DNA from: a virus
Taxonomy: Duplodnaviria > Caudoviricetes
Length of the DNA: 62,741 nt
Direction: 5' to 3' (one strand)
IMG/VR virus record: IMGVR_UViG_3300036773_000072
Coordinates: 1 to 62,741 of that record
The translations under genes were made by a program, and so were the position numbers. The stretch's first letter is position 1; every line of letters starts with the position of its first letter. Below, piece after piece: positions 1-62,741 of the stretch. The notes beneath the pieces are model-generated. The model had not been told where the DNA came from, ran no database searches, and saw only the letters and a program-made list of their open reading frames with translations.

Positions 1-202
1 TGGATGAGGGCTGGAATTTCGAGGTTCAGGGCAAGGCGCTGGAGGTCATCACGGCGCAGGCCAAGCAGAAGGTAGCCGAGTGGCTGTCGCCAGACTTCCT
101 GGCCAGTCGCGTCAACGAGATCGAGGCCAAGGCTGGTGCCGAGGTCTCCGAACCGGCCAAGACGATGAAGGTCGTTGCCAAGCGGTTCGAGCTGAGCGAG
201 AC
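1..202. repeat. Terminal direct repeat, copy 1 (circular overlap)
   Basis: 1-202 matches 62540-62741 except G75 vs A62614. Confidence 0.95.
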
Positions 203-371
203 CGAGCAGGACGGAATCCTGGCCCACTTCATCTTCGGTGGGAGCCTCACGGCCGGCGGTATCGCCAACGCCATCACCAGTTTCAGCCAGACAGTGCCCA
301 ACGCGGAGCGCGCGGAAGCACTGGACAACGTGGCCCTGGCTGCGTTGGACCTGGTCGCCGCACAGCGGTGA
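1..371 (+). CDS. DUF932-family protein, 3' part
   Basis: Frame continues from the repeat (…ILAHFIFGGSLTAGGIANAITS…) to TGA 369-371. Confidence 0.8.
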   Translation, partial: DEGWNFEVQGKALEVITAQAKQKVAEWLSPDFLASRVNEIEAKAGAEVSEPAKTMKVVAKRFELSETEQDGILAHFIFGGSLTAGGIANAITSFSQTVPNAERAEALDNVALAALDLVAAQR

Positions 372-377
372 GCCACC

Positions 378-408
378 CGAGCCGGCCGCAGACCTTGCGG
401 CCGGCTCG
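378..408 (+). terminator. GC-rich hairpin after the DUF932 gene
   Basis: 13-bp arms CGAGCCGGCCGCA / TGCGGCCGGCTCG, 5-nt loop. Confidence 0.6.
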
Positions 409-411
409 CTG

Positions 412-482
412 GGGTCGGGTGTCCCACGGCGGGACGAGGCGCGATCAGCGCCAGGTAGCGGGTTCGACTCCCGTCCGATCCA
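412..482 (+). tRNA. tRNA-like RNA with non-canonical anticodon arm
   Basis: Acceptor GGGTCGG/CCGATCC+A; D arm GTCCC-ACGGC-GGGAC; arm GGCGC-GATCA-GCGCC; T arm GCGGG-TTCGACT-CCCGT. Confidence 0.7.
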
Positions 483-515
483 CGCAGTACCGCCCGACAG
501 AACAGGAGGGCCACG

Positions 516-716
516 GTGAAAGTCACCGGGCAGATCGAGTACGAGGACGGCTCCACCACGCAGTTCGAGATCTCCAGCGAGAGCGACTCGAACTGGGTCC
601 AGTGGGCCAGCGACCCGACCGCGACCGCTGGCCGGTCGTGCGACGTGCTGGACGCCCTGTCCCGTGCCGTCAACGAGACGGCTGCCGATGCCGAGACCAA
701 CGAGGACGGATCATGA
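516..716 (+). CDS. Hypothetical protein
   Basis: AGGAGG SD, GTG start, overlaps the next gene. Confidence 0.7.
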   Translation: MKVTGQIEYEDGSTTQFEISSESDSNWVQWASDPTATAGRSCDVLDALSRAVNETAADAETNEDGS

Positions 717-1003
717 CGGATTGTCCGATGACGCCTGACGAGCTGCTGGAGCTGTACCGCCGGCACCCGGACGGCGTGGTGGACGTGGACTACAGCGTGC
801 TGGCCACCTGGCCCGCGCTCGCGGTTGGGCAGGCCGACGACCTGATCGCAGAGGCGCCGAACGAGCTGCGCGTCTGGATCAGCCGCGTCGCGCTGGCCGA
901 CATGTCCGAGGAAGCCTTTTCGCCCGGTGACCCGATCGGTTCGCTGGAGTGGTGGCGCAACGACCGGTGGGAACAGGTCCCGTTGGTGGTGTGCGAGCGG
1001 TGA
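713..1003 (+). CDS. Hypothetical protein
   Basis: ATGA overlap; GC3-rich codons. Confidence 0.65.
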   Translation: MTDCPMTPDELLELYRRHPDGVVDVDYSVLATWPALAVGQADDLIAEAPNELRVWISRVALADMSEEAFSPGDPIGSLEWWRNDRWEQVPLVVCER

Positions 1004-1461
1004 GCGCCCGGCGCCGCAAGCGCGGCTTCCTCGGCCGCCTGTTTCGTGCCCTGGCACGCCACCTGTGGCGCAGAACCAAGCGTGGCGCGAAGGCCAGGGC
1101 CAAGCGGGTTCGCGCCGCAGCGAGGCGAGCGGCTGGCCCGAAGGTGGTCCGGAACGCGGCCAGCGAGTTCGGCCGCAAGCGCAAGCCGTCCGACCCGCTA
1201 CCGGTCCGCACGGTCGTGCCGCCCGAGGTGCGCGAGCACCCGAAGTTCCAGGCCACGGTCGGCATCCACACGTTCCTGTTCACGCTGCATCCGGACGACG
1301 AGATGGACGACGAGTCACTGACGCTGTACGCCCGGTCGGCCGCCGTGCAGAACTACGGCGTGCCGGCGATGACGTGGGAGATCCACCAGATCGTGCCGAT
1401 GAACGGCCCAGCCCGGCTGGCCGTGCCCGAGACGCTGTACCTGACTGGAGGTCTGCTATGA
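1000..1461 (+). CDS. Hypothetical basic protein
   Basis: GTGA overlap; coupled to the next gene. Confidence 0.6.
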   Translation: MSARRRKRGFLGRLFRALARHLWRRTKRGAKARAKRVRAAARRAAGPKVVRNAASEFGRKRKPSDPLPVRTVVPPEVREHPKFQATVGIHTFLFTLHPDDEMDDESLTLYARSAAVQNYGVPAMTWEIHQIVPMNGPARLAVPETLYLTGGLL

Positions 1462-2288
1462 CGCACGAGATCACCGCGTCCAGTGGTGCCAAGATCACCG
1501 TGGAGAAGATCGGCCCGGACCGCGCGGCCGAGATCCTGGAGCACCACAACGGCCGCAACCGTTCCCTGACCGCGAAGACGACCGGCAAGTACGTCCGGGC
1601 GATCGAGGCCAATGAGTGGCCTTTCCTCGGTGACCCGATCCGGTTCGACAGTAAGGGCGACCTGCTGGACGGCCAGCACCGCCTCGCGGCCGTGGTCGAG
1701 ACCGGCATCGTGATCGAGTTCGTGGTGATCCACGGCATCGACACGGACACGCAGAAGTACATGGACGGCGGCCGGGTCCGGACCGCAGTCGACCAGCTCA
1801 AGATCGAGGGGATGGGCAACGCGCCCAGCGCTGCGGCGATCGCCTCCTGCGCGATGCGGTGGGACCTCGGTGACGTGCTGGCCCAGAACATCAAGTTCAG
1901 CACGTTCGAGATCGTGGACTGGGTGGAGGAACACCTGGACCAGGTGGAAGTGGCCGTGCAGTCGGCCAACCGCGTCCGGCAGGCGGTCGGGTCCACCATC
2001 TCGATCATCGGCGCGGCGCACATCATGGCCACCCGGATCGTGACCGGCTCGGTCATCGATGAGTTCTTCAACGGACTGATCACCGGGGCGAGCCTGGATG
2101 TCGGCTCGCCCATCCTGACCCTGCGGGAGACCGTGCAGCGCAACAAGCGCGAGGGCACGCTGAGCCGCAGCAATGAGCTGTGGTACACGACGCACGCCTG
2201 GAACTGCTGGCGCCTCGGGAAGTCGATCCACAAGCTGCAACTGCCCCGTGGGTCCGAGCTGACCGCAGACAAGCTGAAGCTGAGGTGA
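1458..2288 (+). CDS. ParB/Srx-like N-terminal domain protein (DGQHR motif)
   Basis: NRSL…GDPIRFDSKGDLLDGQHRLAAVV; GGAGG SD. Confidence 0.75.
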   Translation: MTHEITASSGAKITVEKIGPDRAAEILEHHNGRNRSLTAKTTGKYVRAIEANEWPFLGDPIRFDSKGDLLDGQHRLAAVVETGIVIEFVVIHGIDTDTQKYMDGGRVRTAVDQLKIEGMGNAPSAAAIASCAMRWDLGDVLAQNIKFSTFEIVDWVEEHLDQVEVAVQSANRVRQAVGSTISIIGAAHIMATRIVTGSVIDEFFNGLITGASLDVGSPILTLRETVQRNKREGTLSRSNELWYTTHAWNCWRLGKSIHKLQLPRGSELTADKLKLR

Positions 2289-2292
2289 CGTG

Positions 2293-2712
2293 ATGCCGCT
2301 GAAGGACTACACCACGGTGGTGTCCGCCCACCGCACGGTGGGCGAGATCACCGAGCTGCTGGTCAAGGCCGGCGCTCGCGGTGTGGCGCAGGAGTTCGAC
2401 ACTGACGGCCGGATCGTGGGCCTGGAGTTCGCTGTGGTGCTCAACGGGGAGGCGCTGCGCTACACCCTGCCAGTGCGGGCGTCGGCCGTGCAGGGCGTGC
2501 TCGTGCGCCAGCGTGTCGACCGCAAGTACCAGACCAACGAGCACGCGGAGCGTGTGGCCTGGCGGATCATGCGCGACTGGGTGGCCGCGCAGCTCGCGAT
2601 CATCGAGACACAGATGGTCACGTTCGACCAGGTGATGTTGCCCTACCTGCGTACGGACGACGGCTCCACCATGTTCGAGCGCTACGTGGCCCAGCGGGCG
2701 CTGTCCGCCTGA
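2293..2712 (+). CDS. Conserved phage hypothetical protein
   Basis: AERVAWRIMRDWVAAQLA…QVMLPY motif. Confidence 0.7.
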   Translation: MPLKDYTTVVSAHRTVGEITELLVKAGARGVAQEFDTDGRIVGLEFAVVLNGEALRYTLPVRASAVQGVLVRQRVDRKYQTNEHAERVAWRIMRDWVAAQLAIIETQMVTFDQVMLPYLRTDDGSTMFERYVAQRALSA

Positions 2713-2727
2713 CAACAGGAGATCATC

Positions 2728-3240
2728 ATGCCGAAGATCGAGATTGACCTGGACGAGCTGTTCCCGGAGTCGCAGTACGACCCGGAGATTGACGAGGTAC
2801 GCCCGGTGGGCCTGCGGGACCTCGTGATCCGCGCGGCGGCCGACAAGCTGGTCACGCAGTACGGCCGCGAGGCGCAGACCGCCATCGGTCACGTCATCAA
2901 CGAGGTCGTCACCCAGCAAGTGCGCAGCGTCGTCATGCAGGCCATGGCGCAGCCGATCCAGCGCACGACCCGCTGGGGCGAGCCGACCGGCGCCGCGACC
3001 ACGATCCTGGAGATCGTGCGCGAGAAGCTGGACGAGTTCGTCACCGCCAAGCCGACTCGCCGTGACGAGTTCAACGGCCGGCGCAACGCCGCGAACAACC
3101 TCACCGAGCTACTGGAGGACATCGTGCGCGCGGCGATGACGCGCGAGCTGTCCGGCGCGGTCAAGGAAGCGCGGCTGACCGTGGCCGCGAAGGTGCAAGA
3201 GATCCTGGCCACCGAGCTGCCCAAGGCGCTCGCGCGGTGA
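2728..3240 (+). CDS. Hypothetical protein
   Basis: AGGAG SD, clean ORF. Confidence 0.7.
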   Translation: MPKIEIDLDELFPESQYDPEIDEVRPVGLRDLVIRAAADKLVTQYGREAQTAIGHVINEVVTQQVRSVVMQAMAQPIQRTTRWGEPTGAATTILEIVREKLDEFVTAKPTRRDEFNGRRNAANNLTELLEDIVRAAMTRELSGAVKEARLTVAAKVQEILATELPKALAR

Positions 3241-3372
3241 ATCCCTGGTCCCGCATCGAACGCCACGCCCGGAACCGACGCCGGGCGTGGCGTGCCGGCC
3301 GGATCACGCTCGTCCTGCTGTCCGTGGCCGTCCTGGTCGCGGTCGGTCTCGCCTACTGGAGGTGAATTGATC

Positions 3373-3618
3373 GTGAGCAAGCTCGTGCTGACCGCACCCG
3401 ACCTAGCCGGCGGGCTGTGCTCTCAAGTAGATCCGGACCTGTGGTACCCGGAGAAGGGTGGCAGCGTCTCCGACGCCAAGGCCACCTGTCACCGCTGCCC
3501 GGTCGAGGGAGCGTGCCTGGCGTACGCCCTGGAGCACGACGAGCGGTTTGGGATCTGGGGTGGCATGTCGGAGCGGGAGCGCCGCAAGCTGAAGTCCAAC
3601 GCGGACCTGGCCGGATAG
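3373..3618 (+). CDS. whiB: WhiB-family transcription factor
   Basis: C…DPDLWYPE…CHRCPVEGAC…FGIWGGMSERER: four Cys plus G(I/V)WGG. Confidence 0.92.
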   Translation: MSKLVLTAPDLAGGLCSQVDPDLWYPEKGGSVSDAKATCHRCPVEGACLAYALEHDERFGIWGGMSERERRKLKSNADLAG

Positions 3619-3626
3619 ATTGACCC

Positions 3627-3656
3627 TTGTGCCCCGTTCGTCAAGGGGGGTACATT
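3627..3656 (+). promoter_or_regulatory. Repeated promoter/operator, copy 1
   Basis: TTGTGC-N18-TACATT with CCCC…GGGG arms; ATG 6 nt downstream (leaderless). Confidence 0.8.
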
Positions 3657-3662
3657 GTCGTC

Positions 3663-3941
3663 ATGACTTCCCCGGCTGACCTGAAGCCCACCGACCGCGT
3701 AAGCATCCTCTACGGCCGCCCCGGCACCCTGGCCACGCTGTACGTCGGCACCGTGCTGGAGGTCGAGCCCGGTCGGGTCATCGTCCAGAGCGACGGCGAC
3801 CGGGGCACCGCGCTCGCGGTCGGCCTGCTTCGCCAGTCCATCCGGTCGATCGAGGTCAAGCCGCAGCCGCCCGTGTGCGTCAAGTTCGTCGGCACCGGTT
3901 CGCGCTGCACCGAATGTCGCTACCGGAGGGACTTCCACTGA
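3663..3941 (+). CDS. Hypothetical protein (leaderless)
   Basis: ATG at the predicted TSS; C-terminal CxxC. Confidence 0.65.
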   Translation: MTSPADLKPTDRVSILYGRPGTLATLYVGTVLEVEPGRVIVQSDGDRGTALAVGLLRQSIRSIEVKPQPPVCVKFVGTGSRCTECRYRRDFH

Positions 3942-4125
3942 TGGACGAAGGCGATGCGGCCGTGGCGCAGGCCACCGTGGCGCAGGAGTCGGGCCGGTAT
4001 CCGTGGGTGGCGCGCTGCTCGTGCGGCTGGCGCTCCGGCCGTGGCTACGTCGCGCCTCATGCGGCGCAGATCCTGGCCGACGAGCACAGCGACGGGCACA
4101 GCCAAGCGACAAGAGATGGCCACTG

Positions 4126-4431
4126 ATGAGCACCACGTTCTTGCCCGAGCTGCCCGAGAGCTTCTCGTGGCAGCTCTGCGCCGAGGACAGCCACGAGGTG
4201 ACCGGCGACTACTACGCGGAGTCCGACGCGGTTGAGGCGCGAATCTGGCACGAGGCCGGCGACGCGCCGGAGATCGTGCTCAAGCGGACCGGCGACCACG
4301 GCCACTGGGGAGCCGAGGGCTTGCGCAAGTGGGCGATCGACGGGCCGTGCCCGGCTGGGCTGATGGAGTGGGAGCAGTTCGAGACGCTGTCCGAGGTCTC
4401 GCGCCGCATCAAGCTGACGACAGGAGACTGA
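4126..4431 (+). CDS. Hypothetical protein
   Basis: Coupled ORF in an early-type cluster. Confidence 0.6.
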   Translation: MSTTFLPELPESFSWQLCAEDSHEVTGDYYAESDAVEARIWHEAGDAPEIVLKRTGDHGHWGAEGLRKWAIDGPCPAGLMEWEQFETLSEVSRRIKLTTGD

Positions 4432-4800
4432 TATGCGGATTCCGTGGCGCCGCCACAAGAATGCGGCCGTGACGCTCTTGACCACCCTGGGTGGCGTGTC
4501 TCGCCAGGAGGCCGCTGACCGGGTAGCCAACAACGGCGCACTGCTGGACGACATTGCCGCTGGCGTGCCGATGGACGAGGCGCTGCGCAGGCTCGTCGCC
4601 CGTCGCGAGGCCCAAGGCGGTCCATCGTGAGCGACTGGGACGAGCTGATCACGGTCGACTGGGACGAGCAGGAACGGCGCTGGCGGGTGGCAAGTCGATC
4701 TTCCGTGGATCAGCCGTGGGTCAGCTACGAGGGTGCTGAAGCGGAGCTGGCCGAGCTGTTGGCCTTGGCACACGACGTAGCGACGGGAGGAGATTAGGCC

Positions 4801-5169
4801 ATGACGACGCTGAACGATCAGATGCAGGTTGACCACGTCATCCGGATCAACCCGCATGGCGAGGTTGACGAGGGCAACGTGCAGGGCGTCTATGCGCCCG
4901 AGCTGCACGTGGGCTGCGACGAGGACGGCCAGGTGCTACCGGAGCACGACCGGCAGTTGATCGAGGATGCCGGCGCACAGGGCTGGACGCTGCTGGCCGG
5001 CTGGACCGGACAGTCCGGCTACAACGGGCCGGTCATGCACCCGAGTGAGTTCGTGGGTGGCCAGCTTGAGGACCACATCCGGGAGACGCCCGGTCTGTAC
5101 GTCGCGGTGGTCATTGACACCGAGGACGAGAAGCCGGCCGGCTGGGCGATCGCCTACCGGGAGACATAG
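4801..5169 (+). CDS. Conserved actinophage hypothetical protein
   Basis: GGAGG SD; GWTGQSGYNGPVMHPSEFVGG motif. Confidence 0.7.
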   Translation: MTTLNDQMQVDHVIRINPHGEVDEGNVQGVYAPELHVGCDEDGQVLPEHDRQLIEDAGAQGWTLLAGWTGQSGYNGPVMHPSEFVGGQLEDHIRETPGLYVAVVIDTEDEKPAGWAIAYRET

Positions 5170-5215
5170 CAGCCCGGCAATCCGCTGGGGTGAAAGATCG
5201 ACAACTGGAGGAAAC

Positions 5216-5602
5216 ATGACTGCTGGCACCGTGGAGTCAACGACCGGCGAGGTCTGGAGTGCCGCGTTCGGCACCGGGCCAGACCTGGAGATCACGAACA
5301 CGATGCGGCTCGTGGAGTGGCGGACGTGGCCGCAGGCGCGTGACGACATGATCAGGTTCGCTCGCGACTTCGCCGAGGCCGACGACAGCGACCTGAAGGA
5401 CGCGCAGGCGCACGCCGCGAGGAACCCCAACCAGTTCGTCGCGCACGAGCGGCCGTCCACCCACACGTACCCGACCACCATGGAGGCACTGGACGCGATC
5501 TTGGCGGCGAGCCCGCCGGAGATGGACACCGACTGTCACATGTGGATCGAGTCGTGGAAGGGCGAGCGGTTCCTGTTCTCGATCGAGAGGGACGCGCACT
5601 GA
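5216..5602 (+). CDS. Hypothetical protein
   Basis: GGAGG SD, ATG. Confidence 0.65.
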   Translation: MTAGTVESTTGEVWSAAFGTGPDLEITNTMRLVEWRTWPQARDDMIRFARDFAEADDSDLKDAQAHAARNPNQFVAHERPSTHTYPTTMEALDAILAASPPEMDTDCHMWIESWKGERFLFSIERDAH

Positions 5603-5880
5603 TGGTCGCCACGGCGGAACAGATCTGGGGTCGCAATTGCACGGGCGAGGACGGCTGCCCGACGTTCTGTCACAAGGCCGGCTGCAAGTCCTCGATCGGC
5701 ATGGCCGGTCACCTGACGCACAACACGGGTGACGACGGCGAGCTGCGGCACTCGTTCATTGATCAGGATGGGCTTTACAACATCGTCCTGCACCCTGGCC
5801 ACGACCACGAGATCACGCCGGAGAACGACGGCGGATGTAACGGCAAGCCGGACTGCCCGATGCACCCGCTGGAGGACTGA
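5602..5880 (+). CDS. Cys/His-rich hypothetical protein
   Basis: TGATG coupling; ends just before a terminator. Confidence 0.6.
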   Translation: MVATAEQIWGRNCTGEDGCPTFCHKAGCKSSIGMAGHLTHNTGDDGELRHSFIDQDGLYNIVLHPGHDHEITPENDGGCNGKPDCPMHPLED

Positions 5881-5893
5881 TCAGCAGCACAGG

Positions 5894-5933
5894 CGGCCGA
5901 CCCGGTCAAGCTCGGGTCGGCCGTTTCCTGTTT
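5894..5933 (+). terminator. Intrinsic terminator
   Basis: CGGCCGACCCG / CGGGTCGGCCG then TTTCCTGTTT. Confidence 0.8.
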
Positions 5934-5993
5934 CCGGATCGCGCGGGACCAGGAAACTCCCGTGCCTCGGACATCGTCCCACGAAACTGGCCA

Positions 5994-6023
5994 TTGTGCC
6001 CCGCGCGAGACAGGGGGTACTCT
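5994..6023 (+). promoter_or_regulatory. Repeated promoter/operator, copy 2
   Basis: TTGTGC-N18-TACTCT with CCCC…GGGGG. Confidence 0.8.
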
Positions 6024-6067
6024 TGGTCTTGCAGGGCCGGAGTGGCCCGCAGACGAGGGAGATCGAC

Positions 6068-6682
6068 ATGCTGACCTGGACCATCGCGTACCGGACCTCC
6101 ACCAACCGGGGCATCTTCCACCGCGTGGACGACCTGCACCTGAGCTGGGGCCAGTCGGTGCAGCTCGGCACGTACCTGGCCGGCGAGATGGGTACATCGG
6201 TCTGGACCGTTCCCACCCGGCAGGGCGAGCTGGACGGCAACGTCGCGGTCGAGGACATCGCGAACGTCATGGTTGACTCCGGCGCCCGTATCCGCATCGC
6301 CGAAGACGGCGCGCTGCCCTTCTCCACCGACCCGACCGGCGACCAGGCGGCCAGCACGGTCGCGGAAGTCGAGGACGGCGGTGCAGGCGGCTGGCGCTGG
6401 ATCACCTTCGTCAGCGGCTACCGGACCTGCGTCACGCTCAACGAGCTGCTCAGCCGAGTAGCCGAAGGCCAGTGGGCAATGACCGACAAGGCGCAGGACG
6501 CGGCGCGGCGCGTGGCTCGTGAGCTTTTCCGGCCGATCGACGCCGGTCAGCGCGGGCAGACCTGCGATGAGCACGGCTGGACCGGCTCGATGGCCGCCCA
6601 CTGCCCAGCCTGTGCCGAGGACATCCTGCCGGCCGAGTACGACGCACCCCGTGACTACGTCGGCACGTCGCTCGACTGGTGA
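6068..6682 (+). CDS. Hypothetical protein
   Basis: GAGGGAG SD; follows promoter copy 2. Confidence 0.7.
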   Translation: MLTWTIAYRTSTNRGIFHRVDDLHLSWGQSVQLGTYLAGEMGTSVWTVPTRQGELDGNVAVEDIANVMVDSGARIRIAEDGALPFSTDPTGDQAASTVAEVEDGGAGGWRWITFVSGYRTCVTLNELLSRVAEGQWAMTDKAQDAARRVARELFRPIDAGQRGQTCDEHGWTGSMAAHCPACAEDILPAEYDAPRDYVGTSLDW

Positions 6683-6685
6683 CCT

Positions 6686-6759
6686 GGGCCGAAACTTCGG
6701 CCGACGCCTCCCGCAGTCGACCGGAGTCCGGGGGACCGAGACCCCGCTGAAGATGGCCC
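6686..6759 (+). ncRNA. Type II hammerhead ribozyme
   Basis: GGGCC-GAAA-stem III-GTC(6726-6728)-stem I CGGGG/CCCCG-CTGAAGA-T-GGCCC; complete core with three pairing stems. Confidence 0.85.
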
Positions 6760-6777
6760 CACACGCAGGAGATCGAC

Positions 6778-7104
6778 ATGCGAACGAAGATCGCGCTCAA
6801 GCGCAGCCAGATCGAGCAGGCCATGGAGCTGGCCGGCATCGACCTCGAACAGCTCCGCACCGACTACAGCGGCCGGGGCATGTACGGCGAGACCTGCATG
6901 GCCATCACGATGGACAGCCTGTCCGACCTGGCCCAGTTTCTGGTCGAGCTGACCGGGATGCTCGTGGCCGACACGATCGGGGACGAGTACCCGGACGTGG
7001 ACGAGGTCATCGACCCGGCGCGCGAGCTGACCCACAAGCTGCACACCGACTCGATGGGCCGCAGCCTCGTCGCCTACTGGCCGACCGCCACCCTGGAGGA
7101 CTGA
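6778..7104 (+). CDS. Conserved phage hypothetical protein
   Basis: YSGRGMYGETC and DSMGRSLVAYWP motifs; AGGAG SD. Confidence 0.75.
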   Translation: MRTKIALKRSQIEQAMELAGIDLEQLRTDYSGRGMYGETCMAITMDSLSDLAQFLVELTGMLVADTIGDEYPDVDEVIDPARELTHKLHTDSMGRSLVAYWPTATLED

Positions 7105-7107
7105 TCG

Positions 7108-7677
7108 ATGGGCTCGGATGTGTTCGACCAGATCGCTGCCGATATGCCGGATGAGGAACTGCGCGAAAGTCTGTCACGCGCGCTGCGTGAGCAGCGTGAC
7201 GAGCACGACAAGTACATGCGACTGCTGGTCGGTCAGACCCGGCACGACGAACGTGTGTGGAGCGCTGCCCGACGTTCGGCGATCCAGGACGCGGGCACGG
7301 TGGGCGAGATGGTCGGTCATCAGCGGCTGAACGCCGTGACCCATACGGCGAGCGCGCTGGCGTACCGCGCGCAAAACCTGGGCGAGCGCCCCAAGAAGCA
7401 GGCGCTAATCGACCTGGTGGCGACTGCCGAACAGTTGACGCACGAGTTGAGGCTCAGCCGCGCGCTGACGGAACCTGCTGCTGTGACCGCCATCCGCGAG
7501 CGCGACGACGAGGTCAGCCGACTGCGTGCCTACGTGAGGGAGTTCGGCAAGGCGCTGCACGCCGGGCAGGGTACTGACGACTCATCCGGCTGCGAGTGCG
7601 CCGGTTGTCGCTTGATCGTTGACATGGACCTGGCGCCGATGTTCGGCCCGAGGCGCGAAGGGGCGTGGGCGAAGTGA
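7108..7677 (+). CDS. Hypothetical protein
   Basis: Co-oriented ORF. Confidence 0.6.
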   Translation: MGSDVFDQIAADMPDEELRESLSRALREQRDEHDKYMRLLVGQTRHDERVWSAARRSAIQDAGTVGEMVGHQRLNAVTHTASALAYRAQNLGERPKKQALIDLVATAEQLTHELRLSRALTEPAAVTAIRERDDEVSRLRAYVREFGKALHAGQGTDDSSGCECAGCRLIVDMDLAPMFGPRREGAWAK

Positions 7678-7786
7678 CCGAGCGCGAGCTGCCGACCACC
7701 CGGACCGATCGCAAGATCGATGAGGCCAACAGATCGGGCAAAACGTCCACACAGAAGATGACCGACCTGATCCGCAGGCGGTAGTC

Positions 7787-8221
7787 ATGCCAACGATCGC
7801 CCGGACCCGAGCTGCGCTGGTCGCGTGGCTCGGGTCCGGCGTGTCCGTGAACGTGTGCCTGTTCACCGGCTCGCGGCGCTGGCCACGCCCGAGCGTGATC
7901 CACGATGTCCTCGGGTTGCTGCCTAGCGCGTGCGTCCTGCGCCACGGAGCCGCCCGAGGTGCCGACCAGCAGGCAGCGACCTCCTGGCGCCTCCTGGGCC
8001 GCACAGGGCTGGACGAGCACCCCGTCACGCCGCAGCAGTGGATGAACGCGCCACGGCTGGCCGGCTTGCTGCGCAACGAGCGGATGGTGTGGTCGAGCCC
8101 GGCGGCCGACTGCTGCGTGGCGTTCATCTTCAGTGCCTCGTCCGGTGCCTCGCACTGTGCAGACCTGGCCGAGGACTACGGCATCCCGACGTTCCGTTTC
8201 CGCCTACCCGAGCAGGAGTGA
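7787..8221 (+). CDS. SLOG-family (DUF2493/YspA-like) protein
   Basis: FTGSR, HGAARGAD, AGLLRNERM and SGASHC…GIP motifs. Confidence 0.75.
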   Translation: MPTIARTRAALVAWLGSGVSVNVCLFTGSRRWPRPSVIHDVLGLLPSACVLRHGAARGADQQAATSWRLLGRTGLDEHPVTPQQWMNAPRLAGLLRNERMVWSSPAADCCVAFIFSASSGASHCADLAEDYGIPTFRFRLPEQE

Positions 8222-8223
8222 CC

Positions 8224-8589
8224 ATGAGCAAAGGCAAGCGCAAGTCAGGCTGGATCGACATGGACGGCCGCGACGAGGACGGCGCACACCAGTGCAGCAC
8301 GCCGTTGATCCTCGTGCACTCCGGCGTGCTCGCGCCGAAGGTGGGCGCGCTGTGGGGCTGCAAGTGCGGCCAGGACTGGAAGATCATCCGCCTTGCTGTC
8401 GACCGGCTGGCGTGGGCGAGGCGGACGACGCTCGTGGATGCCCACTTCCTGGAGATGCTGGCCATGGAGCTGATCAGCAAGCTGCCGGCCGACCAGCCCG
8501 AGACGGCCGCCGTCATCGTGCCGGCCGTGCTGCGGGAGCTGGCGGCGCAGGGCCTGATTCGCCTCTCGGATGTACCCCGCGAGGCGTAA
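8224..8589 (+). CDS. Hypothetical protein
   Basis: AGGAG SD; WGCKCGQDW. Confidence 0.6.
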   Translation: MSKGKRKSGWIDMDGRDEDGAHQCSTPLILVHSGVLAPKVGALWGCKCGQDWKIIRLAVDRLAWARRTTLVDAHFLEMLAMELISKLPADQPETAAVIVPAVLRELAAQGLIRLSDVPREA

Positions 8590-8637
8590 CCTGAGCGTGC
8601 CGCTCGGCAACCCCCAGTGCCTGGTAGCGGCTCCGGA

Positions 8638-8672
8638 GTCCCCCGTACGCCACCCCCGGCCGTACGGGGGAC
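8638..8672 (+). terminator. Intergenic hairpin
   Basis: GTCCCCCGTACG / CGTACGGGGGAC arms. Confidence 0.6.
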
Positions 8673-8692
8673 TTCCGTGCGAAGATGGGTTC

Positions 8693-9055
8693 ATGACCAC
8701 CGCGTTGAGCCCCACGGTCACCTACCACGGCTGGTGGCCGGCGACAGTGCTGCTGCCCCGCCAGGACGGCCACGAGGTCATCTGGCACACGTGCCGCGTC
8801 TACGCCACTGACGCCGGACTGGCCGTGTTCCGTGGCCGCCCGGCCGACGAGCAGACGCCGGACTGGTTCAGTCCCGTCGACTACAGCCGGACCACCCGGC
8901 CGATCAACGGCCTGCCCGGCTACGCACACGACGTGCACACCGAGGACGGCTTGGTGGTCGTGACGCAGACCGGTGGCTGCGGCTGCGGACACGCGCTGAA
9001 GCGCTGGCGGCCGGACTTCAGTCGGAACGTCTCGCCGTGGCCGGTGAGCGCGTGA
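8693..9055 (+). CDS. Hypothetical protein
   Basis: ORF ending GGCGCGHALKRW. Confidence 0.6.
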   Translation: MTTALSPTVTYHGWWPATVLLPRQDGHEVIWHTCRVYATDAGLAVFRGRPADEQTPDWFSPVDYSRTTRPINGLPGYAHDVHTEDGLVVVTQTGGCGCGHALKRWRPDFSRNVSPWPVSA

Positions 9056-9882
9056 GGCGCTTCCGGATCTACCGACCGACGCCACCCGAGCAGCACCTGG
9101 CGACCGGAGCGGCCAACCCGCCGGACGAGGTGCAGCTTGAGGGTTGCGTGTTCAGCGACGGCACGGTGGCGGTCCGCTGGATGACGCAATACCGCTCGGT
9201 CTCGGTCTGGGTCGACTACGACACGTTCGACAAGATCCACGGCCATCCGGAGTACGGCACCGTGGTCGAGTGGCTGGACGACGAGTGATCACCGATCACG
9301 AGGAAGCCTGTGCCCAGGGCCGGCACGGGTTCGTCGTGGTCTACACCCGGCCGCTGCGGCGAGCCTGGCGCAAGCAGAAGTGGTTGCGCTGCTGGTGGTG
9401 CGCGGTGAGTGTCCAAGATCTGTCCGCGAACTGTCACGGCGACCACGTGTGGGACGACGGCAAGCTGGTCGACCTCGGTCGAGCGAAGATCTACACCTGC
9501 CTGTGCTGTCGCAAGCTCACGTTCCACCCTGACCGCGAGGCGCTGCGCACCCGGCTGCGGAACTGGTGGCGCGAGTGGTGCGACGCGGGCATAGTGCTGG
9601 GTTTCCTGTGCCTGAGCGCGGGCGCGAGTGTCGCGCTGATCATCGGTGTGCTCTCGGGTTGGCGCTGATGGGCAAGCACACCGAGACGGAGATCATCGTG
9701 CCCGTGCCAGAGCCGAACACCTTGCCGTGGGCCAAGCCCTATCGGCGCCGATGCCGTGCCCGCCGAGAGCCACGAGGCAGCTACGACTACCACGGCCGCT
9801 GCGAACTGGTGCCCCGGCACGACGGCGATCACGCCTTGGAACGAGGGATGGAGATCCCACGATGGTCAACGAGGTGGACAGC

Positions 9883-10326
9883 GTGACGGACAGTCCGCCG
9901 ATCGCGCTGAACAACGCGCAGGAGGCGCCATTCCCCACCGCGCTGGACGAGCTGGTGGCGGCCTGCACGTACCGGCCGGGCTGGCTGGTGTGGCTGGCCG
10001 ACGAGGAACGTGGACAGGGCAGCAAGGGCTTGACGCTCGTCGTGCTCGCGGTGACTCCGGACAGCTACGCGCCACACGCGGACATCCGGGTTCGCCACCT
10101 GTTCCCCGTGCCGCCGGCCGCCTACGACCGGGCGTCGTGGCAGCGCTGGCTGTTCGAGCAGTTCCTGCTGGTGGAGCGGCACGAGTGCATGGAGTTCTTC
10201 ACGATCGATTCGATCAAGCCCTACGCGCCCAACCACGGGCCGGGGCATGACCCATACGTGGTGCGCGAGCTGACGAGCGACCAGGCGCGGCGCACGAGCT
10301 TCCGGGGCGAGGTCCAGCCCGAGTGA
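9883..10326 (+). CDS. Conserved actinophage hypothetical protein
   Basis: YRPGW…VERHECMEFF…PYAPNHG motif. Confidence 0.7.
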   Translation: MTDSPPIALNNAQEAPFPTALDELVAACTYRPGWLVWLADEERGQGSKGLTLVVLAVTPDSYAPHADIRVRHLFPVPPAAYDRASWQRWLFEQFLLVERHECMEFFTIDSIKPYAPNHGPGHDPYVVRELTSDQARRTSFRGEVQPE

Positions 10327-10561
10327 AGATCCGCCGCTGGCACGTGAATGTGGAGCACCACGGGCGCGGTTGGCGGCGAGTGGCGTGGCGACGAGGCGGC
10401 CGGCTCACCCCGTGGCCGTGGCGGGAGATCGTGCTGCCGGGCATCTCGATCATCATCAGCAGCGCGGAGCCGCGTGACGAGCCGACTTACCGAGCGGACT
10501 ACGGCGGCTGGTACTGAGCACTACGATCAGCGCGACCACGCCTGACCAGGAGGTACCACCG

Positions 10562-10900
10562 ATGGCAACGACCAACGTGAACGCGACTCCGTTCAACAAC
10601 ATGAACCCTGGCGTGCGCGCCGTGACCGACCTGTCCACGGGCGCCGCTGTCGCGGACATCGTCAACGGCAACAGCACCGCCAACAACGGGAGCCTGTGCC
10701 TGTTCATCCTCGGTACGGCCACGGACACGGTGAACGTGACGCTGCCCGAGGAAGCGGGAGCGGACGCGATCCACGTCACGGCGAACGTGCCGATCATGGC
10801 TGGCCCGTTCGAGACCGACCTGTACGGCTCGGTGCTGGCGTTCAAGGCCGGCGCCGTCACAACCAAGATCCTGCCGGTGCAGTTCCCGGAGCTGCCGTGA
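10562..10900 (+). CDS. Small beta-rich protein, possibly virion-associated
   Basis: AGGAGG SD; lies upstream of the portal. Confidence 0.6.
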   Translation: MATTNVNATPFNNMNPGVRAVTDLSTGAAVADIVNGNSTANNGSLCLFILGTATDTVNVTLPEEAGADAIHVTANVPIMAGPFETDLYGSVLAFKAGAVTTKILPVQFPELP

Positions 10901-11247
10901 GCGGGAGTGCGGGAGTACGCCCTGCGGGAGCAGCCACCCCGCAGGGCGTACTCGATTCAGTGACCGAAGTGCTTGCGGTGGCAAGGATCGTGCGCCTGGT
11001 CCAGACGGACTCGATCGCTGACCGACCGCGCAAGGTGGCGGCCGACTGGCTGTACGGGCACAAGCGGTACCGGCTGATGGAGCTTCTGGACTGCCCGTGG
11101 TGCGCGAGCGTGCACGTGGCCGCCGGGCTGCTGGTGCTGCGGGCGCTGTGTCCGCGACTCCACGCCGCGCTCGTGCGGATCATGGCAGGCTCATACGCGG
11201 CGAGCCTGGTCATCGAGCTGACGAGCCGGCTGGACGAGGACCAATGA
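10897..11247 (+). CDS. DUF1360-family membrane protein (alternative start GTG 10960)
   Basis: ARIVRLVQTDSI…ELLDCPWCASV motif. Confidence 0.75.
   Translation: MSGSAGVRPAGAATPQGVLDSVTEVLAVARIVRLVQTDSIADRPRKVAADWLYGHKRYRLMELLDCPWCASVHVAAGLLVLRALCPRLHAALVRIMAGSYAASLVIELTSRLDEDQ
10913..10953. repeat. 16-bp perfect inverted repeat
   Basis: GAGTACGCCCTGCGGG / CCCGCAGGGCGTACTC, 9-nt loop. Confidence 0.85.
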
Positions 11248-11286
11248 TCTTCGGCGAGTGATCATCATGCGGAGGGTGGCAGCGTA

Positions 11287-13932
11287 ATGGGCTGGTTCCG
11301 CGACCGCACCGGTACCGGCCGCAACCGTGCCCCGTCCTCGATGCTCACCGCAGCCGGCATGAGGATCGACCTCCAGGACCGCAACGTCATCAACCGCATT
11401 GCCGCCACCAAGATGAACTGGCAGCACCAAGCCTGGAACTACCGGGACCTGGTGGGCGAGATGGCAGCCGCGCTGCGCTTCCGGGGCAACGCGATGGCGA
11501 AGGTGGCCCTGATCATTGGGCAGGTCAACGACCGGGAAGACGAGCCGATCCGCATGGACGCGGAGAACTGCACGCTGGAGCCGGCGGTGGCCACAGCGGC
11601 GCAGGACGCGCTGAACAGACTGCCCTGGCGCAACGGGCACGCCTTTGCGGCCGTCCTGGACACCTGCTTCTCGGTGACCGGTGAAGCGTGGCTGCACGGC
11701 AAGCCGGACGAGAACGGCGACGAGGTGTGGACGGTTCGCAGCACCGACGAGATCCAGCCGGTGGCGGGCGCGAGCAACCTGGGCGTCGTGGAAGTGCCCG
11801 GCCGCCCGGCCATCCCCATCGACAAGGATCGGGAGGCGCTGCTGCGGCTGTGGGTTCCGCACCCGAGGTTCAAGATGCTGGCCGACTCACCGCTGCGCTC
11901 GATGCTGGACGTGTGCGAGGACATCGTGCTGATCGGCCGCGAGCTGCGCGCAGCCGCCCGCAGTCGGATCGCCGCCAACGGCGTGTGGATGGTGCCCTAC
12001 GGGATGTCCCTGGTGCGCAGGGAGCCCGGAGCGAACGAGTCCGACCCAGAGGCCGACCCGTTCGCGGCCGACCTCGCAGCGGCCATGCTGGCGCCGATCG
12101 CCAACGAGGGCGACGCGGGCGCCGTGGTGCCGATCGTGATCCGGGGCGACGCGGAGGACATCGAGGCCGCCGCGAAGGGCCACATCACGTTCGAGCGCGA
12201 GACCAGTTCAGGTCTGATGGAGAAGCTCAACAACGGCCTGAAGCGGATGGGCGAGACGCTCGATATCCCGCCGACCGTGGTCACCGGGTTGCAGGACACC
12301 AACCACTGGAACGCCTACGTGATCGACGCGCAGACCTGGACCAACCACCTCGAACCGGGCATGAGGTTGCAGGTGGACAGCGTCACTGAGGCGTACCTGC
12401 GGCCGATCCTGGCGATGCCGGTCACCGAGGGCGGCTACGGCCTGACTCTGCAACAGGCGCAGACCGTGCAGGTCTGGTACGACGCGGGCAAGGTCACCGA
12501 GAACGCCAACCGGTCCTCCGACGCGCAGGCAGCGTTCACGCTGGGCGTGATCGGTCCGAAGACGGTGCGCCGGGACATGGGGTACGAGGAATCCGACGCG
12601 CCCACCGAGGACGAGCTGCGCGTCATGCTGGCGTTCAAGGTGAGCCCGGACCCGGCCACCGCCGGAGCCCTGGTCAGTCAGGCGCTCGGCATCCCGCAGG
12701 TGGTGCCGGCCGCGCCCGGAGCACCGCGGCCGGTCAACGGCAAGACGCCTGCCACGCAGCAGGTCAGTCCGCCGCCACCCCGGCGTGCGCTACCGCAGGC
12801 GCAGGCGCCCGTCCCCACATCCACGTCCACGGGTGCGCCGCCGGCACCCGCAGGCGTGCGCGTAGCTGCGGCACGTCCGCAGGGCGTACTCGATTCAGTG
12901 CGGCTCGTGACCGGTGACGACCTGGTGGAGATCGACCGGCACCTGCGCGACCGCCTGATGGTGGCCTGTGACGACGCGGTGATGGCTGCGGTGGAGAAGG
13001 CGGCACACCGCATCGCGTCGGCCGCACAGCACAAGGTCAACCGCGAGATCCTGGCCGACCACCGAGGCGTGGACCTGGCCGTGTTCCTCGGGCCGGAGCG
13101 GGTGGCCGAGCTGGGCGTGGTGCAGGACGCGCTGCTGGCCGCTGCGTTCACCTACCTGTCCGAGCAGTTCGCGAAGTGGTGTCTCCAGGCCATCAAGGCA
13201 TCGTTGCAGCTCGCATCGCTGTCCTACGGGCTGCCGCTCGCGGCCGTGGCCGAGCTGACCCGCACGCTGACCCGGCGCATCCCGACCGGCTGGAACCGCC
13301 TGGAGCACAGTCTGCGGACGCGGGCGCTGAACAAGCTGTACGGCCGGCACGGCACCGAGGACCACGTGGGCGAGGTCGTGGACTCGATCGTGATGCCGGG
13401 TGACATCCGCTCCGCGCTGGCCGTGGTGGGTGGCGAGCCGCGCGCCGGAGTGTCCGACGACGGCCGGGCGCACGGTGATCAGCCGCTGGGCGGTATCGCG
13501 ACCGGCACGGACCTGCACGACGCGATCAGCCTGCGGGCCGACGAGATCGGGTTTCAGTGGCGCTACGGCATCACGCCCCGGCAGAAGGCGTTCGAGCCGC
13601 ATCACGTGCTGGACGGCCGGCGGTTCTCCGGCTGGGACGACAAGGGCCTGGCGACCGACGCGGCCACGGCGTGGCTCGGTGATGTTCTGCGGCCGGGTGA
13701 CCACGCGGGCTGCATGTGCGACTACGTGCCGGTGTGGGCGATCCCAGACGAGATCCAGCGGCTGGAGGCCGACGAGCCCGAGTCGCCATCCATGCAGAAC
13801 GAGCGACTGCTGGCCGACCTGGACAAGGCGGCCGGGCGGACCGGCACCACAGCTCAACGCAGCGTGGCGCAGCGGGAGCGAATACTGGCCGCACAGCAGC
13901 GGTGGCTGGCCAACGCAAGGAGTGGAGCATGA
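11287..13932 (+). CDS. Portal protein fused by a Pro/Ala linker to a MuF-like head morphogenesis domain
   Basis: WQHQAWNY…RLWVPHP…ADSPLR…NHWNA portal motifs; C-terminal PGDHAGCMC. Confidence 0.8.
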   Translation: MGWFRDRTGTGRNRAPSSMLTAAGMRIDLQDRNVINRIAATKMNWQHQAWNYRDLVGEMAAALRFRGNAMAKVALIIGQVNDREDEPIRMDAENCTLEPAVATAAQDALNRLPWRNGHAFAAVLDTCFSVTGEAWLHGKPDENGDEVWTVRSTDEIQPVAGASNLGVVEVPGRPAIPIDKDREALLRLWVPHPRFKMLADSPLRSMLDVCEDIVLIGRELRAAARSRIAANGVWMVPYGMSLVRREPGANESDPEADPFAADLAAAMLAPIANEGDAGAVVPIVIRGDAEDIEAAAKGHITFERETSSGLMEKLNNGLKRMGETLDIPPTVVTGLQDTNHWNAYVIDAQTWTNHLEPGMRLQVDSVTEAYLRPILAMPVTEGGYGLTLQQAQTVQVWYDAGKVTENANRSSDAQAAFTLGVIGPKTVRRDMGYEESDAPTEDELRVMLAFKVSPDPATAGALVSQALGIPQVVPAAPGAPRPVNGKTPATQQVSPPPPRRALPQAQAPVPTSTSTGAPPAPAGVRVAAARPQGVLDSVRLVTGDDLVEIDRHLRDRLMVACDDAVMAAVEKAAHRIASAAQHKVNREILADHRGVDLAVFLGPERVAELGVVQDALLAAAFTYLSEQFAKWCLQAIKASLQLASLSYGLPLAAVAELTRTLTRRIPTGWNRLEHSLRTRALNKLYGRHGTEDHVGEVVDSIVMPGDIRSALAVVGGEPRAGVSDDGRAHGDQPLGGIATGTDLHDAISLRADEIGFQWRYGITPRQKAFEPHHVLDGRRFSGWDDKGLATDAATAWLGDVLRPGDHAGCMCDYVPVWAIPDEIQRLEADEPESPSMQNERLLADLDKAAGRTGTTAQRSVAQRERILAAQQRWLANARSGA

Positions 13933-15890
13933 CCAAGAAGCGGGCCACGGTCGGTCCAGCGGGCGCCGACGCCAAGGCCGAGATCGGTGATCTCAACGAC
14001 AAGGGCGAGCTGCCGCTGTTCTTTCCCGCGCTCGCCGTGGAAGGGCTGGCCACCAGCGACCGCCGGCTGATCAAGCCTGGTGCCCTGGGTCACCGCGCGC
14101 TGCCCTTCTCGATCCTGGCGCAGTACACCAACCCCGGACAGCAGGGCGGCCACGCGGGCGCCGAGGTCATCGGGCACATGACCGAGATGTGGCGCAAGCC
14201 GGGCGAGGAAGTCACCTCGCGGGAGACGGGTGAGCCGTTCCCGGCCGGCACGTTCGTGTGGCAGGGCCGTGGCGTGGCCGACCCGGACACGACGGGTGGC
14301 GCACTGGCGCGCAAGGGGCACCTGCTGGGCAACTCGGTGGACCTGTCCGAGCTGGACTTCACCGAGGATTTCACCGAGGACGGCAAGGACACCGTGACGA
14401 TCACGGCCGGCAAGATCGCCGCGACCACGCTGTGCCCGATACCCGCCTTCGCGGACGCCTACGTGCAGATTGGCGAGGACGAGGATGCGGAGGACTTTGA
14501 CCTGGCGAAGCTGCTGGAGCTGCTGGGCGGTCGGGAGGTCGACACGGTGCTGGTGGCCAGCGGCATGGGTCCGTCGCTCGCCGCGCAGTTGAGCGCGTCG
14601 TGGGACCTGTCGCTGAAGCCGATCCGCGCGGCCGAACTGGGCGACGAGTGCGGGCTGTGTTCGCTGGAGGTGGACGAGGACTGGACCGAGCAGGACGGCC
14701 AGTTCAGCCCGACCGTGGCGAAGCGCAAGCGCGCGTTCGCCCGTGGGTTGGCGATGAAGGGCGACAAGGCGGATGGCTCGGATGCCGCTTACCCGATCGA
14801 GAACCAGGCGGACCTGGACAAGGCCGTCAACATGCGTGGCCAGGGCAGCGCGGACAAGTCGGCCGTGGTGGCGCACATCCGCAAGGTGGCCGGCAAGCTC
14901 AAGCTGAAGGTGCCGGACAGCCTGAAGGCAGCCGGCGAGCCCGTGCTGCCGTCCCTGGCGCTGTTCAGTGACCCGAACCTGCCCGCCTACACCCCGATCA
15001 GCATCGGTGCCTCGCGCGGAGACGGCCGGCGCGAGATCACCGGTCATATCGCCACCTGGAGCGAGTGCCACGCCAGCTACTCCGACGTGTGCGTGCGCCC
15101 GCCGCACAGCCGCACCGACTATGCCCGGTTCATGACCGGCGCGGTGCGGGTGGACGACAACGGCACCGCTCGGGTGGCTGCCGTGGGCCGGGTCACGATG
15201 AGCGACCAGCCCGGTATCGAGGGACACGCCCCGGACGGCCTGTCCGAGTCGGCCGCCGTGCAGCACTACGACAACGTGTGCTGGGCCGTGGCGGACGTGG
15301 CGGCCGGCGAGGACGCCCACGGGATCTGGATTCACGGACTGACCCGGCCGGAGCTGGCCGAGGGTGACGTGGACCGGCTGCTGTCCTCCCCGCTGTCCGG
15401 CGACTGGCGTGGCCATGCCGGCAACCTGGAGCTGTGCGCGGTGCTGGCCGTCAACACGCCCGGCTACGTGGTGCCACGTGCCCGTGTCGCCTCGGGCGTG
15501 CCCGTGTCGCTCGTCGCGGCCGGAATGCTCAAGCCGGGTGGTGAGTTCGCTCCGGCCGGCGGCCTGACGCTCGCGGCGATCCGTACCGTGATCATGAGCT
15601 GCCTGATGGACTTCTTTGACCCGGACAACGATGGGGACATCGACCGGCCGATGGACGACCAGTCCGACGACGGCACCGGTCAGCAGCCGGTGAAGGTCAC
15701 GCCACCGGCAGGCGGGCGAGACAAGGGCACGGCAGGTGGCGGCGAGCCAGTCGGCAAGCAGGCGAACGTGAAGGCGAGCCTGCACAACCGGGCAGCCGAG
15801 GCGCTGCGCGCGATCCGCGCGGACGACGCGCTGGCCGAGCTGGGCGTGGTGCTCCCTTTCGCCAACACGGACGCGGAGACCTCCGGCTGA
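13929..15890 (+). CDS. Capsid maturation protease-like protein with internal DUF6582-like domain
   Basis: EGLATSDRR, TLCPIPAFADA, YPIENQADL…HIRK, GEDAHGIW and LSGDWR…LAVNTPG motifs; follows the portal. Confidence 0.65.
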   Translation: MTKKRATVGPAGADAKAEIGDLNDKGELPLFFPALAVEGLATSDRRLIKPGALGHRALPFSILAQYTNPGQQGGHAGAEVIGHMTEMWRKPGEEVTSRETGEPFPAGTFVWQGRGVADPDTTGGALARKGHLLGNSVDLSELDFTEDFTEDGKDTVTITAGKIAATTLCPIPAFADAYVQIGEDEDAEDFDLAKLLELLGGREVDTVLVASGMGPSLAAQLSASWDLSLKPIRAAELGDECGLCSLEVDEDWTEQDGQFSPTVAKRKRAFARGLAMKGDKADGSDAAYPIENQADLDKAVNMRGQGSADKSAVVAHIRKVAGKLKLKVPDSLKAAGEPVLPSLALFSDPNLPAYTPISIGASRGDGRREITGHIATWSECHASYSDVCVRPPHSRTDYARFMTGAVRVDDNGTARVAAVGRVTMSDQPGIEGHAPDGLSESAAVQHYDNVCWAVADVAAGEDAHGIWIHGLTRPELAEGDVDRLLSSPLSGDWRGHAGNLELCAVLAVNTPGYVVPRARVASGVPVSLVAAGMLKPGGEFAPAGGLTLAAIRTVIMSCLMDFFDPDNDGDIDRPMDDQSDDGTGQQPVKVTPPAGGRDKGTAGGGEPVGKQANVKASLHNRAAEALRAIRADDALAELGVVLPFANTDAETSG

Positions 15891-16126
15891 CCTTCGCGTC
15901 TCGGCTGGAGGTAGGCCGAGGCAGCAAGCTGTGGCGCTACTGGGTAGGGCCGAAGGGTTCCGCGCGGTACATGGGCGCGGCGCACCCCTGGACGACCCTG
16001 CGGGACGCGCTGATCTCCGAAGGCGTGCCGGCAAGCCAGGCCGCCGGACTGGCCACCAACATCATGATGGCGACGCCAGCGGGTCGCGCGCTGTTCAAGG
16101 CACATCATCCGGGCAAGGCTCGGTGA
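15854..16126 (+). CDS. -1 frameshift C-terminal extension of the protease-like protein
   Basis: Slippery C_CCT_TTC at 15854-15860; -1 frame open to TGA 16124-16126, encodes KLWRYW…HPWTTL; its stop overlaps the next start. Confidence 0.7.
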   Translation, partial: PFRQHGRGDLRLTFASRLEVGRGSKLWRYWVGPKGSARYMGAAHPWTTLRDALISEGVPASQAAGLATNIMMATPAGRALFKAHHPGKAR

Positions 16127-16530
16127 GCGCTTCCCCGCCGCACCGCGTGCAGGCGTCGCTGCTGCTGCTGGGTCTTCAGGCGGTCGCGGCCGTGCTGCAC
16201 GCGGTGCCCGGCCTGGTGTACCCATCGAGGACAGGCCGCACGACCACGCGCCTGGTCGCCTATATCCAGGATCTCGGTCCGCTGTGGGTGCTGGCCTTCG
16301 GGGTGTCCTCGCTGCTGCTGGGCGGGCTGCTGTGGCGAGGACGCGGAGTGCACTATGGACACCTAGGGTGCGCAGCCGTGTGGGTGATGTACGTGGTGGC
16401 CCTGTGGATCGGGGCACTGGCGGACACTCCGCACGGCACCGTGTTCTATCCGGTGGTCACCACGATCGTGTTCAGCTTCCACCTGCTGCTGGCCGCCAGC
16501 TACAACGAGGACGCGGAGCGGAGACGGTAG
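16123..16530 (+). CDS. Four-TM membrane protein, holin-like
   Basis: Four hydrophobic segments. Confidence 0.6.
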   Translation: MSASPPHRVQASLLLLGLQAVAAVLHAVPGLVYPSRTGRTTTRLVAYIQDLGPLWVLAFGVSSLLLGGLLWRGRGVHYGHLGCAAVWVMYVVALWIGALADTPHGTVFYPVVTTIVFSFHLLLAASYNEDAERRR

Positions 16531-16868
16531 TGGACGCGAATGTGATCGGCACGCTGGTGTCCGGTCTGTCCGCGTTCCTGTTCGTGATCCTGGCCCTGCT
16601 GTCGTTTCGGTCCCGGCGCACGAGCAACGAGGCTCGCGACCTGCGGGCAGTGCGTGCGACCAACGTCGCCTCGCTGCGCTGGGCCTACCAGGTGCAGGTG
16701 ATGGCCGCCGTGCGGGGTTGGGAACTGCCGCCGGTCCCTTTGGAGATGTCACCCGAGTACCTTGCGGGCAAGGCCGCAGGCGAGGGTAACCAGGAGCTGG
16801 CCCAGCTCGCGCAGCTCGCCCAGAGCCTGATTCCGCCAGGGAGCCAGACAGGAGGCGCCCCACCATGA
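16530..16868 (+). CDS. Single-TM membrane protein
   Basis: N-terminal TM followed by a basic patch. Confidence 0.6.
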   Translation: MDANVIGTLVSGLSAFLFVILALLSFRSRRTSNEARDLRAVRATNVASLRWAYQVQVMAAVRGWELPPVPLEMSPEYLAGKAAGEGNQELAQLAQLAQSLIPPGSQTGGAPP

Positions 16869-17692
16869 GCAGCCTGCACGAGATGCCGACCGAGACCCAA
16901 CCGGCGTCCGGTCGTGCTGGGCGAGCCGTCCGCCGCATCCCTGCGTGGGTCCTGCTCGCGATGGGCGCGCTGGTCGTGGCCGCGCTGATCCCGCTGTCGA
17001 TCCTGCTCACCTCGCACGCCAATGCCAGCCAGGCCAGTGCCGACACGGCGAACAGTGGACTGGTCGCGGTCAAGAGTCAGGCCGCTCCGCTGGCCGGACA
17101 GGTGCGTGCGGTCTGCGGTCAGGGTGGCGCCGCAGCCGTACAGCTCAACGCGGCCGGAGCCTGCACGCAGGCCAACAAGGTGGCGTCCGTCGTATCCGGA
17201 CCACCTGGACCGCCCGGACCCGGACCGAGCCAGGCGCAGATCGATGAGGCCGTCAACAGCTACTTCCTGTCGCACCCGCTGCCGCCCGGCCAGCTTCCGC
17301 CCGTGACCGAGGTCGCCGGGCTGGTGGCGAGCTACCTGGCGGCCAATCCGCCGGCACCAGGACAGAACGCGACGCCGCAGATGGTCGCGGACGCGGTCAG
17401 CGGCTACTGCGCGAACCACAACGGCTGCGCCGGTCCGGCGGGGCAGAACGCGACCGATGCGCAGGTGGCGAATCAGGTGGCCGCGTACTGCGCCGCGCAC
17501 AACGGCTGTGCCGGTCCACAGGGTTCGGCAGGTACGAACGGGACGGATGGCGCAACGGGAGCAACCGGCGCAACTGGCCCCCCTGGGCCGCCGGTCGCTG
17601 GCTGGACGTTCACCGACGTGCTGGGGATGAAGCACACCTGCACGCGCGATGCCGGCTCGCCGGACAGCGCGGCCACCTACACTTGCACCTGA
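16865..17692 (+). CDS. Membrane-anchored protein with YC…HNGC repeats and collagen-like GXY tract
   Basis: TM helix, repeated GQNAT…V..YC..HNGCAGP, then GTNGTDGATGATGATGPPGPP. Confidence 0.7.
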   Translation: MSSLHEMPTETQPASGRAGRAVRRIPAWVLLAMGALVVAALIPLSILLTSHANASQASADTANSGLVAVKSQAAPLAGQVRAVCGQGGAAAVQLNAAGACTQANKVASVVSGPPGPPGPGPSQAQIDEAVNSYFLSHPLPPGQLPPVTEVAGLVASYLAANPPAPGQNATPQMVADAVSGYCANHNGCAGPAGQNATDAQVANQVAAYCAAHNGCAGPQGSAGTNGTDGATGATGATGPPGPPVAGWTFTDVLGMKHTCTRDAGSPDSAATYTCT

Positions 17693-17780
17693 CGGCCGGA
17701 CTTCCACTGCCTGCCCACGGGCGCCGCGTAGGCGGCTACCAGCGTAAGAGCACGACACCCGGCCGTCGCCCCTGCATACA

Positions 17781-17821
17781 GAACGACCCCGGTCGCGTGC
17801 GCTGCGCTTCCGGGGTCGTTC
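17781..17821. terminator. Hairpin between convergent genes
   Basis: GAACGACCCCGG / CCGGGGTCGTTC. Confidence 0.7.
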
Positions 17822-17887
17822 TGGTCTGTCCTGCCTGGCGACACATGCCGAGGGCCGTGCTGCCTGGCCGAACCGACATTGAGCAGT

Positions 17888-18217
17888 CTACCCCATCGAG
17901 CTACCGGGGGAAGTCGACGTGTCCAGCGTGTCTGCCGGCTGCACGACGGGCTCCGGACTCGGTGGCGGGTTGGTCGTGCCGCCACCCGTGGGCGAGCCGG
18001 CAGTGGTGAGCGCGGTCTGTGCCGAGGTGGTGGCCTGCTGGATCGTGGACACGCGCTGCTCGATCTCAGCGGCGAGGGTGGCCGCGTCCGTGGTATTGCC
18101 GGCGGCAAGCTGCTGCTGGAGCTGCTGCACCTGCTCCACGACTGTGGCCAGCTCGGACGAGATGCCGGATACGGCCGTGTCGAGGTCACCGAGTGCGGTG
18201 GTGATGGCGTCGGTCAT
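17888..18217 (-). CDS. Coiled-coil hypothetical protein
   Basis: AGGAGG SD on the minus strand; MTDAITTALGDLD…. Confidence 0.65.
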   Translation of the reverse strand: MTDAITTALGDLDTAVSGISSELATVVEQVQQLQQQLAAGNTTDAATLAAEIEQRVSTIQQATTSAQTALTTAGSPTGGGTTNPPPSPEPVVQPADTLDTSTSPGSSMG

Positions 18218-18525
18218 GGTGTCGATCCTCCTGCTGATGACGATGACGACCCGGTCGAGGTCGTGGCGGGTGATGCCGGTTCGGTCGGAGTCGAACCGGC
18301 TGACGTAGGGTCCGCCGTCGCTGGGTCCTTGAGGTGCGGCGAGCTGACGGTGATGTGCGCCGCCTGCTCCAGGTGCTGAATGATCGACAGGAGTGCCGGC
18401 GACTCGTCCGCCAGCTTGTTGATCTCCGCGCCCGCGTCGCTGATGATGGCCAAGATCTTCGCGGCGATGCTGCCTTCTACGGCCTTGAGCTGTGCGAACC
18501 GTGGTCCGATGTCCGCGAGTCCCAC
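18214..18525 (-). CDS. Hypothetical protein
   Basis: AGGAGG SD, GTG start, overlaps the next gene. Confidence 0.65.
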   Translation of the reverse strand: MGLADIGPRFAQLKAVEGSIAAKILAIISDAGAEINKLADESPALLSIIQHLEQAAHITVSSPHLKDPATADPTSAGSTPTEPASPATTSTGSSSSSAGGSTP

Positions 18526-18536
18526 GTGACCTCCTA

Positions 18537-18566
18537 TTGTGCCCCGCTAGAGACGGGGGGTAACAT
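18537..18566 (+). promoter_or_regulatory. Repeated promoter/operator, copy 3
   Basis: TTGTGC-N18-TAACAT. Confidence 0.8.
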
Positions 18567-18601
18567 CCGACAGAGACCCAACCTACCGCGAGGGGAAGCT
18601 G

Positions 18602-19174
18602 ATGCTGCTGCCGCTGATCGTGATCGGTGCGGACGACCTGGTCAAGACGGCTCTGGAGCCGTATGCGCAGGTCGGACACATCGCGTATCACCCTACGGCT
18701 GAAGACGCGCACTTCGCGCTGTGTGACGCCGCAGTGCGCGAGGGCCTGGAGATGCACGTCCGGGACGACGAGCTGGGCTGGCCCGTGCACGTCGGCTACG
18801 GCCCGGCGGGCTACGGCGCGCTCACGGTCGGCTCGGTCGCCTCGCAGCGGATGGCTCGCCTGCGGCACACGGGCCACACGCTGATCCTCGGGCACGGCAT
18901 CGACCCCGATCCGGGCCGACCGGTGAGGTTCCTCGGTGGCGGACCGGCGGGCGAGCCGCCCAACACCAGCGTGTGGCAGGCGGCCGTCGCCGTGTCGGCC
19001 GACCACGTCCTGGATCTGGGCCACGAGTACGCCGTGACGCATCTCGTGGCCTATCTGGAGTGGAAGTCGCCAGCGGACAGCACCAGCGTGTTCGGCGAGC
19101 CGGGCAGCGCCAAGCGGAGGGAGCTGGTCAACGAGGCGTTCCGAGACAGGCCGACTGGAGGCTGGTGGCAGTGA
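18602..19174 (+). CDS. Protein resembling the N-terminal CheY-like domain of Ssd/Rv3660c
   Basis: VWQAAVAVSADHVLDL…LVAYL resembles the Ssd N-domain (from memory). Confidence 0.4.
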   Translation: MLLPLIVIGADDLVKTALEPYAQVGHIAYHPTAEDAHFALCDAAVREGLEMHVRDDELGWPVHVGYGPAGYGALTVGSVASQRMARLRHTGHTLILGHGIDPDPGRPVRFLGGGPAGEPPNTSVWQAAVAVSADHVLDLGHEYAVTHLVAYLEWKSPADSTSVFGEPGSAKRRELVNEAFRDRPTGGWWQ

Positions 19175-19271
19175 TCGAGCCGTTCCTGATCGTGTTCGTC
19201 CTGGTGATCTTCCTGCCGGGCGTGGCCGTGGGCATCATGCTGGCCCGCAAGCTGCGGGAGTGGCGGAAGTG

Positions 19272-19628
19272 ATGGCCGGCGAGACGACGCGCAAGGCGGA
19301 CGCCCGGACCGGTGCGAAGGGTCGGCCGGCGCACTGCGAGTTCTGCCGCGAGCAGATCGTCTGGGCGGAATGGATGCCCAACCCGCGTGCCCGCACCAAG
19401 AAGGGTCCGCAGCTCGTGCCGATCGACCCGGAGCCCAACGACCGGATCGGCAAACTCGTCCTGACGCCGCGTGCGGGCGATCGCCCGCTGGTGGGCGAGA
19501 TGGGCACGAAACAGGCGGCCGGCTACCGCGAGCACGGCGGCCACACGTACGTCCAGCACGTGAAGACGTGCACGAAGGCCGACGACCTGCGACGCAAGAT
19601 CGTGGCCCGGAACAGGAAGACACCGTGA
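19272..19628 (+). CDS. Zn-finger-like actinophage protein
   Basis: CEFCREQIVWA…PIDPEP…YVQHVKTC. Confidence 0.7.
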   Translation: MAGETTRKADARTGAKGRPAHCEFCREQIVWAEWMPNPRARTKKGPQLVPIDPEPNDRIGKLVLTPRAGDRPLVGEMGTKQAAGYREHGGHTYVQHVKTCTKADDLRRKIVARNRKTP

Positions 19629-20325
19629 CGCCAGCCGGTCGGGTGGCCGACGACCCCGGCCGGCTGTGCCCTACCACGCCGAAGTGGATGGGAAGTGGAT
19701 TGACCGTGGACCCAACTCGCGCCCAGCGACCCGGCAAGGTCGTGCCGGATACTCCGGCGTTCGCCGCACTGAGCGGGTGGCTGCCGGTCCGGGACGACAG
19801 TCCCGATGGAGACGAACTGGCCCGCTCGGACGTGGGCGTTGCTGCCGAGGCAGCCCGCGTGGCGCTGGATGCCGGACTGGCCAGGTTGCGAGCGTTGTTG
19901 CCAGAAACAGGACAGGAGATGGACGGAAATGGCCGAGGAACAGCCGGACCAGGCGCCACCGCAGGCGGGCAGCCCGGAATGGATGCTGGACAAGCTCAAC
20001 GATGAAGGCGCGCAGTGTGAGTCGGACTACGACGATGGGGCTGACGGCTGGTTCGGTTGGCGCGTCGCCAACCCGAGCAACTACGGCAAGTTGGCCATGC
20101 ACACCCTGATCGTGCGGTGGACCCCGGACAGCGAGGACGGGGTCAAGCAGCCGATGCAGGAACGCCGCTGGCGGATGCTCGCCGTGCCCGAGGGGACCAT
20201 GTGATGGACGACCTACCCGACCGATTCGACGCGGTGTACGTGGCCCCCGATGGCCTGGGCGTCATCTTCGGCCCGAGTCCGCGTGATCATGACGACCTGG
20301 ACGGATAGATTCACCAGCGCAGACC

Positions 20326-20356
20326 AGTGTACCCCCGTCTCGTACGGGGGTACACT
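20326..20356 (+). promoter_or_regulatory. Repeated promoter/operator, copy 4 (perfect 13-bp palindromic arms)
   Basis: AGTGTACCCCCGT-ctcgt-ACGGGGGTACACT; ATG at 20364. Confidence 0.8.
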
Positions 20357-20363
20357 CGCGTTC

Positions 20364-20654
20364 ATGACCACTCGGTACCACCGCCACCCGCCGTTCCACC
20401 GCTCGATCCGGCACACCGCGCTGTACTGGCTGCTGGGCCTGTGGGCGGTTGAGCTGACCGTGTGGATCTGCATCGTCACCGTGGTCGGCTGCGCGCTGGC
20501 GATCCGCTACGTGATGCCCTACGTGCTCAAGCTCGTCGCGCTGGCCCTCGCCTTCGCGGCCTTCCTCGTCGTGGCGTCCTTCGCCCTGCTGCGCGGCCGG
20601 AAGGTCAACCGCAGGGCGTGGCGAGTCGACCCGGCCGGCACCACTACCCGGTAG
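20364..20654 (+). CDS. Small membrane protein (leaderless)
   Basis: Two hydrophobic segments. Confidence 0.65.
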   Translation: MTTRYHRHPPFHRSIRHTALYWLLGLWAVELTVWICIVTVVGCALAIRYVMPYVLKLVALALAFAAFLVVASFALLRGRKVNRRAWRVDPAGTTTR

Positions 20655-20673
20655 TCACGCAACTCCGCGCACC

Positions 20674-20718
20674 CGTCTCGCCCCGTCCGGCATGATCTGT
20701 GCCAGACGGGGCGAGACG
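20674..20718 (+). terminator. Hairpin before the capsid gene
   Basis: CGTCTCGCCCCGTC / GACGGGGCGAGACG. Confidence 0.65.
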
Positions 20719-20815
20719 CGCAGGCAGGTCCCCAGGTCCCCACGGCGCAGCCCGACTGCACCATGCGGTCGCTGGCCGACCCGTGCCGGTAGACCTCCAG
20801 TGAAGGGACAGCGCG

Positions 20816-22747
20816 GTGAACCGCATCGTCCAGATCATCCAGCAGCTTGCTGCGGCCGAAACGGACCGTGAGCGCGAGGCGCTGCGTGGACAGCTCGCGG
20901 CCGAGATCCGCCTGCTGTCCGAGACCGACCTGCGCGCAGCCCTGACGGCCATCCGGGCGCGCGGTACCGAACTGGCCACCGAGGACGCCACCGAAGCGGT
21001 CGTGGGCGAGATCGAGCTGCTGCGCGACCAGGCGCGAGCGATCAACGCAGCCCTGACCGAACGGTCCGAGGGCACCAGCCTGGCGGATCGCCAGCGGGAA
21101 GCGCTCGCGGCGCTGGACGGCGACGACGCGGCCACGCACCACGACCCGACGAACGACACGGGTGCGCCCGACCAGGCCGCTGCGCCGGTACCCAGCCCGG
21201 CCGATCAGGGTGGAGGCGAGGGCAACCAGCCTGCCGCTCGACAGACGGAGGACGACACAGGCACCACAGAGGACGACCCGGCGGCCGGCGGCCGGCACGA
21301 GGCCGGCGACGGGCAGCAGGCGGCCGGACGACGGCTGGGCGGGCTCAACCGGGGCGACGGGCGACAGGAGGCCACCTACGCAGGCCAGGTACGGGTCACC
21401 ACGCGCCTTCAGGGCGGCATTCCGGGGTACGAGGTAGGCCAGCAGCCCACGACCCGGCGCGAGCTGGCCGAGGCGTTCCGCGAGCGGTACCAGACGATTG
21501 CCCGGTCGCAGGGGCCAGCCGAGAAGATCCACGTGGCCCGGATGATGTTCGATTACCCGGAGGACAGGCGTCTCACCCCGGCCGACGCGCTGACCAACAC
21601 TTCGCGGATCGAGCTGGCGACGCAGCCCCAGAGCCTCACCGCTGCGGCACAGTCCGGCGGCTTGTGCCTGCCGCTGGAGGTCATCTACGACATCAACGTG
21701 GTCGGCGTGACCAACCGGCCGGTCCGTGACGCGCTGACCCGGTTCCAGGTGGAGCGTGGCGGTATCCAGTACCGGCTGCCGTTCGACGCGCTCCAGATGG
21801 CCGAGGGCCTGGGCGTGTGGGGACAGGACAATGACCAGTCGGTGCAGGTGGCACCGGGCAACGTGGTGACGTACGAGTCCGGGAACGATTCTCAGGGCAA
21901 CCCGTTCGGACCGAAGACGTGCCTGGTGGTGGACTGCCCTGGCGTGGTGGAAGCGTCGATCTACAGCACGTACATGTGCCTGGAGTTCGCGAACATGACG
22001 GCGCGGTTCGACACCGAGTGGGTGGACGCGACGAACCAGGCGGCACAGGTGGCCTGGGCACGGTTCGCGGAGAACCAACTGCTGTCGCGGCTGCTGGCCG
22101 GTAGCAAGATCGTGTACGGCAAGCAGGCGCTGGGCGCGGTCCGCGACATGCTGGCCACCTACGACAAGGTGATCAGCTACTACCGCAACCGGCACCGCCT
22201 GGACACGACGGTGCCGCTGCACACGATCATGCCGCAGTGGCTGATCGACATGCTGCGGACCGACATGGCTCGGGCGATGAATACGACGGGCGACCCGTCC
22301 GTGCAGTTCGCGATCGCGCAGGCCACGCTCGAAACGTGGTTCCGCACCCGCAACGTCAACGTCACCTGGCACCTGGACGGTCTGGCCGCGACCGCTGCCC
22401 CCGTCAACGGTGTCGCCGTGCCGCAGCAGTTCTACAACACCCTGGCCGCCGGCCAGGCCGTGCCCGGCTGGCCCAACGCGGTGGACTCCCTGCTGTACCG
22501 CGAGGGCGATTGGCTGTTCCTGGACGGCGGCACGCTGGACCTCGGACTGGTGCGGGATTCCCAGCTCAACATGCGCAACCGGTACCAGACGTTCACCGAG
22601 ACGTTCGAGGGTGTGGCGTTCAACGGCCTGGAGTCCCTGCGGGTCGTGCTGCCGCTCATGCCGACCGGCGCCAGCTCGGGCACGATCGCACCGGAGACGG
22701 ACGGCTCGTGGGATGGCATGGCCGTCTACACCACGTCGGGCGGCTGA
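20816..22747 (+). CDS. Major capsid (hexamer) protein with N-terminal scaffold-like region
   Basis: SLTAAAQSGGLCLPLEVIYD, RPVRDAL, ERGGI, FLDGGTLDLGLVRDSQLN…FTETFEG, typical of cluster-B-like capsids. Confidence 0.9.
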   Translation: MNRIVQIIQQLAAAETDREREALRGQLAAEIRLLSETDLRAALTAIRARGTELATEDATEAVVGEIELLRDQARAINAALTERSEGTSLADRQREALAALDGDDAATHHDPTNDTGAPDQAAAPVPSPADQGGGEGNQPAARQTEDDTGTTEDDPAAGGRHEAGDGQQAAGRRLGGLNRGDGRQEATYAGQVRVTTRLQGGIPGYEVGQQPTTRRELAEAFRERYQTIARSQGPAEKIHVARMMFDYPEDRRLTPADALTNTSRIELATQPQSLTAAAQSGGLCLPLEVIYDINVVGVTNRPVRDALTRFQVERGGIQYRLPFDALQMAEGLGVWGQDNDQSVQVAPGNVVTYESGNDSQGNPFGPKTCLVVDCPGVVEASIYSTYMCLEFANMTARFDTEWVDATNQAAQVAWARFAENQLLSRLLAGSKIVYGKQALGAVRDMLATYDKVISYYRNRHRLDTTVPLHTIMPQWLIDMLRTDMARAMNTTGDPSVQFAIAQATLETWFRTRNVNVTWHLDGLAATAAPVNGVAVPQQFYNTLAAGQAVPGWPNAVDSLLYREGDWLFLDGGTLDLGLVRDSQLNMRNRYQTFTETFEGVAFNGLESLRVVLPLMPTGASSGTIAPETDGSWDGMAVYTTSGG

Positions 22748-22780
22748 TCGGCCAGCCGAGACGGCTGAAGGAAGGTCTAC

Positions 22781-23617
22781 ATGCTGTTCACCGAGGTCAC
22801 TGGCTATCGGGCTACCGGCGTCCGGGTGGCGAACCTGGCCGCGTCCGCAATGCCGGCGGCCGAAGGCGAGGACGCACGGCGGTGGCAGGAGGGAATGGCG
22901 TGGCGGTCGGAGCTGTGCCCGCAGTTCGAGGTGGCGGACCCGTGCGCGGACCTGACCGGCGAGCCGGCGGACTCCACGGACGGCATCGTCTACTACCACC
23001 CGGTTGGGTACCGCGTCCGCGACTACTGCACCACGCTCAACGTCGCGTTCGACCTCGAACGGGTAAGGCGTAGGGCGGAAGCGGTCGCCAGTTTCGCAGC
23101 GGCGCAGGAGCTGTGGACCGGCACGGCAACGCAGGCCAACCCGTTCACGTCGCCTGCCGGCGCCGACGAGGTCAACGCCTACCTGGCGTCGACTGACGCG
23201 ACGGTGATCACCACGGCGGTGACGGACCCGATGGAAGCGCTGGGCCTGCTGGAGGAACGTGCTCGGCAGGCCATGGGCGGCGCACAGTGCTTCCTGCACG
23301 TCCCGGTGCGTATCGCCACCCAACTCGGTGCGCAGATCCGGCGCGTCGGCAACCTGCTCTACACCCAGACCGACGCGGTGATCGTGGCCGATCCGGGCTA
23401 CCCCGGTCTCGGACCGGGCGAGACGGACCCCACAGCGCCGGGAGTGTGGTGCTACGCCACCGGTCCGGTGTCCCTGCGGTTCGCGGACATCGCCGTCATG
23501 ACCGACCCCGTGTCGGCCACGATCAACCGGTCCACCAACCGCAGGGAAGTGTGGGCTGACCGCATGTTCGCCGCGACGTTCGACCCGTGCGTGCACTTCG
23601 CGTGCCAGATTGCGTGA
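22781..23617 (+). CDS. Second capsid protein (pentamer-protein-like)
   Basis: Directly after the capsid gene; RWQEG…ELWTG…ALGLLE…DPGY…YATGPV…N…ADR…FDPC pattern. Confidence 0.65.
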   Translation: MLFTEVTGYRATGVRVANLAASAMPAAEGEDARRWQEGMAWRSELCPQFEVADPCADLTGEPADSTDGIVYYHPVGYRVRDYCTTLNVAFDLERVRRRAEAVASFAAAQELWTGTATQANPFTSPAGADEVNAYLASTDATVITTAVTDPMEALGLLEERARQAMGGAQCFLHVPVRIATQLGAQIRRVGNLLYTQTDAVIVADPGYPGLGPGETDPTAPGVWCYATGPVSLRFADIAVMTDPVSATINRSTNRREVWADRMFAATFDPCVHFACQIA

Positions 23618-23632
23618 CCAGGAGGAACGACG

Positions 23633-24298
23633 ATGGCGTACGACGGTGCAGGTTCGATCTTCGCTCTCGGCATGAGGGTGTCCAAGCTGGATGCCATGGG
23701 CCTACCGCTGGTGGGCACCAACTTCTGCTACTGCTCGCAGGCGCTGGTGAAAGCCGAGCTGGGCCTGGAGTACGAGGACGCCAAGGAGGTCGTGCAGCTC
23801 AACGGCCAGGGCATCGCGTGCGTCAACTACCAGGCGCCGTACACCCTGAAGCGCGGTGCGATCGGCGGATTGCAGATCTGCCAGCCGGACCCCAACCTGC
23901 TCTCGTTCCTGATCGGTGGCGACACGGTCTCGGACACGGCCACGCCGCCCAACCAGATCGGCTACCGGGCGCCGCTGACGGGCGTGGAGGAACTGCCCAA
24001 CGGCATCTCGATCGAGCTGTGGAGCCGGGCCGTGATCGGGTCCGCGTTCGCCCGATCGCTGCCTTACCTGCACTGGGTGATTCCGCAGTGCTACCTCACG
24101 CCGACCGGCAACTGGATTCTGGCGGCCGACTCCGCGACGCTGCCGGAGTTCCTGGGCTACGGCGTGCAGAACCCTGGCTGGGGCAAGGGTCCGGAGAACG
24201 ACTACCTGACGCCTTCGGACCGGGTGTGGCAGTACACCCGTGAGGCGAGCATCCCGGACCTGTCGGTGGGGTTCGTGACGAGCGTCGTCCAGACGTGA
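23633..24298 (+). CDS. Major tail protein
   Basis: AGGAGG SD; RVSKLD…G.AC…ICQPDP…IGY…SIELWS…YLHWVIP. Confidence 0.8.
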   Translation: MAYDGAGSIFALGMRVSKLDAMGLPLVGTNFCYCSQALVKAELGLEYEDAKEVVQLNGQGIACVNYQAPYTLKRGAIGGLQICQPDPNLLSFLIGGDTVSDTATPPNQIGYRAPLTGVEELPNGISIELWSRAVIGSAFARSLPYLHWVIPQCYLTPTGNWILAADSATLPEFLGYGVQNPGWGKGPENDYLTPSDRVWQYTREASIPDLSVGFVTSVVQT

Positions 24299-25080
24299 GC
24301 AGTCCCGGCAACCCGGCGCCGCGCAGCGCGGAGTTGTGCGGGCCGTGGGCGAACCCGGATGACGTGGGCGAGGCCGACCGGTCGCTGGTGTCCACCGCGC
24401 AGTGGGTGTCGTGGCTGATGGCCGCGTCGGAGGTGATGTACGCGCTGTCCGGCCGACAGTGGTCGGGTGCGGGCTGCACCGCGACGGTGGAGCTGCGCAA
24501 CCAGCCGCCGGCACCGGGCACCGGGGCGTGGCCCTACTACCGGACATGGGGCGAGTCGGCGCAGTCCTACTGGTGGTGGAGCTTCTCGGGCTGGGCCTGG
24601 TTCCCCCGGTATGTGGGCATCCCGCCACAGCCGATGGCGATCAAGCTGCCGCATGACGAGGTCGTCTCGATCACGGACGTGACGGTGGAGGGCGTGGCGT
24701 TCACCGCCTACCGGCTGCTCAAGTCGGGCTGGATCGAGCGCACGGACGGTCGGCGCTGGGTGGAGTTCACCGGTTCCACCGTGATCAACTACGCCTACGG
24801 TGACCCGCCGTCCGAGATGGGCGTGCAGGCGTGCGTCCGGCTGGCCGTGGAGCTGGTGAAGGACTCGATCGGGGCAAAGTGTGATCTACCCAAGCGGGTC
24901 ACCTCGATCACCCGCCAGGGCATCGCCGTGGCCGTGATCGACCCGATGATCTTCCTGAAGGAAGGCCGGACCGGGCTGTATGAGGTGGACCTGTTCCTGG
25001 CCGCCGTGAACCCGCAGTCACGCCGCTCGCGAGCCACTGTGTGGTCGCCGGACATTCCCAGGGCACTGCGCTCGCCATGA
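24295..25080 (+). CDS. Head-to-tail adaptor
   Basis: ASEVMYALSGRQW…CDLPKRVTSITRQG…TGLYEVDLFL..VNP. Confidence 0.8.
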   Translation: MSSPGNPAPRSAELCGPWANPDDVGEADRSLVSTAQWVSWLMAASEVMYALSGRQWSGAGCTATVELRNQPPAPGTGAWPYYRTWGESAQSYWWWSFSGWAWFPRYVGIPPQPMAIKLPHDEVVSITDVTVEGVAFTAYRLLKSGWIERTDGRRWVEFTGSTVINYAYGDPPSEMGVQACVRLAVELVKDSIGAKCDLPKRVTSITRQGIAVAVIDPMIFLKEGRTGLYEVDLFLAAVNPQSRRSRATVWSPDIPRALRSP

Positions 25081-25595
25081 CCGTGTGGTCCCACCTGTTT
25101 CCCTCGTTCGACACGTGGTGGCCGAACATCTATGCCGGGTTCTACTGGTCACCATTCGTCGCCCTGGTCATGTGGCTGCTGCACCGTGCACAGCGCTCGT
25201 GGCTACGGCGCGAGAACGAGCGGCACCACGCGGCGATCCGGGTCACGATGGCCGCCCACCACGCGGCCGTGCGGCGACTTCTGTACGGCATCGCACGGCC
25301 CGAGGACATCGTGGCGGACTACCCTGCCCGGCATGACGCTGAGCCGCCCGCACGACCCGTTCAGTCACCATGTGGCCGTTCCGGCGGTCGGATACCCGGC
25401 CGACCTGGTGATCGTGGACGACCCGGCCGCCATCGAGCCCCAGGTGGTCCAGGAGCCGCCGGAGACGGTGCCCCCGGCCGCTGAGCCAACCCGCACCCGT
25501 CCGAAGCGCACACGGCGCAACGGGGCAGGCGGACGACGGGTCCGCGCCAAGCCGACCGAGGCGGATCTGGCGGCTGCGATCGAACGGATGGGCCA

Positions 25596-26168
25596 GTGAG
25601 CTTCCCCTTCGCCTACGCCCCACCTTCCGGCGGGGTTGACCTACTGACCATCCCGAAGGCGTTCCTGGCTTACGTCGTGGCCTACCTGGAGCAGTCCGGG
25701 GTCACCGTGCCAGATCGGCGGTACGTGGGTGGCGGTACGCCGCAGGATGTGGCCTGGGACTGCGAGCAGGTCACGATCACGCTGGCCGAGGTCGGCTGGG
25801 GCCGGTCCAGGGACGCCACACAGCTCTCGCCCGCCTTCGGCAAGCAAGCCTCGGTCGATGCGATGCGGCACGCCACCTACGCGCTGACCCTGGTCCGCTG
25901 CTATCCGACGATCGGGGACCGGGGCGAGCTGCCGACTCTGGACGATCTGGAGGCGGCCGGCGAGCAGCAGATGATCGATGCGGGGCTGCTGAGTCAGGCC
26001 GGCGTCAACTTCGTCGCCTTCCCCAACGACGCGGTACCACCCGGCGCGAGCGTGCAGGCCGGTGCCGTACAGCCTGTCGGGCCGGCTGGCGGCTTCCTGG
26101 GCCTAGAGCTGGCGCTGACCGCCACGGTCGCAACGCTCAACCCGCCGGCACCGGGACAGCACACATGA
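25596..26168 (+). CDS. Tail terminator-like protein
   Basis: VAWDCEQ…LVRC.P…PVGPAGG; synteny. Confidence 0.65.
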   Translation: MSFPFAYAPPSGGVDLLTIPKAFLAYVVAYLEQSGVTVPDRRYVGGGTPQDVAWDCEQVTITLAEVGWGRSRDATQLSPAFGKQASVDAMRHATYALTLVRCYPTIGDRGELPTLDDLEAAGEQQMIDAGLLSQAGVNFVAFPNDAVPPGASVQAGAVQPVGPAGGFLGLELALTATVATLNPPAPGQHT

Positions 26169-26590
26169 CCGTGATCGTGGCGACCGTAACCGGTGGCGTC
26201 GACAACGCGAAGTGGCTGCGTTTCGCCAACGATCTGCGCAGTCCGATCCGCCGTGACCTGGACCGGCGAGCGATGAAGGTGCTGGACAAGGCGCGAGCCG
26301 AGTGCCCGAGGCGCACCGGGAAGCTGGCCGCGACCGGGCGCAAGCAGCCGGGCCTGAGCGGCGAGCGACCCTACGTGGACGTGACGTTCGGCCACCCGAA
26401 AGAGACGCCCTACCTGGGGTACGTGCTGTACGGCACGCCACCGCACATGATCGCCGCGCGAGCGAACCGGCCCAACCCGCACCTGCGGTTCGTCGTGGGC
26501 GGCATGGTGGTGTTTGCCCGTGTCGTCAACCATCCCGGCACTCGCGCGAACGACTTCCTCAACCGCGCGCTGCCGTTGGCGGCCGGCTGA
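26165..26590 (+). CDS. HK97 gp10-like neck/tail-completion protein
   Basis: CPRRTGKL…YVLYGTPPH.I…LRF…VNHPGTRANDFL. Confidence 0.75.
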   Translation: MTVIVATVTGGVDNAKWLRFANDLRSPIRRDLDRRAMKVLDKARAECPRRTGKLAATGRKQPGLSGERPYVDVTFGHPKETPYLGYVLYGTPPHMIAARANRPNPHLRFVVGGMVVFARVVNHPGTRANDFLNRALPLAAG

Positions 26591-26712
26591 TGACGCTGGT
26601 GGTGCTGTATCTGGGCATCTCGGGTGCCCTGTGGCTGGCCGGCGATCGGGTAGCCGCGTTGATCTGGTGGGTGGCGGCACTGGTCGCCGCACTGAACGAC
26701 AGGAGATCGATC

Positions 26713-27216
26713 ATGTCCGGCAAGCGGTACCACACTCGGAACCCGTCCCAGATCCCACCCGAGCCGTTCGAGTTGGAGGTGTGGCGCAACGGCAAGAGCG
26801 AGATCCACGAGTTCGTGGCCCGGCCGCAGGCGGATGCCGGCGCCACGCTGATGTTCACCACGTCCGGCGAGGACGGTGAGCGCAAGGCGCAGGCCGTGTT
26901 CCGGATGATGTCCCGGATGCTGCGGGATGACGACGGCGTGCCGGCGGCCTGGGTGCCGGTGCCGCTGCCCAAGCCGGGCAACGCGGGCGCGAGTTGGCAG
27001 CCGAAGTTCCGTGGCCCAGACGGCAAGCTCTACACGATGGACAAGGCGCCGCAGTTCACCGAGCCAGCCAAGGGCTCCAGCCGGCGCCGCTGGGACCACA
27101 TGATGTTCGAGGACGACGGGGTCACCGTGGACATCGAGGTGATCGGGGAGATCCTGGAGGATCTCGTGGCGGTCGCGGCCGAACGCCCTACGGTCGGGTC
27201 GTCGCCATCTGCCTGA
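26713..27216 (+). CDS. Tail assembly chaperone, short form
   Basis: AGGAG SD; upstream of tape measure; ends …ERPT…. Confidence 0.75.
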   Translation: MSGKRYHTRNPSQIPPEPFELEVWRNGKSEIHEFVARPQADAGATLMFTTSGEDGERKAQAVFRMMSRMLRDDDGVPAAWVPVPLPKPGNAGASWQPKFRGPDGKLYTMDKAPQFTEPAKGSSRRRWDHMMFEDDGVTVDIEVIGEILEDLVAVAAERPTVGSSPSA

Positions 27217-27515
27217 CGGCCCGTCACCCCCAACTCGGTCCCTACATCCGTGGACGGCTCGTCCTGGCCGGTCTGGACTTGCGTACGGCGATATCGGACT
27301 GGTGCGACGCGGTGTACGCGATCCTGGCCGAGGCGCCCGGCGAGCGGCTGGAGAAGCTACTGGATCACTTCACCACGATGGAAGCGGTGATTGATCCGGA
27401 GCGTGCTCGGGCCACCTGGGGCCTGTTGCCGGAGCACACCGCGAGAGCGGGCGCACTGGAACAGGAGACCGAGCAGCACATTCCGCCCATGCCGTCCGGG
27501 CGGTCCGCGCGGTAG
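27186..27515 (+). CDS. Tail assembly chaperone -1 frameshift extension
   Basis: -1 frame open from CGC_CCT_ACG (27184-27192) to TAG 27515; ends …ATWG…. Confidence 0.65.
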   Translation, partial: PYGRVVAICLTARHPQLGPYIRGRLVLAGLDLRTAISDWCDAVYAILAEAPGERLEKLLDHFTTMEAVIDPERARATWGLLPEHTARAGALEQETEQHIPPMPSGRSAR

Positions 27516-27527
27516 GGAGGTGGGCCG

Positions 27528-30185
27528 GTGGCTACCGTCATCGGTGAAGCCTCGATCCGGATCACCGCGAACCTCACGGGCGTCAAGCAGAAGATCAACC
27601 AGGATCTGAACGACGCGCTCAAGGGCGTCAGCGTCGGCTCGTCCTCCGACCCGCTCGCCGGGCTGTCCTCGAACGTGGAGGCCAGCGCGCAGCAGCTCTC
27701 GTCCGCGCTGGAGAAGCAGCGCGCGGCTACCGACGACCTCACGGCGGCCGAGACCCGCTACGCCACGGTGACCCGCTCCACCCTGTTCTCCAGCAAGCAG
27801 CGGCTGAAGGCCGAGACCGACCTGACGGCGGCACAGCAGCGGGCCAAGATCGCTGACGACTCCGTCACGGCGGCCACGAAGGCGCACACGCAGGCCACCG
27901 CCGACGTGACGAAGGCAACCGAGGCCAGCAAGAAGGCTGAAGACGATCTCGCCGCGTCACAGAACAAGCACGGCAACATCCTGACCGGACTCACCGCGAA
28001 GCTGTCTGGCCTGTTCAACAAGTTCAGTCTCGGCAAGAAGACGGTGACCGACTCCACGAAGGCCACCAACGCCGCCACGAGTTCGCTGAACAACCTGACC
28101 GGCAGTGCGGACAAGGCGGCTCGGTCGCTGGGCAACATGGTTACCCAGTTCGGCAACGCCGGACCGGTCGCGGCCAAGCTGAAATCCACGGTGGGCCTGA
28201 TGTCCGCCGGCATCGTCGCGGCGACCGGTCCGGCCATCGGTGCGATCGGACTGGCACTGCCGCTGGCGTTCATCGGGCTGGGCATCGCTGCGGAGAAGGG
28301 CAACGCCAAGGTAGCCGCGTCTTTCACCAACCTGGGCAACACGGTCAAGTCGACCATGACGAAGGCGTTCGCGCCGATCGTGCCCGCGCTGGTCGGCGTG
28401 GCGAACCTGTGGAGCAAGACGGTATCCGGGCTGGCGCCCGCGTTCCACACAGCGGCCGTCGCGATCGGCCCGATGATCACCCAGCTAGGCCAGGGGTTCG
28501 CGACCTTCGCCACGACTCTGGTGCCGGCGCTGGCGAACGCGCTGAAGGGTCTCGACTCGATCGTGCAGGCGCTGGCCAACGGGCTCAAGCCGCTCGCGCA
28601 GGGTATCGCCGGGCTGTTCCAAAACCTGAACGTCGGCGCCGCCGCGCAGGGACTGACGGCGATCTTCAACGCGGTCGGTCAGATCCTGCCGGTACTGGGC
28701 AAACTGCTGTCCGCCCTGGCGCCGCTGGGCAACGCCATCCTCCAGTCGGTGCTGCCGCCGCTGACGCAGTTGATCAGCCAGTTCGTCAGCATCCTGATCC
28801 CAGTGATCACGTCGCTCACACCGCTCGTCGCTCCGTTGGTGAGCGTGTTCGTGACGCTGGCGCAGACGTTCCTCGCCCTCGTGTCGGCCGCCGCGCCGTT
28901 GATCGCGCCGATCGTGCAGATCGTCACGGCAATGCTGTCGATGAACACCGTGCTGGAATCCCTCCAGCCGATCTTTGCCGCCCTGGCGTCCGTGGTGAAG
29001 TCCGTCCTGCCGATCCTGCTCGCACTCGCGAACCTGATCGCGAACACGGTCAGCACGGCTATGACCAGCCTGTTCAAAGCAATCACGCCGATCCTGCCGA
29101 TCATCGGTCAGGTCGTGCAGATCATCGGCAAGTCGCTGCTGTCTGTGCTGACCACGCTCGCCCCGGTGATCACCACGATCGTCAAGCTGTTCGGCCAGGT
29201 GCTGACCGCCGTCGCGCCGGTCCTGCCGCCGCTGGCACAACTGGCGGGCGCCGTACTGGGCGCGCTGGCCCAGATCCTCGTGGCCCTGCTGCCGCTGCTC
29301 ACGCCGATCATCAACGCCTTCATCCAGATCATCCCGGCGATCCTGCCGATCATCCCGGTGATCACCCAGCTCGTCGGCGTGATCTCGGGCATCCTGATCC
29401 CGATCATCAACGCCCTGCTGCCGCTGGTCACGGCCGTGTTCGGCTCGATCGCGAAGATCATCGGAGATGCCCTCAACATCGTCAAGGGCATCCTGATGGT
29501 GTTCGCAGGGATCTTCACCGGCAACTGGCGCGAGCTGGGCCACGGACTCCAGTCGATCGCGTCGGGCGCCTGGAACTTGATCAAGGATATCTTCACCGGA
29601 GCCCTGCGCGCGATCGGTGACGCGGTCGTGGCCGGGCTCAACATCATCCGTGACATCTTCCAAGGGCTGTACGGCAAGGTGGTCGGCGCTATCGGTGACG
29701 CCGCCAAGTGGCTCTACAACATCGGCCGCGACATCATCAACGGCCTGGTCAACGGCCTGAAGTCTGCTTTCAACTCGGCACTGAACTTCGTCAAGTCCAT
29801 CGGCTCGTCCATCGGTGGCGCGTTCAAGTCGGTCCTGGGCATCGGCTCGCCTTCGCGGATCTTCCACGGGTTCGGGCAGAACATCATGCAGGGCCTGACC
29901 AACGGGCTGATCGCCGCGACCGCGCCCGTACTGGCGCGCGTGAAGGGCATCGCCGGCAAGGTGGCTGGTGCCTTCTCCACGACTGTCGACACGTCCGCGC
30001 TCGTGCCGGGCGCGTCGGCGCCGCCGGGCGGCGCAGCTTCTGGAGCTGCCGGCAACGCGCCCAGCGCCAAGGATCTCCACGACGCCGTGGTGTCGGCCAT
30101 CTCCGGCTGGCAGGTCACGCTGTCCGCCACGCAGGCCGCCACCGAGATCAACCGTGTGAACAAGAAGGCGGGTGCGAACCGGTGA
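27528..30185 (+). CDS. Tape measure protein
   Basis: 885 aa; MATVIGEASIRITA start, amphipathic repeats, LGIGSPSR. Confidence 0.92.
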   Translation: MATVIGEASIRITANLTGVKQKINQDLNDALKGVSVGSSSDPLAGLSSNVEASAQQLSSALEKQRAATDDLTAAETRYATVTRSTLFSSKQRLKAETDLTAAQQRAKIADDSVTAATKAHTQATADVTKATEASKKAEDDLAASQNKHGNILTGLTAKLSGLFNKFSLGKKTVTDSTKATNAATSSLNNLTGSADKAARSLGNMVTQFGNAGPVAAKLKSTVGLMSAGIVAATGPAIGAIGLALPLAFIGLGIAAEKGNAKVAASFTNLGNTVKSTMTKAFAPIVPALVGVANLWSKTVSGLAPAFHTAAVAIGPMITQLGQGFATFATTLVPALANALKGLDSIVQALANGLKPLAQGIAGLFQNLNVGAAAQGLTAIFNAVGQILPVLGKLLSALAPLGNAILQSVLPPLTQLISQFVSILIPVITSLTPLVAPLVSVFVTLAQTFLALVSAAAPLIAPIVQIVTAMLSMNTVLESLQPIFAALASVVKSVLPILLALANLIANTVSTAMTSLFKAITPILPIIGQVVQIIGKSLLSVLTTLAPVITTIVKLFGQVLTAVAPVLPPLAQLAGAVLGALAQILVALLPLLTPIINAFIQIIPAILPIIPVITQLVGVISGILIPIINALLPLVTAVFGSIAKIIGDALNIVKGILMVFAGIFTGNWRELGHGLQSIASGAWNLIKDIFTGALRAIGDAVVAGLNIIRDIFQGLYGKVVGAIGDAAKWLYNIGRDIINGLVNGLKSAFNSALNFVKSIGSSIGGAFKSVLGIGSPSRIFHGFGQNIMQGLTNGLIAATAPVLARVKGIAGKVAGAFSTTVDTSALVPGASAPPGGAASGAAGNAPSAKDLHDAVVSAISGWQVTLSATQAATEINRVNKKAGANR

Positions 30186-31030
30186 GCGTGTTCTACCTCG
30201 GTCCGGCTGGCCGGCTGTTGTCCGTGCAGGTTCCGCTGGAGGGATTCGACAACCCGAGCAGCGCGCTGGGGGTCCTGCACACCGCGCTGTCCGGCACGCA
30301 GACCAAGGATGTGTTCGGGTACAAGCGGACCTACACCGTGCCGCTGGACGCGCTGGAGCCTCGGGCCTGGTCCTGGTTCGAAATGCTGTTCCGGGGAGCG
30401 CTCACGCCGCCGTACTACCTGCTGGACCCGCGTCGCCGCAATCGGCTGGGTGCGGCCGTATCCACGACGCTGTCCACGGTCACGCGGGCCACCGTGTTCA
30501 CTCCGTCCGCCGGTAGCTCGGTGACCGCCGGAGTGAGTGCGGTGACCCTGCTGCCAGCGGTGGGCGGCTACGTCGCGCAGGCTCCGTCATCGGAGATCGC
30601 GTGGCTGGTCACCACGCCGCCGTCCACGCTGATCGGGGAAGTGAGCCCGCTGCCGTGCCTGCCGGGCGAGACGCTGTGCTTCTCCGCCTACGTGCGAGTA
30701 GGTGCCCCCACCCTGGAGATCGTGCCGTACAACGCAGCCCTGGTGGCCCAGCCGCCGGTCACCGGAACCACGGTGGTGGCCGGCTCGCCCAGCCGCTCGT
30801 ACGTCACCTACACCGTGCCCAGCTCGGGCATCGTGGCTGTTCGTCCGCAGCTTCGCGCCACGGCGGTCGGTCCCGTCAACGCACTGGCGTGGCAACTGTC
30901 GGACAACACCGTGCCCGAGCCGTGGGTGATGGGTGACGGCGTGCCGAAGGTGCTGGTGGATCAGCAGGGAGGCCACGCTGAGTACCTGAACCGGTACACC
31001 TCAGGCTCGTTCGTCCTCCAGGAGGTGTGA
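30182..31030 (+). CDS. Minor tail protein (distal-tail-like)
   Basis: Follows tape measure by GTGA overlap; PYYLLDP. Confidence 0.7.
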   Translation: MSVFYLGPAGRLLSVQVPLEGFDNPSSALGVLHTALSGTQTKDVFGYKRTYTVPLDALEPRAWSWFEMLFRGALTPPYYLLDPRRRNRLGAAVSTTLSTVTRATVFTPSAGSSVTAGVSAVTLLPAVGGYVAQAPSSEIAWLVTTPPSTLIGEVSPLPCLPGETLCFSAYVRVGAPTLEIVPYNAALVAQPPVTGTTVVAGSPSRSYVTYTVPSSGIVAVRPQLRATAVGPVNALAWQLSDNTVPEPWVMGDGVPKVLVDQQGGHAEYLNRYTSGSFVLQEV

Positions 31031-33549
31031 TGCAGCTCGCCGGCAACGCCGCGCTCGCCGCCGCGCTGGCGGTGGGACAGCAGCGCGACTTCTCGATCAG
31101 CCTGATGGTCGACTGGGACCGCAACGGCCTGTACGCCAATGCCAACTCGGACATGTCGGCTGTGTACGAGTCCGGCGTGATCGACCGGCAGTTAACCGGC
31201 AGTTTTCCATCCGCCGTGGAGATCACCGAGGGATACGCGGCTGCGGAGCTGGACATCACGGTGTCCGGGAACCTGTCGGACGGCACGCCCGTGTGGCGGG
31301 CATTCAGCCCGTACTCCGGCTACCCGCTGGGCTCGGTCGGCATCGGCGGCACGCCGATGCGCCTGGACCTGATCGTGACGACAAGCCTGGGGCCGGTGAC
31401 GATTCGGCAGTTCACTGGCTACGTGTTCGACGCGCTGCCCAGCCGGGCCAACGGCAACGTCGTGATCACCTGCTATGACGCCGGGTTCATCCTGGCCGCG
31501 CTGATCACCCTGTTCACCTGGGCCGTGGACGGGTTCACCCGGACCCAGTTGACCTCCAACCCGGACACGCCTGACTCGGGCACGGTCGCGCTGGGCTGGG
31601 TGGTCGAGAACGTGTTGCGGCGCAACGGGTTCTATCAGGGGCCACCGTGGCATCCCAACGCGGTGTGCGCCTGGACGCTGAACGGCTCCGCGCTGCCCGA
31701 GATCGGCTGCATCTCGATTGAGGACAGGTTCGTCAACGGGGTCTGGTCCTTCGGATACGGCGAGTTCAACGTGCCGCAGTTCACGCCGTCCGGGCAGGTG
31801 TCTGATGTGTACGGGCCGGGCCAGTTCGGCGCCACCTGCTTCAAGGGAGCCACCAAGCTGCCGGCGCTGACGGGCCGAGGCGTCACCTACCTGTACGGCA
31901 ATGCGCACGCCTTCTGGAACCAGCAGTTCGTGTTCAGCGTGAACGGCTACGGCTCGAACAACTCCAACCTGCTGGGGTTCGGCTGCTGGGTGCAGATCGA
32001 TCCGACGCAGACCAGCTCGAACAGCAGCATCGCCTGCTGGCTGGAGGAAGCGCACTACAACTACAGCAGCAGCGACCAGCATCCCGCCTATGCCATCATG
32101 TCGATCAACCAGTCGGCCGGCGCGGTCTCCGCGCAGGTGTTCAACGAGGGCGGCACGACCACCTGGACCTACACCGCGACCGGCTCCCTGGCCGCCGGCT
32201 GGCACTACGTCAATTTCGTGCTGTCCTTCGCCTCCACCGGCATCACAGGCCAATTCATCATGGACGGCGTGGCGCAGGCGACCGGGACCGGCGGGCACGC
32301 CGGCACGCCGATCGGCGCCTTCACCTACTCCAACGACAACGCCGTGACCAACCTGTGCCAGGTCATCGCCCGTGGACCGATGCAGTACGCGCAGGTGTAT
32401 CTCCAGCTCAACACCGCGCTGGCCAGCCATGTGCAGCCGCCACGCACGCAGGCCAGTCCAACCGCTGCCGTGGACCAGTGCTTGACCCGGCTGACGTGGC
32501 TGCCCGACGTGAACCAGTTGGCGTCGTGGGACGTACTGAAGGCGGCCATCTCGGCTGAGCTGGGCGCGCTGTACGTCACCGAGGCCGGCGTAGTCACGTT
32601 CGACTCGCGGACCACGGTGGCCGCCCGGCAGACGGCGGGCGCTTCTGTCCTGGATCTGACCATTGATCAGGTCATGGACATTTCCCCACAGTCCGTGGCG
32701 TCCTCGCTGGTCAACACGATGGCGTACACGACACACGCGCAGCACGCCGCCTACCAATCGATCATCTTCGCCACGACCACGTCCCTCCAGTACCAGGTGC
32801 CGGCCGCGAGCTTGCAGACTTGGGGCATAGCGCTGTCGGGCGTGCAGTCCATCCGGCACGGCTCGCTGGGCTGGCACCCGCAGGCGCAGGGCTACTCCAA
32901 CCCGTCCGCTCCGACCGAGCCCGGTGGCGCCGGACCTTCGGGCGGCTTCACCTACCGGGACTGGATGAACATCTACGGTCCCGCGTTCTGGTACCAGGGG
33001 TTCACCGCGTACTCGCCCGGCGCGAGCACACCCGAGGCGCAGCCGGCTGCGGCCACCGGCCTGAACGGCTCCCCGATGGTCGGGCTGCTGGCCACCGATC
33101 AGGACAGCCGCAACATGCGGTTGTCCCTGTCCAACGGCAACGCCTCCGGCGGTGTGCTGGTGTACGCGGTGAACGACGCCACGCCGTTCCTGCATGTGGG
33201 CGGCACGGTCCTGGTGGATGACGGCTCCGTCACCAGCAGCTACTTTGACCTGACCTCGGTGGGCACCTACGGCACGCGGGCGCTGGACTTCCCTGCCTCG
33301 GACTGGGTGCAGGACCCGATTTCCGTGGGCAACGTGGTGGTCTCGATCGTCAACTACACCCGCAACCCGCACCCGTACTTCCAAAGTATGGACATCGTGG
33401 GAGATCCGCGCCTTCAGCTTCAGGACGTGGTGACGGTGCGAGACCCGAGCGGGATGGGCACCGCGATGCCGGCCAGCGTGTACGGCATCAATCGTAAGAT
33501 CAGCCTGAGCGACGGGGTCAAGGACACCTTGACCCTGCGGACCTTCTAG
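31030..33549 (+). CDS. Large minor tail/baseplate hub protein with LamG-like region
   Basis: VDWDRNG…GWHYV…GDPRLQLQDVV. Confidence 0.75.
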   Translation: MQLAGNAALAAALAVGQQRDFSISLMVDWDRNGLYANANSDMSAVYESGVIDRQLTGSFPSAVEITEGYAAAELDITVSGNLSDGTPVWRAFSPYSGYPLGSVGIGGTPMRLDLIVTTSLGPVTIRQFTGYVFDALPSRANGNVVITCYDAGFILAALITLFTWAVDGFTRTQLTSNPDTPDSGTVALGWVVENVLRRNGFYQGPPWHPNAVCAWTLNGSALPEIGCISIEDRFVNGVWSFGYGEFNVPQFTPSGQVSDVYGPGQFGATCFKGATKLPALTGRGVTYLYGNAHAFWNQQFVFSVNGYGSNNSNLLGFGCWVQIDPTQTSSNSSIACWLEEAHYNYSSSDQHPAYAIMSINQSAGAVSAQVFNEGGTTTWTYTATGSLAAGWHYVNFVLSFASTGITGQFIMDGVAQATGTGGHAGTPIGAFTYSNDNAVTNLCQVIARGPMQYAQVYLQLNTALASHVQPPRTQASPTAAVDQCLTRLTWLPDVNQLASWDVLKAAISAELGALYVTEAGVVTFDSRTTVAARQTAGASVLDLTIDQVMDISPQSVASSLVNTMAYTTHAQHAAYQSIIFATTTSLQYQVPAASLQTWGIALSGVQSIRHGSLGWHPQAQGYSNPSAPTEPGGAGPSGGFTYRDWMNIYGPAFWYQGFTAYSPGASTPEAQPAAATGLNGSPMVGLLATDQDSRNMRLSLSNGNASGGVLVYAVNDATPFLHVGGTVLVDDGSVTSSYFDLTSVGTYGTRALDFPASDWVQDPISVGNVVVSIVNYTRNPHPYFQSMDIVGDPRLQLQDVVTVRDPSGMGTAMPASVYGINRKISLSDGVKDTLTLRTF

Positions 33550-33552
33550 GAG

Positions 33553-33903
33553 ATGACCATGGCGCAGCACACCGCTACCGCCGGACCGATCGACCCCTAC
33601 GCCATCAGCCTGATCCGAACCGTCGTGCCGGTGGTCTGGGGTCACGCCATCGCATGGCTGGTCTCCCTGGGCATCCCCACGTCCCTGCTGGACAGCTCTC
33701 GCGCAATCGTCGTGGAGGCGCTGGCCGCCGTGCTCACCGCAGGCTGGTACGCGCTGTGGCGCTGGATCGAGCTGAAGCTGCCGGCCGAGGCGAACATCAT
33801 CGCTCGGGTTGCCTCGGTCATCGCGCTGGGTCACCCGGCCAAGCCGGTCTACGTGGCCACTGTCGCCGCAGCGCACTCGCTGGTCACTGGCCCTACCGGG
33901 TAG
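33553..33903 (+). CDS. Holin-like membrane protein
   Basis: SLIRTVVPVVWG…WYALWRWIE…LG…P.Y actinophage holin pattern. Confidence 0.7.
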   Translation: MTMAQHTATAGPIDPYAISLIRTVVPVVWGHAIAWLVSLGIPTSLLDSSRAIVVEALAAVLTAGWYALWRWIELKLPAEANIIARVASVIALGHPAKPVYVATVAAAHSLVTGPTG

Positions 33904-33942
33904 CCTGGGTATTCGCCGGTCTCGGTGACGGTGATCTCCTGT

Positions 33943-34350
33943 TCAGGCTCTGGCCCTGTCCGGCTCGGCACCGGGTGGGGCCAGAGCCGTCATCGGCCGA
34001 TACGAGCCGTTCGGGAGCAGAAACGCCCACTGTCGGCTGAACAGCCACACGGGCTCCAACCGAGGACTGCCCCACCACGGCACGAGGTAGCCACGGATCT
34101 CCGACCAGGCCACGTCCAGGTGGATCGAGGGCCGACCGAGGTTGTGCTGCTGGTGGCGCACCGCCATCAGGTTGGACAGGCTGTGCACGTCGGGCAGGCT
34201 CGTCCCGCCCATCCCCTTCTTGCGCCTGTGGTGTACGGCCCAGCTCTCGCCCAGTGGTAGTCCGCTGACCTCGCAGTGGCCGGCGGAGCGCACCAGCAGC
34301 CTGTCGCGGATGACGCTCCAGTTCGCGGTTGCGGTCACGTCGCTCTCCAT
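33943..34350 (-). CDS. HNH endonuclease
   Basis: GHCEVSG…HHRRKKGMGG…SNL…HN…IH. Confidence 0.75.
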   Translation of the reverse strand: MESDVTATANWSVIRDRLLVRSAGHCEVSGLPLGESWAVHHRRKKGMGGTSLPDVHSLSNLMAVRHQQHNLGRPSIHLDVAWSEIRGYLVPWWGSPRLEPVWLFSRQWAFLLPNGSYRPMTALAPPGAEPDRARA

Positions 34351-34354
34351 CCCA

Positions 34355-34384
34355 TTGTGCCCCGCGTAGTGTACGGGGTAACAT
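34355..34384 (+). promoter_or_regulatory. Repeated promoter/operator, copy 5
   Basis: TTGTGC-N18-TAACAT; ATG at 34392. Confidence 0.8.
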
Positions 34385-34391
34385 CGCCCGT

Positions 34392-34838
34392 ATGACGAAC
34401 CGAACCACCACCGAGACGGGAGCCGTGCTGGCGAACCTCGCCACTGCGTACTCCCGGCAAGCCATGCCGGTGGGTGTTGGGGAGGCTGAAACCGACGAGG
34501 CGATGAAGCAGGCCGAAGTGGACCTGCTGATCACCACCGAGGTCTATGAGGCAGCGATGACGCGAGCCAACCGACAGGGCCAGCGCGTCGCAGCGGTGGC
34601 TCGTGCGGTGCTGTTCACCGCTGCCGCTGCGGCCAACCCCGACCCCGCGTACCGCAGTGAGATCACCCGACCTCCGCTGCGGGAGTACAGGAGTCCAGAC
34701 GAGCGGACGCGGCTGAGGTTCAAGCTGCCGCGCCCGGATTACGTTGCGGCCCGCCGAGCCCTGATGCAGTCCGGTACGTCCGTTTCTCAGGCAGTCGAGG
34801 ACGGCCTGGCGATCTACGCCAGGACCGGGAGTCTGTAG
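34392..34838 (+). CDS. Putative tandem ribbon-helix-helix DNA-binding protein
   Basis: Two strand-helix-G-helix units (VDLLITTEVYEAAM…GQRVAAVAR; LRFKLPRPDYVAA…GTSVSQAVE). Confidence 0.55.
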   Translation: MTNRTTTETGAVLANLATAYSRQAMPVGVGEAETDEAMKQAEVDLLITTEVYEAAMTRANRQGQRVAAVARAVLFTAAAAANPDPAYRSEITRPPLREYRSPDERTRLRFKLPRPDYVAARRALMQSGTSVSQAVEDGLAIYARTGSL

Positions 34839-34852
34839 AACAGGAGATCATC

Positions 34853-35743
34853 GTGACCGAGACCGCACCGGTCCCGGCCGTCTACGCGGCCGTGATCAGC
34901 GTGATGAACGCCGTGACGAACGTGCCCAAACGGGGCGAGGGTCCGGCCAACCAGGGCCGGTACGCCTACCGCAAGCTGGACGACGCGGTGGACGCGATCG
35001 GTGCCGCGTTCCGCGAGTCGCTGCTGATGTTGCAGTCGACCGTGAAGGCGGTCGCCTACGACACGTACGAGTCCGAAGGCCGCAACGGCGTCTCCACGTG
35101 GAGCCGCTGCACCCTGACGATGCAGTACCGCTTCACTAGCCTGATCGATGGCTCGATGCTGGAGTTCGAGGCCATCGGTCAGGGCCTGGACAACTCGGAC
35201 AAGTCCAGCAACAAGGCCATGTCCGGCGCACTCAAGTACGCCCTGAGCCAGGCGTTCATGCTGGCGACCGGTGACCCGGACCCGGACGCGGACAGCCCGC
35301 AGGTGCCCGGCCGGACCGTGCCGCGACCGGACGGCGAGACCGACGCGCAGCGCGTCCTGCGGGAGCGTCGCGAACAGGCCGCCGGTCCTGCCGCTGTCGA
35401 GCCGGAGCCGGCAACCCCAGCCGAGACCCCAGCCACGCCGCCGGCACCCGCTACGGCGCCGCAGGAGGCGATCCTGGCCCAGATGGAGCGGGACGCCACG
35501 GTGTCACTGACCGAGGCCGCCAAGGAGTCGACGCAGGCTGAGTCCAGCGGCGAGACGATCAAGCTCCAGTCCCGCCAGATCGAGCGCGCCCGCGCGGCGA
35601 TGAAGGCGGCCACCGGCATTGCCGACCGGTTCACCTTGAACCGGATCATCGTGCAGTCCCGCAAGGAAGGCTTCCTGGCCGCCACCATCGACGGCAAGAA
35701 CGTCGGGGCGATGCTGGCCGCAGCACGGGGGATGCTGTCGTGA
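34853..35743 (+). CDS. erf: ERF-family ssDNA-annealing protein
   Basis: YAYRKLDD…GQGLDNSDKSSNKAMSGALKYALSQAF…DPD. Confidence 0.85.
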   Translation: MTETAPVPAVYAAVISVMNAVTNVPKRGEGPANQGRYAYRKLDDAVDAIGAAFRESLLMLQSTVKAVAYDTYESEGRNGVSTWSRCTLTMQYRFTSLIDGSMLEFEAIGQGLDNSDKSSNKAMSGALKYALSQAFMLATGDPDPDADSPQVPGRTVPRPDGETDAQRVLRERREQAAGPAAVEPEPATPAETPATPPAPATAPQEAILAQMERDATVSLTEAAKESTQAESSGETIKLQSRQIERARAAMKAATGIADRFTLNRIIVQSRKEGFLAATIDGKNVGAMLAAARGMLS

Positions 35744-36468
35744 GCGCGAGGTCAGCCGAAGCGGCCATCCGGCAGTTCTGGCCGGATCACGCCACGTGCC
35801 TCGGGCAGCACGACCCGGTGGAGGACGTGACCGAGGGCATCGTGTGCCCCTGCGGCACGATCCTGGGTTTCCCGCAGGAGGACGAGCCCGATCCGGATGG
35901 CGGGCTGTTCGAGCAGCAGGGGCCGTCGCCGCAACGGGACGACCCGCCGTGGGACACCACGGACCAGACCGACCCGGCGGACTGGCCGGCGCAGGCGGCT
36001 GAGGATGCGGTCGTTGCCGAGCAGACGGCGGCCGTCTCGCCGGAGCCGCTGAAGTACGGCGCCGTGTCCTCGGTCGAGGCTGAGGACCCGATCACCAGCG
36101 CACTCGTGGTGATCGACCCGACGATGCCGTACGGGCCGGGCGAGCTGGAGGCGCAGTTGATCGATATCGCCGCGCGCCTGGAGCGTGGCGTGCACTTCCA
36201 ACGCGGGTGGGAGGAACAGAACTACCGCGACCGGCTCAAGTTCGAACTGGCCTACAACCAGTCGATCATGGAGTCGGACGAGTCCAGCGCGGACCGGCGC
36301 AAGGCCGGCGCCATCGTCGCGTGCAAGGAGTTGTTCGAGGCCAAGGCGCTCTCGGACATGATGGTGCGCGCCGTTCGGGAGACGATGCACAACCTGCGCA
36401 GCCTCCAGTCCGGCTACCAGACCATCAGCAACTCGATCAAGTCGACCACACAGTCCTACATCCGGTAG
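35740..36468 (+). CDS. Hypothetical protein with C-terminal coiled coil
   Basis: GTGA-coupled ORF in the recombination module. Confidence 0.65.
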   Translation: MSARSAEAAIRQFWPDHATCLGQHDPVEDVTEGIVCPCGTILGFPQEDEPDPDGGLFEQQGPSPQRDDPPWDTTDQTDPADWPAQAAEDAVVAEQTAAVSPEPLKYGAVSSVEAEDPITSALVVIDPTMPYGPGELEAQLIDIAARLERGVHFQRGWEEQNYRDRLKFELAYNQSIMESDESSADRRKAGAIVACKELFEAKALSDMMVRAVRETMHNLRSLQSGYQTISNSIKSTTQSYIR

Positions 36469-36771
36469 GGCGTGCAGTTATTCGCACCACGACGAAACAG
36501 GAGATGGACATGCCGACCGTTCGCGAGATCAAGAAGGACGGTGGACCGCAGCTCGTGGAGTACCTCGGTCCGCGCGACCTGAACACCCTGCGGCGCCTCG
36601 CCGCGTACCTGCACGACGGGTGCGAGTACGGCAAGGGCCGGAAGGTGGGCCTGATGGCTCGCCTCGGATTCGGGATCTTCGGATCGCTGGACAAGATCCT
36701 GCGCGAGAGCATCATGCCGGCCGTGGCCGAGCTTCCCGAGGACGCCCCGCACATTCGCGCGGCGGTGCGCG

Positions 36772-37257
36772 ATGGCCGGTGACACGATCGTCACGGTGAT
36801 CGGCAACCTCACCGCCGACCCGGACCTGAAGTTCACCCCGTCCGGCGCGGCCGTCGCCAACTTCACGGTCGCGTCCACGCCGCGCACGTTCGACAAGAAC
36901 AGCGGCCAGTGGAAGGACGGAGACGCACTGTTCATGCGCTGCACGGTCTGGCGGGACGTGGCCGAGCACGTGGCCGAGTCGCTGACCCGAGGTGCCCGCG
37001 TGATCGTGCAGGGCCGTCTTCAGCAGCGCTCGTTCGAGACGAAGGACGGCGAGAAGCGCACCGTGGTCGAGTTGCAGGTGGACGAGGTTGGCCCGTCGCT
37101 GCGCTACGCCACCGCGACGGTCAACCGTGCGGATCGGTCCGGCGGCACGCAGCGCAGTGCTCCGGCGTCACAGGAGCCACCAGCGGACCCGTGGGACCAG
37201 CCTGCCGCGTCGACCAGAGCCGGCGCGCAGGGCTTCCTGGATGAGCCGCCGTTCTAG
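36772..37257 (+). CDS. ssb: Single-stranded DNA-binding protein
   Basis: [26 protein letters not shown]…[10 protein letters not shown]…DEPPF. Confidence 0.97.
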
Positions 37258-37265
37258 ATCGACAC

Positions 37266-37306
37266 CGACGATGCCCCTGGCCCGACCTGGACCGGGGGCA
37301 TCGTCG
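37266..37306 (+). terminator. Hairpin after ssb
   Basis: CGACGATGCCCC / GGGGCATCGTCG. Confidence 0.7.
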
Positions 37307-37317
37307 CGTGTTGGGAC

Positions 37318-37347
37318 TTGTGCCCCGCGCAAACGGCGGGGTACCTT
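37318..37347 (+). promoter_or_regulatory. Repeated promoter/operator, copy 6
   Basis: TTGTGC-N18-TACCTT; ATG at 37354. Confidence 0.8.
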
Positions 37348-37353
37348 GTCTCT

Positions 37354-37740
37354 ATGACCAGCAACATCGACAAGGATCGAGAGCAAGCCGAGGCAGCGCA
37401 CATGGCGCAAGTAGAGGACCAGTGGACGGCTCGCGAAGATCTCGTCAAGGGACTGGCCCGCGTGCTCGGTAGTTACAACTTGCGAGTGGACGTGGTGCCC
37501 GACGTGTCCGACGAGGGCGAGCAGTGCACCGTGTGCCGACAGGTCGGCCGCCTCATTGCCGCCGAAGTGCACTACAGCTATTCGGACGAGCCGTTTGGGG
37601 AGCCTGACGAGGATGTCCAGCAGTGCTGCATGTGCTGCATGTGCTGCATCTTCCCGTTCATCGACTCCGTGCCGTGGCTCAACATCGCCAAGACGATCAC
37701 CGTGGAGGTGTCCCGTGGGGCAACCCATCGTCCCTTCTGA
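37354..37740 (+). CDS. Cys-rich hypothetical protein (leaderless)
   Basis: CxxC plus CCMCCMCC from a 9-bp tandem repeat. Confidence 0.65.
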   Translation: MTSNIDKDREQAEAAHMAQVEDQWTAREDLVKGLARVLGSYNLRVDVVPDVSDEGEQCTVCRQVGRLIAAEVHYSYSDEPFGEPDEDVQQCCMCCMCCIFPFIDSVPWLNIAKTITVEVSRGATHRPF

Positions 37741-38100
37741 AGACTCGCGTACCGCAGATATCCGGCGCGCACAGATCTCCCTGGACCAGTGGGCAGCATC
37801 GCTGGATGTCCTCGCGGTCGCCCTGCACGACGCCACCGAGCGCTACATGCAGGCCAAGGCGTGCCTGGTCAACGCCCAGGGCGGACCGGCCACCGTGACG
37901 GCGGGCAGCGACATGTACCGCTCGTCGCAGTTGGGCGTCCTGATGGCCAACGACATCATCTTCGGTCGCCCGCACGACGTGCGGATGGAGCTGTCCATGG
38001 CGCAGGAGCTGTGGGACAACCCGCAGGAGACCGACGACCCGGCGCTACTGGCCGGCTACCTGTCCACGCTGCGCGAGTACGTGGAACGGGGTGCGCACTG

Positions 38101-38796
38101 ATGGCCGAGCAGGAGACCGCACTGGAGCTGGCCGGCGAGACGCTGCCGACCGCCAAGACGATCCGGGCCGTGCTGCGCCAGCAGCTCAACGACGCGGTGC
38201 TGGCCGAGCGGACCCGGCGCGGCGAGGTCGTCGCACCGGAGGACACCTGGCAGATGCACCGGTCCCTCGCGCTCGTCGCGCAGACCTGCGGCGAGTACAG
38301 CCGCGCCTTTGCCGACGCGGCTCAGGAGGCCGGACAGGTGGCCGAGGAAGAACTGATCGACACGTTCGGCGAGCAGAATGGCATCCCCAACCAGGGCCTG
38401 ACCGTGCCCAACGAGGACGGCACGCAGGTCAAGGTGTCGTTGGACATCCGCTCGTCCTGGAGTGCCGACGAGGACGCGATCATGTCGGCCGTGGCCTTCT
38501 CGGTCCTGGCCGAGGTCGACTGGCGGACGCTGGCTCTCGCGGCACGTACGCCCCTCCAGCAGGAGGCCGCTGAGAACGACCTGGCCGCACTGCTGGTCGA
38601 GGGAATGCAGCGGCTGGTCGCTACAGGCAAGTTCAACCCGCAGGTCACCAAGATCCGCGACTTCACCCGCACGATCGCCGGCACGCCGACCGGTGACCGG
38701 GTTGCCAGCACGGTGAACGTCTCGGTCCGCAACAACAAGGTCTACAAGGGCGTCAAGATCGAGACCGTGGACGCCAAGCCGAAGGGGAACCGATGA
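38101..38796 (+). CDS. Hypothetical protein
   Basis: TGATG coupling; strong codon bias. Confidence 0.7.
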   Translation: MAEQETALELAGETLPTAKTIRAVLRQQLNDAVLAERTRRGEVVAPEDTWQMHRSLALVAQTCGEYSRAFADAAQEAGQVAEEELIDTFGEQNGIPNQGLTVPNEDGTQVKVSLDIRSSWSADEDAIMSAVAFSVLAEVDWRTLALAARTPLQQEAAENDLAALLVEGMQRLVATGKFNPQVTKIRDFTRTIAGTPTGDRVASTVNVSVRNNKVYKGVKIETVDAKPKGNR

Positions 38797-39202
38797 ACGC
38801 TACGACGATCGTGGGCTGGGCATACCAGGCTGATGCGTTCCACAGCGAGTGTCTACCGGCCGCTTTCGCCGGAGACAGCCCGGACGAGGTCGAGGCCAAC
38901 ATCAAGGCCGAGGCCGCCAAGCAGGGCATCACGGGGGAAGACAACCCATACTCACGCTCCACGGGGCACCTGCCGCAGCCGATCCTCGCGCCCGACGCGG
39001 ATTGCACGTATTGCGGCGAGTGCCACGCCGGGCTGATCGAGGGGCAGTGACGTGGACGACGAGACCGAGACGTTCGCGGACTGGTCCTGCCCGACCTGCG
39101 ACCAGTTCCAGCAGTTGTGGCTGAAGCGGGACGAACAGGGCGTGTGGGCGATCACGGCCGAGTCGCAGGAGATGATCCAGTTCCACAAGGCCGGTCGGTG
39201 CG

Positions 39203-39511
39203 ATGACTAGGGCTGCCCCGCGCGGGACGACGAACCGTAACGCGCGGGGCAGTGCGGCCGACCGCCGGCTGCGCAAGCAGTGGCTGCTGGACAGCTTCGG
39301 CGACGGCGAGAGCGCCAAGTGCGAGCTGCGGGTCTCGCCGCGCTGTGCCGTCACGGTCGACTTCGTCACGATCACCGTGGACCGGTGGCCCACGGCCGGC
39401 TGCGACGGCGGCACGTACTCGCGGGAGAACATCCGCCCGGCCTGCGGCTCGTGCAACTCGGTGGACGGCGGCCGGACCGGCGCCCGACGACGGAGGGAGC
39501 AGCGACGGTGA
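39203..39511 (+). CDS. HNH endonuclease
   Basis: C…C…TVDR…GGTYSRENIRPACGSCN. Confidence 0.8.
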   Translation: MTRAAPRGTTNRNARGSAADRRLRKQWLLDSFGDGESAKCELRVSPRCAVTVDFVTITVDRWPTAGCDGGTYSRENIRPACGSCNSVDGGRTGARRRREQRR

Positions 39512-39921
39512 GAACCCTGGTGGCCCTGGAGGGCGGACCCAAGAGCAAGTTCTGGTACTGGTCCGACGACTGGGACAAGGCGTTGAAGTCGGCCGCCAGC
39601 CACTACCTGCGGCCGGACCAGTCGCCGCCGGACGTGCTGCGGTACCAGCCCACCGATCGGTACATCGACAACCCGGACAAGCGGTACGGCCAGGGCCAGG
39701 TCTGGATCTACCAGCCACCAGCCGCGCGGAGCGGCGCACAGAAGGGCGAGTGCCCGAAGTGCCTGCTGCCGTGTCCTCGGATCATCCGGTGGCGGACGGC
39801 CATCGGCGAACAGGCGGAATGCCCACGGTGCCTGCATCTGCCCTACCGCGAGGGCGGCACGTGGCACCACACGATGCCGGCGAAGGATCTTCGTTGGTAC
39901 GAGGAAAGAGGACTGCTGTGA
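39508..39921 (+). CDS. Hypothetical protein with CxxC pairs
   Basis: CPKC…CPRC. Confidence 0.6.
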   Translation: MRTLVALEGGPKSKFWYWSDDWDKALKSAASHYLRPDQSPPDVLRYQPTDRYIDNPDKRYGQGQVWIYQPPAARSGAQKGECPKCLLPCPRIIRWRTAIGEQAECPRCLHLPYREGGTWHHTMPAKDLRWYEERGLL

Positions 39922-40170
39922 ACGAACAGGATCTTGACGAGAAGCTGACCCGCGTCCGAGACGCGGTGCGGCCAGCGCAGTCGGTGGACATCCTTACGCC
40001 GGAGATGCGTGGCGACCTGATCAACACGCTGGTGTACGTCGAGCGCTCGATGGCCCGGATGGACCTCACCGACGCCCGCACCGGCAGGCCGCGTGCGGAC
40101 CTGGCCAAGGCGAGCGAGGCGCTGCGCCGGGTGCTGGGCGCTCCGGAGCCGACGCAGACGAACGGCATCG

Positions 40171-40773
40171 GTGGCGACTGACGTGGGCGATCCTCTGCGG
40201 GACGCGCTGCGGGCGGTGGAGCGCGCGAGGGAGATCACGCGCGGCTTGGACCAGTCCTCGCGGATCTCGGACGTGCTGCACGTCGCGGCCGGCATCCACA
40301 CCGAGCTACTGATCATTGAATCGAGCCTCCGAAACGCCTTAGGAGCCGCGCTGAGCGATGCCGTGGGCGATCGGCCCGGACTGGCCCGGTCGGACGCGCC
40401 TGCGACCAGCAGGGCGGCCGCGCGGGCTGTCTCCGTCAAGTCGGGTTCCGGCCGGGGCATGTTGCTGCGGGCGCTCCGCGACGCGGGCAGCCTGTCCGAT
40501 TACGAGATGCAGAACGCCACCGGGATGAAGTCATCCACGCAGCGGCCACGGCGAGTCGAGCTGGTGGATATCGGCCTTGTCCGGCCGTCCAGTGAGCTGA
40601 CCCGCCGGCACGAGGGTTCGGCCTGGACGGTTTGGGTGCTCACGCCGCTGGGCGTGTCGGTGGCGAACGAGCTGGTTCGACTCGGACATAACGGATCAGT
40701 CAAGGTCGATCCGGACACCTGCGTGGAACCCTCCACAGTGGAGGAACCTGATGGCGATCCGGTCCTGTTCTAG
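40171..40773 (+). CDS. Winged-helix DNA-binding protein
   Basis: ARSDAPATSRAAA…LSDYEM…STQRPRRVELVDIGLV. Confidence 0.65.
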   Translation: MATDVGDPLRDALRAVERAREITRGLDQSSRISDVLHVAAGIHTELLIIESSLRNALGAALSDAVGDRPGLARSDAPATSRAAARAVSVKSGSGRGMLLRALRDAGSLSDYEMQNATGMKSSTQRPRRVELVDIGLVRPSSELTRRHEGSAWTVWVLTPLGVSVANELVRLGHNGSVKVDPDTCVEPSTVEEPDGDPVLF

Positions 40774-40891
40774 ACCGGGCAGCAGGCTTATGCTCGACAG
40801 ACCGCCTCCAGACGGCCGTAGCGCCACCGGGCGAGACCGACACCTCAACCCGGTGACTTGCCACGACGCCCCTTACCCGAAAGGAGCGGAC

Positions 40892-40930
40892 ATGACCGTT
40901 CAGATTCTACTGACGGTGGTCCTCCCCTAG
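40892..40930 (+). CDS. 12-aa hydrophobic mini-ORF (MTVQILLTVVLP)
   Basis: GAAAGGAG SD just upstream; 13-bp hairpin at 40938-40973 follows. Confidence 0.45.
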   Translation: MTVQILLTVVLP

Positions 40931-41034
40931 ACACGGCCGTGGCCGGCAGGTGCCTCATTTCCTGCCGGCCACGCTCGCCGCGACCGCCCCAACCCTCACG
41001 AGACCGGAGCCCTACGTCAATGACTGGAGTCGCT

Positions 41035-41262
41035 ATGTCGACTGTAGCAAGTACCCCCGTTGGATCACAGCCAACATCCCTGGTCGCTGACGCGATTCGG
41101 GCCACAGGCGAGCGCCTGCACGACTTGAGTTGCCCGGACGAGCTGGACCGGGGGATGGCCGCCTACGACCTGGCCGGCGCGATTCAGTGCGCCGCGCCGT
41201 TGCTCACGCCGGACGAACGGGCGCAGTTCGCCCTGTTCCTCACGGACGGGTTCGCGTCATGA
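41035..41262 (+). CDS. Hypothetical protein coupled to the initiator
   Basis: GGAG SD; ATGA overlap. Confidence 0.55.
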   Translation: MSTVASTPVGSQPTSLVADAIRATGERLHDLSCPDELDRGMAAYDLAGAIQCAAPLLTPDERAQFALFLTDGFAS

Positions 41263-42305
41263 CCGAGCCTGCCGAGCAGTTCGAGGTCGAGCAGACCACC
41301 TTCGCCATGATTCCCGGCTGGGTCATCGACGCGGCCGACCCGATGGCGCTGAAGGTGTACGCGCACCTGGCGCACCGGTACGTCAACCAGCGCCGCGAGT
41401 GCTGGCCGAGTCAGCGCACGCTCGCGGACGAGCTGAAGGTGGCTGTCCGCACGGTCGAGGACGCGGTGCGCAGCCTCCGTGAGATCGGCGCCGTGCAGGC
41501 AACGCGGACGCGCCGGGACGACGGAAGGCTGGGTCGCAACCGGTACTGGCTGCCGATGGACCATCCACACCGAGCGGAGGGTGGTGCCCAGTCCGCTGAC
41601 CTGGACGTTCAGGACGTTTCCGCAGGTCCGATCCAGCCACAGCAGGATGTGGATAGTCCATCCACGCCTGAATGTGGATCAGGTAACCAGACCCAAGAGG
41701 GTAACCAGAGAAAAGAAGGCGAAGCTATCGCTTCGCGCGACGAGCCCGCCGATGGCGTCCAGCTCGCGCTCGTCCCTGCGGCTTTGGAGCACTCCAGTCC
41801 GCAGGGCAAGGACGTGAAGGACCCGGACGAGCTGACCGCCCGAGCCATGCGGGTGTACCTGGAGAACTGGGACCGCGAGCAGTTCGGCGCTCCGGCGAAC
41901 GCGGATGTCACCGAGAGCTGGGTGCGGTCGATCGCCCACCGGTTCGACTGCGACGCGGTGGCCCTGCTCGCGGCCGTCGAGATGGCCGCTGTGCGCGGCA
42001 AGGTGTCGCCTGCGCCCGCGTACCAGCCGGCTCCGCTGGAGGGCTCGCGGTTGACGAAGGCGGCGCAGGCGGTGGTTCGCGCGGTGTACGACGCGCAGCA
42101 CGGTGAGGTCAACTTCGCCGCGCTCATGCAGCGGGCGAAGACGGCGATCAAGGCCGGTCGGGCGCCGGGCGACGTACACGACGCGATGATCAAGCTGATC
42201 GAGGACGCCAAGCCGGTCACGGCGCAGCTCTTGGCGCAGTACGCGGAGCAGGTCCGGCTGGATCGACAGGCCAACGAGTCGCAACGGGGTGTGGTCCAGT
42301 CGTGA
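41259..42305 (+). CDS. Replication initiator with N-terminal HTH
   Basis: FAMIPGW…LKVYAHL…CWPSQRTLADEL…RTV…L…G; directly upstream of the helicase. Confidence 0.8.
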   Translation: MTEPAEQFEVEQTTFAMIPGWVIDAADPMALKVYAHLAHRYVNQRRECWPSQRTLADELKVAVRTVEDAVRSLREIGAVQATRTRRDDGRLGRNRYWLPMDHPHRAEGGAQSADLDVQDVSAGPIQPQQDVDSPSTPECGSGNQTQEGNQRKEGEAIASRDEPADGVQLALVPAALEHSSPQGKDVKDPDELTARAMRVYLENWDREQFGAPANADVTESWVRSIAHRFDCDAVALLAAVEMAAVRGKVSPAPAYQPAPLEGSRLTKAAQAVVRAVYDAQHGEVNFAALMQRAKTAIKAGRAPGDVHDAMIKLIEDAKPVTAQLLAQYAEQVRLDRQANESQRGVVQS

Positions 42306-43609
42306 GTGAGAACGCATTCGACCTGTTGGCCGAGCAGTCGCTGCTGGGCGCCGCGCTGACCGGCAGTGACGCGGCCATCACCGAGTTTCTGACCCTGCCG
42401 CCGCAGGCGTACTTCGTCGTCAAGCACCAGGTGCTCGCGTCGATCATCACGGACATGATCGCTAAGCGCATCCCGGTGGACCCGACGACCCTGCTGGCGC
42501 AGGTTATGGACCAGGGCGTACTGGGCAAGATCGGCGGTGCTCCCTACATCCACACGCTGGTGGCCGCCTGTCCCACTCCGGCCAACGCCGGGTTCTACGC
42601 GGAGTGGCTGGCCGAGCTGTACGGCCGGCGGATGCTGTGGCAGGTGTGCGTGTCCGAGGCGCAGCGGCTGGACGCGCTGTGGAACTGCGGCGAGCGGACC
42701 GGCACGGCGGACTCGGTGGCCCGCATCCGGGTGGAGCTGGAGTCCGTACAGGGCTACGCAGCCGGTTCCCGGCAGGAGCATGTCTTGGACCTCGCCACCT
42801 TCCTGGAGCAGGTCACCGAGTACGAGTGGCTGGTGCCGGGCCTGCTGGAGCGCCGAGACCGGATGATGATCACGGGTGACGAGGGTGGCGGCAAGTCGAT
42901 GCTCATGGCGCAGTTCGCCTGCACCCTGGCGGCCGGGCTGCACCCGTTCACCTCGGCACCGCTGCGGGACAACGTGCAGGGCATCCGGGTGGCGATCCTG
43001 GATTGCGAGAACAGTCCGGCGCAGTCCCGGCGCCGATACCGCGAGGTCGTGCGCCGCGTGGATCTCGCACGGGAAACGCACGGCCTGGAGCGTGCCGACT
43101 GGGCCAAGCAGCTCACGCTGGAGTTCCGCACGGACGGTATCGACCTGATGGCGGCGCACGAGGTGGCGTGGCTGGAGCGCTACGTGTCGGCCGCCCAGCC
43201 CGACGTGCTGATCATTGGCCCGCTCTACAAGCTGCACCACGAGGACATGAACAGCGAGCCGGCTGCTCGGTCGCTGATCAACGTTCTGGACCAGATTCGC
43301 GCCCGCTACAACTGCGCCATCCTCACCGAGGCGCACGCCGGACACAGCACGGACGAGCGAGGCAACCGCAAGATGCGTCCGCGCGGCTCCGCGCTGTTCC
43401 TGGGCTGGCCTGAGTTCGGGTTCGGCATCCGCAAGGCGAAGGACGACCCGCACGGCGAGGGCCTGGTGGACTTCGTGAGCTGGCGGGGGCAGCGTGAGCA
43501 GCGTGCGTTCCCCGAACACCTGATCAGGGGGCACAGCGTGCTGCTGCCGTGGCGGCCGACGCAGGACTACTACGACGTGCCGGACCCGGACTGGAACGGG
43601 TTCGCCTGA
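42302..43609 (+). CDS. DnaB-like helicase (DnaB N-domain plus RecA/AAA_25 ATPase)
   Basis: AEQSLLGAAL…PVDPTTL…GGAPYI; Walker A GDEGGGKS; RPRGSALFLGWPE. Confidence 0.85.
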   Translation: MSENAFDLLAEQSLLGAALTGSDAAITEFLTLPPQAYFVVKHQVLASIITDMIAKRIPVDPTTLLAQVMDQGVLGKIGGAPYIHTLVAACPTPANAGFYAEWLAELYGRRMLWQVCVSEAQRLDALWNCGERTGTADSVARIRVELESVQGYAAGSRQEHVLDLATFLEQVTEYEWLVPGLLERRDRMMITGDEGGGKSMLMAQFACTLAAGLHPFTSAPLRDNVQGIRVAILDCENSPAQSRRRYREVVRRVDLARETHGLERADWAKQLTLEFRTDGIDLMAAHEVAWLERYVSAAQPDVLIIGPLYKLHHEDMNSEPAARSLINVLDQIRARYNCAILTEAHAGHSTDERGNRKMRPRGSALFLGWPEFGFGIRKAKDDPHGEGLVDFVSWRGQREQRAFPEHLIRGHSVLLPWRPTQDYYDVPDPDWNGFA

Positions 43610-43625
43610 GCGGGAGGTAACCGAC

Positions 43626-44495
43626 ATGGGCATGATCTTGGATGTGGCGAGCTACCAGGGCAGAGTCAACTGGCCACAGGCGAAGGGTGCCGGCTGTCTC
43701 GGCATGATCGAGAAGCTGACCGAGGGAACCGGCTACGTCAACCCACAGTGGAGCGGCAACTACACCGACGCGGGCGCGGCCGGCATTCCTCGCGGCGCCT
43801 ACCACTTCGCGGACGGCGGCAACGCGGTGGCCGAGGCCAACCACTTCGCGGACGTGTACCTGTCGGTGGGCCGCTGGGAACTGCTGCCCGTCCTGGACGA
43901 CGAGTACGCCAACGCTGGCCCGGCATTCGCGGGCGCCTTCCGTCAGCAGTTCCGCAGCCGGGTCGGCCACGCCTGGTTCCGGGTGTACTCCGGCGAATAC
44001 CTGTTCACCCACAGTCTGGCCGTAGACGCCTGGTACGACGCCTACACGTCGCTGTGGCCGGCGCAGTACGCCAGCGCGCTGTCCTGGAGCCACGTCGGCA
44101 TCGAGCTGTGGCAGAACACGTCCACGGCGAACGTGCCAGGCGTGCTTGGGCACGTGGACGAGAGCCAGTTCCAGGGCGGCTGGACGCCTGCGGTGGACCT
44201 GGCCCGGATGGGTGCTCCGGCGCCCGTGCCCAACCCGACTCCGCTGCCGCACCCGATCACCGGGAAGCTGCCGCCCAACACCGTGCTGAGCGAGAAGGCG
44301 CACAGCACGGGTCCGGCGGTACAGGTGCTCCAGCGGGCGCTCAACACGCAGTACCCGGCCTACAGTCACCTGGTGGTCGATGGGATCTTCGGGCCGGCTA
44401 CAGACTCCGTGGTGCGACAGTTCCAGTCCCGCGACCACCTGGCGGTGGATGGCATCGCCGGGCCGATCACCCTGCGTGCGCTGTACCTGATCTGA
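43626..44495 (+). CDS. Endolysin: GH25 muramidase plus peptidoglycan-binding domain
   Basis: DVASYQG, KLTEGTGY, GAYHF, PVLDDE; VQVLQRAL…DGIFGPAT…FQ…DGIAGPIT. Confidence 0.92.
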   Translation: MGMILDVASYQGRVNWPQAKGAGCLGMIEKLTEGTGYVNPQWSGNYTDAGAAGIPRGAYHFADGGNAVAEANHFADVYLSVGRWELLPVLDDEYANAGPAFAGAFRQQFRSRVGHAWFRVYSGEYLFTHSLAVDAWYDAYTSLWPAQYASALSWSHVGIELWQNTSTANVPGVLGHVDESQFQGGWTPAVDLARMGAPAPVPNPTPLPHPITGKLPPNTVLSEKAHSTGPAVQVLQRALNTQYPAYSHLVVDGIFGPATDSVVRQFQSRDHLAVDGIAGPITLRALYLI

Positions 44496-44812
44496 TGGCG
44501 ACCCGCACGGCGACGCTCACCGAGGGGCAGCTCCAGCGGCGCATCCTGGATCTCGCGGGATGGCGCCGCTGGCGGGCCGTGCACATCCGGCCGCTGTGGC
44601 AGCGCGACGGCAAGATGGTCACCGCGTACGAGGGCGACCCCGGCTTGCCGGACCTGATCTTGGCACGTGACGGCCGGGTCATCCTGGCCGAGATCAAGAA
44701 CGCGACGCGAGCGGCCACGAAGGACCAGCGGGCGTGGCTGCTCGCGGCCGGGCCGAACGGCTACCTGTGGCGCCCGGCCGACTGGCCGGAGATCCAGCGA
44801 GTGCTGGCATGA
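44495..44812 (+). CDS. VRR-NUC nuclease
   Basis: TEGQLQ…GLPDLIL…AEIK…DQRAWL…WRPADW. Confidence 0.85.
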   Translation: MATRTATLTEGQLQRRILDLAGWRRWRAVHIRPLWQRDGKMVTAYEGDPGLPDLILARDGRVILAEIKNATRAATKDQRAWLLAAGPNGYLWRPADWPEIQRVLA

Positions 44813-44847
44813 GTTCGCCGCACGCGACTGCGGGCCGACCGTAGGCT

Positions 44848-45402
44848 GTGATCGTGGGAACGGTGATCAACTCACTGACGGACGGCGCCGGACGCGGACT
44901 CCAGGACGTGACCGTGCGCGTTTCCCTGATCGCTCCACTGAATCCGTTCCTGCTCAACGGCTCGGGCGAGATCCTGACCGCCGTCGCCGTGGACACCGAT
45001 CACGACGGCAACTGGTCGGTCGATCTGGCCGCGTCCAGCACGCTGGAGATGGTCAACAGCTACTACCTGGTGGACGAGTCGGCCGCGCCCGGCGGTCTGC
45101 GCTGGCCGATCCGGGTGCCGGACGGCGCCGGACCGTTCGAGATGCGGGACTGCCTGGTGGCGGTGCCGGTCGACTTCAGCCCTGGTGGCCCGACCTCGGT
45201 GCGGTTCCCCGCCTATCACCACGAACAGGTCTCGGCGAGCCCTATCTGGACGATCGTGCATAACCTCGGGTTCCGGCCGAACTGGCGGGTGGCCGACAGT
45301 GCCGGCGCACCGTGGCACGGCTGGACGATCACCGACCCGGACCTGAACACGTCCGTCATCGATCTCGGTGTCTCCATGGCCGGCACCGCTGAGGGTTCCT
45401 AG
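44848..45402 (+). CDS. Virion structural/fibre-associated protein
   Basis: TDHDGNWSVDL; HEQVSASPIWTIVHNLGFRP. Confidence 0.65.
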   Translation: MIVGTVINSLTDGAGRGLQDVTVRVSLIAPLNPFLLNGSGEILTAVAVDTDHDGNWSVDLAASSTLEMVNSYYLVDESAAPGGLRWPIRVPDGAGPFEMRDCLVAVPVDFSPGGPTSVRFPAYHHEQVSASPIWTIVHNLGFRPNWRVADSAGAPWHGWTITDPDLNTSVIDLGVSMAGTAEGS

Positions 45403-45411
45403 GAGACGAGC

Positions 45412-46500
45412 ATGGTCGACAACTACGGCAAGCCCATCGACCTGCACAGCAACGAGCTGCGCAACGCGGTCGTCCAAAACCTGGGATCGGCGCCTGCGGG
45501 CGAGCTGGCCGGGCAGCTCTGGTACGACACGCTCAATCACCTGCTGAAGTGGTTCAACGGCACGATCGATATTGATCCGCTCAACCGCACCAACCACTCC
45601 GGCTCGCAGATCGCCGCCACGATCTCCGACTTCACGGCCGCCGTGCAGGCGTTGCGGTGGGCGTCCATGACCGCGCCGAACGCGGCCGTACCGATGGGCG
45701 CGCAGAACTTCTCGGGCCTGGCCACCGCCTCGGGCGCCGGACAGGCCGTGGAGTACGCGCAGTTCAACACCGCGCTGGCCAACATCGCCACCGGGATGGA
45801 CCTGAAGGAAACTCAGGCGCAGGTTGTCACGACGACCAACCTGAGCCTGGCCGCGCCCGGCGCCACGATCAACGGCCACACCATGGTCGCGAACGACCGC
45901 ATCCTGGCCGCAGGCCAGACCACGGCGAGCGCGAATGGCCTGTACGTGTGGAACGGAGCCGCGTCGGCCGCCACGCGAGCACCGGACGCCAACACGGCTG
46001 GGTCGATCCTGCCGGGCACCATGGTCGCGGTCGGGAGCACGGACAGCGCCAACCCGGACACCGTGTGGATGCAGACCGCGAGCGGCACTGGGACCAACAA
46101 CGCGATCGTGCTGGGCACCGACAGCCAGACCTGGATCAGGGTGCTGTCGCCGGTCACCTACACCGCAGGCAACGGGATCTCCATCACCGCTGGCGTCATC
46201 GCCGCCGTCGTAGCCGGAGCCGGCGGCTTGGCGGTGGGTGGTGGCGGACTGAGTCTCGACACCACCATTGCGACTCGCAAATACACGACCACGCTGACCG
46301 GTGACGGCGTCACCACGTCGTGGACCGTGACGCACAACCTCGGCACGACGGACCCCGTGGTCGTGGTGCGGATCGCCGGAGCGAAGTGGGAGACCGACGA
46401 CCAGGTGGCCGGCGCCGGAGCGTCCACCACTCAGGTCGTGATCGGCATCTCGCCGGCACCTGCGAACGCCACGGCGATCCTCGTGGCGGTGTACGGCTGA
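45412..46500 (+). CDS. Tail/head fibre-like structural protein
   Basis: IDLHSNELRNAVVQNL; DRILAAGQTTASANGLYVW; YTAGNGI; GDG…VTHNLGT. Confidence 0.7.
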   Translation: MVDNYGKPIDLHSNELRNAVVQNLGSAPAGELAGQLWYDTLNHLLKWFNGTIDIDPLNRTNHSGSQIAATISDFTAAVQALRWASMTAPNAAVPMGAQNFSGLATASGAGQAVEYAQFNTALANIATGMDLKETQAQVVTTTNLSLAAPGATINGHTMVANDRILAAGQTTASANGLYVWNGAASAATRAPDANTAGSILPGTMVAVGSTDSANPDTVWMQTASGTGTNNAIVLGTDSQTWIRVLSPVTYTAGNGISITAGVIAAVVAGAGGLAVGGGGLSLDTTIATRKYTTTLTGDGVTTSWTVTHNLGTTDPVVVVRIAGAKWETDDQVAGAGASTTQVVIGISPAPANATAILVAVYG

Positions 46501-47165
46501 TGGCGCGCAACTGGGGCACCACCGAGGTCATCCCTGACCCGGCCGTCGCACAGAACCCGGCCAGCAAGAATTACGTGGACATCACCACAGCCGGACTCAG
46601 TTACGGCGGGTGGGGTGATGGAGACTCGGACGTTTTCGCGGACCTTCTCAGCACGTACTCGCGATCGCTGATGCAGTTCATCCCCACCGCCAACCACATG
46701 AGCATCGGTACCGTCACCGGCAACACGCAGCAGGCGTTGCTGTTCAAGAACAAGCGCGCGTTCACGTCGACCGGAGTCCGCTACCTGACGGGCGCCACGG
46801 CGCAGTCCGCCCAGACCACCACCGTGTCGATCTTCACGGGCACGTCGCTGGGTGCCATGGTTCCGCAGGCAACCGTGTCCGCGCCGTTCTCCGCGCTGAG
46901 TTCGCTGGTGCAGGTGGCATGGGGTTCCTCGATCCCAGTGCCGGTCGGGTTCGTGGCGATCGTGTTCACCGCGAATACGGCCGTGTCGACCGCAGCGCAG
47001 TTGATGACGCCCGGTCAGGTGAACCCTGGCGGGGCTGGCTTCACCGCGCCGTCGTCCACGCAGTTCCAGATAGCGCAGCGGTCGGGCCAGACGCTGGCCA
47101 ACCCGACCGACTTCACCACCGGCTGGACCGGCGAGGCGCTGCTGCCGTGGACCTCGATCTATTGA
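46500..47165 (+). CDS. Fibre/receptor-binding-like protein
   Basis: TGATG coupling; PASKNYVD motif; beta-rich. Confidence 0.6.
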   Translation: MARNWGTTEVIPDPAVAQNPASKNYVDITTAGLSYGGWGDGDSDVFADLLSTYSRSLMQFIPTANHMSIGTVTGNTQQALLFKNKRAFTSTGVRYLTGATAQSAQTTTVSIFTGTSLGAMVPQATVSAPFSALSSLVQVAWGSSIPVPVGFVAIVFTANTAVSTAAQLMTPGQVNPGGAGFTAPSSTQFQIAQRSGQTLANPTDFTTGWTGEALLPWTSIY

Positions 47166-48239
47166 AGTGCTGGGGATATCGGGGGTTCCCGAAGGCTAGT
47201 CGCCAACTCCGGATCGGATTTCTACCGCATCCCGGCCATCGTGGGCACGAGCACCGCAGGCGTCCTGGTGGCCACGTTCGACCACCGGCAGACCAGTGCC
47301 GCTGACCTGCCCAACGTCATCGACGTGCAGACCTCGCGCTCGACTGATGGCGGGCTCACCTGGAGCGCTCCGGCGATCGTAGCGGCGCACACGGGCGGCA
47401 ACACCACGGCGACCGCCATCGGGCGCGGAGACGCCTGCTTGACCTACAACAACGCCACCGGCCGGATCTTCTGCCACTACATCCTGTCCCCCGTGGGTGT
47501 TGGGCTCGCCGCGAGCGACAACACGACGGCCAACGGCTCCACGACGACCCTGAACTGCTGCTATCGCTACTCCGACGACGGCGGGGTGACCTGGTCGGCT
47601 GAGGTCAACTTCACGTCCACGGTCAAGACATCAGCGATGCTCGGCACGTCGGCCACCTCGGGCCATGGCTTCTGCGACGCCAGCGGAACCGTCTACGTGC
47701 CGTACTGCTACACCGACAGTGGCGGCGCCCGGCACGACTTCGTCATGTCCTCTGCCGACAACGGCACCACCTGGGTCCGCTCGTCCATCATCAACTCCGG
47801 CGTGGACGAGCACCACGTGGTCCAGCGCTCGGACGGCACCTGGCTGTCCGATGGTCGGCCGGTTGCCCAGACCTCGCGCCAGCTCTACAGCGCGACCACG
47901 GTCGGAGGGACCTGGAGCGGACCTATCACCGTGGTCGGCCTGCCGGACCCGAAGTGCAACGGTGACATCCTGCGGGTGTCCACGGACTCCACGAGTCCCT
48001 ACGCGACGTGGCTGCTGTCCTCCGCCTGTGCCAGCACGGCGAACCGAGGCGCACTGACGGTGTGGCTGTCCAAGGACAACGGCGTCACGTGGCCGGTGGC
48101 GTGGCAGGTGTATCCAGGTGGCGCGGCGTACTCGTCCATGGCGGTACTACCCGATGGAACGTTCGCGATCTTCTGGGAAGACACCGACCACGTGGCGCTC
48201 TCGGTGACGACGTTCAGCCTGCTCGCGCTCGCCTACTGA
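47166..48239 (+). CDS. GH33-like sialidase (BNR/Asp-box propeller), start unresolved
   Basis: FYRIPAI motif; four Asp-boxes (STDGGLTW, SDDGGVTW, SADNGTTW, SKDNGVTW); AAYSSM. Confidence 0.8.
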   Translation, partial: SAGDIGGSRRLVANSGSDFYRIPAIVGTSTAGVLVATFDHRQTSAADLPNVIDVQTSRSTDGGLTWSAPAIVAAHTGGNTTATAIGRGDACLTYNNATGRIFCHYILSPVGVGLAASDNTTANGSTTTLNCCYRYSDDGGVTWSAEVNFTSTVKTSAMLGTSATSGHGFCDASGTVYVPYCYTDSGGARHDFVMSSADNGTTWVRSSIINSGVDEHHVVQRSDGTWLSDGRPVAQTSRQLYSATTVGGTWSGPITVVGLPDPKCNGDILRVSTDSTSPYATWLLSSACASTANRGALTVWLSKDNGVTWPVAWQVYPGGAAYSSMAVLPDGTFAIFWEDTDHVALSVTTFSLLALAY

Positions 48240-48388
48240 CAAAGCAGTCCCCCGGTCAGCTTCTGCGAGAGGCTGGGTCCGGGGGCTACGTCACCGACTG
48301 TACCCCGCCACGGCGCGGGGAGCAACGGCGAATCGCCACGCCGGCATAGCTGATCCACACCGCTGTGACCGGGGGTTATCATCCGCTC

Positions 48389-49039
48389 ATGAGCGAACAG
48401 GTGAAGATCCTCCGGACTCGGTGGGTAGCCATCGACTCGGTAGCCGCTCACCCTGAGAACGCTCGCAAATCGGACACCGACAGCATCCGCCGGTCCCTGG
48501 AGGACCACGCGCAGTACGCCCCGATCGTGGTGCACGAGGCCAGCCGGAACGTGATCGTGCACAACCACGTGTGGATGATCGCCAAGGAGCTGGGCCACAA
48601 GAAGATCTACGCCACGTTCGTGGACTGCTCGGACGAGAAGGCGCGAGCCGTGCTGGCCGTGGACAACCGGACATCCGATGTGGCCACCTACGACGAGACG
48701 GCGTTGATCGCCCTGCTGGAGAGTTTGGACGCGACCGACTCCCTGGGGCAGGCCGGCTACGACCTGGGGGATCTGGACGACCTGCGGGCGCGGCTGGAGG
48801 AAGTGGACGAGCTGGAGGTGCCGGGCGAGGTGTCCCGCGACCGGCCGGCGCGCACCCTGGACGAGCAGCACGCGGACTACGCGGAGTCCGGAGTGCGCTC
48901 GATCGTGGTCATGCTGAGCAGCGAGGCGTACGTCAAGCTGGTGGCGCATCTGGACCAGATCCAGGCGCATTTCCAGACCGCGAACTACTCGGACACCGTG
49001 GCCGCGCTGGCGGCCGACTACGTGAAGCAGGTGCTGTGA
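48389..49039 (+). CDS. ParB-like N-terminal domain protein (leaderless; -10 TATCAT at 48377)
   Basis: HPENARK…IRRSL…QYAPIVV…HNH…AVDNRTSD. Confidence 0.8.
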   Translation: MSEQVKILRTRWVAIDSVAAHPENARKSDTDSIRRSLEDHAQYAPIVVHEASRNVIVHNHVWMIAKELGHKKIYATFVDCSDEKARAVLAVDNRTSDVATYDETALIALLESLDATDSLGQAGYDLGDLDDLRARLEEVDELEVPGEVSRDRPARTLDEQHADYAESGVRSIVVMLSSEAYVKLVAHLDQIQAHFQTANYSDTVAALAADYVKQVL

Positions 49040-49881
49040 AGACGCTGGAGCTGCCGCGCCTGATCGAGCGCGCCGAGGCGCGGGCCGCGCTCGTCGGTTC
49101 GCGCGTGGCCAGCCTGACGCCCACGGTCACCGAGGACACCCTGATCGTGGACGCGGACAGCGGCGAGCCGGTGGCCTACTACGCGCCACTGGGGTCGGTC
49201 GACTGTCGGGACCTCCGCTGGGCCGTCCGGTCGATCAAGGATTTCAACGGCGTCAACCGGTCCGGCTCGGGCTATCGCACGTATTCCGCGACGTTCGGCA
49301 CGGCGCCACGCAAGCCTGTGTTCCAGCGCGAGGGCTGCGCCTCCACGGCGGTGAAGCGGGACTGGCCGGCGCAGCACGCGGTGCTCGAACGGTATGCGGA
49401 ACGATGCCAGGCCATGCTCGCGGACGTACTGCCGGAGATGGTGCGGCGGTCGCAGGACGAGTCGCAGGCGATCCTGCCGGACTGGCGACTCACGCCCGAG
49501 ACGCTGTGGACCTCCGGCGTGATCAACCGGACGGTGGCGATGCCGTACCACACGGATACCTCGAACTACGACGTGTGGTCAGCGATGCCGGTGGTGCGTC
49601 GCGGCGTGCGTGGCGGGCACCTGCACATCCCGGAGTACGGCGTGGTGCTGGAGTGCCGCGACTCGTGGTGCTCGTGGTTCCCCGGCCACCGGCTAGTGCA
49701 CGGCGTGACGCCGATGAGGGTGACCGATCCGGACGCCTATCGCTATTCCGTGGTGTTCTATGCCCTGCGGGGAATGAAGGACTGTGCCACGGCCGCCATG
49801 GAGACCGCCTACGCGCAGGGCAAGCGCACCGACCGGGAGCGCGCCTACGCGGCCGACCTCGCGAAGGGGCTGACGCAGTGA
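49036..49881 (+). CDS. TET/JBP-family 2OG-Fe(II) dioxygenase
   Basis: TFG..PR, WTSGVIN, YHTD (HxD), GGHL.IPEY, HGVTP, RYSVVFY. Confidence 0.88.
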   Translation: MKTLELPRLIERAEARAALVGSRVASLTPTVTEDTLIVDADSGEPVAYYAPLGSVDCRDLRWAVRSIKDFNGVNRSGSGYRTYSATFGTAPRKPVFQREGCASTAVKRDWPAQHAVLERYAERCQAMLADVLPEMVRRSQDESQAILPDWRLTPETLWTSGVINRTVAMPYHTDTSNYDVWSAMPVVRRGVRGGHLHIPEYGVVLECRDSWCSWFPGHRLVHGVTPMRVTDPDAYRYSVVFYALRGMKDCATAAMETAYAQGKRTDRERAYAADLAKGLTQ

Positions 49882-49883
49882 TC

Positions 49884-50747
49884 ATGCAGACCCCGATGGT
49901 GGAGACCTACCGGCGCTGGCACTGGATGCAGCGCGACACGCAGGACATCGACCCCGTGTATCCGGTGCTGCGCGAGCTGACCCGGAGCTGGACGCACGAG
50001 GAACGGGCGTGGCTGGTGCTGCTGCACGTCGGCTACTACCACCTGGGCTCCGCGTTGCGGGCGTTCGACGCATACCCGGTACCCGACCGGGGCCTGGTGA
50101 CGAAGGTCGGCCGGCTGCCGTGCGCCACGGAGCGGCGAGGGCACCGCAACCCGATCGCCCTGGCACGGCACTGGCTGAGCGTGCTGGACGCGATCGAGCA
50201 GTGGGGTAGCGCGTACGCACTGCTGTGTGCGCCGTCCTGGGCCGAACTGACCGCCCGACTCACCGGTATCCACGGCAACGGCCGCTGGGCCGCGTACAAG
50301 GCAGCGGAGATGGCGCAGAAGGTGCTGGACGTGCCGGTCACCGTGCCGGACGCGGCGCACGCGGACAGCTCCGGTCCACGCAAGGGCCTGTCGCTCGTCC
50401 TCGGTCCACAGCCTGTGGACAACGGTGTGGATACGATTCGTCAACTGGACACATTGACGACAGAACTGGCACACGATCTCCGCGAGACCGACCTGGGATA
50501 CGTCGAGACCAGCCTGTGCGACTTCCACAGCCTGGCCGAAGGCCGGTACTACCTCGGGCACGACATTGATCAGATGCTAGGCCAGCTTTACGAGGTGCCC
50601 ACGATCTCGACTTCACCGACACTGCTGGCCCGCCGGCACAGCCTGCCGGACGCCTACCTGGGCGAGGTTCACGGCTGGCGGGGGATCTGGTCCGACCGGC
50701 GACAGGTGTTCGCACGCAGCGGCTACATCATGGAGAGGTACGCATGA
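49884..50747 (+). CDS. Amino-acid:DNA transferase (aGPT-Pplase2-like, HhH fold)
   Basis: DIDPVY, TERRGHR, GNGRWAAYK..E, SGPRKGL, ETSLCDFHS…GRYYLGHDID. Confidence 0.8.
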   Translation: MQTPMVETYRRWHWMQRDTQDIDPVYPVLRELTRSWTHEERAWLVLLHVGYYHLGSALRAFDAYPVPDRGLVTKVGRLPCATERRGHRNPIALARHWLSVLDAIEQWGSAYALLCAPSWAELTARLTGIHGNGRWAAYKAAEMAQKVLDVPVTVPDAAHADSSGPRKGLSLVLGPQPVDNGVDTIRQLDTLTTELAHDLRETDLGYVETSLCDFHSLAEGRYYLGHDIDQMLGQLYEVPTISTSPTLLARRHSLPDAYLGEVHGWRGIWSDRRQVFARSGYIMERYA

Positions 50748-51541
50748 TCATCGTGGTGGGTAACGGCATCGTAGGGTCCTGCCTGTCGCGGCACCTGGGC
50801 GACCGAGGGATACGACACCTGGTGGTGTCCGCCAGTGCGCCGGACTCGATGGCGGCGGCGGCACTGCTGCGCCGTGGCTACCACCACGGCGACGAGCTGG
50901 CCCTGTTCGACCGGTCGCTGGAGCTGTTCAAGACGTGGGGCGTGGACGTGCAGTCCGGCGGCTGGGTCACCAACTACCGCAAGCCGGGCAAGCGTCCGCA
51001 CCAGGAAGCCGACTGGCACATCCTGGACCCGTGTACCCCGCTGGTGTCGGCCGACGTGCAGGCGTTCGCGGTCCGCCACGAACAGGGCGTGCTGGTGGGC
51101 GATCCGACCGACGCGGAGCTGATCAAGGCTGACCGGGTGTTCTGGGCGACCGGCGCCGTAGACGCGACCGGTATTACGCACGGCGTGACGTGGACGCACC
51201 CGGACCCCGCCGTGCTGACCTCGCCCAGCCGGCTGCGGCTGCACCACTACGCGCCGTACAAGACGATCGTGGCCGCCCGTGTCGGTGGCGCCGCTCGCCT
51301 GGGCAGCTCGTCAGCGAAGTCGGCTACCACGGCGTTGACGCAAGCCGAGCGGATGTTGGCCACCGCAGCCGAGGTCGGCATGATCCGCAGTCTTCAGGGC
51401 TGGAGGGCGGTGACCGGCCTGCGGTGCAAGGGCACGAACGCGACCCCGTCCGGCATCCACTTCGGCATCGTCGGGTTCCACCGGACCGGCTACGCGATCG
51501 CTCCGGCGGCCACTGAGCGGTTCGTGGAGCGTGCGCTGTGA
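50744..51541 (+). CDS. FAD-dependent oxidoreductase (DAO/glycine-oxidase-like)
   Basis: IIVVGNGIVG, SMAAAALL, WATGA, GLR, GFHRTGYAIAP. Confidence 0.85.
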   Translation: MIIVVGNGIVGSCLSRHLGDRGIRHLVVSASAPDSMAAAALLRRGYHHGDELALFDRSLELFKTWGVDVQSGGWVTNYRKPGKRPHQEADWHILDPCTPLVSADVQAFAVRHEQGVLVGDPTDAELIKADRVFWATGAVDATGITHGVTWTHPDPAVLTSPSRLRLHHYAPYKTIVAARVGGAARLGSSSAKSATTALTQAERMLATAAEVGMIRSLQGWRAVTGLRCKGTNATPSGIHFGIVGFHRTGYAIAPAATERFVERAL

Positions 51542-52098
51542 CCAGGTTGATCTACCTCGTGGGCGAGCCGGGCGTGGGCAAGTCGTGGCTGTTCACCGAG
51601 TTGACGAAGGCGTTCGAGCGGACCGCGCTGCCGACCCCGGCACCGCGTCGGGAGTTCCTGCTGAGCCCGGACCGCAGCTCGATCGTCGGCGTGGAGCTGG
51701 GCGCGCGAGCCGGCAAGCACCATGCCGGCTATCCCGGCACCGACGCGCTGCCGATGAACGCGGTCATCGCTGCTGAGCAGTACCTGGTCTCAGGGACCGC
51801 GCAGCGCGAGACCCCGCTGATCCTGGCCGAAGGCGCGCGGCTGGGCGTGCGCCGGTTCCTGGACGCGGCGCTCACGGCGCGCATCGACACTCACGTGGTG
51901 CTCGTGACCGACCCGGAGCGGGCCGCCAAGCAGCGGGCCGACCGAGGATCGGCGCAGAACCCAAGCTGGGTGCGTGGCGCGACCACGCGAGCTGTCCGGT
52001 TCTACGCCTACGCGGTGCAGGCCGGCGTGAGCACGCACGCTTACGCGATGCGGCCGGCAACCGAAGTGCTGGCCGGTCTGGCAGATCTGATCCGGTAG
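51538..52098 (+). CDS. P-loop nucleotide kinase (candidate 5hmU-DNA kinase)
   Basis: LVGEPGVGKS, GTDALPM, EGARL, RGSAQNPSW.RG..T. Confidence 0.8.
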   Translation: MTRLIYLVGEPGVGKSWLFTELTKAFERTALPTPAPRREFLLSPDRSSIVGVELGARAGKHHAGYPGTDALPMNAVIAAEQYLVSGTAQRETPLILAEGARLGVRRFLDAALTARIDTHVVLVTDPERAAKQRADRGSAQNPSWVRGATTRAVRFYAYAVQAGVSTHAYAMRPATEVLAGLADLIR

Positions 52099-52131
52099 CG
52101 CGCGAGTCCAGCACCGGTCGCGCGAACGGAG

Positions 52132-52626
52132 GTGAGCCTGATGCCGACCCGCAAAGCGGCCAAGCCACGTCAGGTGGCCGGCGCCACCACATCCGCCACG
52201 GTGGTCGCCCTGGATGTCACGCTGGGCGCGAAGGTCGTGGAACTGGTGGCGTCCGGGCTGACCGTGACCAAGGCAGCCGAGACGCTGAAGATCACCCGCA
52301 AGCACGCCTCGGACCTGTTCAACCGCGAGCTGGCGGACATCCTGGCCGAGACCAACGAGCAGCGGCAACTGTTGTTGGCGCGCGAGCTGGAGACCCTGCG
52401 GCTGCTCAAGCGCGCCTGGATGGGCAAGGCGCTGTCCGGCGACTACCAAGCCGCCCGGATCATCCTGCAGGTCGGTGACCGCGTGCACAGCCTGCTGGGT
52501 CTCAACGCGGCGATCCAGGTGGAGATCAGCAACAAGCGGATCGATGAGACCGTGGCCGGCGTGCTGGCGCTGCTGGACTCGACCAACGACGTGCCGATGA
52601 TCCTGAATTCGGAGGACGTTGGATGA
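52132..52626 (+). CDS. Terminase small subunit (HTH)
   Basis: HTH GLTVTKAAETLKIT…; GDYQA…LLGL; ATGA overlap with terL. Confidence 0.7.
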   Translation: MSLMPTRKAAKPRQVAGATTSATVVALDVTLGAKVVELVASGLTVTKAAETLKITRKHASDLFNRELADILAETNEQRQLLLARELETLRLLKRAWMGKALSGDYQAARIILQVGDRVHSLLGLNAAIQVEISNKRIDETVAGVLALLDSTNDVPMILNSEDVG

Positions 52627-54389
52627 CGGCCGCGCTGGACGCGGAAGTCCGGGCACGGCTTGATCAACTCAATGCCGCAGAACGGCGGCTGGCCGAGGTT
52701 CGGCTGGAGCGCATCCTGAAGCGGCGTAACGCCGTCCAAGAGTTTCGCTCGCCCGGCCACCTGGCGAAGTTCGCCAACCCGGAAGTCCGGCAGACGGACA
52801 TGATGGTGGCCCTGGACAAGGCGGTGCTGGCGGCCGAGGCCGGTATGCAGCGACGCTGGATCATCTCCACGCCACCGCAGGAGGGCAAGACGCTGCGGTT
52901 GGGCACGGCCGCGCCACTGTGGTTCCTGCTGCGCGATCCGTCCCGGCGCATCGTGGTGGCCAGTTACGAGCAGAACCTGGCCAGCCGCAGCACGCTGGCC
53001 GTGCGCCAGCTCGTGGAGACCTACGGCGGTGGGTACAAGGGCGAGAACCGGCACGGCGCCGAAGATCACTTCGGGCTGGTGCTGGACCCGGACAAGGCGC
53101 AGCAGACCAACTGGCAGTTCGCGGACGTGCCCGGCCGCGTGAATGGCGGCATGACGGCGGTGGGTGTCGGCTCCGCGTTCACCGGCCGATCAGCGGACAT
53201 CCTGGTCATTGACGACGCGGTGAAGGACGCCAAGGCGGCCGACTCCCCGCAGCAGCGCAAGGTCATCTGGGACTGGTTCCGGGCGGTGGCTACGACCCGT
53301 CTGGCCGGCAACGCGATCATCATCGTGATCGGTACCCGCTGGCACGAGGATGACCTGATCGGCCGGCTGATGCGGCGAGACGACGCGGAGCCGACGCAGT
53401 TGTGGTCCCGGCTGGTGATCCGGGCACAGGCCGAGAGTGACGATCCGCTGGGCCGCACTGCGGGCGAATACCTGGTCAGCGCCCGCAAGGAGGGACGCGA
53501 CTGGTACCAGATCCGGCGTGACGTGGGCGAGCGCTGGTGGGCCGCGCTGTACCAGGGTCGGCCGGCGCCCGAGGCCGGTGGCGTGTTCAAGCAGGAGTGG
53601 TTCGACCGGCACCGCCGGACCACCGCGCCGGAGCTGACCACCACGAAGGTGTTCGTGGACCCGGCCGACAACGAAGGTGACGGCGACGAGGCCGGCGTGA
53701 TGTGTGCGGGCAAGGGCGCGGACGAGCGCTACTACCTGCTGGCCGACCGGTCGGAGACGATGACCAGCCAACGCTGGCTGCGGGTGGCCTTCCTGGTCGC
53801 GCTGGAGTTCGGCGCCGAGGAAGTAGCGTACGAGCAGTCGCTGTCCGGGCTGAAGCGCACCGCCCGGCAGGTGTGGAAGGACATCGCCCGCGAGGCGCGC
53901 AAGCTGCACGAGCTGTGGAAGGCGCTGCCCCGTCAGCCGTGGCCACGGCACGCCGACCCGGCCGTGCTGGGCGACGCGGTGGACGCGCTGGCTCGCGATG
54001 ACGCGGACGCGACCGAGAAGGCCGTGCTGGAGGCCAACCTGGTCGAGCTGTGGCCCTGGGTGCCCAAGGCGCTGGACTTCCCCGTCTCGGGCATCCCGAT
54101 CCGGGCGTTTCCGGCGAAGGGTAGCAAGACGTTCCGCGCCAAGATCATCGCACCGCTGTTCGAGGGCGGCCACGTCAGCTACGTCGGGTTCTTTCCGGAG
54201 CTGGAGCACCAGCAGATCTCGTGGCAGGAGTCGCAGAAGTCGCCCGACCGGATGGACACGGCGGTGCACGCCTTCACCGAGCTGTCCCGCATCGGTGGTG
54301 CCACGCGGGTGCAGCCAGCACAGGGTCGCATCCCCACCCGTACGTCTCGGCTCCAGATCGCTCGCCAGGCCGGCGGACGGCGGTGGTGA
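52623..54389 (+). CDS. terL: Terminase large subunit
   Basis: PPQEGKT, VIDDAVKD, GTRWHEDDL.G, ALYQGRP, VDPA, SPDRMD. Confidence 0.93.
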   Translation: MTAALDAEVRARLDQLNAAERRLAEVRLERILKRRNAVQEFRSPGHLAKFANPEVRQTDMMVALDKAVLAAEAGMQRRWIISTPPQEGKTLRLGTAAPLWFLLRDPSRRIVVASYEQNLASRSTLAVRQLVETYGGGYKGENRHGAEDHFGLVLDPDKAQQTNWQFADVPGRVNGGMTAVGVGSAFTGRSADILVIDDAVKDAKAADSPQQRKVIWDWFRAVATTRLAGNAIIIVIGTRWHEDDLIGRLMRRDDAEPTQLWSRLVIRAQAESDDPLGRTAGEYLVSARKEGRDWYQIRRDVGERWWAALYQGRPAPEAGGVFKQEWFDRHRRTTAPELTTTKVFVDPADNEGDGDEAGVMCAGKGADERYYLLADRSETMTSQRWLRVAFLVALEFGAEEVAYEQSLSGLKRTARQVWKDIAREARKLHELWKALPRQPWPRHADPAVLGDAVDALARDDADATEKAVLEANLVELWPWVPKALDFPVSGIPIRAFPAKGSKTFRAKIIAPLFEGGHVSYVGFFPELEHQQISWQESQKSPDRMDTAVHAFTELSRIGGATRVQPAQGRIPTRTSRLQIARQAGGRRW

Positions 54390-54390
54390 C

Positions 54391-54867
54391 GTGGAGATCC
54401 GACCGCAGTCCGAGACGCATCGTCTCAACGGCTCCCTGCCGGGTCCGGCGGCTGTGCGCAATCAGGTCCGTGCGGTCACCCTGCGGGTCGAGTCGCTGCC
54501 GGGCGGGCTGCTGCGGGTGTCTACTCCCACCACGCCCGGTTGGGCCGCTACAGCACGCACACAGGACGAGTTCATGCGGGCCATCCGGGACGCCTTCACT
54601 GAGGCACAGGTGGCCGCGTACGCGGCCTGGCGCAACCACGAGTACGACCTGGCCGAGACCGTGATGCGGGACGACCCGGACCCGCTGGTGGCTGCTGCCC
54701 CGTCCCGCCGGACGCGGGTGGCGGTCCGGCGGGACCAGTACGACCCGTCCGCCTGGTCGGTCTGTGCGGACGGCCGCTGGCGCTCGCCTTCCGGGCGGCT
54801 GTACCGGCCGGATTCCACGATGGTGTCGAGGGTTCGCGCTGCTCGGATCAGGGTCGGGCTCGATTGA
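54391..54867 (+). CDS. Hypothetical protein
   Basis: DGRWRSPSGRLY motif. Confidence 0.6.
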   Translation: MEIRPQSETHRLNGSLPGPAAVRNQVRAVTLRVESLPGGLLRVSTPTTPGWAATARTQDEFMRAIRDAFTEAQVAAYAAWRNHEYDLAETVMRDDPDPLVAAAPSRRTRVAVRRDQYDPSAWSVCADGRWRSPSGRLYRPDSTMVSRVRAARIRVGLD

Positions 54868-54870
54868 CGC

Positions 54871-54900
54871 TTGTGCCCCGTTCGAACAGGGGGGTACAGT
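54871..54900 (+). promoter_or_regulatory. Repeated promoter/operator, copy 7
   Basis: TTGTGC-N18-TACAGT. Confidence 0.8.
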
Positions 54901-54939
54901 CGCCTTGACCGACTGAATCCGCAACGAGGGGAACACCTG

Positions 54940-55407
54940 ATGGGTCAGCAGGAAGCGCGGCCGGAATCCATCACCGACCTGCCGAACTACGTCCAGACCG
55001 AACAACTGGCCTTCATTCGGCTCACGCAGCCGATGCTGCTGGCCAACGTCCTTCCGATCATTGACGCGCTGCTGCACAACGCGGCGCACGCCTACGGCGA
55101 GGACATGCTGGTCATCGACTCGTCCGGCGGCCAGATCGAACTGGGCCGCAGGCTGGACACGGGCGAGCTGGCCAAGATCCTGGCCGAGACGCAGGAGAAC
55201 TGGGACCGCGAGAACGATCAGCGGGAGCTGGCCGCCGGACGAGTCGAGCTGGTCGTGGGCGATGCGTTCGACGTGTCCGGCTACCAGCACACCTGCAAGC
55301 GCCAGGTCGGCTCCGAGATCTGTGCCCTGAACCGCCGGCACTACGGCAAATGTCTCGCCGTACGAGACGGCCATGTGGTCGAAACTCGCCCCGGACTCTG
55401 GCAGTAG
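54940..55407 (+). CDS. Hypothetical protein
   Basis: GAGGGG SD after promoter copy 7. Confidence 0.65.
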   Translation: MGQQEARPESITDLPNYVQTEQLAFIRLTQPMLLANVLPIIDALLHNAAHAYGEDMLVIDSSGGQIELGRRLDTGELAKILAETQENWDRENDQRELAAGRVELVVGDAFDVSGYQHTCKRQVGSEICALNRRHYGKCLAVRDGHVVETRPGLWQ

Positions 55408-55415
55408 CTCGAACC

Positions 55416-55450
55416 TCAACCCGTGCGTCACTACCCGACGCACGGGTTGA
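55416..55450 (+). terminator. Hairpin
   Basis: TCAACCCGTGCGTC / GACGCACGGGTTGA. Confidence 0.7.
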
Positions 55451-55490
55451 TTCGTGAATTGCGTCTCTGATTCGTGAACAGGAGGACACC

Positions 55491-55949
55491 GTGCCCGACA
55501 TGAACATCAGCCTGCCGGATATCAAGCTGCCGGATATGGGCAATTGCGACGTGTGCAATAACGAACCGGCGGTAGGCGTGGCCTGCGTGCCGGGAATGCC
55601 GGTGAGCGTCGCCTACGGCGCAGCCTGTCTCGCCGCCAACGCGCATCCGTACGGATTGCTGGTGGCCAACACCGCGCTGATCGGCAACTACGCGGACAGC
55701 ACGGAATGGTGGCAGGAAATGATCGACGCCACGCTGGCCCACCTCGGCAAGCCGCGCGAGCAGTTCGACGCGGACGTGGCCGAGTCCAGTGCCGAGTTCG
55801 AGCGCGAGATAGCGCTGGCGGACGAGAAGCTGGAGACCATGGCGGCCGACCGCAGTCCGCTGGAGTTCCACCCGGCCGGCTGCATCTGTCCCGGCTGCGG
55901 TGGAGTCACCACGCAGTCGCGCTGGACAGGCGGTGAGCCTCGTGGGTGA
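55491..55949 (+). CDS. Cys-containing hypothetical protein
   Basis: AGGAGG SD; CDVC…SVAYG..CL. Confidence 0.65.
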   Translation: MPDMNISLPDIKLPDMGNCDVCNNEPAVGVACVPGMPVSVAYGAACLAANAHPYGLLVANTALIGNYADSTEWWQEMIDATLAHLGKPREQFDADVAESSAEFEREIALADEKLETMAADRSPLEFHPAGCICPGCGGVTTQSRWTGGEPRG

Positions 55950-56602
55950 TCTGCCGAAGCTCAAGCGAGACTGGATCGGCCGGAAGGTCCGAACCAAGAA
56001 CGTGCTGCGCAACGGAAACTCGATTATCCCGGCTGGCACCGAGCTGATCGTGGCGGACAACCACTCTGGACTGCGCCTGCGGTCCGAACCGTGCGAGCAC
56101 TGCGGCGTCTCGATCTACATCACGCGGGTGCCCGAGTCGTCCGTAACCCTGCTCCCGCTGGAGGTCGAGACCCATGGATGAGCTGCCCGGAATCCTGGAG
56201 CGCCTGGCGAACCTGGCCGACAACCTGGAGCTGAAGGCGGCTGCGCCGCTGGAGGACGCCCAACTGACGATGCAGCACACGCTGTACGAGCTGGACGCTC
56301 TGACCGGCCGCGCGCCGGTCAGAGGTGTGCGGCCATGGTGGCTGTGATGGACGAGGCGACTCAGCAGGCCATCCTGCGGATAGCGGACCTGATCCAGGAC
56401 AAGCTGGAGGACGAGAACACCGACCGCCAGTACATCGCCGAAGACGCCCTGGCCCGTCTGGACATGCTGGCCGACCCGACCGGCGTGCCGCGCGGCGGCA
56501 TCGTGTGGGGAGTGTCGACATGAGGTACCTCATCGTGCTGGCGCCGCTCGCGCTCGTGGCACCGATGATCATCAGCCTTCTGCTCGAACACAGGAGGCCA
56601 CG

Positions 56603-57217
56603 ATGATGGCACCCGGCCACATGGCCCACGGCGCGCTGTTCGGCTTGGTACTGGCACCGCTGGCACCACACCCGGCCGGGCTGCTGGTGTCCACTGCGGT
56701 GCTCGTCGGTACCGGCGTGATCGGCGCCTTGGTACCGGACCTGGACCACCCGAAGTCGCGCCTGACGCACGCGCTCGGTCCCGTCACGTGGGTCCTGAGC
56801 TTCTGTCTGGTCCGGCTGTCCAAGGCCGTCTACATGGCGACCAGGACCAAGAAGGACTCGCCCGGTACCAACGGGCACCGGGCGATCACGCACACGCCCG
56901 TGTTCGCGCTGGCGGTCGGTACCGGCACGTTCCTGGTACTGGTACCGACCGGCCTGCACGCCTACGCCCTGCTGGTGGCACTGGGCCTGACGATGGGCTG
57001 TTTCGCCCACCTGTGTGGCGACTCGTGCACGAACAGCGGCGTGCCGTGGTTCTGGCCACTGGTGCGCGACGGCAAGCGCTGGGGCCACTACGGCATCCCG
57101 AAGGCACTGCGGTTCGAGACCGGTGGCGCCGTGGGCGAGCCGTTGATGACGCTGGTGTCGGTCGCGGCGTGTGTCGCCGTGCCGCTCGCCTACGGCTACC
57201 TGGGCTGGGGGGTGTGA
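56603..57217 (+). CDS. Membrane-bound metal-dependent hydrolase (YdjM/DUF457-like)
   Basis: GH…PDLDHPKS…GHRAITHT…HLCGDSCT.SGVP. Confidence 0.85.
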   Translation: MMAPGHMAHGALFGLVLAPLAPHPAGLLVSTAVLVGTGVIGALVPDLDHPKSRLTHALGPVTWVLSFCLVRLSKAVYMATRTKKDSPGTNGHRAITHTPVFALAVGTGTFLVLVPTGLHAYALLVALGLTMGCFAHLCGDSCTNSGVPWFWPLVRDGKRWGHYGIPKALRFETGGAVGEPLMTLVSVAACVAVPLAYGYLGWGV

Positions 57218-58163
57218 CGTGGCGGACGAGGTGTTCACGACATGGCGGATCACGGTTGACCTGCACACGGATGTGCTGGAGGCCGATGCACGGCGCGTGT
57301 TGGACGCGATCAAGCGGATGGACGAGGTAGCTGGCGCTGACCTGGAGGATTTCGATGGATGAGCAAGCGAACCTGGCGCCGGACGCCAAGCAGCCGGGCT
57401 ACGTGGCCGAAATCGACTTGACGCCTTACGGCGCCTCGTGGGGCTCGCAGCCGAGGCATCACGGGGAGATCGACTACGTGTTTCCCGGCCGGGCGGTGCT
57501 CGTACTGCCCGGCCGGGAGTGGCTGGCCGAGCCCGAGGCGTGCGAGTGGGATGGGCCGGGCGAGTGGGTGTTGGACGACAAGGTGCTGGTCTGCCCCTGC
57601 TGTGGTCTGGACTGCACGTGAGCCGCCGGCAACGCGCCCGCGTCCGCCGACAGGCGGCCACCTACCGGCGGTGTGAGCTGTGCGGCAAGCGCGTCTACCC
57701 GGACGCCATCGGCGCCAAAGTGGACGGCGCCTACTGGAGCCAGCGCGTATACCCCTGTCCAGCCGGCCAGGGCTTCCATCTCACGAGCCTGGAGGTGTGT
57801 TGTGCTGGGTGAGCAGCGAGTAGTCGCCGAAGCGACCGTGCAGCAGGGTCCGCTGACGTGGATGTACTGGCCGAACCTGGAGGGCCGGCAGTTCCTGATC
57901 GACAAGATCCGGGCGGTGTACCGCACCACCGAGGACGGCCGCTGGGTGATCCGGCACCTGTGCCTGTCCGGCCGAGCGCTGCTGGTGGACGGCACGATAG
58001 GGCGCACGGAGCGGTTCCGGTTCTATGAGCCCGAGCCGCGCCCGCGTGCCAGCCACGTGCCGGACAGCCCGTGGATCGACGCGCCGGAGTGGGCTCGTCG
58101 CTGGGCTGCCGAGCTGTGCCCGCAGACTGTGGTGATCAAATCGACTGTGTGAGCGCTGAGACC

Positions 58164-58211
58164 ACCGCGAGACGCCCCGGACATTGATGCAGGTCCGGGG
58201 CGTCTCGCGGT
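58164..58211. terminator. Long hairpin between convergent operons
   Basis: 19-bp perfect arms ACCGCGAGACGCCCCGGAC / GTCCGGGGCGTCTCGCGGT. Confidence 0.8.
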
Positions 58212-58396
58212 CTCGACCGGTACAGAGACTGGATCTTGAACAATCTTACCGTGAGTAGAACGATCTCACTCTGCATACCCGCAGGTCAGCAGCGTGATCG
58301 AGCCTTCTGAACCGGTGAGGATCACGGGTCGCGCGCACGCCTGCGCGCCTAACGCGCGGGCGAACATGAGACCCGCGTTGCGACTGTCCGTGCACG

Positions 58397-60280
58397 TCAC
58401 GCGCTCACGTCCACGTCCGCAGCCGCGCCCGTGTGCCACACGCCCGAGCGCGAGTGCGCGCGACCTTCGCCCGCGAGCCGGTTGAGCCGCCGGAACACGG
58501 TGGCCCGCGACAGGCCGGTGCGTTCGGCCAGCTCATCGGCCTTGCCGGGCTCGATGTCCAGCGCGGCCATGACCTCGTCGGGCTCGGCATCCTCGTCGGG
58601 CATGTCGATGATGATGCCGCCGTGGCCCATGAGGGCTGCCCAGGCCGTGGGTTCTGCGGTGGGTCGGCCGGCGGCCACGCACGCCTCGATGTGGGCTCGC
58701 CGGTCACGCACGGTCACGAAGTAACCCTTGGCGATGTTGGGCGTGGAGTGCGCCTCGTCCCGCAGCAGGTGCTGACCCGTCTTCAGGCCGGCACTGTTCC
58801 AGCCGTAGCGCACCAGGTCCCCCCACAGCACGCGGGAGGCGTGCGCGTCCAGCGCGAGGCCGACCGTGGACTTGAGCTGGGCCTGGAGTTCCTTGCTGCC
58901 CGTGTCCGCCTTGCTGCCGTTCTGGCACAGCAGGATGAACCGCACCCCGGCCTTGCGGCCACGCTTGCCGCAGCGACCCACCAGGGCCAGGTGCTTCTGG
59001 CCTTCCTTGCCTCGTCCCTCAGCCTCGGCAACGAAGTCCGGATACTCGTCCACGATCACGGTCAGCCACGGCTCGCTGGGACTGGGCATGAAGGCGTCCG
59101 GGGCGTCGTCGCTGGACGCCTTGTCCAGGCCCAAGCGCCGTTCCCGGTCCTCGATGAACGCCATGACCCGCTCGAACAGCACCACCGTGGACTCATAGTC
59201 CGTGGCCACCGGCATACACATGACCGGCTCCCACACACGCAGGGTGGCGCCGGACGCGAGGTCACCGGCGGCCAACATGCAGTCGTCGCAGGCCGCGAGG
59301 TAGACCAGCAGAGACTCCAGCCAGATCGACTTGCCGGAGCCGTTGGCGCCCACCACGAGGGTGTGCTGGAGCATGTAGATCTCTTCCATCGCGTCCGCGT
59401 GCAGACCCATCGAGAACCGCAGGTCATTGGCCCGCAGGGAGACCGTGCCTGGCGCGGGCATCGGGTGCAGGATCTTGCCCTTCCACGGGTCCTTCGGCAG
59501 GAACCGCAGGCTGACTCGCCGGGCGTTGGACTCGTCGGTCAGCAGGTAGATCGAGGACAGCCGCAGCGAGTAGAAGCTGGCCAGCGTGTCCATGCGTGGC
59601 GCGAGCTGTGCGGCCGTCATGCCTTCGGCCAGCCGGATCGTGAGGATGGACTGGCCGCGCGAGCCGCGCGCCTCCACCACGCGCGAGCCGTGCAGCTCGC
59701 GGATCGGGCCACGTTCCTTGTCCGCGAGGATGCGCCAGCGCCGGGCGTACCGGTCCGCCCGGCCGGCTACCCGGATGCGGCGGTGGTACCACCAGGACCC
59801 GCCGAACACCAGGAGACCAAGCTGCCACCACAGGGCCGTCGTGGTACTGGGGCCGGCACCGACCCGCAGTGCCAGCCAGCCACCGAGTGCCGCGAGGAAC
59901 AGGGCCAGATAGGTCCGTTCCGGTACCCGGTCCAGCACGCCCTTGCGGCCGGCATCCACCGAGTCCGGTACCAACGCGAGTACCAAGCGGGACCAGGGAC
60001 CGGACAGCCGTGGTCCCAGTACCGCGAGTACCAAGCCGGCGGCCGGGAGTACCAGGGCCGCCCACCAGGTCCACGACGCGGTACCACGCCAGACCAGGGC
60101 CAGGATCTCGGTACCGGTGGCGAGGTACAGCGGGGTGAGTACCCGGCGCCAGCGCCACGCCAGATGGCTGATGCCCTTGCCGATGGGCCGGATGACGAAC
60201 CGGAACAGGCCGTAAAGGAACAGGCCGGTCAAGATCCCGTCGCCGAACAGGTCAACCAGCGGGTGCTTCTTCTTTGCCAT
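58397..60280 (-). CDS. TraB-like FtsK/SpoIIIE DNA translocase
   Basis: N-terminal TMs; Walker A GANGSGKS; Walker B VIVDE; GRKAG; C-terminal wHTH (ELAERTGLSRATVFRRL). Confidence 0.85.
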   Translation of the reverse strand: MAKKKHPLVDLFGDGILTGLFLYGLFRFVIRPIGKGISHLAWRWRRVLTPLYLATGTEILALVWRGTASWTWWAALVLPAAGLVLAVLGPRLSGPWSRLVLALVPDSVDAGRKGVLDRVPERTYLALFLAALGGWLALRVGAGPSTTTALWWQLGLLVFGGSWWYHRRIRVAGRADRYARRWRILADKERGPIRELHGSRVVEARGSRGQSILTIRLAEGMTAAQLAPRMDTLASFYSLRLSSIYLLTDESNARRVSLRFLPKDPWKGKILHPMPAPGTVSLRANDLRFSMGLHADAMEEIYMLQHTLVVGANGSGKSIWLESLLVYLAACDDCMLAAGDLASGATLRVWEPVMCMPVATDYESTVVLFERVMAFIEDRERRLGLDKASSDDAPDAFMPSPSEPWLTVIVDEYPDFVAEAEGRGKEGQKHLALVGRCGKRGRKAGVRFILLCQNGSKADTGSKELQAQLKSTVGLALDAHASRVLWGDLVRYGWNSAGLKTGQHLLRDEAHSTPNIAKGYFVTVRDRRAHIEACVAAGRPTAEPTAWAALMGHGGIIIDMPDEDAEPDEVMAALDIEPGKADELAERTGLSRATVFRRLNRLAGEGRAHSRSGVWHTGAAADVDVSA

Positions 60281-60281
60281 C

Positions 60282-61316
60282 TCAGGCACCTTCCTTGACG
60301 AGTCGGGCGATGCGGCCGGCACGCGCGGTGCCGAGGTTGTAGGCGGCTGCGATCGCCCTGCGGGTGGTGTGACCGTCGTGCCGGGCTCGGGCCACCAGGT
60401 CGTCATCGCTGCCGGCCTTGGCGGTCACGACGTGCTCGGACCGGCGGATGGGCGACACCTTGGCGGGACTGGCGGCCGACTGATCCGGGTGCACCTTGGC
60501 CGGCGCCTCGTCCCGGATCGGCCGCAGGACGATGGTCCGTTCGGACAGCGTCTCCGGCGGCACGGGCCGATGAGCGGTGACTGACTCGGGCTCGGTGACG
60601 GGCGAGATCACGGGCAGGTCGTCAGCGGCCGTGGGTCGCGGCGCTTCGGGCTCGTCCTGGTGCGTTGTAGGTCGGTCGGGCTCGACTTCCCCACGCACAT
60701 CCGGCAACGGTTCGGTCACGATCGGCTCGGACGGCCGGACGGGTTCGGGCGGTGCGACGTTGGGCGGTGCCACCAGGCCGACCAGGTCAGTGACGGGCAC
60801 GGCGACCAGGGCGGTCCGGAACGCGGACCAGGTGCCCCGCCGGTCAACGGTCCAGCGCAGCGCCAGCAGCCCGAGCCGCAGGCGGAACGCGCGCTTGCCG
60901 TGCCGGATCTCCCATTCGGCCCGCAGGTCGGACAACACCACGTCGAACACCAGGACGGCCGCGAAGGGCAGGGCTGCGCCTACCCACTGCGCCAGGCTGT
61001 TGCCCTGGAAATGCCAGTTGATCCAGCCGGAGACGGCGGTGAAGGCGTACATCAGGACCCGGCCGCGCAGCACGGCCCGGCCGTAGATGGACGAGCGGTA
61101 GACCAGCACGGAGCAGGCGAACGCGGAGCCGTCGAACGAGCCGGGCACCAACCACGCCGTCACGTCCGTGTAGCCGTGCATCGGGTCCAGGGCGAACCCG
61201 TGCAGGCCGACGAACGACGCTGCCCAGCCGGCCACGGCCGCGAGCGCCACGAAGCCGAGCACGAGGCGGGCCAGGCGGATGCCGGACAGCCGGGGCAGAC
61301 GCCGTTCGTCGCTCAT
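60282..61316 (-). CDS. DUF2637-like (Spd-type) membrane protein with C-terminal HTH
   Basis: ASFVGL…AWLVPGSFDG…S..IN..; four TMs; Pro-rich linker; RRAIAAAYNLGTARA.RI. Confidence 0.7.
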   Translation of the reverse strand: MSDERRLPRLSGIRLARLVLGFVALAAVAGWAASFVGLHGFALDPMHGYTDVTAWLVPGSFDGSAFACSVLVYRSSIYGRAVLRGRVLMYAFTAVSGWINWHFQGNSLAQWVGAALPFAAVLVFDVVLSDLRAEWEIRHGKRAFRLRLGLLALRWTVDRRGTWSAFRTALVAVPVTDLVGLVAPPNVAPPEPVRPSEPIVTEPLPDVRGEVEPDRPTTHQDEPEAPRPTAADDLPVISPVTEPESVTAHRPVPPETLSERTIVLRPIRDEAPAKVHPDQSAASPAKVSPIRRSEHVVTAKAGSDDDLVARARHDGHTTRRAIAAAYNLGTARAGRIARLVKEGA

Positions 61317-61495
61317 CGGTAGTCCTTCGGGTTGATGATCTCGAATCCCCTCAGCCGCTTTCTGCGTTCGAGGGGAATACGGATGAATGTCCAGATGACG
61401 TAGCCCACGAAGGTACCGACCGAGACCGCCCACCAATCCCAGGTGATCGACACGGCGAGTACCACGAGTGCGGCCAGTACCACGGTGGTCCTCAT
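61313..61495 (-). CDS. Small two-TM protein
   Basis: MRTTVVLAALVVLAV…; overlaps the DUF2637 start. Confidence 0.55.
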   Translation of the reverse strand: MRTTVVLAALVVLAVSITWDWWAVSVGTFVGYVIWTFIRIPLERRKRLRGFEIINPKDYR

Positions 61496-61570
61496 TGCAG
61501 CATTGTCGCATGTTCCCCCACGTAAAACGGGGTACTGAGTACCACCCGAAGATCCGCCGTAGATAAAGGG

Positions 61571-61600
61571 TTGTGCCCCGTGGCATCGGGGGGGTACATT
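61571..61600 (+). promoter_or_regulatory. Repeated promoter/operator, copy 8
   Basis: TTGTGC-N18-TACATT upstream of the DUF932 gene. Confidence 0.8.
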
Positions 61601-61647
61601 CGGTCTCACCGGGGCAGATTTGGCCCCCGAAAGCAGGAGGACACGAG

Positions 61648-62741
61648 ATGTCGAACATCACCGCCGCAGAAGCCATCGAGGGCACCCGCAACGCGAACAT
61701 GGAAGATCTGGTCGCGATCCTGCGGACGCAGCAGGCCCTGAAGGTGGACGTGGTTGCTCCGGCCGAGACCCTGCGTGTCAAGGACGGCAGTTTCGTTCTG
61801 TCCGGCCTGGACCCGGAGATCACGGACGAGGGCGTGACCGACCCCAACGGTTCCTACCGTCCCACGGCTGCGGCCGATGGTGACGTGGCCGAGAAGCTGG
61901 GCATCGGTGGGCGGTACATCCGCAAGCTGCGGTCGGAGCGCGTCGACCTGTACGACCTCAACGTCAACGGCTTGCTACGGGGCAAGAGCCGGCGCCTGGT
62001 GTCGGGGGAGACCGAGGTCATCCACCCGGCAGACAGCCGCTCGTTCCTCCTGCGCCTGTTCCGGGGCGAGGACGGCAACGAGGGCGTGCTGCGGGCGATG
62101 CTGTCCGACCGCTACGGCCGGGTTGACCACCTGGATCTGATCATGGCGGTGCTGTCCGGCATCCGCGACGCAGGTGTGGACGTGCAGATTCGCGAGTGCG
62201 ACCTGACCGAGTCCTACATGCGTGTGCGCGCGTTCTCGCCCCAGGTGAGCGCGCTCGCACCGACACTGCTGGGCAACTACCGCAACCCGTTCGCCAACCC
62301 GGAGATGGAGAAGGCTCGGCAGGAGATCTCCCGTTGGACGCGCATCGCGGACAACGAGGGCATGGGCTACGACAACGGCGAACTGGCCAACCAGGTCGTG
62401 TTCGCGGGATTCGAGTTCAGCAACTCCGAGACCGGCTCGGGCAGTGTGCGGTTCGCACCGCGCATGTTGGTGCGGGTGTGCAAGAACGGTCTGACCTTGC
62501 CGGCGTTCGCCGTCAAGCAGACGCACCTCGGTGCCCGGATGGATGAGGGCTGGAATTTCGAGGTTCAGGGCAAGGCGCTGGAGGTCATCACGGCGCAGGC
62601 CAAGCAGAAGGTAACCGAGTGGCTGTCGCCAGACTTCCTGGCCAGTCGCGTCAACGAGATCGAGGCCAAGGCTGGTGCCGAGGTCTCCGAACCGGCCAAG
62701 ACGATGAAGGTCGTTGCCAAGCGGTTCGAGCTGAGCGAGAC
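61648..62741 (+). CDS. DUF932-family protein, 5' part (wraps through the join and stops at 371)
   Basis: AGGAGG then ATG 61648; open to window end; LRAMLSDRY, FSNSETGSGS, RVCKNGL and HLGARMDEG motifs. Confidence 0.8.
   Translation, partial: MSNITAAEAIEGTRNANMEDLVAILRTQQALKVDVVAPAETLRVKDGSFVLSGLDPEITDEGVTDPNGSYRPTAAADGDVAEKLGIGGRYIRKLRSERVDLYDLNVNGLLRGKSRRLVSGETEVIHPADSRSFLLRLFRGEDGNEGVLRAMLSDRYGRVDHLDLIMAVLSGIRDAGVDVQIRECDLTESYMRVRAFSPQVSALAPTLLGNYRNPFANPEMEKARQEISRWTRIADNEGMGYDNGELANQVVFAGFEFSNSETGSGSVRFAPRMLVRVCKNGLTLPAFAVKQTHLGARMDEGWNFEVQGKALEVITAQAKQKVTEWLSPDFLASRVNEIEAKAGAEVSEPAKTMKVVAKRFELSE
62540..62741. repeat. Terminal direct repeat, copy 2
   Basis: Same sequence as 1-202, one mismatch; lies inside a CDS that reads across the join. 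Confidence 0.95.

Follow-up and report, generated by a model that had tools for sequence, protein, structure and literature searches.

The short DNA word RGTACY is concentrated in three dense clusters in and around the sole minus-strand cassette of an actinophage genome, and we tentatively treat the three clusters as one cis-acting feature, an irregular array of a short duplex word lying in membrane-segment coding sequence. The array is a putative DNA-level binding platform for the C-terminal domain of the DUF2637 protein encoded in the cassette, clt- or centromere-like and not a KOPS-like guide, a reading that we prefer while giving it a little less than an even chance. The analysed window, W, is a complete actinophage genome of ~62.7 kb and of soil origin; related loci and genomes carry L- and G-numbers. 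The cassette encodes a small membrane protein, a DUF2637 protein and a TraB/FtsK-like translocase, and the features that bear on the argument are as follows.

56524..56946, plus strand: array A, 8 RGTACY and 14 GGTAC/GTACC 5-mers (counted)
56603..57217, plus strand: gene for a ydjM-family inner-membrane protein, 204 aa (Pfam PF04307, E 4.3e-26; phrog_20744)
58153..58396, no strand assigned: conserved non-coding element in the convergent junction, directly 3' of the traB stop
58397..60280, minus strand: gene for a TraB/FtsK-like DNA translocase, 627 aa (PF01580; several wHTH families; phrog_1358)
59746..60143, minus strand: array B, 11 RGTACY, 13 GTAC and 18 GGTAC/GTACC 5-mers (counted)
60282..61316, minus strand: gene for a DUF2637 membrane protein, 344 aa (PF10935, E 2.2e-36, 125.6 bits, cut-off 22.8)
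61313..61495, minus strand: gene for a single-pass membrane protein, 60 aa (read from the sequence; GC3 call)
61531..61543, no strand assigned: palindrome GGTACT-G-AGTACC, upstream of the cassette within the divergent promoter region

The protein encoded at 58397-60280 is built like an FtsK/SpoIIIE/TraB translocase, with an FtsK_SpoIIIE ATPase domain between a membrane domain at the N-terminus and a winged helix at the C-terminus (~58433-58600), and has scores of 26.4 bits against PF01580 (cut-off 24) and 23.7 against HTH_IclR (cut-off 22). Its P-loop, G-x-x-G-S-G-K-S, showed no variation across 39 sequences, 84 relatives were found at E<=1e-10, and its identity to FtsK-like genes of Streptomyces plasmids and phages is 22-28%. 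The traB ATG lies one base past the DUF2637 stop, the stop of the 60-aa gene overlaps the start of the DUF2637 gene, and the DUF2637 Pfam match begins at residue 18 of the 344-aa form. The 60-aa protein had no family match in PHROGs or Pfam, no tRNA or Rfam RNA was found in 54000-62741, and a search of genome contigs with a three-sequence profile gave no match. When isolated close relatives were sought in a phage collection, the DUF2637 protein had no match and TraB reached only 22-24% identity to Streptomyces phage FtsK-like genes. The divergent gene upstream of the cassette was found only in W and L020 among the compared loci, a match in L019 being spurious.

We counted 63 RGTACY sites in W, compared with 21.9 +/- 4.6 in 100 dinucleotide shuffles (maximum 34), and 24 of the 63 fall in clusters A (8), B (11) and C (5). 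The 39 sites elsewhere show no enrichment (the null total is 48.5, ~4.5 of which lie in the clusters). The first-pass annotation had reported these cluster counts and 13 GTAC in cluster B, and our recount returned the same numbers, at 56524-56946, 59785-60143 and 61412-61543 for RGTACY and at 59747-60139 for GTAC. It had also seen no copy in the ATPase-coding part of traB, which is borne out, since no RGTACY occurs between 56946 and 59785. Its placement of the clusters in and around the TraB module stands with one correction, that cluster C lies outside the DUF2637 gene, which starts at 61316. Array A has seven sites in the first 115 ydjM codons and one in a small membrane ORF directly upstream; array B covers traB codons ~46-178, in the N-terminal membrane domain; and array C consists of three sites in the 60-aa gene (61412, 61458 and 61476) and two that form the upstream palindrome. 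The core of the word is GGTAC, mostly as YGGTACY, with GGTACT about as frequent as GGTACC within arrays. Spacing is irregular, and no helical phasing of the array sites was found.

Codon choice and codon-preserving nulls support the proposal that the clusters form a signal at the DNA level, superimposed on coding sequence that tolerates it. As claimed, the sites in W occupy three codon phases and draw on GTA, a codon used for 76 of the genome's 1663 Val residues (4.6%); of the 22 GTA codons that stand in a G-GTA-C context, 13 are inside the clusters. Seven sites of array B are written via the rare GTA as G-GTA-C, every GTA codon of the array is flanked by G and C, and the other phases, GGT-ACC and TGG-TAC-C, also supply copies; the codons that write the word in W (GTA, GGT, ACT and TTG) are rare ones. 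Two nulls were used, with 2000 resamplings each, in which synonymous codons were redrawn from genome usage or codons were shuffled within the gene. With redrawn codons the expected counts were 0.99 for A (8 observed), 1.34 for B (11 observed) and 2.14 for C (5 observed), and the observed counts were reached in 0, 0 and 1 of 2000 resamplings, respectively. The within-gene shuffle gave means of 1.93, 1.84 and 2.55, reached in 0, 0 and 5 of 2000. A codon-preserving null had been set in advance as the refutation test, and the enrichment of A and B persists under it. No 400-bp stretch of the null genomes held more than 5-6 RGTACY, compared with 11 observed. For GGTAC, the codon-aware null gave 12 vs 1.3 (z 8.4) in ydjM and 18 vs 4.8 in the TraB N-terminus plus DUF2637 of W. 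The arrays are an example of the strong hold that a signal in the DNA can have on codon choice in genes for membrane proteins.

The non-palindromic copies are distributed as had been listed, with GGTACT at 56647 and 56935, AGTACC at eight positions (59979, 60018, 60027, 60048, 60138, 61458, 61476 and 61538) and exceptions at 59843 and 61531. The interpretation of this pattern as polarity toward the 58.2-kb junction fails, because the left/right flip merely tracks gene strand. Read in coding sense, nearly all copies are GGTACY and almost every asymmetric copy is GGTACT, since codons ending in A are scarce and the pair Val-Leu takes the form G-GTA-CTN; therefore the flip follows the coding strand. 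W's apparent polarity is a coding-strand by-product, not a directional signal. Relatives whose word is strand-asymmetric (GGTCC/GGACC) show 2-4 fold enrichment of each orientation, as a duplex word would.

The assignment of the clusters to the TraB/DUF2637 module is supported, and related phages carry an array at the matching place. Among 19 cassettes (W and 18 loci, some of them near-duplicates; L033 and L038 were excluded), 16 have a strong array in the TraB N-terminus and DUF2637 gene under the codon-aware null; of the other three, one has a weaker, different word and two, L026 and L027, have the cassette and no array (maximum z 3.5 and 2.8). Relatives with an array gave z of 8-17 under the same null. 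The word differs by lineage, being GGTAC, GGCAC, GGWCC, or GGWCC plus GGTAC; examples are GGTAC in L028 (35 vs 6.7), GGACC in L025 (52 vs 16.1) and TGCCA in L020 (24 vs 3.5). Across the family a zone holds 18-74 copies, in both orientations, over 0.4-2 kb; the array is the strongest local k-mer cluster in three whole genomes, and in all loci examined it ends before the ATPase domain. In G001 the word takes all three codon phases and also occurs in non-membrane linker sequence. An Amycolatopsis chromosomal DUF2637-TraB pair has an L032-type domain together with an L032-type word. The pump, a DUF2637 protein and a very large, lineage-specific array thus occur together in a family of ~60-kb actinophages that are uncultivated, and also in at least one chromosomal element of Amycolatopsis; no description of such arrays was found in the limited literature collection searched.

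Copies of the word are also preferentially conserved. Its 5-mers were conserved above other 5-mers in 12 of 13 comparisons (44% vs 13% for W vs L019; 56% vs 32% for L030 vs L031), the remaining one, in one direction of L035/L036, being equal at 63%; nine comparisons were nominally significant (Fisher p<0.05, on 5-mers that overlap). L003/L019 has ten sites matching the location of array B, some in the same codons and others in different ones. L003 has two GGTAC words in the upstream region matching W's palindrome, and L017, whose TraB is 97% identical to that of W, has RGTACY sites at the place matching array A. Of 17 ydjM homologues tested, the array was significant only in W and is therefore lineage-specific; GGWCC near ydjM in G002 was not significant (8 vs 5.4, codon null). 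W also has a predicted thymidine-hypermodification cassette at 48365-52098 (ParB-like, Tet/JBP-like, ADDT, DAO and P-loop kinase). This cassette was rejected as the source of the GTAC signal, since G002 has a GGTAC array and no ADDT homologue in a search that did recover W's own copy.

The most likely reader of the word would be the HTH-like three-helix C-terminus of the membrane-anchored DUF2637 protein. This domain, encoded at ~60288-60407, is modelled by AF2 as three helices (pLDDT 91-93), and its sequence classes match the word classes; a point against the match is that phages with GGWCC plus GGTAC carry the same domain type as GGWCC-only phages. Its fold matches are weak (Foldseek E above 1; Z 4.2 at best), and many of them are HTH or winged-helix domains, the FtsK gamma domain among them; the DUF2637 protein had no HTH match in Pfam. 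The earlier suggestion of a DUF2637 HTH as reader is supported in that the C-terminal domain changes with word class, and qualified in that the classes also follow the TraB tree, where rows with GGTAC group with those with GGCAC in a single clade (support 88/90), so that the co-variation rests on ~four changes and is confounded with other clade differences, hosts included. Five bases hold little information for a specific HTH, which counts against the DUF2637 reading, as do the weak fold matches and the reported non-specific DNA binding of pSVH1 SpdB2 (PMC4447253, in part).

In the mechanism that we propose, the word would be written by synonymous codon choice into the membrane-segment coding sequence of the cassette and, in W's lineage, also into ydjM, and the array would provide a multi-site landing platform for a cassette-encoded DNA-binding protein. 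Once bound, this part of the phage DNA would be kept at the membrane next to the TraB pore, and the array could serve, in the manner of a clt or a centromere, as the site where double-stranded DNA is handed over to the pump; if the host is mycelial, the DNA could in this way pass between hyphal compartments. Counting against this are the array-less cassettes of L026 and L027, the DUF2637 gene of W, which contains 0 RGTACY, and the lineage-specific ydjM array, for which our preferred reading does not account. We consider fairly unlikely a bolder version, in which a membrane-anchored, SpdB2-like DUF2637 protein reads a 5-base word written 20-70 times into the phage's own operon, the array becomes a centromere-like handle tethered to the membrane, TraB moves the whole genome between hyphal compartments by this handle, infection spreads within a mycelium without virions, and word and helix co-evolve as a private lineage address. 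Should the DUF2637 domain indeed have its address in the array, a sequence-specific DNA partner for a Spd-type protein is identified, a simple bench test by word swap and domain swap opens, and phage spread through mycelium via this machinery gains concrete support.

That the words are instead TraB recognition sequences, a large clt read by the C-terminal winged helix to load or orient the pump, seems unlikely to us. The array does sit on traB itself, TraB has a C-terminal wHTH, and known clt loci are lineage-specific short repeats beside tra genes (PMC3583192 and PMC4447253, each in part). However, the recognition helix of the TraB wHTH is nearly constant across GGTAC, GGCAC, GGWCC and array-less phages, and the TraB wHTH that the first-pass annotation had put forward as reader thus shows no co-variation with word class, unlike pSVH1, where helix alpha-3 sets specificity (PMC3583192, in part, citing Vogelmann 2011). 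The arrays also differ from known clt loci in copy number, orientation and span, as given below. A conserved helix is better fitted by the element at 58153-58396, which is conserved family-wide after the traB stop, contains TGAGAC/GTCTCA words (pooled, TCTCA 38 vs 2.8 and GAGAC 42 vs 9.7), ends in a terminator-like hairpin and had no match in Rfam. We also judge it improbable that the array is regulatory, a field of operators or roadblocks with which the DUF2637 domain or another phage protein, as repressor, silences or meters toxic membrane-protein and translocase genes in a kil-kor-like manner. Unregulated traB is toxic in plasmids (PMC4447253, in part), the GGTACT-G-AGTACC palindrome lies in the promoter region, the words run through the 5' half of the operon, and a second array occurs in another membrane-protein gene, ydjM. 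Yet up to 74 sites over 2 kb are far beyond operator needs, no gene for a repressor was found, the array is missing from two relatives that have the same genes, and a roadblock does not require that arrays stop before the ATPase domain, as they do in all loci.

A word set by the host, as a methyltransferase, restriction or nucleoid-protein target clustered for methylation-dependent control or titration, is decidedly unlikely. GGTACC, GGWCC/CGGWCCG and CCWGG are classic type II palindromes, and word class follows phage clade, hence probably host. Small actinobacterial nucleoid proteins can, moreover, read a 4-6 base word (Gbn, GATC; PMC9239103, in part). Against this, the L020 word, TGGCACY, is non-palindromic and strand-biased (23:8), GGTACT is as frequent in arrays as GGTACC, the rest of the genome shows neither avoidance nor enrichment of the word, and so many restriction sites close together would put the phage at risk. 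Next to the arrays in W no family of methyltransferases or nucleases was found, and no methyltransferase family was found among its 95 (PHROGs) and 76+11 (Pfam) proteins; within the phage proteins of W, the array words lack the pairing of palindrome and cognate enzyme that marks a type II restriction-modification target. We find it very unlikely that the signal acts in mRNA, by structure formed from self-complementary words or by rare codons that make ribosomes pause while the protein enters the membrane. Most of the array sequence does code for membrane proteins, the arrays of W use rare codons, GGUACY is self-complementary with G-U pairs, and the L028 array is more stable than its synonymous shuffles (z -2.6); the other arrays fold no better than their own ATPase controls (z -1.0, -0.8 and -1.1), and RNA structure was rejected as the signal, since only one of four arrays clearly beats synonymous shuffles. 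GGWCC arrays, moreover, use common codons and extend through non-membrane linker, the flanks of G-GTA-C and the other phases in array B indicate that the word and not the codon is kept, and two relatives with the same membrane proteins lack arrays. We give next to no credence to the arrays having no function and arising from amino-acid composition, local codon bias or chance. Membrane segments often contain Leu-Val-Leu and Gly-Thr, and the weakest class (L032/L040) spells its word, CCTGGYG, in the commonest codons, but this reading is already contradicted by the codon nulls, by the z of relatives set against those of L026 and L027, and by the conservation of copies.

In Streptomyces-type conjugation, double-stranded DNA is moved by a single FtsK-like pump with a small cis site, and the FtsK-family pumps FtsK and SpoIIIE read short words, KOPS and SRS, through their winged helix. 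KOPS/SRS are 8-bp, asymmetric, strand-polar and chromosome-wide, whereas the arrays occur in both orientations in one cassette; polarity in W tracks the coding strand, and GGTCC and GGACC are both enriched in relatives. The GATC clusters at oriC/SeqA and P1 pac are short palindrome clusters read by one protein. The arrays resemble GATC clusters, and Gbn sites in Streptomyces, in that any function would arise from the density of an irregularly spaced 4-6 bp word (Gbn: PMC9239103, in part), but those words are fixed by a methylase or host protein, whereas the array word changes between related phages with a phage-encoded domain. The DUF2637 protein is like SpdB2 of Streptomyces plasmids by gene position alone, the spd position beside traB, and in the Streptomyces rep plasmid NZ_CP108178.1 the FtsK/SpoIIIE gene is followed, two genes on, by one for a DUF2637 protein. 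A CGTGAGC cluster in the DUF2637 gene of a Streptomyces plasmid lies within an Arg-Glu repeat and was excluded from the evidence. SpdB2 homologues in actinophages have been suggested to help phage DNA spread (PMC4447253, in part).

In the sections of PMC3583192 and PMC4447253 used here, clt/TRS are short lineage-specific words beside or overlapping FtsK-like traB and partly coding, and clt repeats adjoin tra genes in Streptomyces plasmids (PMC3583192); the arrays share this adjacency, lying on 5' traB and the genes upstream of it, both in W and across 16 of the 19 rows. By the same partial sources, clt consists of 3-9 direct repeats of 5-9 bp within 50-175 bp on the 3' side of tra, whereas the phage arrays have 18-74 copies of a 5-6 bp word, in both orientations over 0.4-2 kb, on the 5' side of traB and in neighbour genes. 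The clt word is read by TraB helix alpha-3, whereas the TraB helix of the phage family does not vary with the word, and co-variation gives no sign of a specificity set by the wHTH. With the sps of pIJ101 and other plasmids, the arrays would share a spread-module protein's site inside the module's own coding sequence: sps palindromes lie inside spdA, are bound by SpdA/SpdA2 and can be removed by synonymous changes (PMC4170104, in part). An sps is a 12-bp palindrome present in 1-3 copies and conserved between plasmids, whereas the arrays are made of 5-6 bp words present in dozens of copies and variable between lineages.

The record (W) is a single contig of 62,741 bases that spans the entire assembly. 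It is listed as a linear virus record, but since its first 201 bases (1-201) recur at its end (62541-62741; a repeat of ~200 bases that differs at one position or more) and the gene at 61648-62739 runs on into the record start, it is circular or terminally redundant. A GC3-based gene call yielded 106 ORFs, nearly all on the plus strand, and the GC content (~68%) is flat along the window. Searches against PHROGs and Pfam identified structural genes of siphovirus type (portal, major head protein, major tail protein, tape measure, TerL) as well as Erf, SSB, a DnaB-like helicase, an endolysin and WhiB. ARAGORN reported a single tRNA at 412-483; its label is tRNA-Asp, and its anticodon, ATC, is unusual. 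The sole multi-gene minus-strand unit is a three-gene cassette whose genes abut or overlap. The features concerned are:

61495-61313, minus, 60-aa membrane protein gene
61316-60282, minus, DUF2637 protein gene (344 aa)
60280-58397, minus, TraB/FtsK-like translocase gene (627 aa; N-terminal membrane domain, ATPase domain, C-terminal winged helix)
58153-58396, non-coding element that immediately follows the traB stop (TGAGAC/GTCTCA words; terminator-like hairpin at ~58160-58215)
56603-57217, plus, ydjM-family membrane protein gene
48365-52098, five-gene DNA-modification cassette (PHROGs, Pfam)

Between ydjM and the convergent junction, at 57355-57812, two short ORFs encode Cys-rich products of 88 and 64 aa with CxxC-type pairs, for which no family match was found.

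RGTACY sites are packed densely in and around the minus-strand cassette, where 24 of the 63 sites in the window fall within 955 bases (1.5% of the genome), and the cluster counts and coordinates of the first-pass annotation were all correct. That annotation had also proposed a codon-preserving null as a check, and clusters A and B survived it in both forms used, a redraw from genome codon usage and a within-gene codon shuffle, with 2000 resamplings each. Two sites of cluster C are non-coding and do not vary in the null, which accounts for its weaker signal.

RGTACY counts under two codon-preserving nulls (in brackets, resamplings reaching the observed count)
Cluster A (56524-56946): observed 8; genome-usage null 0.99 (0/2000); within-gene null 1.93 (0/2000)
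Cluster B (59746-60143): observed 11; genome-usage null 1.34 (0/2000); within-gene null 1.84 (0/2000)
Cluster C (61412-61543): observed 5; genome-usage null 2.14 (1/2000); within-gene null 2.55 (5/2000)

The word is spelled xxG-GTA-Cxx at 13 sites, GTA being 4.6% of Val codons genome-wide, GGT-ACY at 6 sites and AGT-ACC at one, and each of the seven GTA codons among traB codons 47-119 has a G before it and a C after it. Among the 62 GTAC copies inside the clusters of W and of four relatives, the base before is G in 54, A in 7 and never C, and the base after is C or T in 61; CGTAC is common outside the clusters in the W genome. From these codon phases and flanks, the unit that is kept is the word (Y)GGTAC(Y) and not a codon. 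The asymmetric copies had been read as polar, mostly facing the 58.2-kb junction, but the flip between left and right tracks the strand of the carrying genes and is no evidence for a directional signal. Read in the coding sense these copies are GGTACT (two in ydjM, five in traB, two in the 60-aa gene), with the AGT-ACC site as the one coding exception, because A-ending codons are rare and Val-Leu is spelled G-GTA-CTN.

Scans of viral, genome and metagenome collections recovered TraB relatives at 20 viral loci (29-61% identity), together with a near-identical metagenome contig (L017, 97%), a partial contig (L018) and a chromosomal locus of Amycolatopsis (L040); in the protein database, 84 TraB relatives passed E<=1e-10, and many of them come from contigs of ~60 kb. 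In all three whole genomes, W and the relatives G001 and G002, the strongest genome-wide local k-mer cluster falls in the cassette, the k-mer being GGTAC in W and G002 and GGACC/GGTCC in G001. G001 carries 54 GGWCC in 1.4 kb, compared to a density elsewhere of ~3.5 per kb; the copies use each of the three codon phases and extend across the DUF2637 protein's non-membrane linker. A family codon null was then applied to the first 215 traB codons and the last 300 DUF2637 codons of 19 rows, which include the near-duplicates L035/L036, L029/L034 and L026/L027, with amino acids fixed and codons redrawn according to the usage pooled over the TraB ATPase parts; L033 (truncated) and L038 (50% GC, 29% identity) were excluded. 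Word arrays are a family-wide feature, and the null is not just over-permissive, as the two rows without signal, L026 and L027, show.

Word classes among relatives (observed vs expected counts) and the motif around the last helix of the DUF2637 C-terminal domain
GGTAC: W 18 vs 4.8, L019 25 vs 4.8, L028 35 vs 6.7; z 8-15; motif G-T-x-R-A-[GT]-x-I-A-R
TGGCACY (GGCAC): L020, TGCCA 24 vs 3.5; z 17; motif G-S-S-R-A-T-K-I-A-N
GGWCC: L021-L025, e.g. 52 vs 16.1; z 4.6-10.7; motif G-S-x-R-A-L-[RK]-[LI]
GGWCC plus GGTAC: L029-L031, L034-L037; motif as for GGWCC
CGCCA/CACCAGG, a weaker and different word: L032, z 6.7; motif D-A-S-E-x-x-V-R-Q-V-L (CACCAGG; L032 and Amycolatopsis L040)
No array: L026, L027; maximum z 3.5 and 2.8; motif G-A-P-R-W

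The arrays always begin ~1.3 kb upstream of where traB starts, reach ~650 bases inside the gene and end before the ATPase domain. Copies are irregularly spaced, many abut, and a spacing analysis showed no helical phasing; asymmetric words are enriched 2-4 fold in both orientations, with L020 biased 23:8. Twelve of 13 comparisons between relatives showed a larger share of word 5-mers intact than of the zone's other 5-mers (W/L019, 44% vs 13%; L030/L031, 56% vs 32%; W/L017, 88% vs 73%), and the shares were equal (63%) in the remaining one, one direction of L035/L036; the difference was nominally significant in 9 of 13, with Fisher p values that are rough since overlapping 5-mers are non-independent. 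Between W and L003 (the same relative as L019), some sites occupy the same codons and others different codons; conservation seems to extend to site position as well as site number. Only the W lineage carries the ydjM array (GGTAC 12 vs 1.3 expected), and significant GGTAC or GGWCC enrichment was absent from the 16 further ydjM homologues. A modest GGGACCC-like enrichment was seen in ydjM of the array-less L026/L027 (CGGGA 12 vs 3.5; GACCC 13 vs 4.4). TraB's C-terminal portion in L037 (~5000-5434) reads as frameshifted and Arg/Gly-rich on a very long tree branch, probably through a sequencing or assembly error. At 4700-6650 of L040 (contig of Amycolatopsis sp. lyj-346), a DUF2637-TraB pair is found on the chromosome with housekeeping genes as neighbours, and its zone holds CACCAGG 15 times vs 3 in the rest, like viral L032, with the same type of DUF2637 C-terminal domain.

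Both the translocase and the DUF2637 HTH had been put forward as readers of the word, and the two fared differently. The recognition helix of the TraB winged helix is nearly constant over all word classes, array-less phages included, and that of W is nearer to G001 (GGWCC) than to G002 (GGTAC); in pSVH1 TraB, specificity resides in this helix (PMC3583192, citing Vogelmann 2011). TraB is a less likely reader than the DUF2637 C-terminal domain, which AlphaFold2 models as three helices (pLDDT 91-93) and whose last helix sorts into classes matching the word classes, the pattern that a reader should show. Fold searches with this domain gave weak matches only, many of them to HTH or winged-helix domains. 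The word classes also track the TraB tree, with the GGTAC and GGCAC rows in one clade (support 88/90), and the co-variation test therefore rests on about four changes. Of the earlier interpretation, a DNA-level site of the translocation module stands, as an array function that we infer from sequence, and the polar signal does not.

Because clade and host are confounded, the word could also be set by the host, through restriction-modification or a nucleoid protein. This reading fits poorly with TGGCACY, which is not a palindrome, with the equal frequencies of GGTACT and GGTACC, and with a word that is not avoided elsewhere in the genome. The promoter palindrome at 61531-61543 would be compatible with a regulatory device, which could coexist with a tethering role. 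Selected RNA structure was not clear in four arrays (z -1.0, -2.6, -0.8 and -1.1, vs -1.5 to +0.9 for ATPase controls). The modification cassette was rejected as the source of the signal, as the array is not always accompanied by it; its products (ParB-like, a weak Tet/JBP dioxygenase, an ADDT amino-acid:DNA transferase [PF18724], a DAO-type oxidoreductase and P-loop nucleotide kinase 3 [PF18751]) make up a set typical of thymidine hypermodification. PHROGs names two of these genes otherwise, as 'queuine tRNA-ribosyltransferase' and 'terminase small subunit'.

In the literature searched on DUF2637, SpdB2 in actinophages, phage FtsK spreading and the words, we found no published account of such arrays. 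The clt of pIJ101 is described as three 5-bp repeats in ~54 bp, that of pJV1 as nine 9-bp repeats, that of pWTY27 as four 7-bp repeats spread over 175 bp, of which 16 bp fall inside traA, and that of pSVH1 as 8-bp repeats read by TraB (PMC3583192; PMC4447253). The SpdA target consists of 12-bp palindromes within its own gene (PMC4170104), SpdB2 is a four-helix membrane protein and TraB partner with non-specific DNA binding (PMC4447253), and, as Gbn illustrates, one tri-helical domain of an actinobacterial protein is able to read a 4-6 base word (PMC9239103). The likeness of DUF2637 to SpdB2 here is one of gene position only; in a Streptomyces rep plasmid (L039, NZ_CP108178.1) a DUF2637 gene adjoins an FtsK/SpoIIIE gene. 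The Arg-Glu-rich DUF2637 linker of this plasmid (7150-7664) holds 9-10 raw copies of CGTGAGC/GCTCACG, with the CGT codon used. The phage arrays are clt-like in kind, but they lack two defining clt features, one being size and arrangement and the other a word that varies along with the TraB helix, and are therefore not counted as clt members. The element at 58153-58396, which had no Rfam match, is conserved across the phage family, array-less phages included (pooled, TCTCA 38 vs 2.8 expected); it sits where plasmid clt loci usually sit and is a better candidate than the array for the target of the conserved TraB helix.

Follow-up and report, generated by a model that had tools for sequence, protein, structure and literature searches.

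A minus-strand operon of three genes (61495-58397) encodes a small membrane protein, a DUF2637-containing, SpdB-like membrane protein and a TraB-like FtsK/SpoIIIE translocase, here called the pump (Table 1). The operon lies in the complete 62.5-kb genome of a tailed soil actinophage with a full set of virion genes; the whole stretch of 62,741 nucleotides that was analysed is referred to as the window. A first-pass annotation of this DNA had described the operon and its convergence on a plus-strand operon with a YdjM-family hydrolase gene. Domain matches and hydropathy confirm the former, and the latter is borne out as well, the two operons meeting at a hairpin.

Table 1. Features of the transfer-like module, with positions in the window.
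Feature	Position	Strand	Remarks
Small membrane protein gene	61313..61495	-	60 aa, first gene of operon
DUF2637 / SpdB-like membrane protein gene	60282..61316	-	344 aa, PF10935 E 2e-36
TraB-like FtsK/SpoIIIE dsDNA translocase (pump) gene	58397..60280	-	627 aa, PF01580 E 4.6e-6
Conserved DNA element, candidate clt-like cis site	58325..58375	.	inverted repeat, kept in relatives
Hairpin between converging operons	58164..58211	.	19-nt arms
YdjM-family membrane metal-dependent hydrolase gene	56603..57217	+	PF04307 E 4e-26
Divergent intergenic region, presumed operon promoter region	61496..61647	.	gene layout

An ATGA overlap joins the small gene to the DUF2637 gene, the stop codon of which lies 1 nt before the ATG of the pump gene, and AAGGAAGG is found upstream of the pump start. 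Judging from this arrangement, the three genes form a translationally coupled operon. The intergenic region upstream separates the operon from a plus-strand phrog_1362 gene and, given this gene layout, is presumed to hold the operon promoter; a sigma-70 consensus scan returned 0 promoter-like sites, hence none in this region. The arms of the hairpin are 100% complementary and enclose a 10-nt loop. It is probably a bidirectional terminator, which a consensus terminator scan did not call because it has no T-run. Searching positions 56000-62741 against Rfam gave a single chance-level miRNA match, and a nucleotide search of the same region against cultured phages gave no match.

The absence of an integrase, noted in the first-pass annotation, holds: six-frame searches of the window for PF00589 and PF00239 (integrase and serine recombinase) were empty at E ≤ 1. 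None of the eight near-complete genomes of the ~60-kb clade (99-100% by CheckV) has an integrase either, and the missing integrase is a trait of the whole clade. A phage that is lytic, or does not integrate for another reason, would account for this just as well as a carrier state of any kind. ParA (PF13614) was also correctly described as missing, with matches in 0/5 genomes including the window. Two ParB-like genes had been proposed, of which one was recovered in a weak form (48365-49039; phrog_723, E 4e-32, with a ParB_N score of 15.3 bits, below cut-off) and the second was not found. A DNA-hypermodification cluster lies directly downstream of this single ParB-like gene. The replication genes are of phage type (initiator, DnaB, Erf and SSB), and a Pfam scan of the 95 ORFs of the window detected no plasmid-type Rep, no GntR Kor or TraR-type regulator and no TraA. 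With neither integrase/excisionase nor GntR Kor, the hallmarks of AICEs (actinomycete integrative and conjugative elements) are absent from the window.

Identity of the structural genes to their counterparts in phages of filamentous as well as unicellular actinobacteria is only 32-37%, and we infer a filamentous host solely from relatives in Pseudonocardiaceae. In a search of sequencing runs, all carriers were soil-metagenome contigs, with no RNA dataset among the carriers listed.

Relation of the pump and its partners to TraB and Spd proteins

The pump has the layout of TraB-type proteins, with an N-terminal membrane region (hydrophobic segments at residues 11-29, 77-95 and 128-146), a P-loop motor and a C-terminal winged helix. 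PF01580 matches with 26.7 bits (cut-off 24) and HTH_IclR matches residues 572-606 with 23.9 bits (cut-off 22). DprA_WH and HTH_24 score near their cut-offs on the C-terminus, and the winged-helix matches span residues 561-616. Across 30 relatives, the residues of Walker A (G311, G314, G316, K317) and Walker B (D411, E412) do not vary, and among PDB sequences the pump matches the FtsK motor (E 9e-14). The layout of cellular FtsK was not found, the window pump matching neither FtsK_gamma nor NF007615, on which host FtsK scores 447 bits.

Among NCBIfam models, plasmid_TraB ranks first (E 7e-9, model positions 62-407) and EccC comes behind it. The pump scores far below the cut-off of the TraB equivalog model NF041214 (34.7 bits vs 800); this model is narrow, with pSN22 TraB at 808.7 bits and pJV1 TraB at 784.5 bits. 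An intermediate group of ~610-aa proteins, 26-28% identical to the window pump, reaches 126-173 bits on the TraB model and, on these scores, links the pump clade to TraB. A profile of the pump clade aligns with plasmid TraB-like proteins over positions 9-327 (83 bits), with pJV1 TraB over 17-269 (55 bits) and with pSN22 TraB over 16-270 (43 bits), whereas host FtsK (45 bits) and EccC (40 bits) are matched over the P-loop core only (95-257).

A tree of 45 rows, just three of them cellular and several on long branches, separates host FtsK and EccC from all TraB-like rows at 98/91 and places the pump gene group in one clade (100/99). Relations among the TraB-like groups are weakly supported (80-89). 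Within the limits of few outgroup rows and long branches, these comparisons place the pump on the TraB side and not on the side of host FtsK or EccC. Clustering with FtsK/EccC, which the first-pass annotation had named as the outcome that would speak against a transfer module, was not observed, because both the profile coverage and the tree side with TraB.

The DUF2637 protein (PF10935, 125.7 bits) consists of an N-terminal membrane domain of ~185 aa, a variable Pro/Glu-rich linker and a conserved C-terminal domain of ~45 aa. Three to four hydrophobic segments are predicted overall, among them residues 18-36, 111-129 and 165-183. In SpdB2-type proteins, four helices form an oligomeric membrane pore with affinity for DNA, peptidoglycan and TraB. 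Same-place proteins of relatives pass PF10935 in 10 of 16 loci. The C-terminal block is kept in alignments of relatives, and its profile had no significant match among PDB sequences (best E 0.004). When the DUF2637 alignment was compared with the Spd-region proteins of pJV1, pSN22 and NBC_00138, hhalign returned a probability of 93.7% (E 1.9e-7, 81 columns); these plasmid-type proteins themselves miss PF10935 at E ≤ 0.01. On this profile evidence, the DUF2637 protein is homologous to proteins encoded beside traB in pJV1 and pSN22, which we take to be those named SpdB. A tblastn search of phages with the window protein gave no match. The family as such is present in 117 Mycobacterium phage records and the host of these phages is not mycelial; therefore, DUF2637 alone does not imply hyphal spreading.

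At its N-terminus, the small protein has one clear hydrophobic segment, and its tail is basic. Related loci have a small ORF (52-89 aa) at the equivalent place, and tblastn matches of 40-52% identity were obtained in the IMG/VR loci L003, L007 and L008. Going by its place in the operon, the 60-aa protein corresponds to small Spd proteins such as Spd79.

A conserved DNA element 3' of the pump gene

Immediately beyond the pump stop codon is an imperfect palindrome around a 17-nt core (58338-58354). No second copy of the core exists in the window at ≤ 2 mismatches, although the number of motif matches is not above chance. The element could be aligned between the window and 14 loci, and its pattern matched in 16 of 18 downstream regions; the downstream regions of L003 and L005, which are short, lack it. 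RNAalifold returned no consensus fold (-1.55 kcal/mol) and Rfam no match for the element, which is thus conserved as DNA sequence and not as RNA structure. Since plasmids carry clt, a cis-acting site with short repeats to which the TraB winged helix binds, at this place, the element is a candidate clt-like cis site.

GTCTC-type repeats are enriched ~7-fold across 15 such sites, although the motif was picked after inspection of those same sites. In the window itself, the element has few short repeats on its flanks (2+2), and at two other places in the genome GTCTC-type pentamers are at least as dense as here. On the plus strand, GAGAC is about twice as frequent as GTCTC (100 vs 44) in all bins, and the bias does not switch at the element. 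As this bias is genome-wide, nothing in it points to the element.

Together with the plasmid_TraB match, the profile coverage, the tree and the hhalign result, the candidate clt-like site supports the transfer-module architecture of the TraB/Spd type that had been proposed for this locus.

Distribution of the module and comparison with known systems

The operon is kept in all 21 related IMG/VR loci found, and this recurrence shows that the arrangement is more than chance. We collected 68 pump relatives at 36-64% identity; 22 of the 69 pump proteins, with that of the window counted, are encoded on contigs of 56-64 kb. In 18 of the 21 loci, the pump gene has a YdjM homologue no more than a few kb away, and in the MAG element L023 such a homologue adjoins the TraB-like gene. 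In Saccharomonospora phage PIS 136, the annotation around a YdjM homologue shows no pump gene. Outside the ~60-kb clade, further carriers of the operon are a phage of 155 kb, an integrase-encoding element of 100 kb and a prophage of Amycolatopsis that has a serine integrase.

A close parallel is the TraB/Spd set of Streptomyces plasmids (TraB with SpdB3-Spd79-SpdB2 in pSVH1; traR-traA-traB-spd in pSN22 and pJV1), in which TraB drives conjugative transfer and the formation of pocks. The window shares with it an FtsK-like ATPase that is anchored in the membrane and ends in a winged helix (28% identity to pSN22 TraB over 151 residues), a multi-pass Spd-related partner, a small membrane protein, translational coupling and a candidate cis site 3' of the pump gene. 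For the plasmid operon, translational coupling of spdB3-spd79-spdB2 has been described (Thoma 2015, PMC4447253). The window differs in its gene order, with the partner preceding the pump, in lacking TraA, a GntR-type TraR/Kor and a plasmid Rep, in its linked YdjM hydrolase and in its carrier, a tailed phage.

Transfer genes in phages have precedents in the plasmid-phage pZL12 and in the SpdB2 homologues of phiC31. The pZL12/phiZL12 plasmid-phage (Zhong et al. 2010, J Bacteriol 192:3747) is reported to combine a tailed-phage genome with a TraB-type transfer gene set, and pZL12-like elements of ~90 kb are described with ParA/ParB and plasmid replication. The window, at 62.5 kb, has neither ParA nor integrase, and its pump is only ~25% identical to the pZL12-like pump and sits on a different branch of the tree. 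The temperate Streptomyces phages phiC31 (gp25), phiBT1 (gp25), TG1 and VWB likewise carry Spd-type membrane proteins (SpdB2 homologues), which have been proposed to assist the spreading of phage DNA (Thoma 2015, PMC4447253). For these four phages, our searches matched the Spd-type protein only, and homologues of the pJV1 Spd-type protein were found in 16 phage records.

A tblastn search of phages with the window pump matched only Wofford and Elmer, in three records. The FtsK/SpoIIIE-like proteins of cultured actinophages (Streptomyces phage Wofford gp108; phrog_1358, phrog_31069) are TraB-side ATPases as well, for which the literature sampled shows no function. Wofford gp108 is 23% identical to the window pump over 37% of the protein and, unlike the pump, has no annotated DUF2637 neighbour. 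Also related is the module of the ~32-kb prophage of Amycolatopsis sp. WAC 01376, inserted between comEA and comEC, which has small ORFs, a DUF2637 gene, a winged-helix pump (37% identity) and a related downstream element. This prophage differs from the window in its unrelated virion module, its serine integrase, a GntR regulator and Fic beside the module, and the absence of YdjM in the 21.7 kb scanned.

Possible roles of the module

Gene content, TraB/Spd homology, intact catalytic motifs, conservation of the operon and the element, and the absence of integrase and ParA are directly supported by the data above. Our leading interpretation, put forward tentatively and with slightly less than even confidence, is that the operon encodes a membrane machine of the TraB/Spd type that moves dsDNA and belongs to the conserved gene content of an uncultivated ~60-kb actinophage clade. 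The TraB-like ATPase would sit in the membrane and form an FtsK-like motor, and its C-terminal winged helix would recognise the downstream palindromic element and so mark phage DNA as cargo. Its partner channel or anchor may consist of the DUF2637 protein together with the small membrane protein. Replicating phage dsDNA could then be pumped across hyphal cross-walls into neighbouring compartments, and one adsorption event could thus convert more of the mycelium. The YdjM hydrolase, whose gene is linked to the module, may assist at the envelope. Binding of the winged helix to the site, complex formation, the cargo, its destination and the benefit to the phage are all what we infer from the sequences.

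If the module does move phage DNA, an infection in mycelial bacteria would reach beyond the compartment that is hit. Views of burst size, plaque growth and septal containment in antibiotic-producing actinomycetes would change, and the boundary between phages and conjugative elements would blur. A stronger version of this interpretation, which we consider doubtful, holds that an integrase-less, probably virulent clade pushes its replicating genomes through cross-walls (or into spores) without virions as a core element of infection, using a pump and a phage-specific site, and that the module was taken up independently by actinophages of 155 kb, 100 kb and 32 kb. The pump of the clade would then be to these bacterial viruses what movement proteins are to plant viruses.

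It is unlikely, yet of some weight, that the module leaves phage DNA where it is and serves host take-over or exclusion, by disturbing septation or chromosome segregation, in which FtsK-like proteins act during development, or by excluding plasmids, AICEs or superinfecting phages. Like many accessory cassettes, the operon runs on the opposite strand and has a control region to itself, and the Amycolatopsis module lies at the prophage edge by GntR and Fic, a typical spot for genes expressed in lysogens. Streptomyces phage papers list FtsK-like genes beside WhiB and Lsr2 as host-regulator mimics, with no function shown. However, the module is kept in genomes that lack an integrase, with no lysogen evident, PADLOC matched just the P-loop, weakly (mad8, 26.9 bits; SspH, 16.8 bits), and none of the partner proteins, and a conserved cis element beside a winged-helix translocase better fits cargo recognition. 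Should the module nevertheless act in this way, it would be one more accessory cassette.

The FtsK/SpoIIIE family includes proteins that move DNA through closing septa, and Bacillus phage phi29, which is trapped in spores, is a precedent for spore carriage. The translocase and its cis site might therefore place the genome into prespores or dormant hyphal fragments, to be carried until germination, in a clade that has neither integrase nor ParA and yet is widespread in soil. We regard this as quite improbable: nothing in the sequence indicates sporulation control, and the closest characterised homologues work in conjugation and in spreading through vegetative cross-walls.

The first-pass annotation had also suggested a phage-plasmid, which, if like pZL12, would transfer by conjugation between different mycelia. 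Assembly yields a circular genome of 62,539 bp, and Streptomyces anulatus NZ_CP108377 offers a model in its pZL12-like circular replicon of 89.7 kb with a terminase, a TraB-like gene, kilB and NUDIX. A linear genome that is terminally redundant and permuted would give a circular assembly just as readily, though, and the window has no partition set (ParA/ParB) and no plasmid Rep or GntR Kor, its only ParB-like gene being sub-cut-off and next to DNA-modification genes. The phage-plasmid interpretation is not supported by these results, and we consider it very unlikely.

Finally, a cassette newly acquired from a plasmid or AICE that does nothing for the phage is highly improbable: this module type does move between unrelated elements of ~60, 155, 100 and 32 kb, and the DUF2637 domain of the window is closer to proteins of Saccharopolyspora and Allosaccharopolyspora (54-60% identity) than to same-place proteins of the other aligned loci (only 18-32%), but the pump tracks the clade with intact motifs and a fixed position, as a single clade kept in diverged soil populations. 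On ~95% identical contigs from three other soil studies, the YdjM, pump and DUF2637 genes stay contiguous.

Genome form and gene content

The record is a single contig of 62,741 bases, all of it in the window, and is classed as linear by IMG/VR with an estimated completeness of 100% (CheckV). Its terminal repeat falls within a 420-aa phrog_1362 ORF that continues over the junction, and the same DNA, with a different break point, is present in the probable source run as a Logan contig of 62,569 bases. The genome thus assembles as a 62,539-bp circle, and the ends of the record are assembly overlap, not physical ends; such an assembly is expected equally of a circular genome and of a terminally redundant, permuted one. 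The G+C content is 65-70% along the whole window, and 90 of the 95 ORFs called lie on the plus strand, their start codons being approximate because a simple gene caller was used. PHROGs and Pfam name virion and lysis genes (portal, MuF-like protein, major head protein, head-tail adaptor, tape measure, endolysin and terminase large subunit) as well as Erf, SSB, a replication initiator, DnaB and WhiB. The window is an actinobacterial tailed phage.

As the first-pass annotation had stated, integrase and ParA genes are missing: six-frame searches of the window for a tyrosine integrase or serine recombinase returned nothing at E ≤ 1, and ParA was found in none of five genomes, the window among them. 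It had also listed two ParB-like genes, of which one was recovered and the other was not. The recovered gene is followed in a row by a Tet/JBP-like oxygenase (PF12851), an amino-acid:DNA transferase (PF18724, E 4e-21), a DAO-like protein and a P-loop nucleotide kinase (P-loop nucleotide kinase 3, PF18751, E 1e-27). The region looks like a thymidine hypermodification cluster, a set that fits DNA hypermodification and not partition. The row ends just upstream of the terminase genes.

The module genes and the YdjM gene were confirmed at their annotated places, where Pfam matches, hydrophobic segments and coordinates agree. An ATGA overlap joins the small-protein and DUF2637 genes, and the DUF2637 stop codon lies one base ahead of the ATPase ATG, which is preceded by a Shine-Dalgarno-like AAGGAAGG. 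The ATPase has hydrophobic segments within its first ~150 residues and winged-helix matches at residues 561-616. The minus-strand module operon does converge on the YdjM-bearing operon, and the two meet at a hairpin.

Coordinates of the module and of other features in the window
Feature	Position	Strand	Description
Terminal repeat	1-202 / 62540-62741		202 bp, one mismatch (position 75)
ParB-like gene	48365-49039		phrog_723; ParB_N just 15.3 bits, under cut-off
ParB-like gene through kinase	48365-52098		
YdjM-bearing operon	54940-58152	+	
YdjM hydrolase	56603-57217	+	PF04307, E 4e-26
Hairpin between operons	58164-58211		perfect 19-bp arms
Second short motif	58263-58300		CTGACCTGCGG
Imperfect palindrome	58325-58375		encloses the core
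17-nt core	58338-58354	-	2 mismatches to consensus
FtsK/SpoIIIE ATPase	60280-58397	-	627 aa; PF01580 over cut-off
DUF2637 protein	61316-60282	-	344 aa; PF10935, E 2e-36
Small membrane protein	61495-61313	-	60 aa; one clear hydrophobic segment

Affinities of the pump ATPase and its DUF2637 partner

Judged from its sequence, the ATPase is TraB-like in lineage and architecture, though a remote member. Among the NCBIfam models, plasmid_TraB fits it best (E 7e-9, 34.7 bits, model positions 62-407), at a score far below the cut-off of 800 of this narrow model, which gives 808.7 for pSN22 TraB and 784.5 for pJV1 TraB; the EccC model is weaker and the FtsK models do not match. A group of ~610-aa proteins bridges the window ATPase and TraB: its members match the TraB model at 126-173 bits and share 26-28% identity with the window ATPase across as much as 94% of its length. 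A profile was built from residues 205-545 of 30 members of the clade of uncultivated ~60-kb actinophages that carry the module. It matches the TraB-like protein of a small Streptomyces rolling-circle plasmid at 83 bits (positions 9-327), pJV1 TraB at 55 bits (17-269) and pSN22 TraB at 43 bits (16-270), whereas the matches to Amycolatopsis host FtsK (45 bits, 95-257) and EccC (40 bits, 102-252) cover the P-loop core only.

A maximum-likelihood tree of 45 domain segments, which holds three cellular rows only and long branches on several rows, sets host FtsK and EccC apart from the other 42 at 98/91. A single group (100/99) unites the phage clade with the Amycolatopsis prophage and L020, a further locus, and support for the branching order of the TraB-like groups is weak (80-89). 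Profile coverage and tree split thus place the ATPase on the TraB side, as had been proposed, and away from FtsK and EccC. None of its Walker A and B residues varies across 30 relatives, and among sequences of solved structure FtsK motor domains come closest (E about 1e-13).

On a small Streptomyces plasmid, the gene order runs from an FtsK/SpoIIIE protein through a 96-aa ORF and a protein named DUF2637 domain-containing by PGAP to rep. The latter protein shares 68-77% identity with the ORFs directly downstream of traB in pSN22 and pJV1, and none of these plasmid proteins reaches PF10935 at E ≤ 0.01 in a Pfam scan. A profile-profile comparison of 19 phage, prophage and MAG proteins with three plasmid proteins (93.7% probability, E 1.9e-7, 81 columns, which lie in the membrane domain) settles, at the level of sequence, the homology of the DUF2637-position proteins with the plasmid Spd-region proteins. 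Both sets share a layout of membrane domain, long low-complexity linker and small conserved C-terminal block; this block looks helix-turn-helix-like and has no significant match among solved sequences. According to Thoma et al. (2015, PMC4447253), SpdB2 is a four-helix oligomeric pore-forming membrane protein that binds DNA, peptidoglycan and TraB, and its gene, within the translationally coupled operon spdB3-spd79-spdB2, is required for intramycelial spreading.

Homologues of the pJV1 protein occur in 16 phage records, including phiC31 gp25, phiBT1 gp25 and TG1. With the Amycolatopsis prophage DUF2637 protein (L024:9243-9923) as query, tblastn gave matches in 117 records of Mycobacterium phages; they lie at about 25.3-27.0 kb, with annotations that vary between excisionase, membrane protein and hypothetical. 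Because Mycobacterium is a non-mycelial host, the DUF2637 family is not restricted to mycelial hosts. At two loci (L010:8850-9920 and L019:8944-9972), an HNH_3 endonuclease domain (PF13392, E about 4e-5) is inserted in the linker of the DUF2637-position protein.

A DNA element 3' of the pump gene

The pump stop codon is followed by a 17-nt core with consensus CGTAAYGYGCGCAGRCG. This is the sole match with ≤ 2 mismatches in the window, in which the count at ≤ 3 mismatches is not above chance. By pattern, the core was found in 16 of 18 downstream regions, L015 and L024 being one prophage, and was absent from those of L003 and L005, which are just 76 and 52 nt long. Fifteen sequences, the window and 14 loci, were aligned over the element (alignment A2). 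The relatives carry GTCTC-type pentamers on one side of the core and their complements on the other. For this motif, picked after viewing the sequences, the density in the right orientation is 3.2 per 100 nt versus a background of 0.47, and 1 of 62 is wrongly oriented; the window has just 2 + 2. Neither a consensus RNA fold nor an Rfam family was found for the element.

As described in PMC3583192 and PMC4447253, the clt sites of Streptomyces plasmids resemble the element both in position, directly 3' of the translocase gene, and in build, with short repeats in inverted order. The winged helix of the pump may bind the element. About 60 nt past the core (A2 columns about 140-170), the second short motif is shared by the window, L002, L008 and L009, with variants in L004 and L006; most other loci have a C5-6/G5-6 mini-hairpin near this position.

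Distribution, host and possible function

The pump has 68 relatives at 36-64% identity. Among the 69 proteins, the window's included, 22 lie on 56-64-kb contigs and 3 on 147-157-kb contigs, and an exhaustive profile search gave 161 cluster representatives at E ≤ 1e-30. Wherever the locus reaches that far, a 226-356-aa gene precedes the pump on the same strand (21/21 IMG/VR loci); it exceeds the PF10935 threshold in 10 of 16 loci scanned. Most of the 21 loci have a small ORF ahead of this gene, and the set is opposite in strand to its neighbours. In 18 of these loci, a YdjM homologue is found no more than a few kb from the pump, with the terminase past YdjM in 15. YdjM, pump and DUF2637 keep their places in ~95% identical contigs from three other soil studies; one contig spans 56600-60308, and indels are mainly located in the DUF2637 linker. 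No integrase or recombinase was found in the eight near-complete ~60-kb genomes (the window, G005-G009, G013 and G014; 99-100% by CheckV).

The three-gene module and YdjM also occur in a complete 155-kb phage without integrase (L009/G010, IMG/VR, 155,347 bp, terminal repeats), whose pump is 42% identical, and a 100-kb element carries the module with a tyrosine integrase. In Amycolatopsis sp. WAC 01376, the module is located in a ~32-kb prophage between comEA and comEC, which has a serine integrase at one end, the module and then a TraR/Kor-kind GntR regulator at the other, and virion genes unrelated to those of the window. DUF2637, NlpC/P60 and YdjM genes flank the TraB-like gene of a MAG element, with recombinases nearby. 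Matches at E ≤ 1e-40 were obtained in 11 of 301 sampled genomes from the order of strain WAC 01376. The pump homologue of Amycolatopsis sp. NPDC048633 (L022:10043-11809) is split as two ORFs of 301 and 261 aa, through either a frameshift or a sequencing error.

Head and terminase proteins share 32-37% identity with those of phages of Gordonia, Mycobacterium, Microbacterium, Arthrobacter and Rhodococcus. The window DUF2637 domain shares 54-60% identity with proteins from a Saccharopolyspora plasmid source and from an Allosaccharopolyspora chromosome, the closest cellular copies of the module are Amycolatopsis prophages, and one clade member is assigned by NCBI to a Pseudonocardia MAG; these three observations hint at, rather than predict, a filamentous Pseudonocardiaceae host.

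Our best reading, held tentatively, is that a TraB/Spd-type machine would recognise phage DNA through the element downstream of the pump gene and pump it across cross-walls into neighbouring hyphal compartments, although the occurrence of DUF2637 homologues in Mycobacterium phages counts against this reading. No RNA run is listed among the sequencing runs with this DNA. It is unlikely that the module interferes with host septation or acts in exclusion, for which PADLOC gives no support. Loading of genomes into spores for persistence has a precedent in Bacillus phage phi29, which is trapped in spores, and appears less likely still. True phage-plasmid conjugation, a possibility raised by the first-pass annotation, is slightly more doubtful again, weakened by the absence of partition and plasmid replication genes, and the conservation of the module makes a passive passenger cassette highly improbable.

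Transfer genes on phages are already known: Thoma et al. (2015, PMC4447253) raise phage DNA spreading via SpdB2 homologues, and Streptomyces phage papers routinely list FtsK-like genes with no function given. The literature on DUF2637, on SpdB2 in phages and on Streptomyces phage-plasmids with TraB yielded no study of the ~60-kb clade. New here are the complete set of pump, partner and site as a fixed trait of this integrase-less clade, the association of the module with YdjM, and the finding that the module recurs in phages of unrelated types.

In Streptomyces anulatus, a circular 'plasmid' of 89.7 kb (L043; NZ_CP108377.1, 65670-78404) encodes a terminase, a 716-aa TraB-like protein, kilB, a NUDIX hydrolase and Spd-like proteins. 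This replicon, entered as a plasmid, is probably a phage-plasmid of the pZL12 kind.
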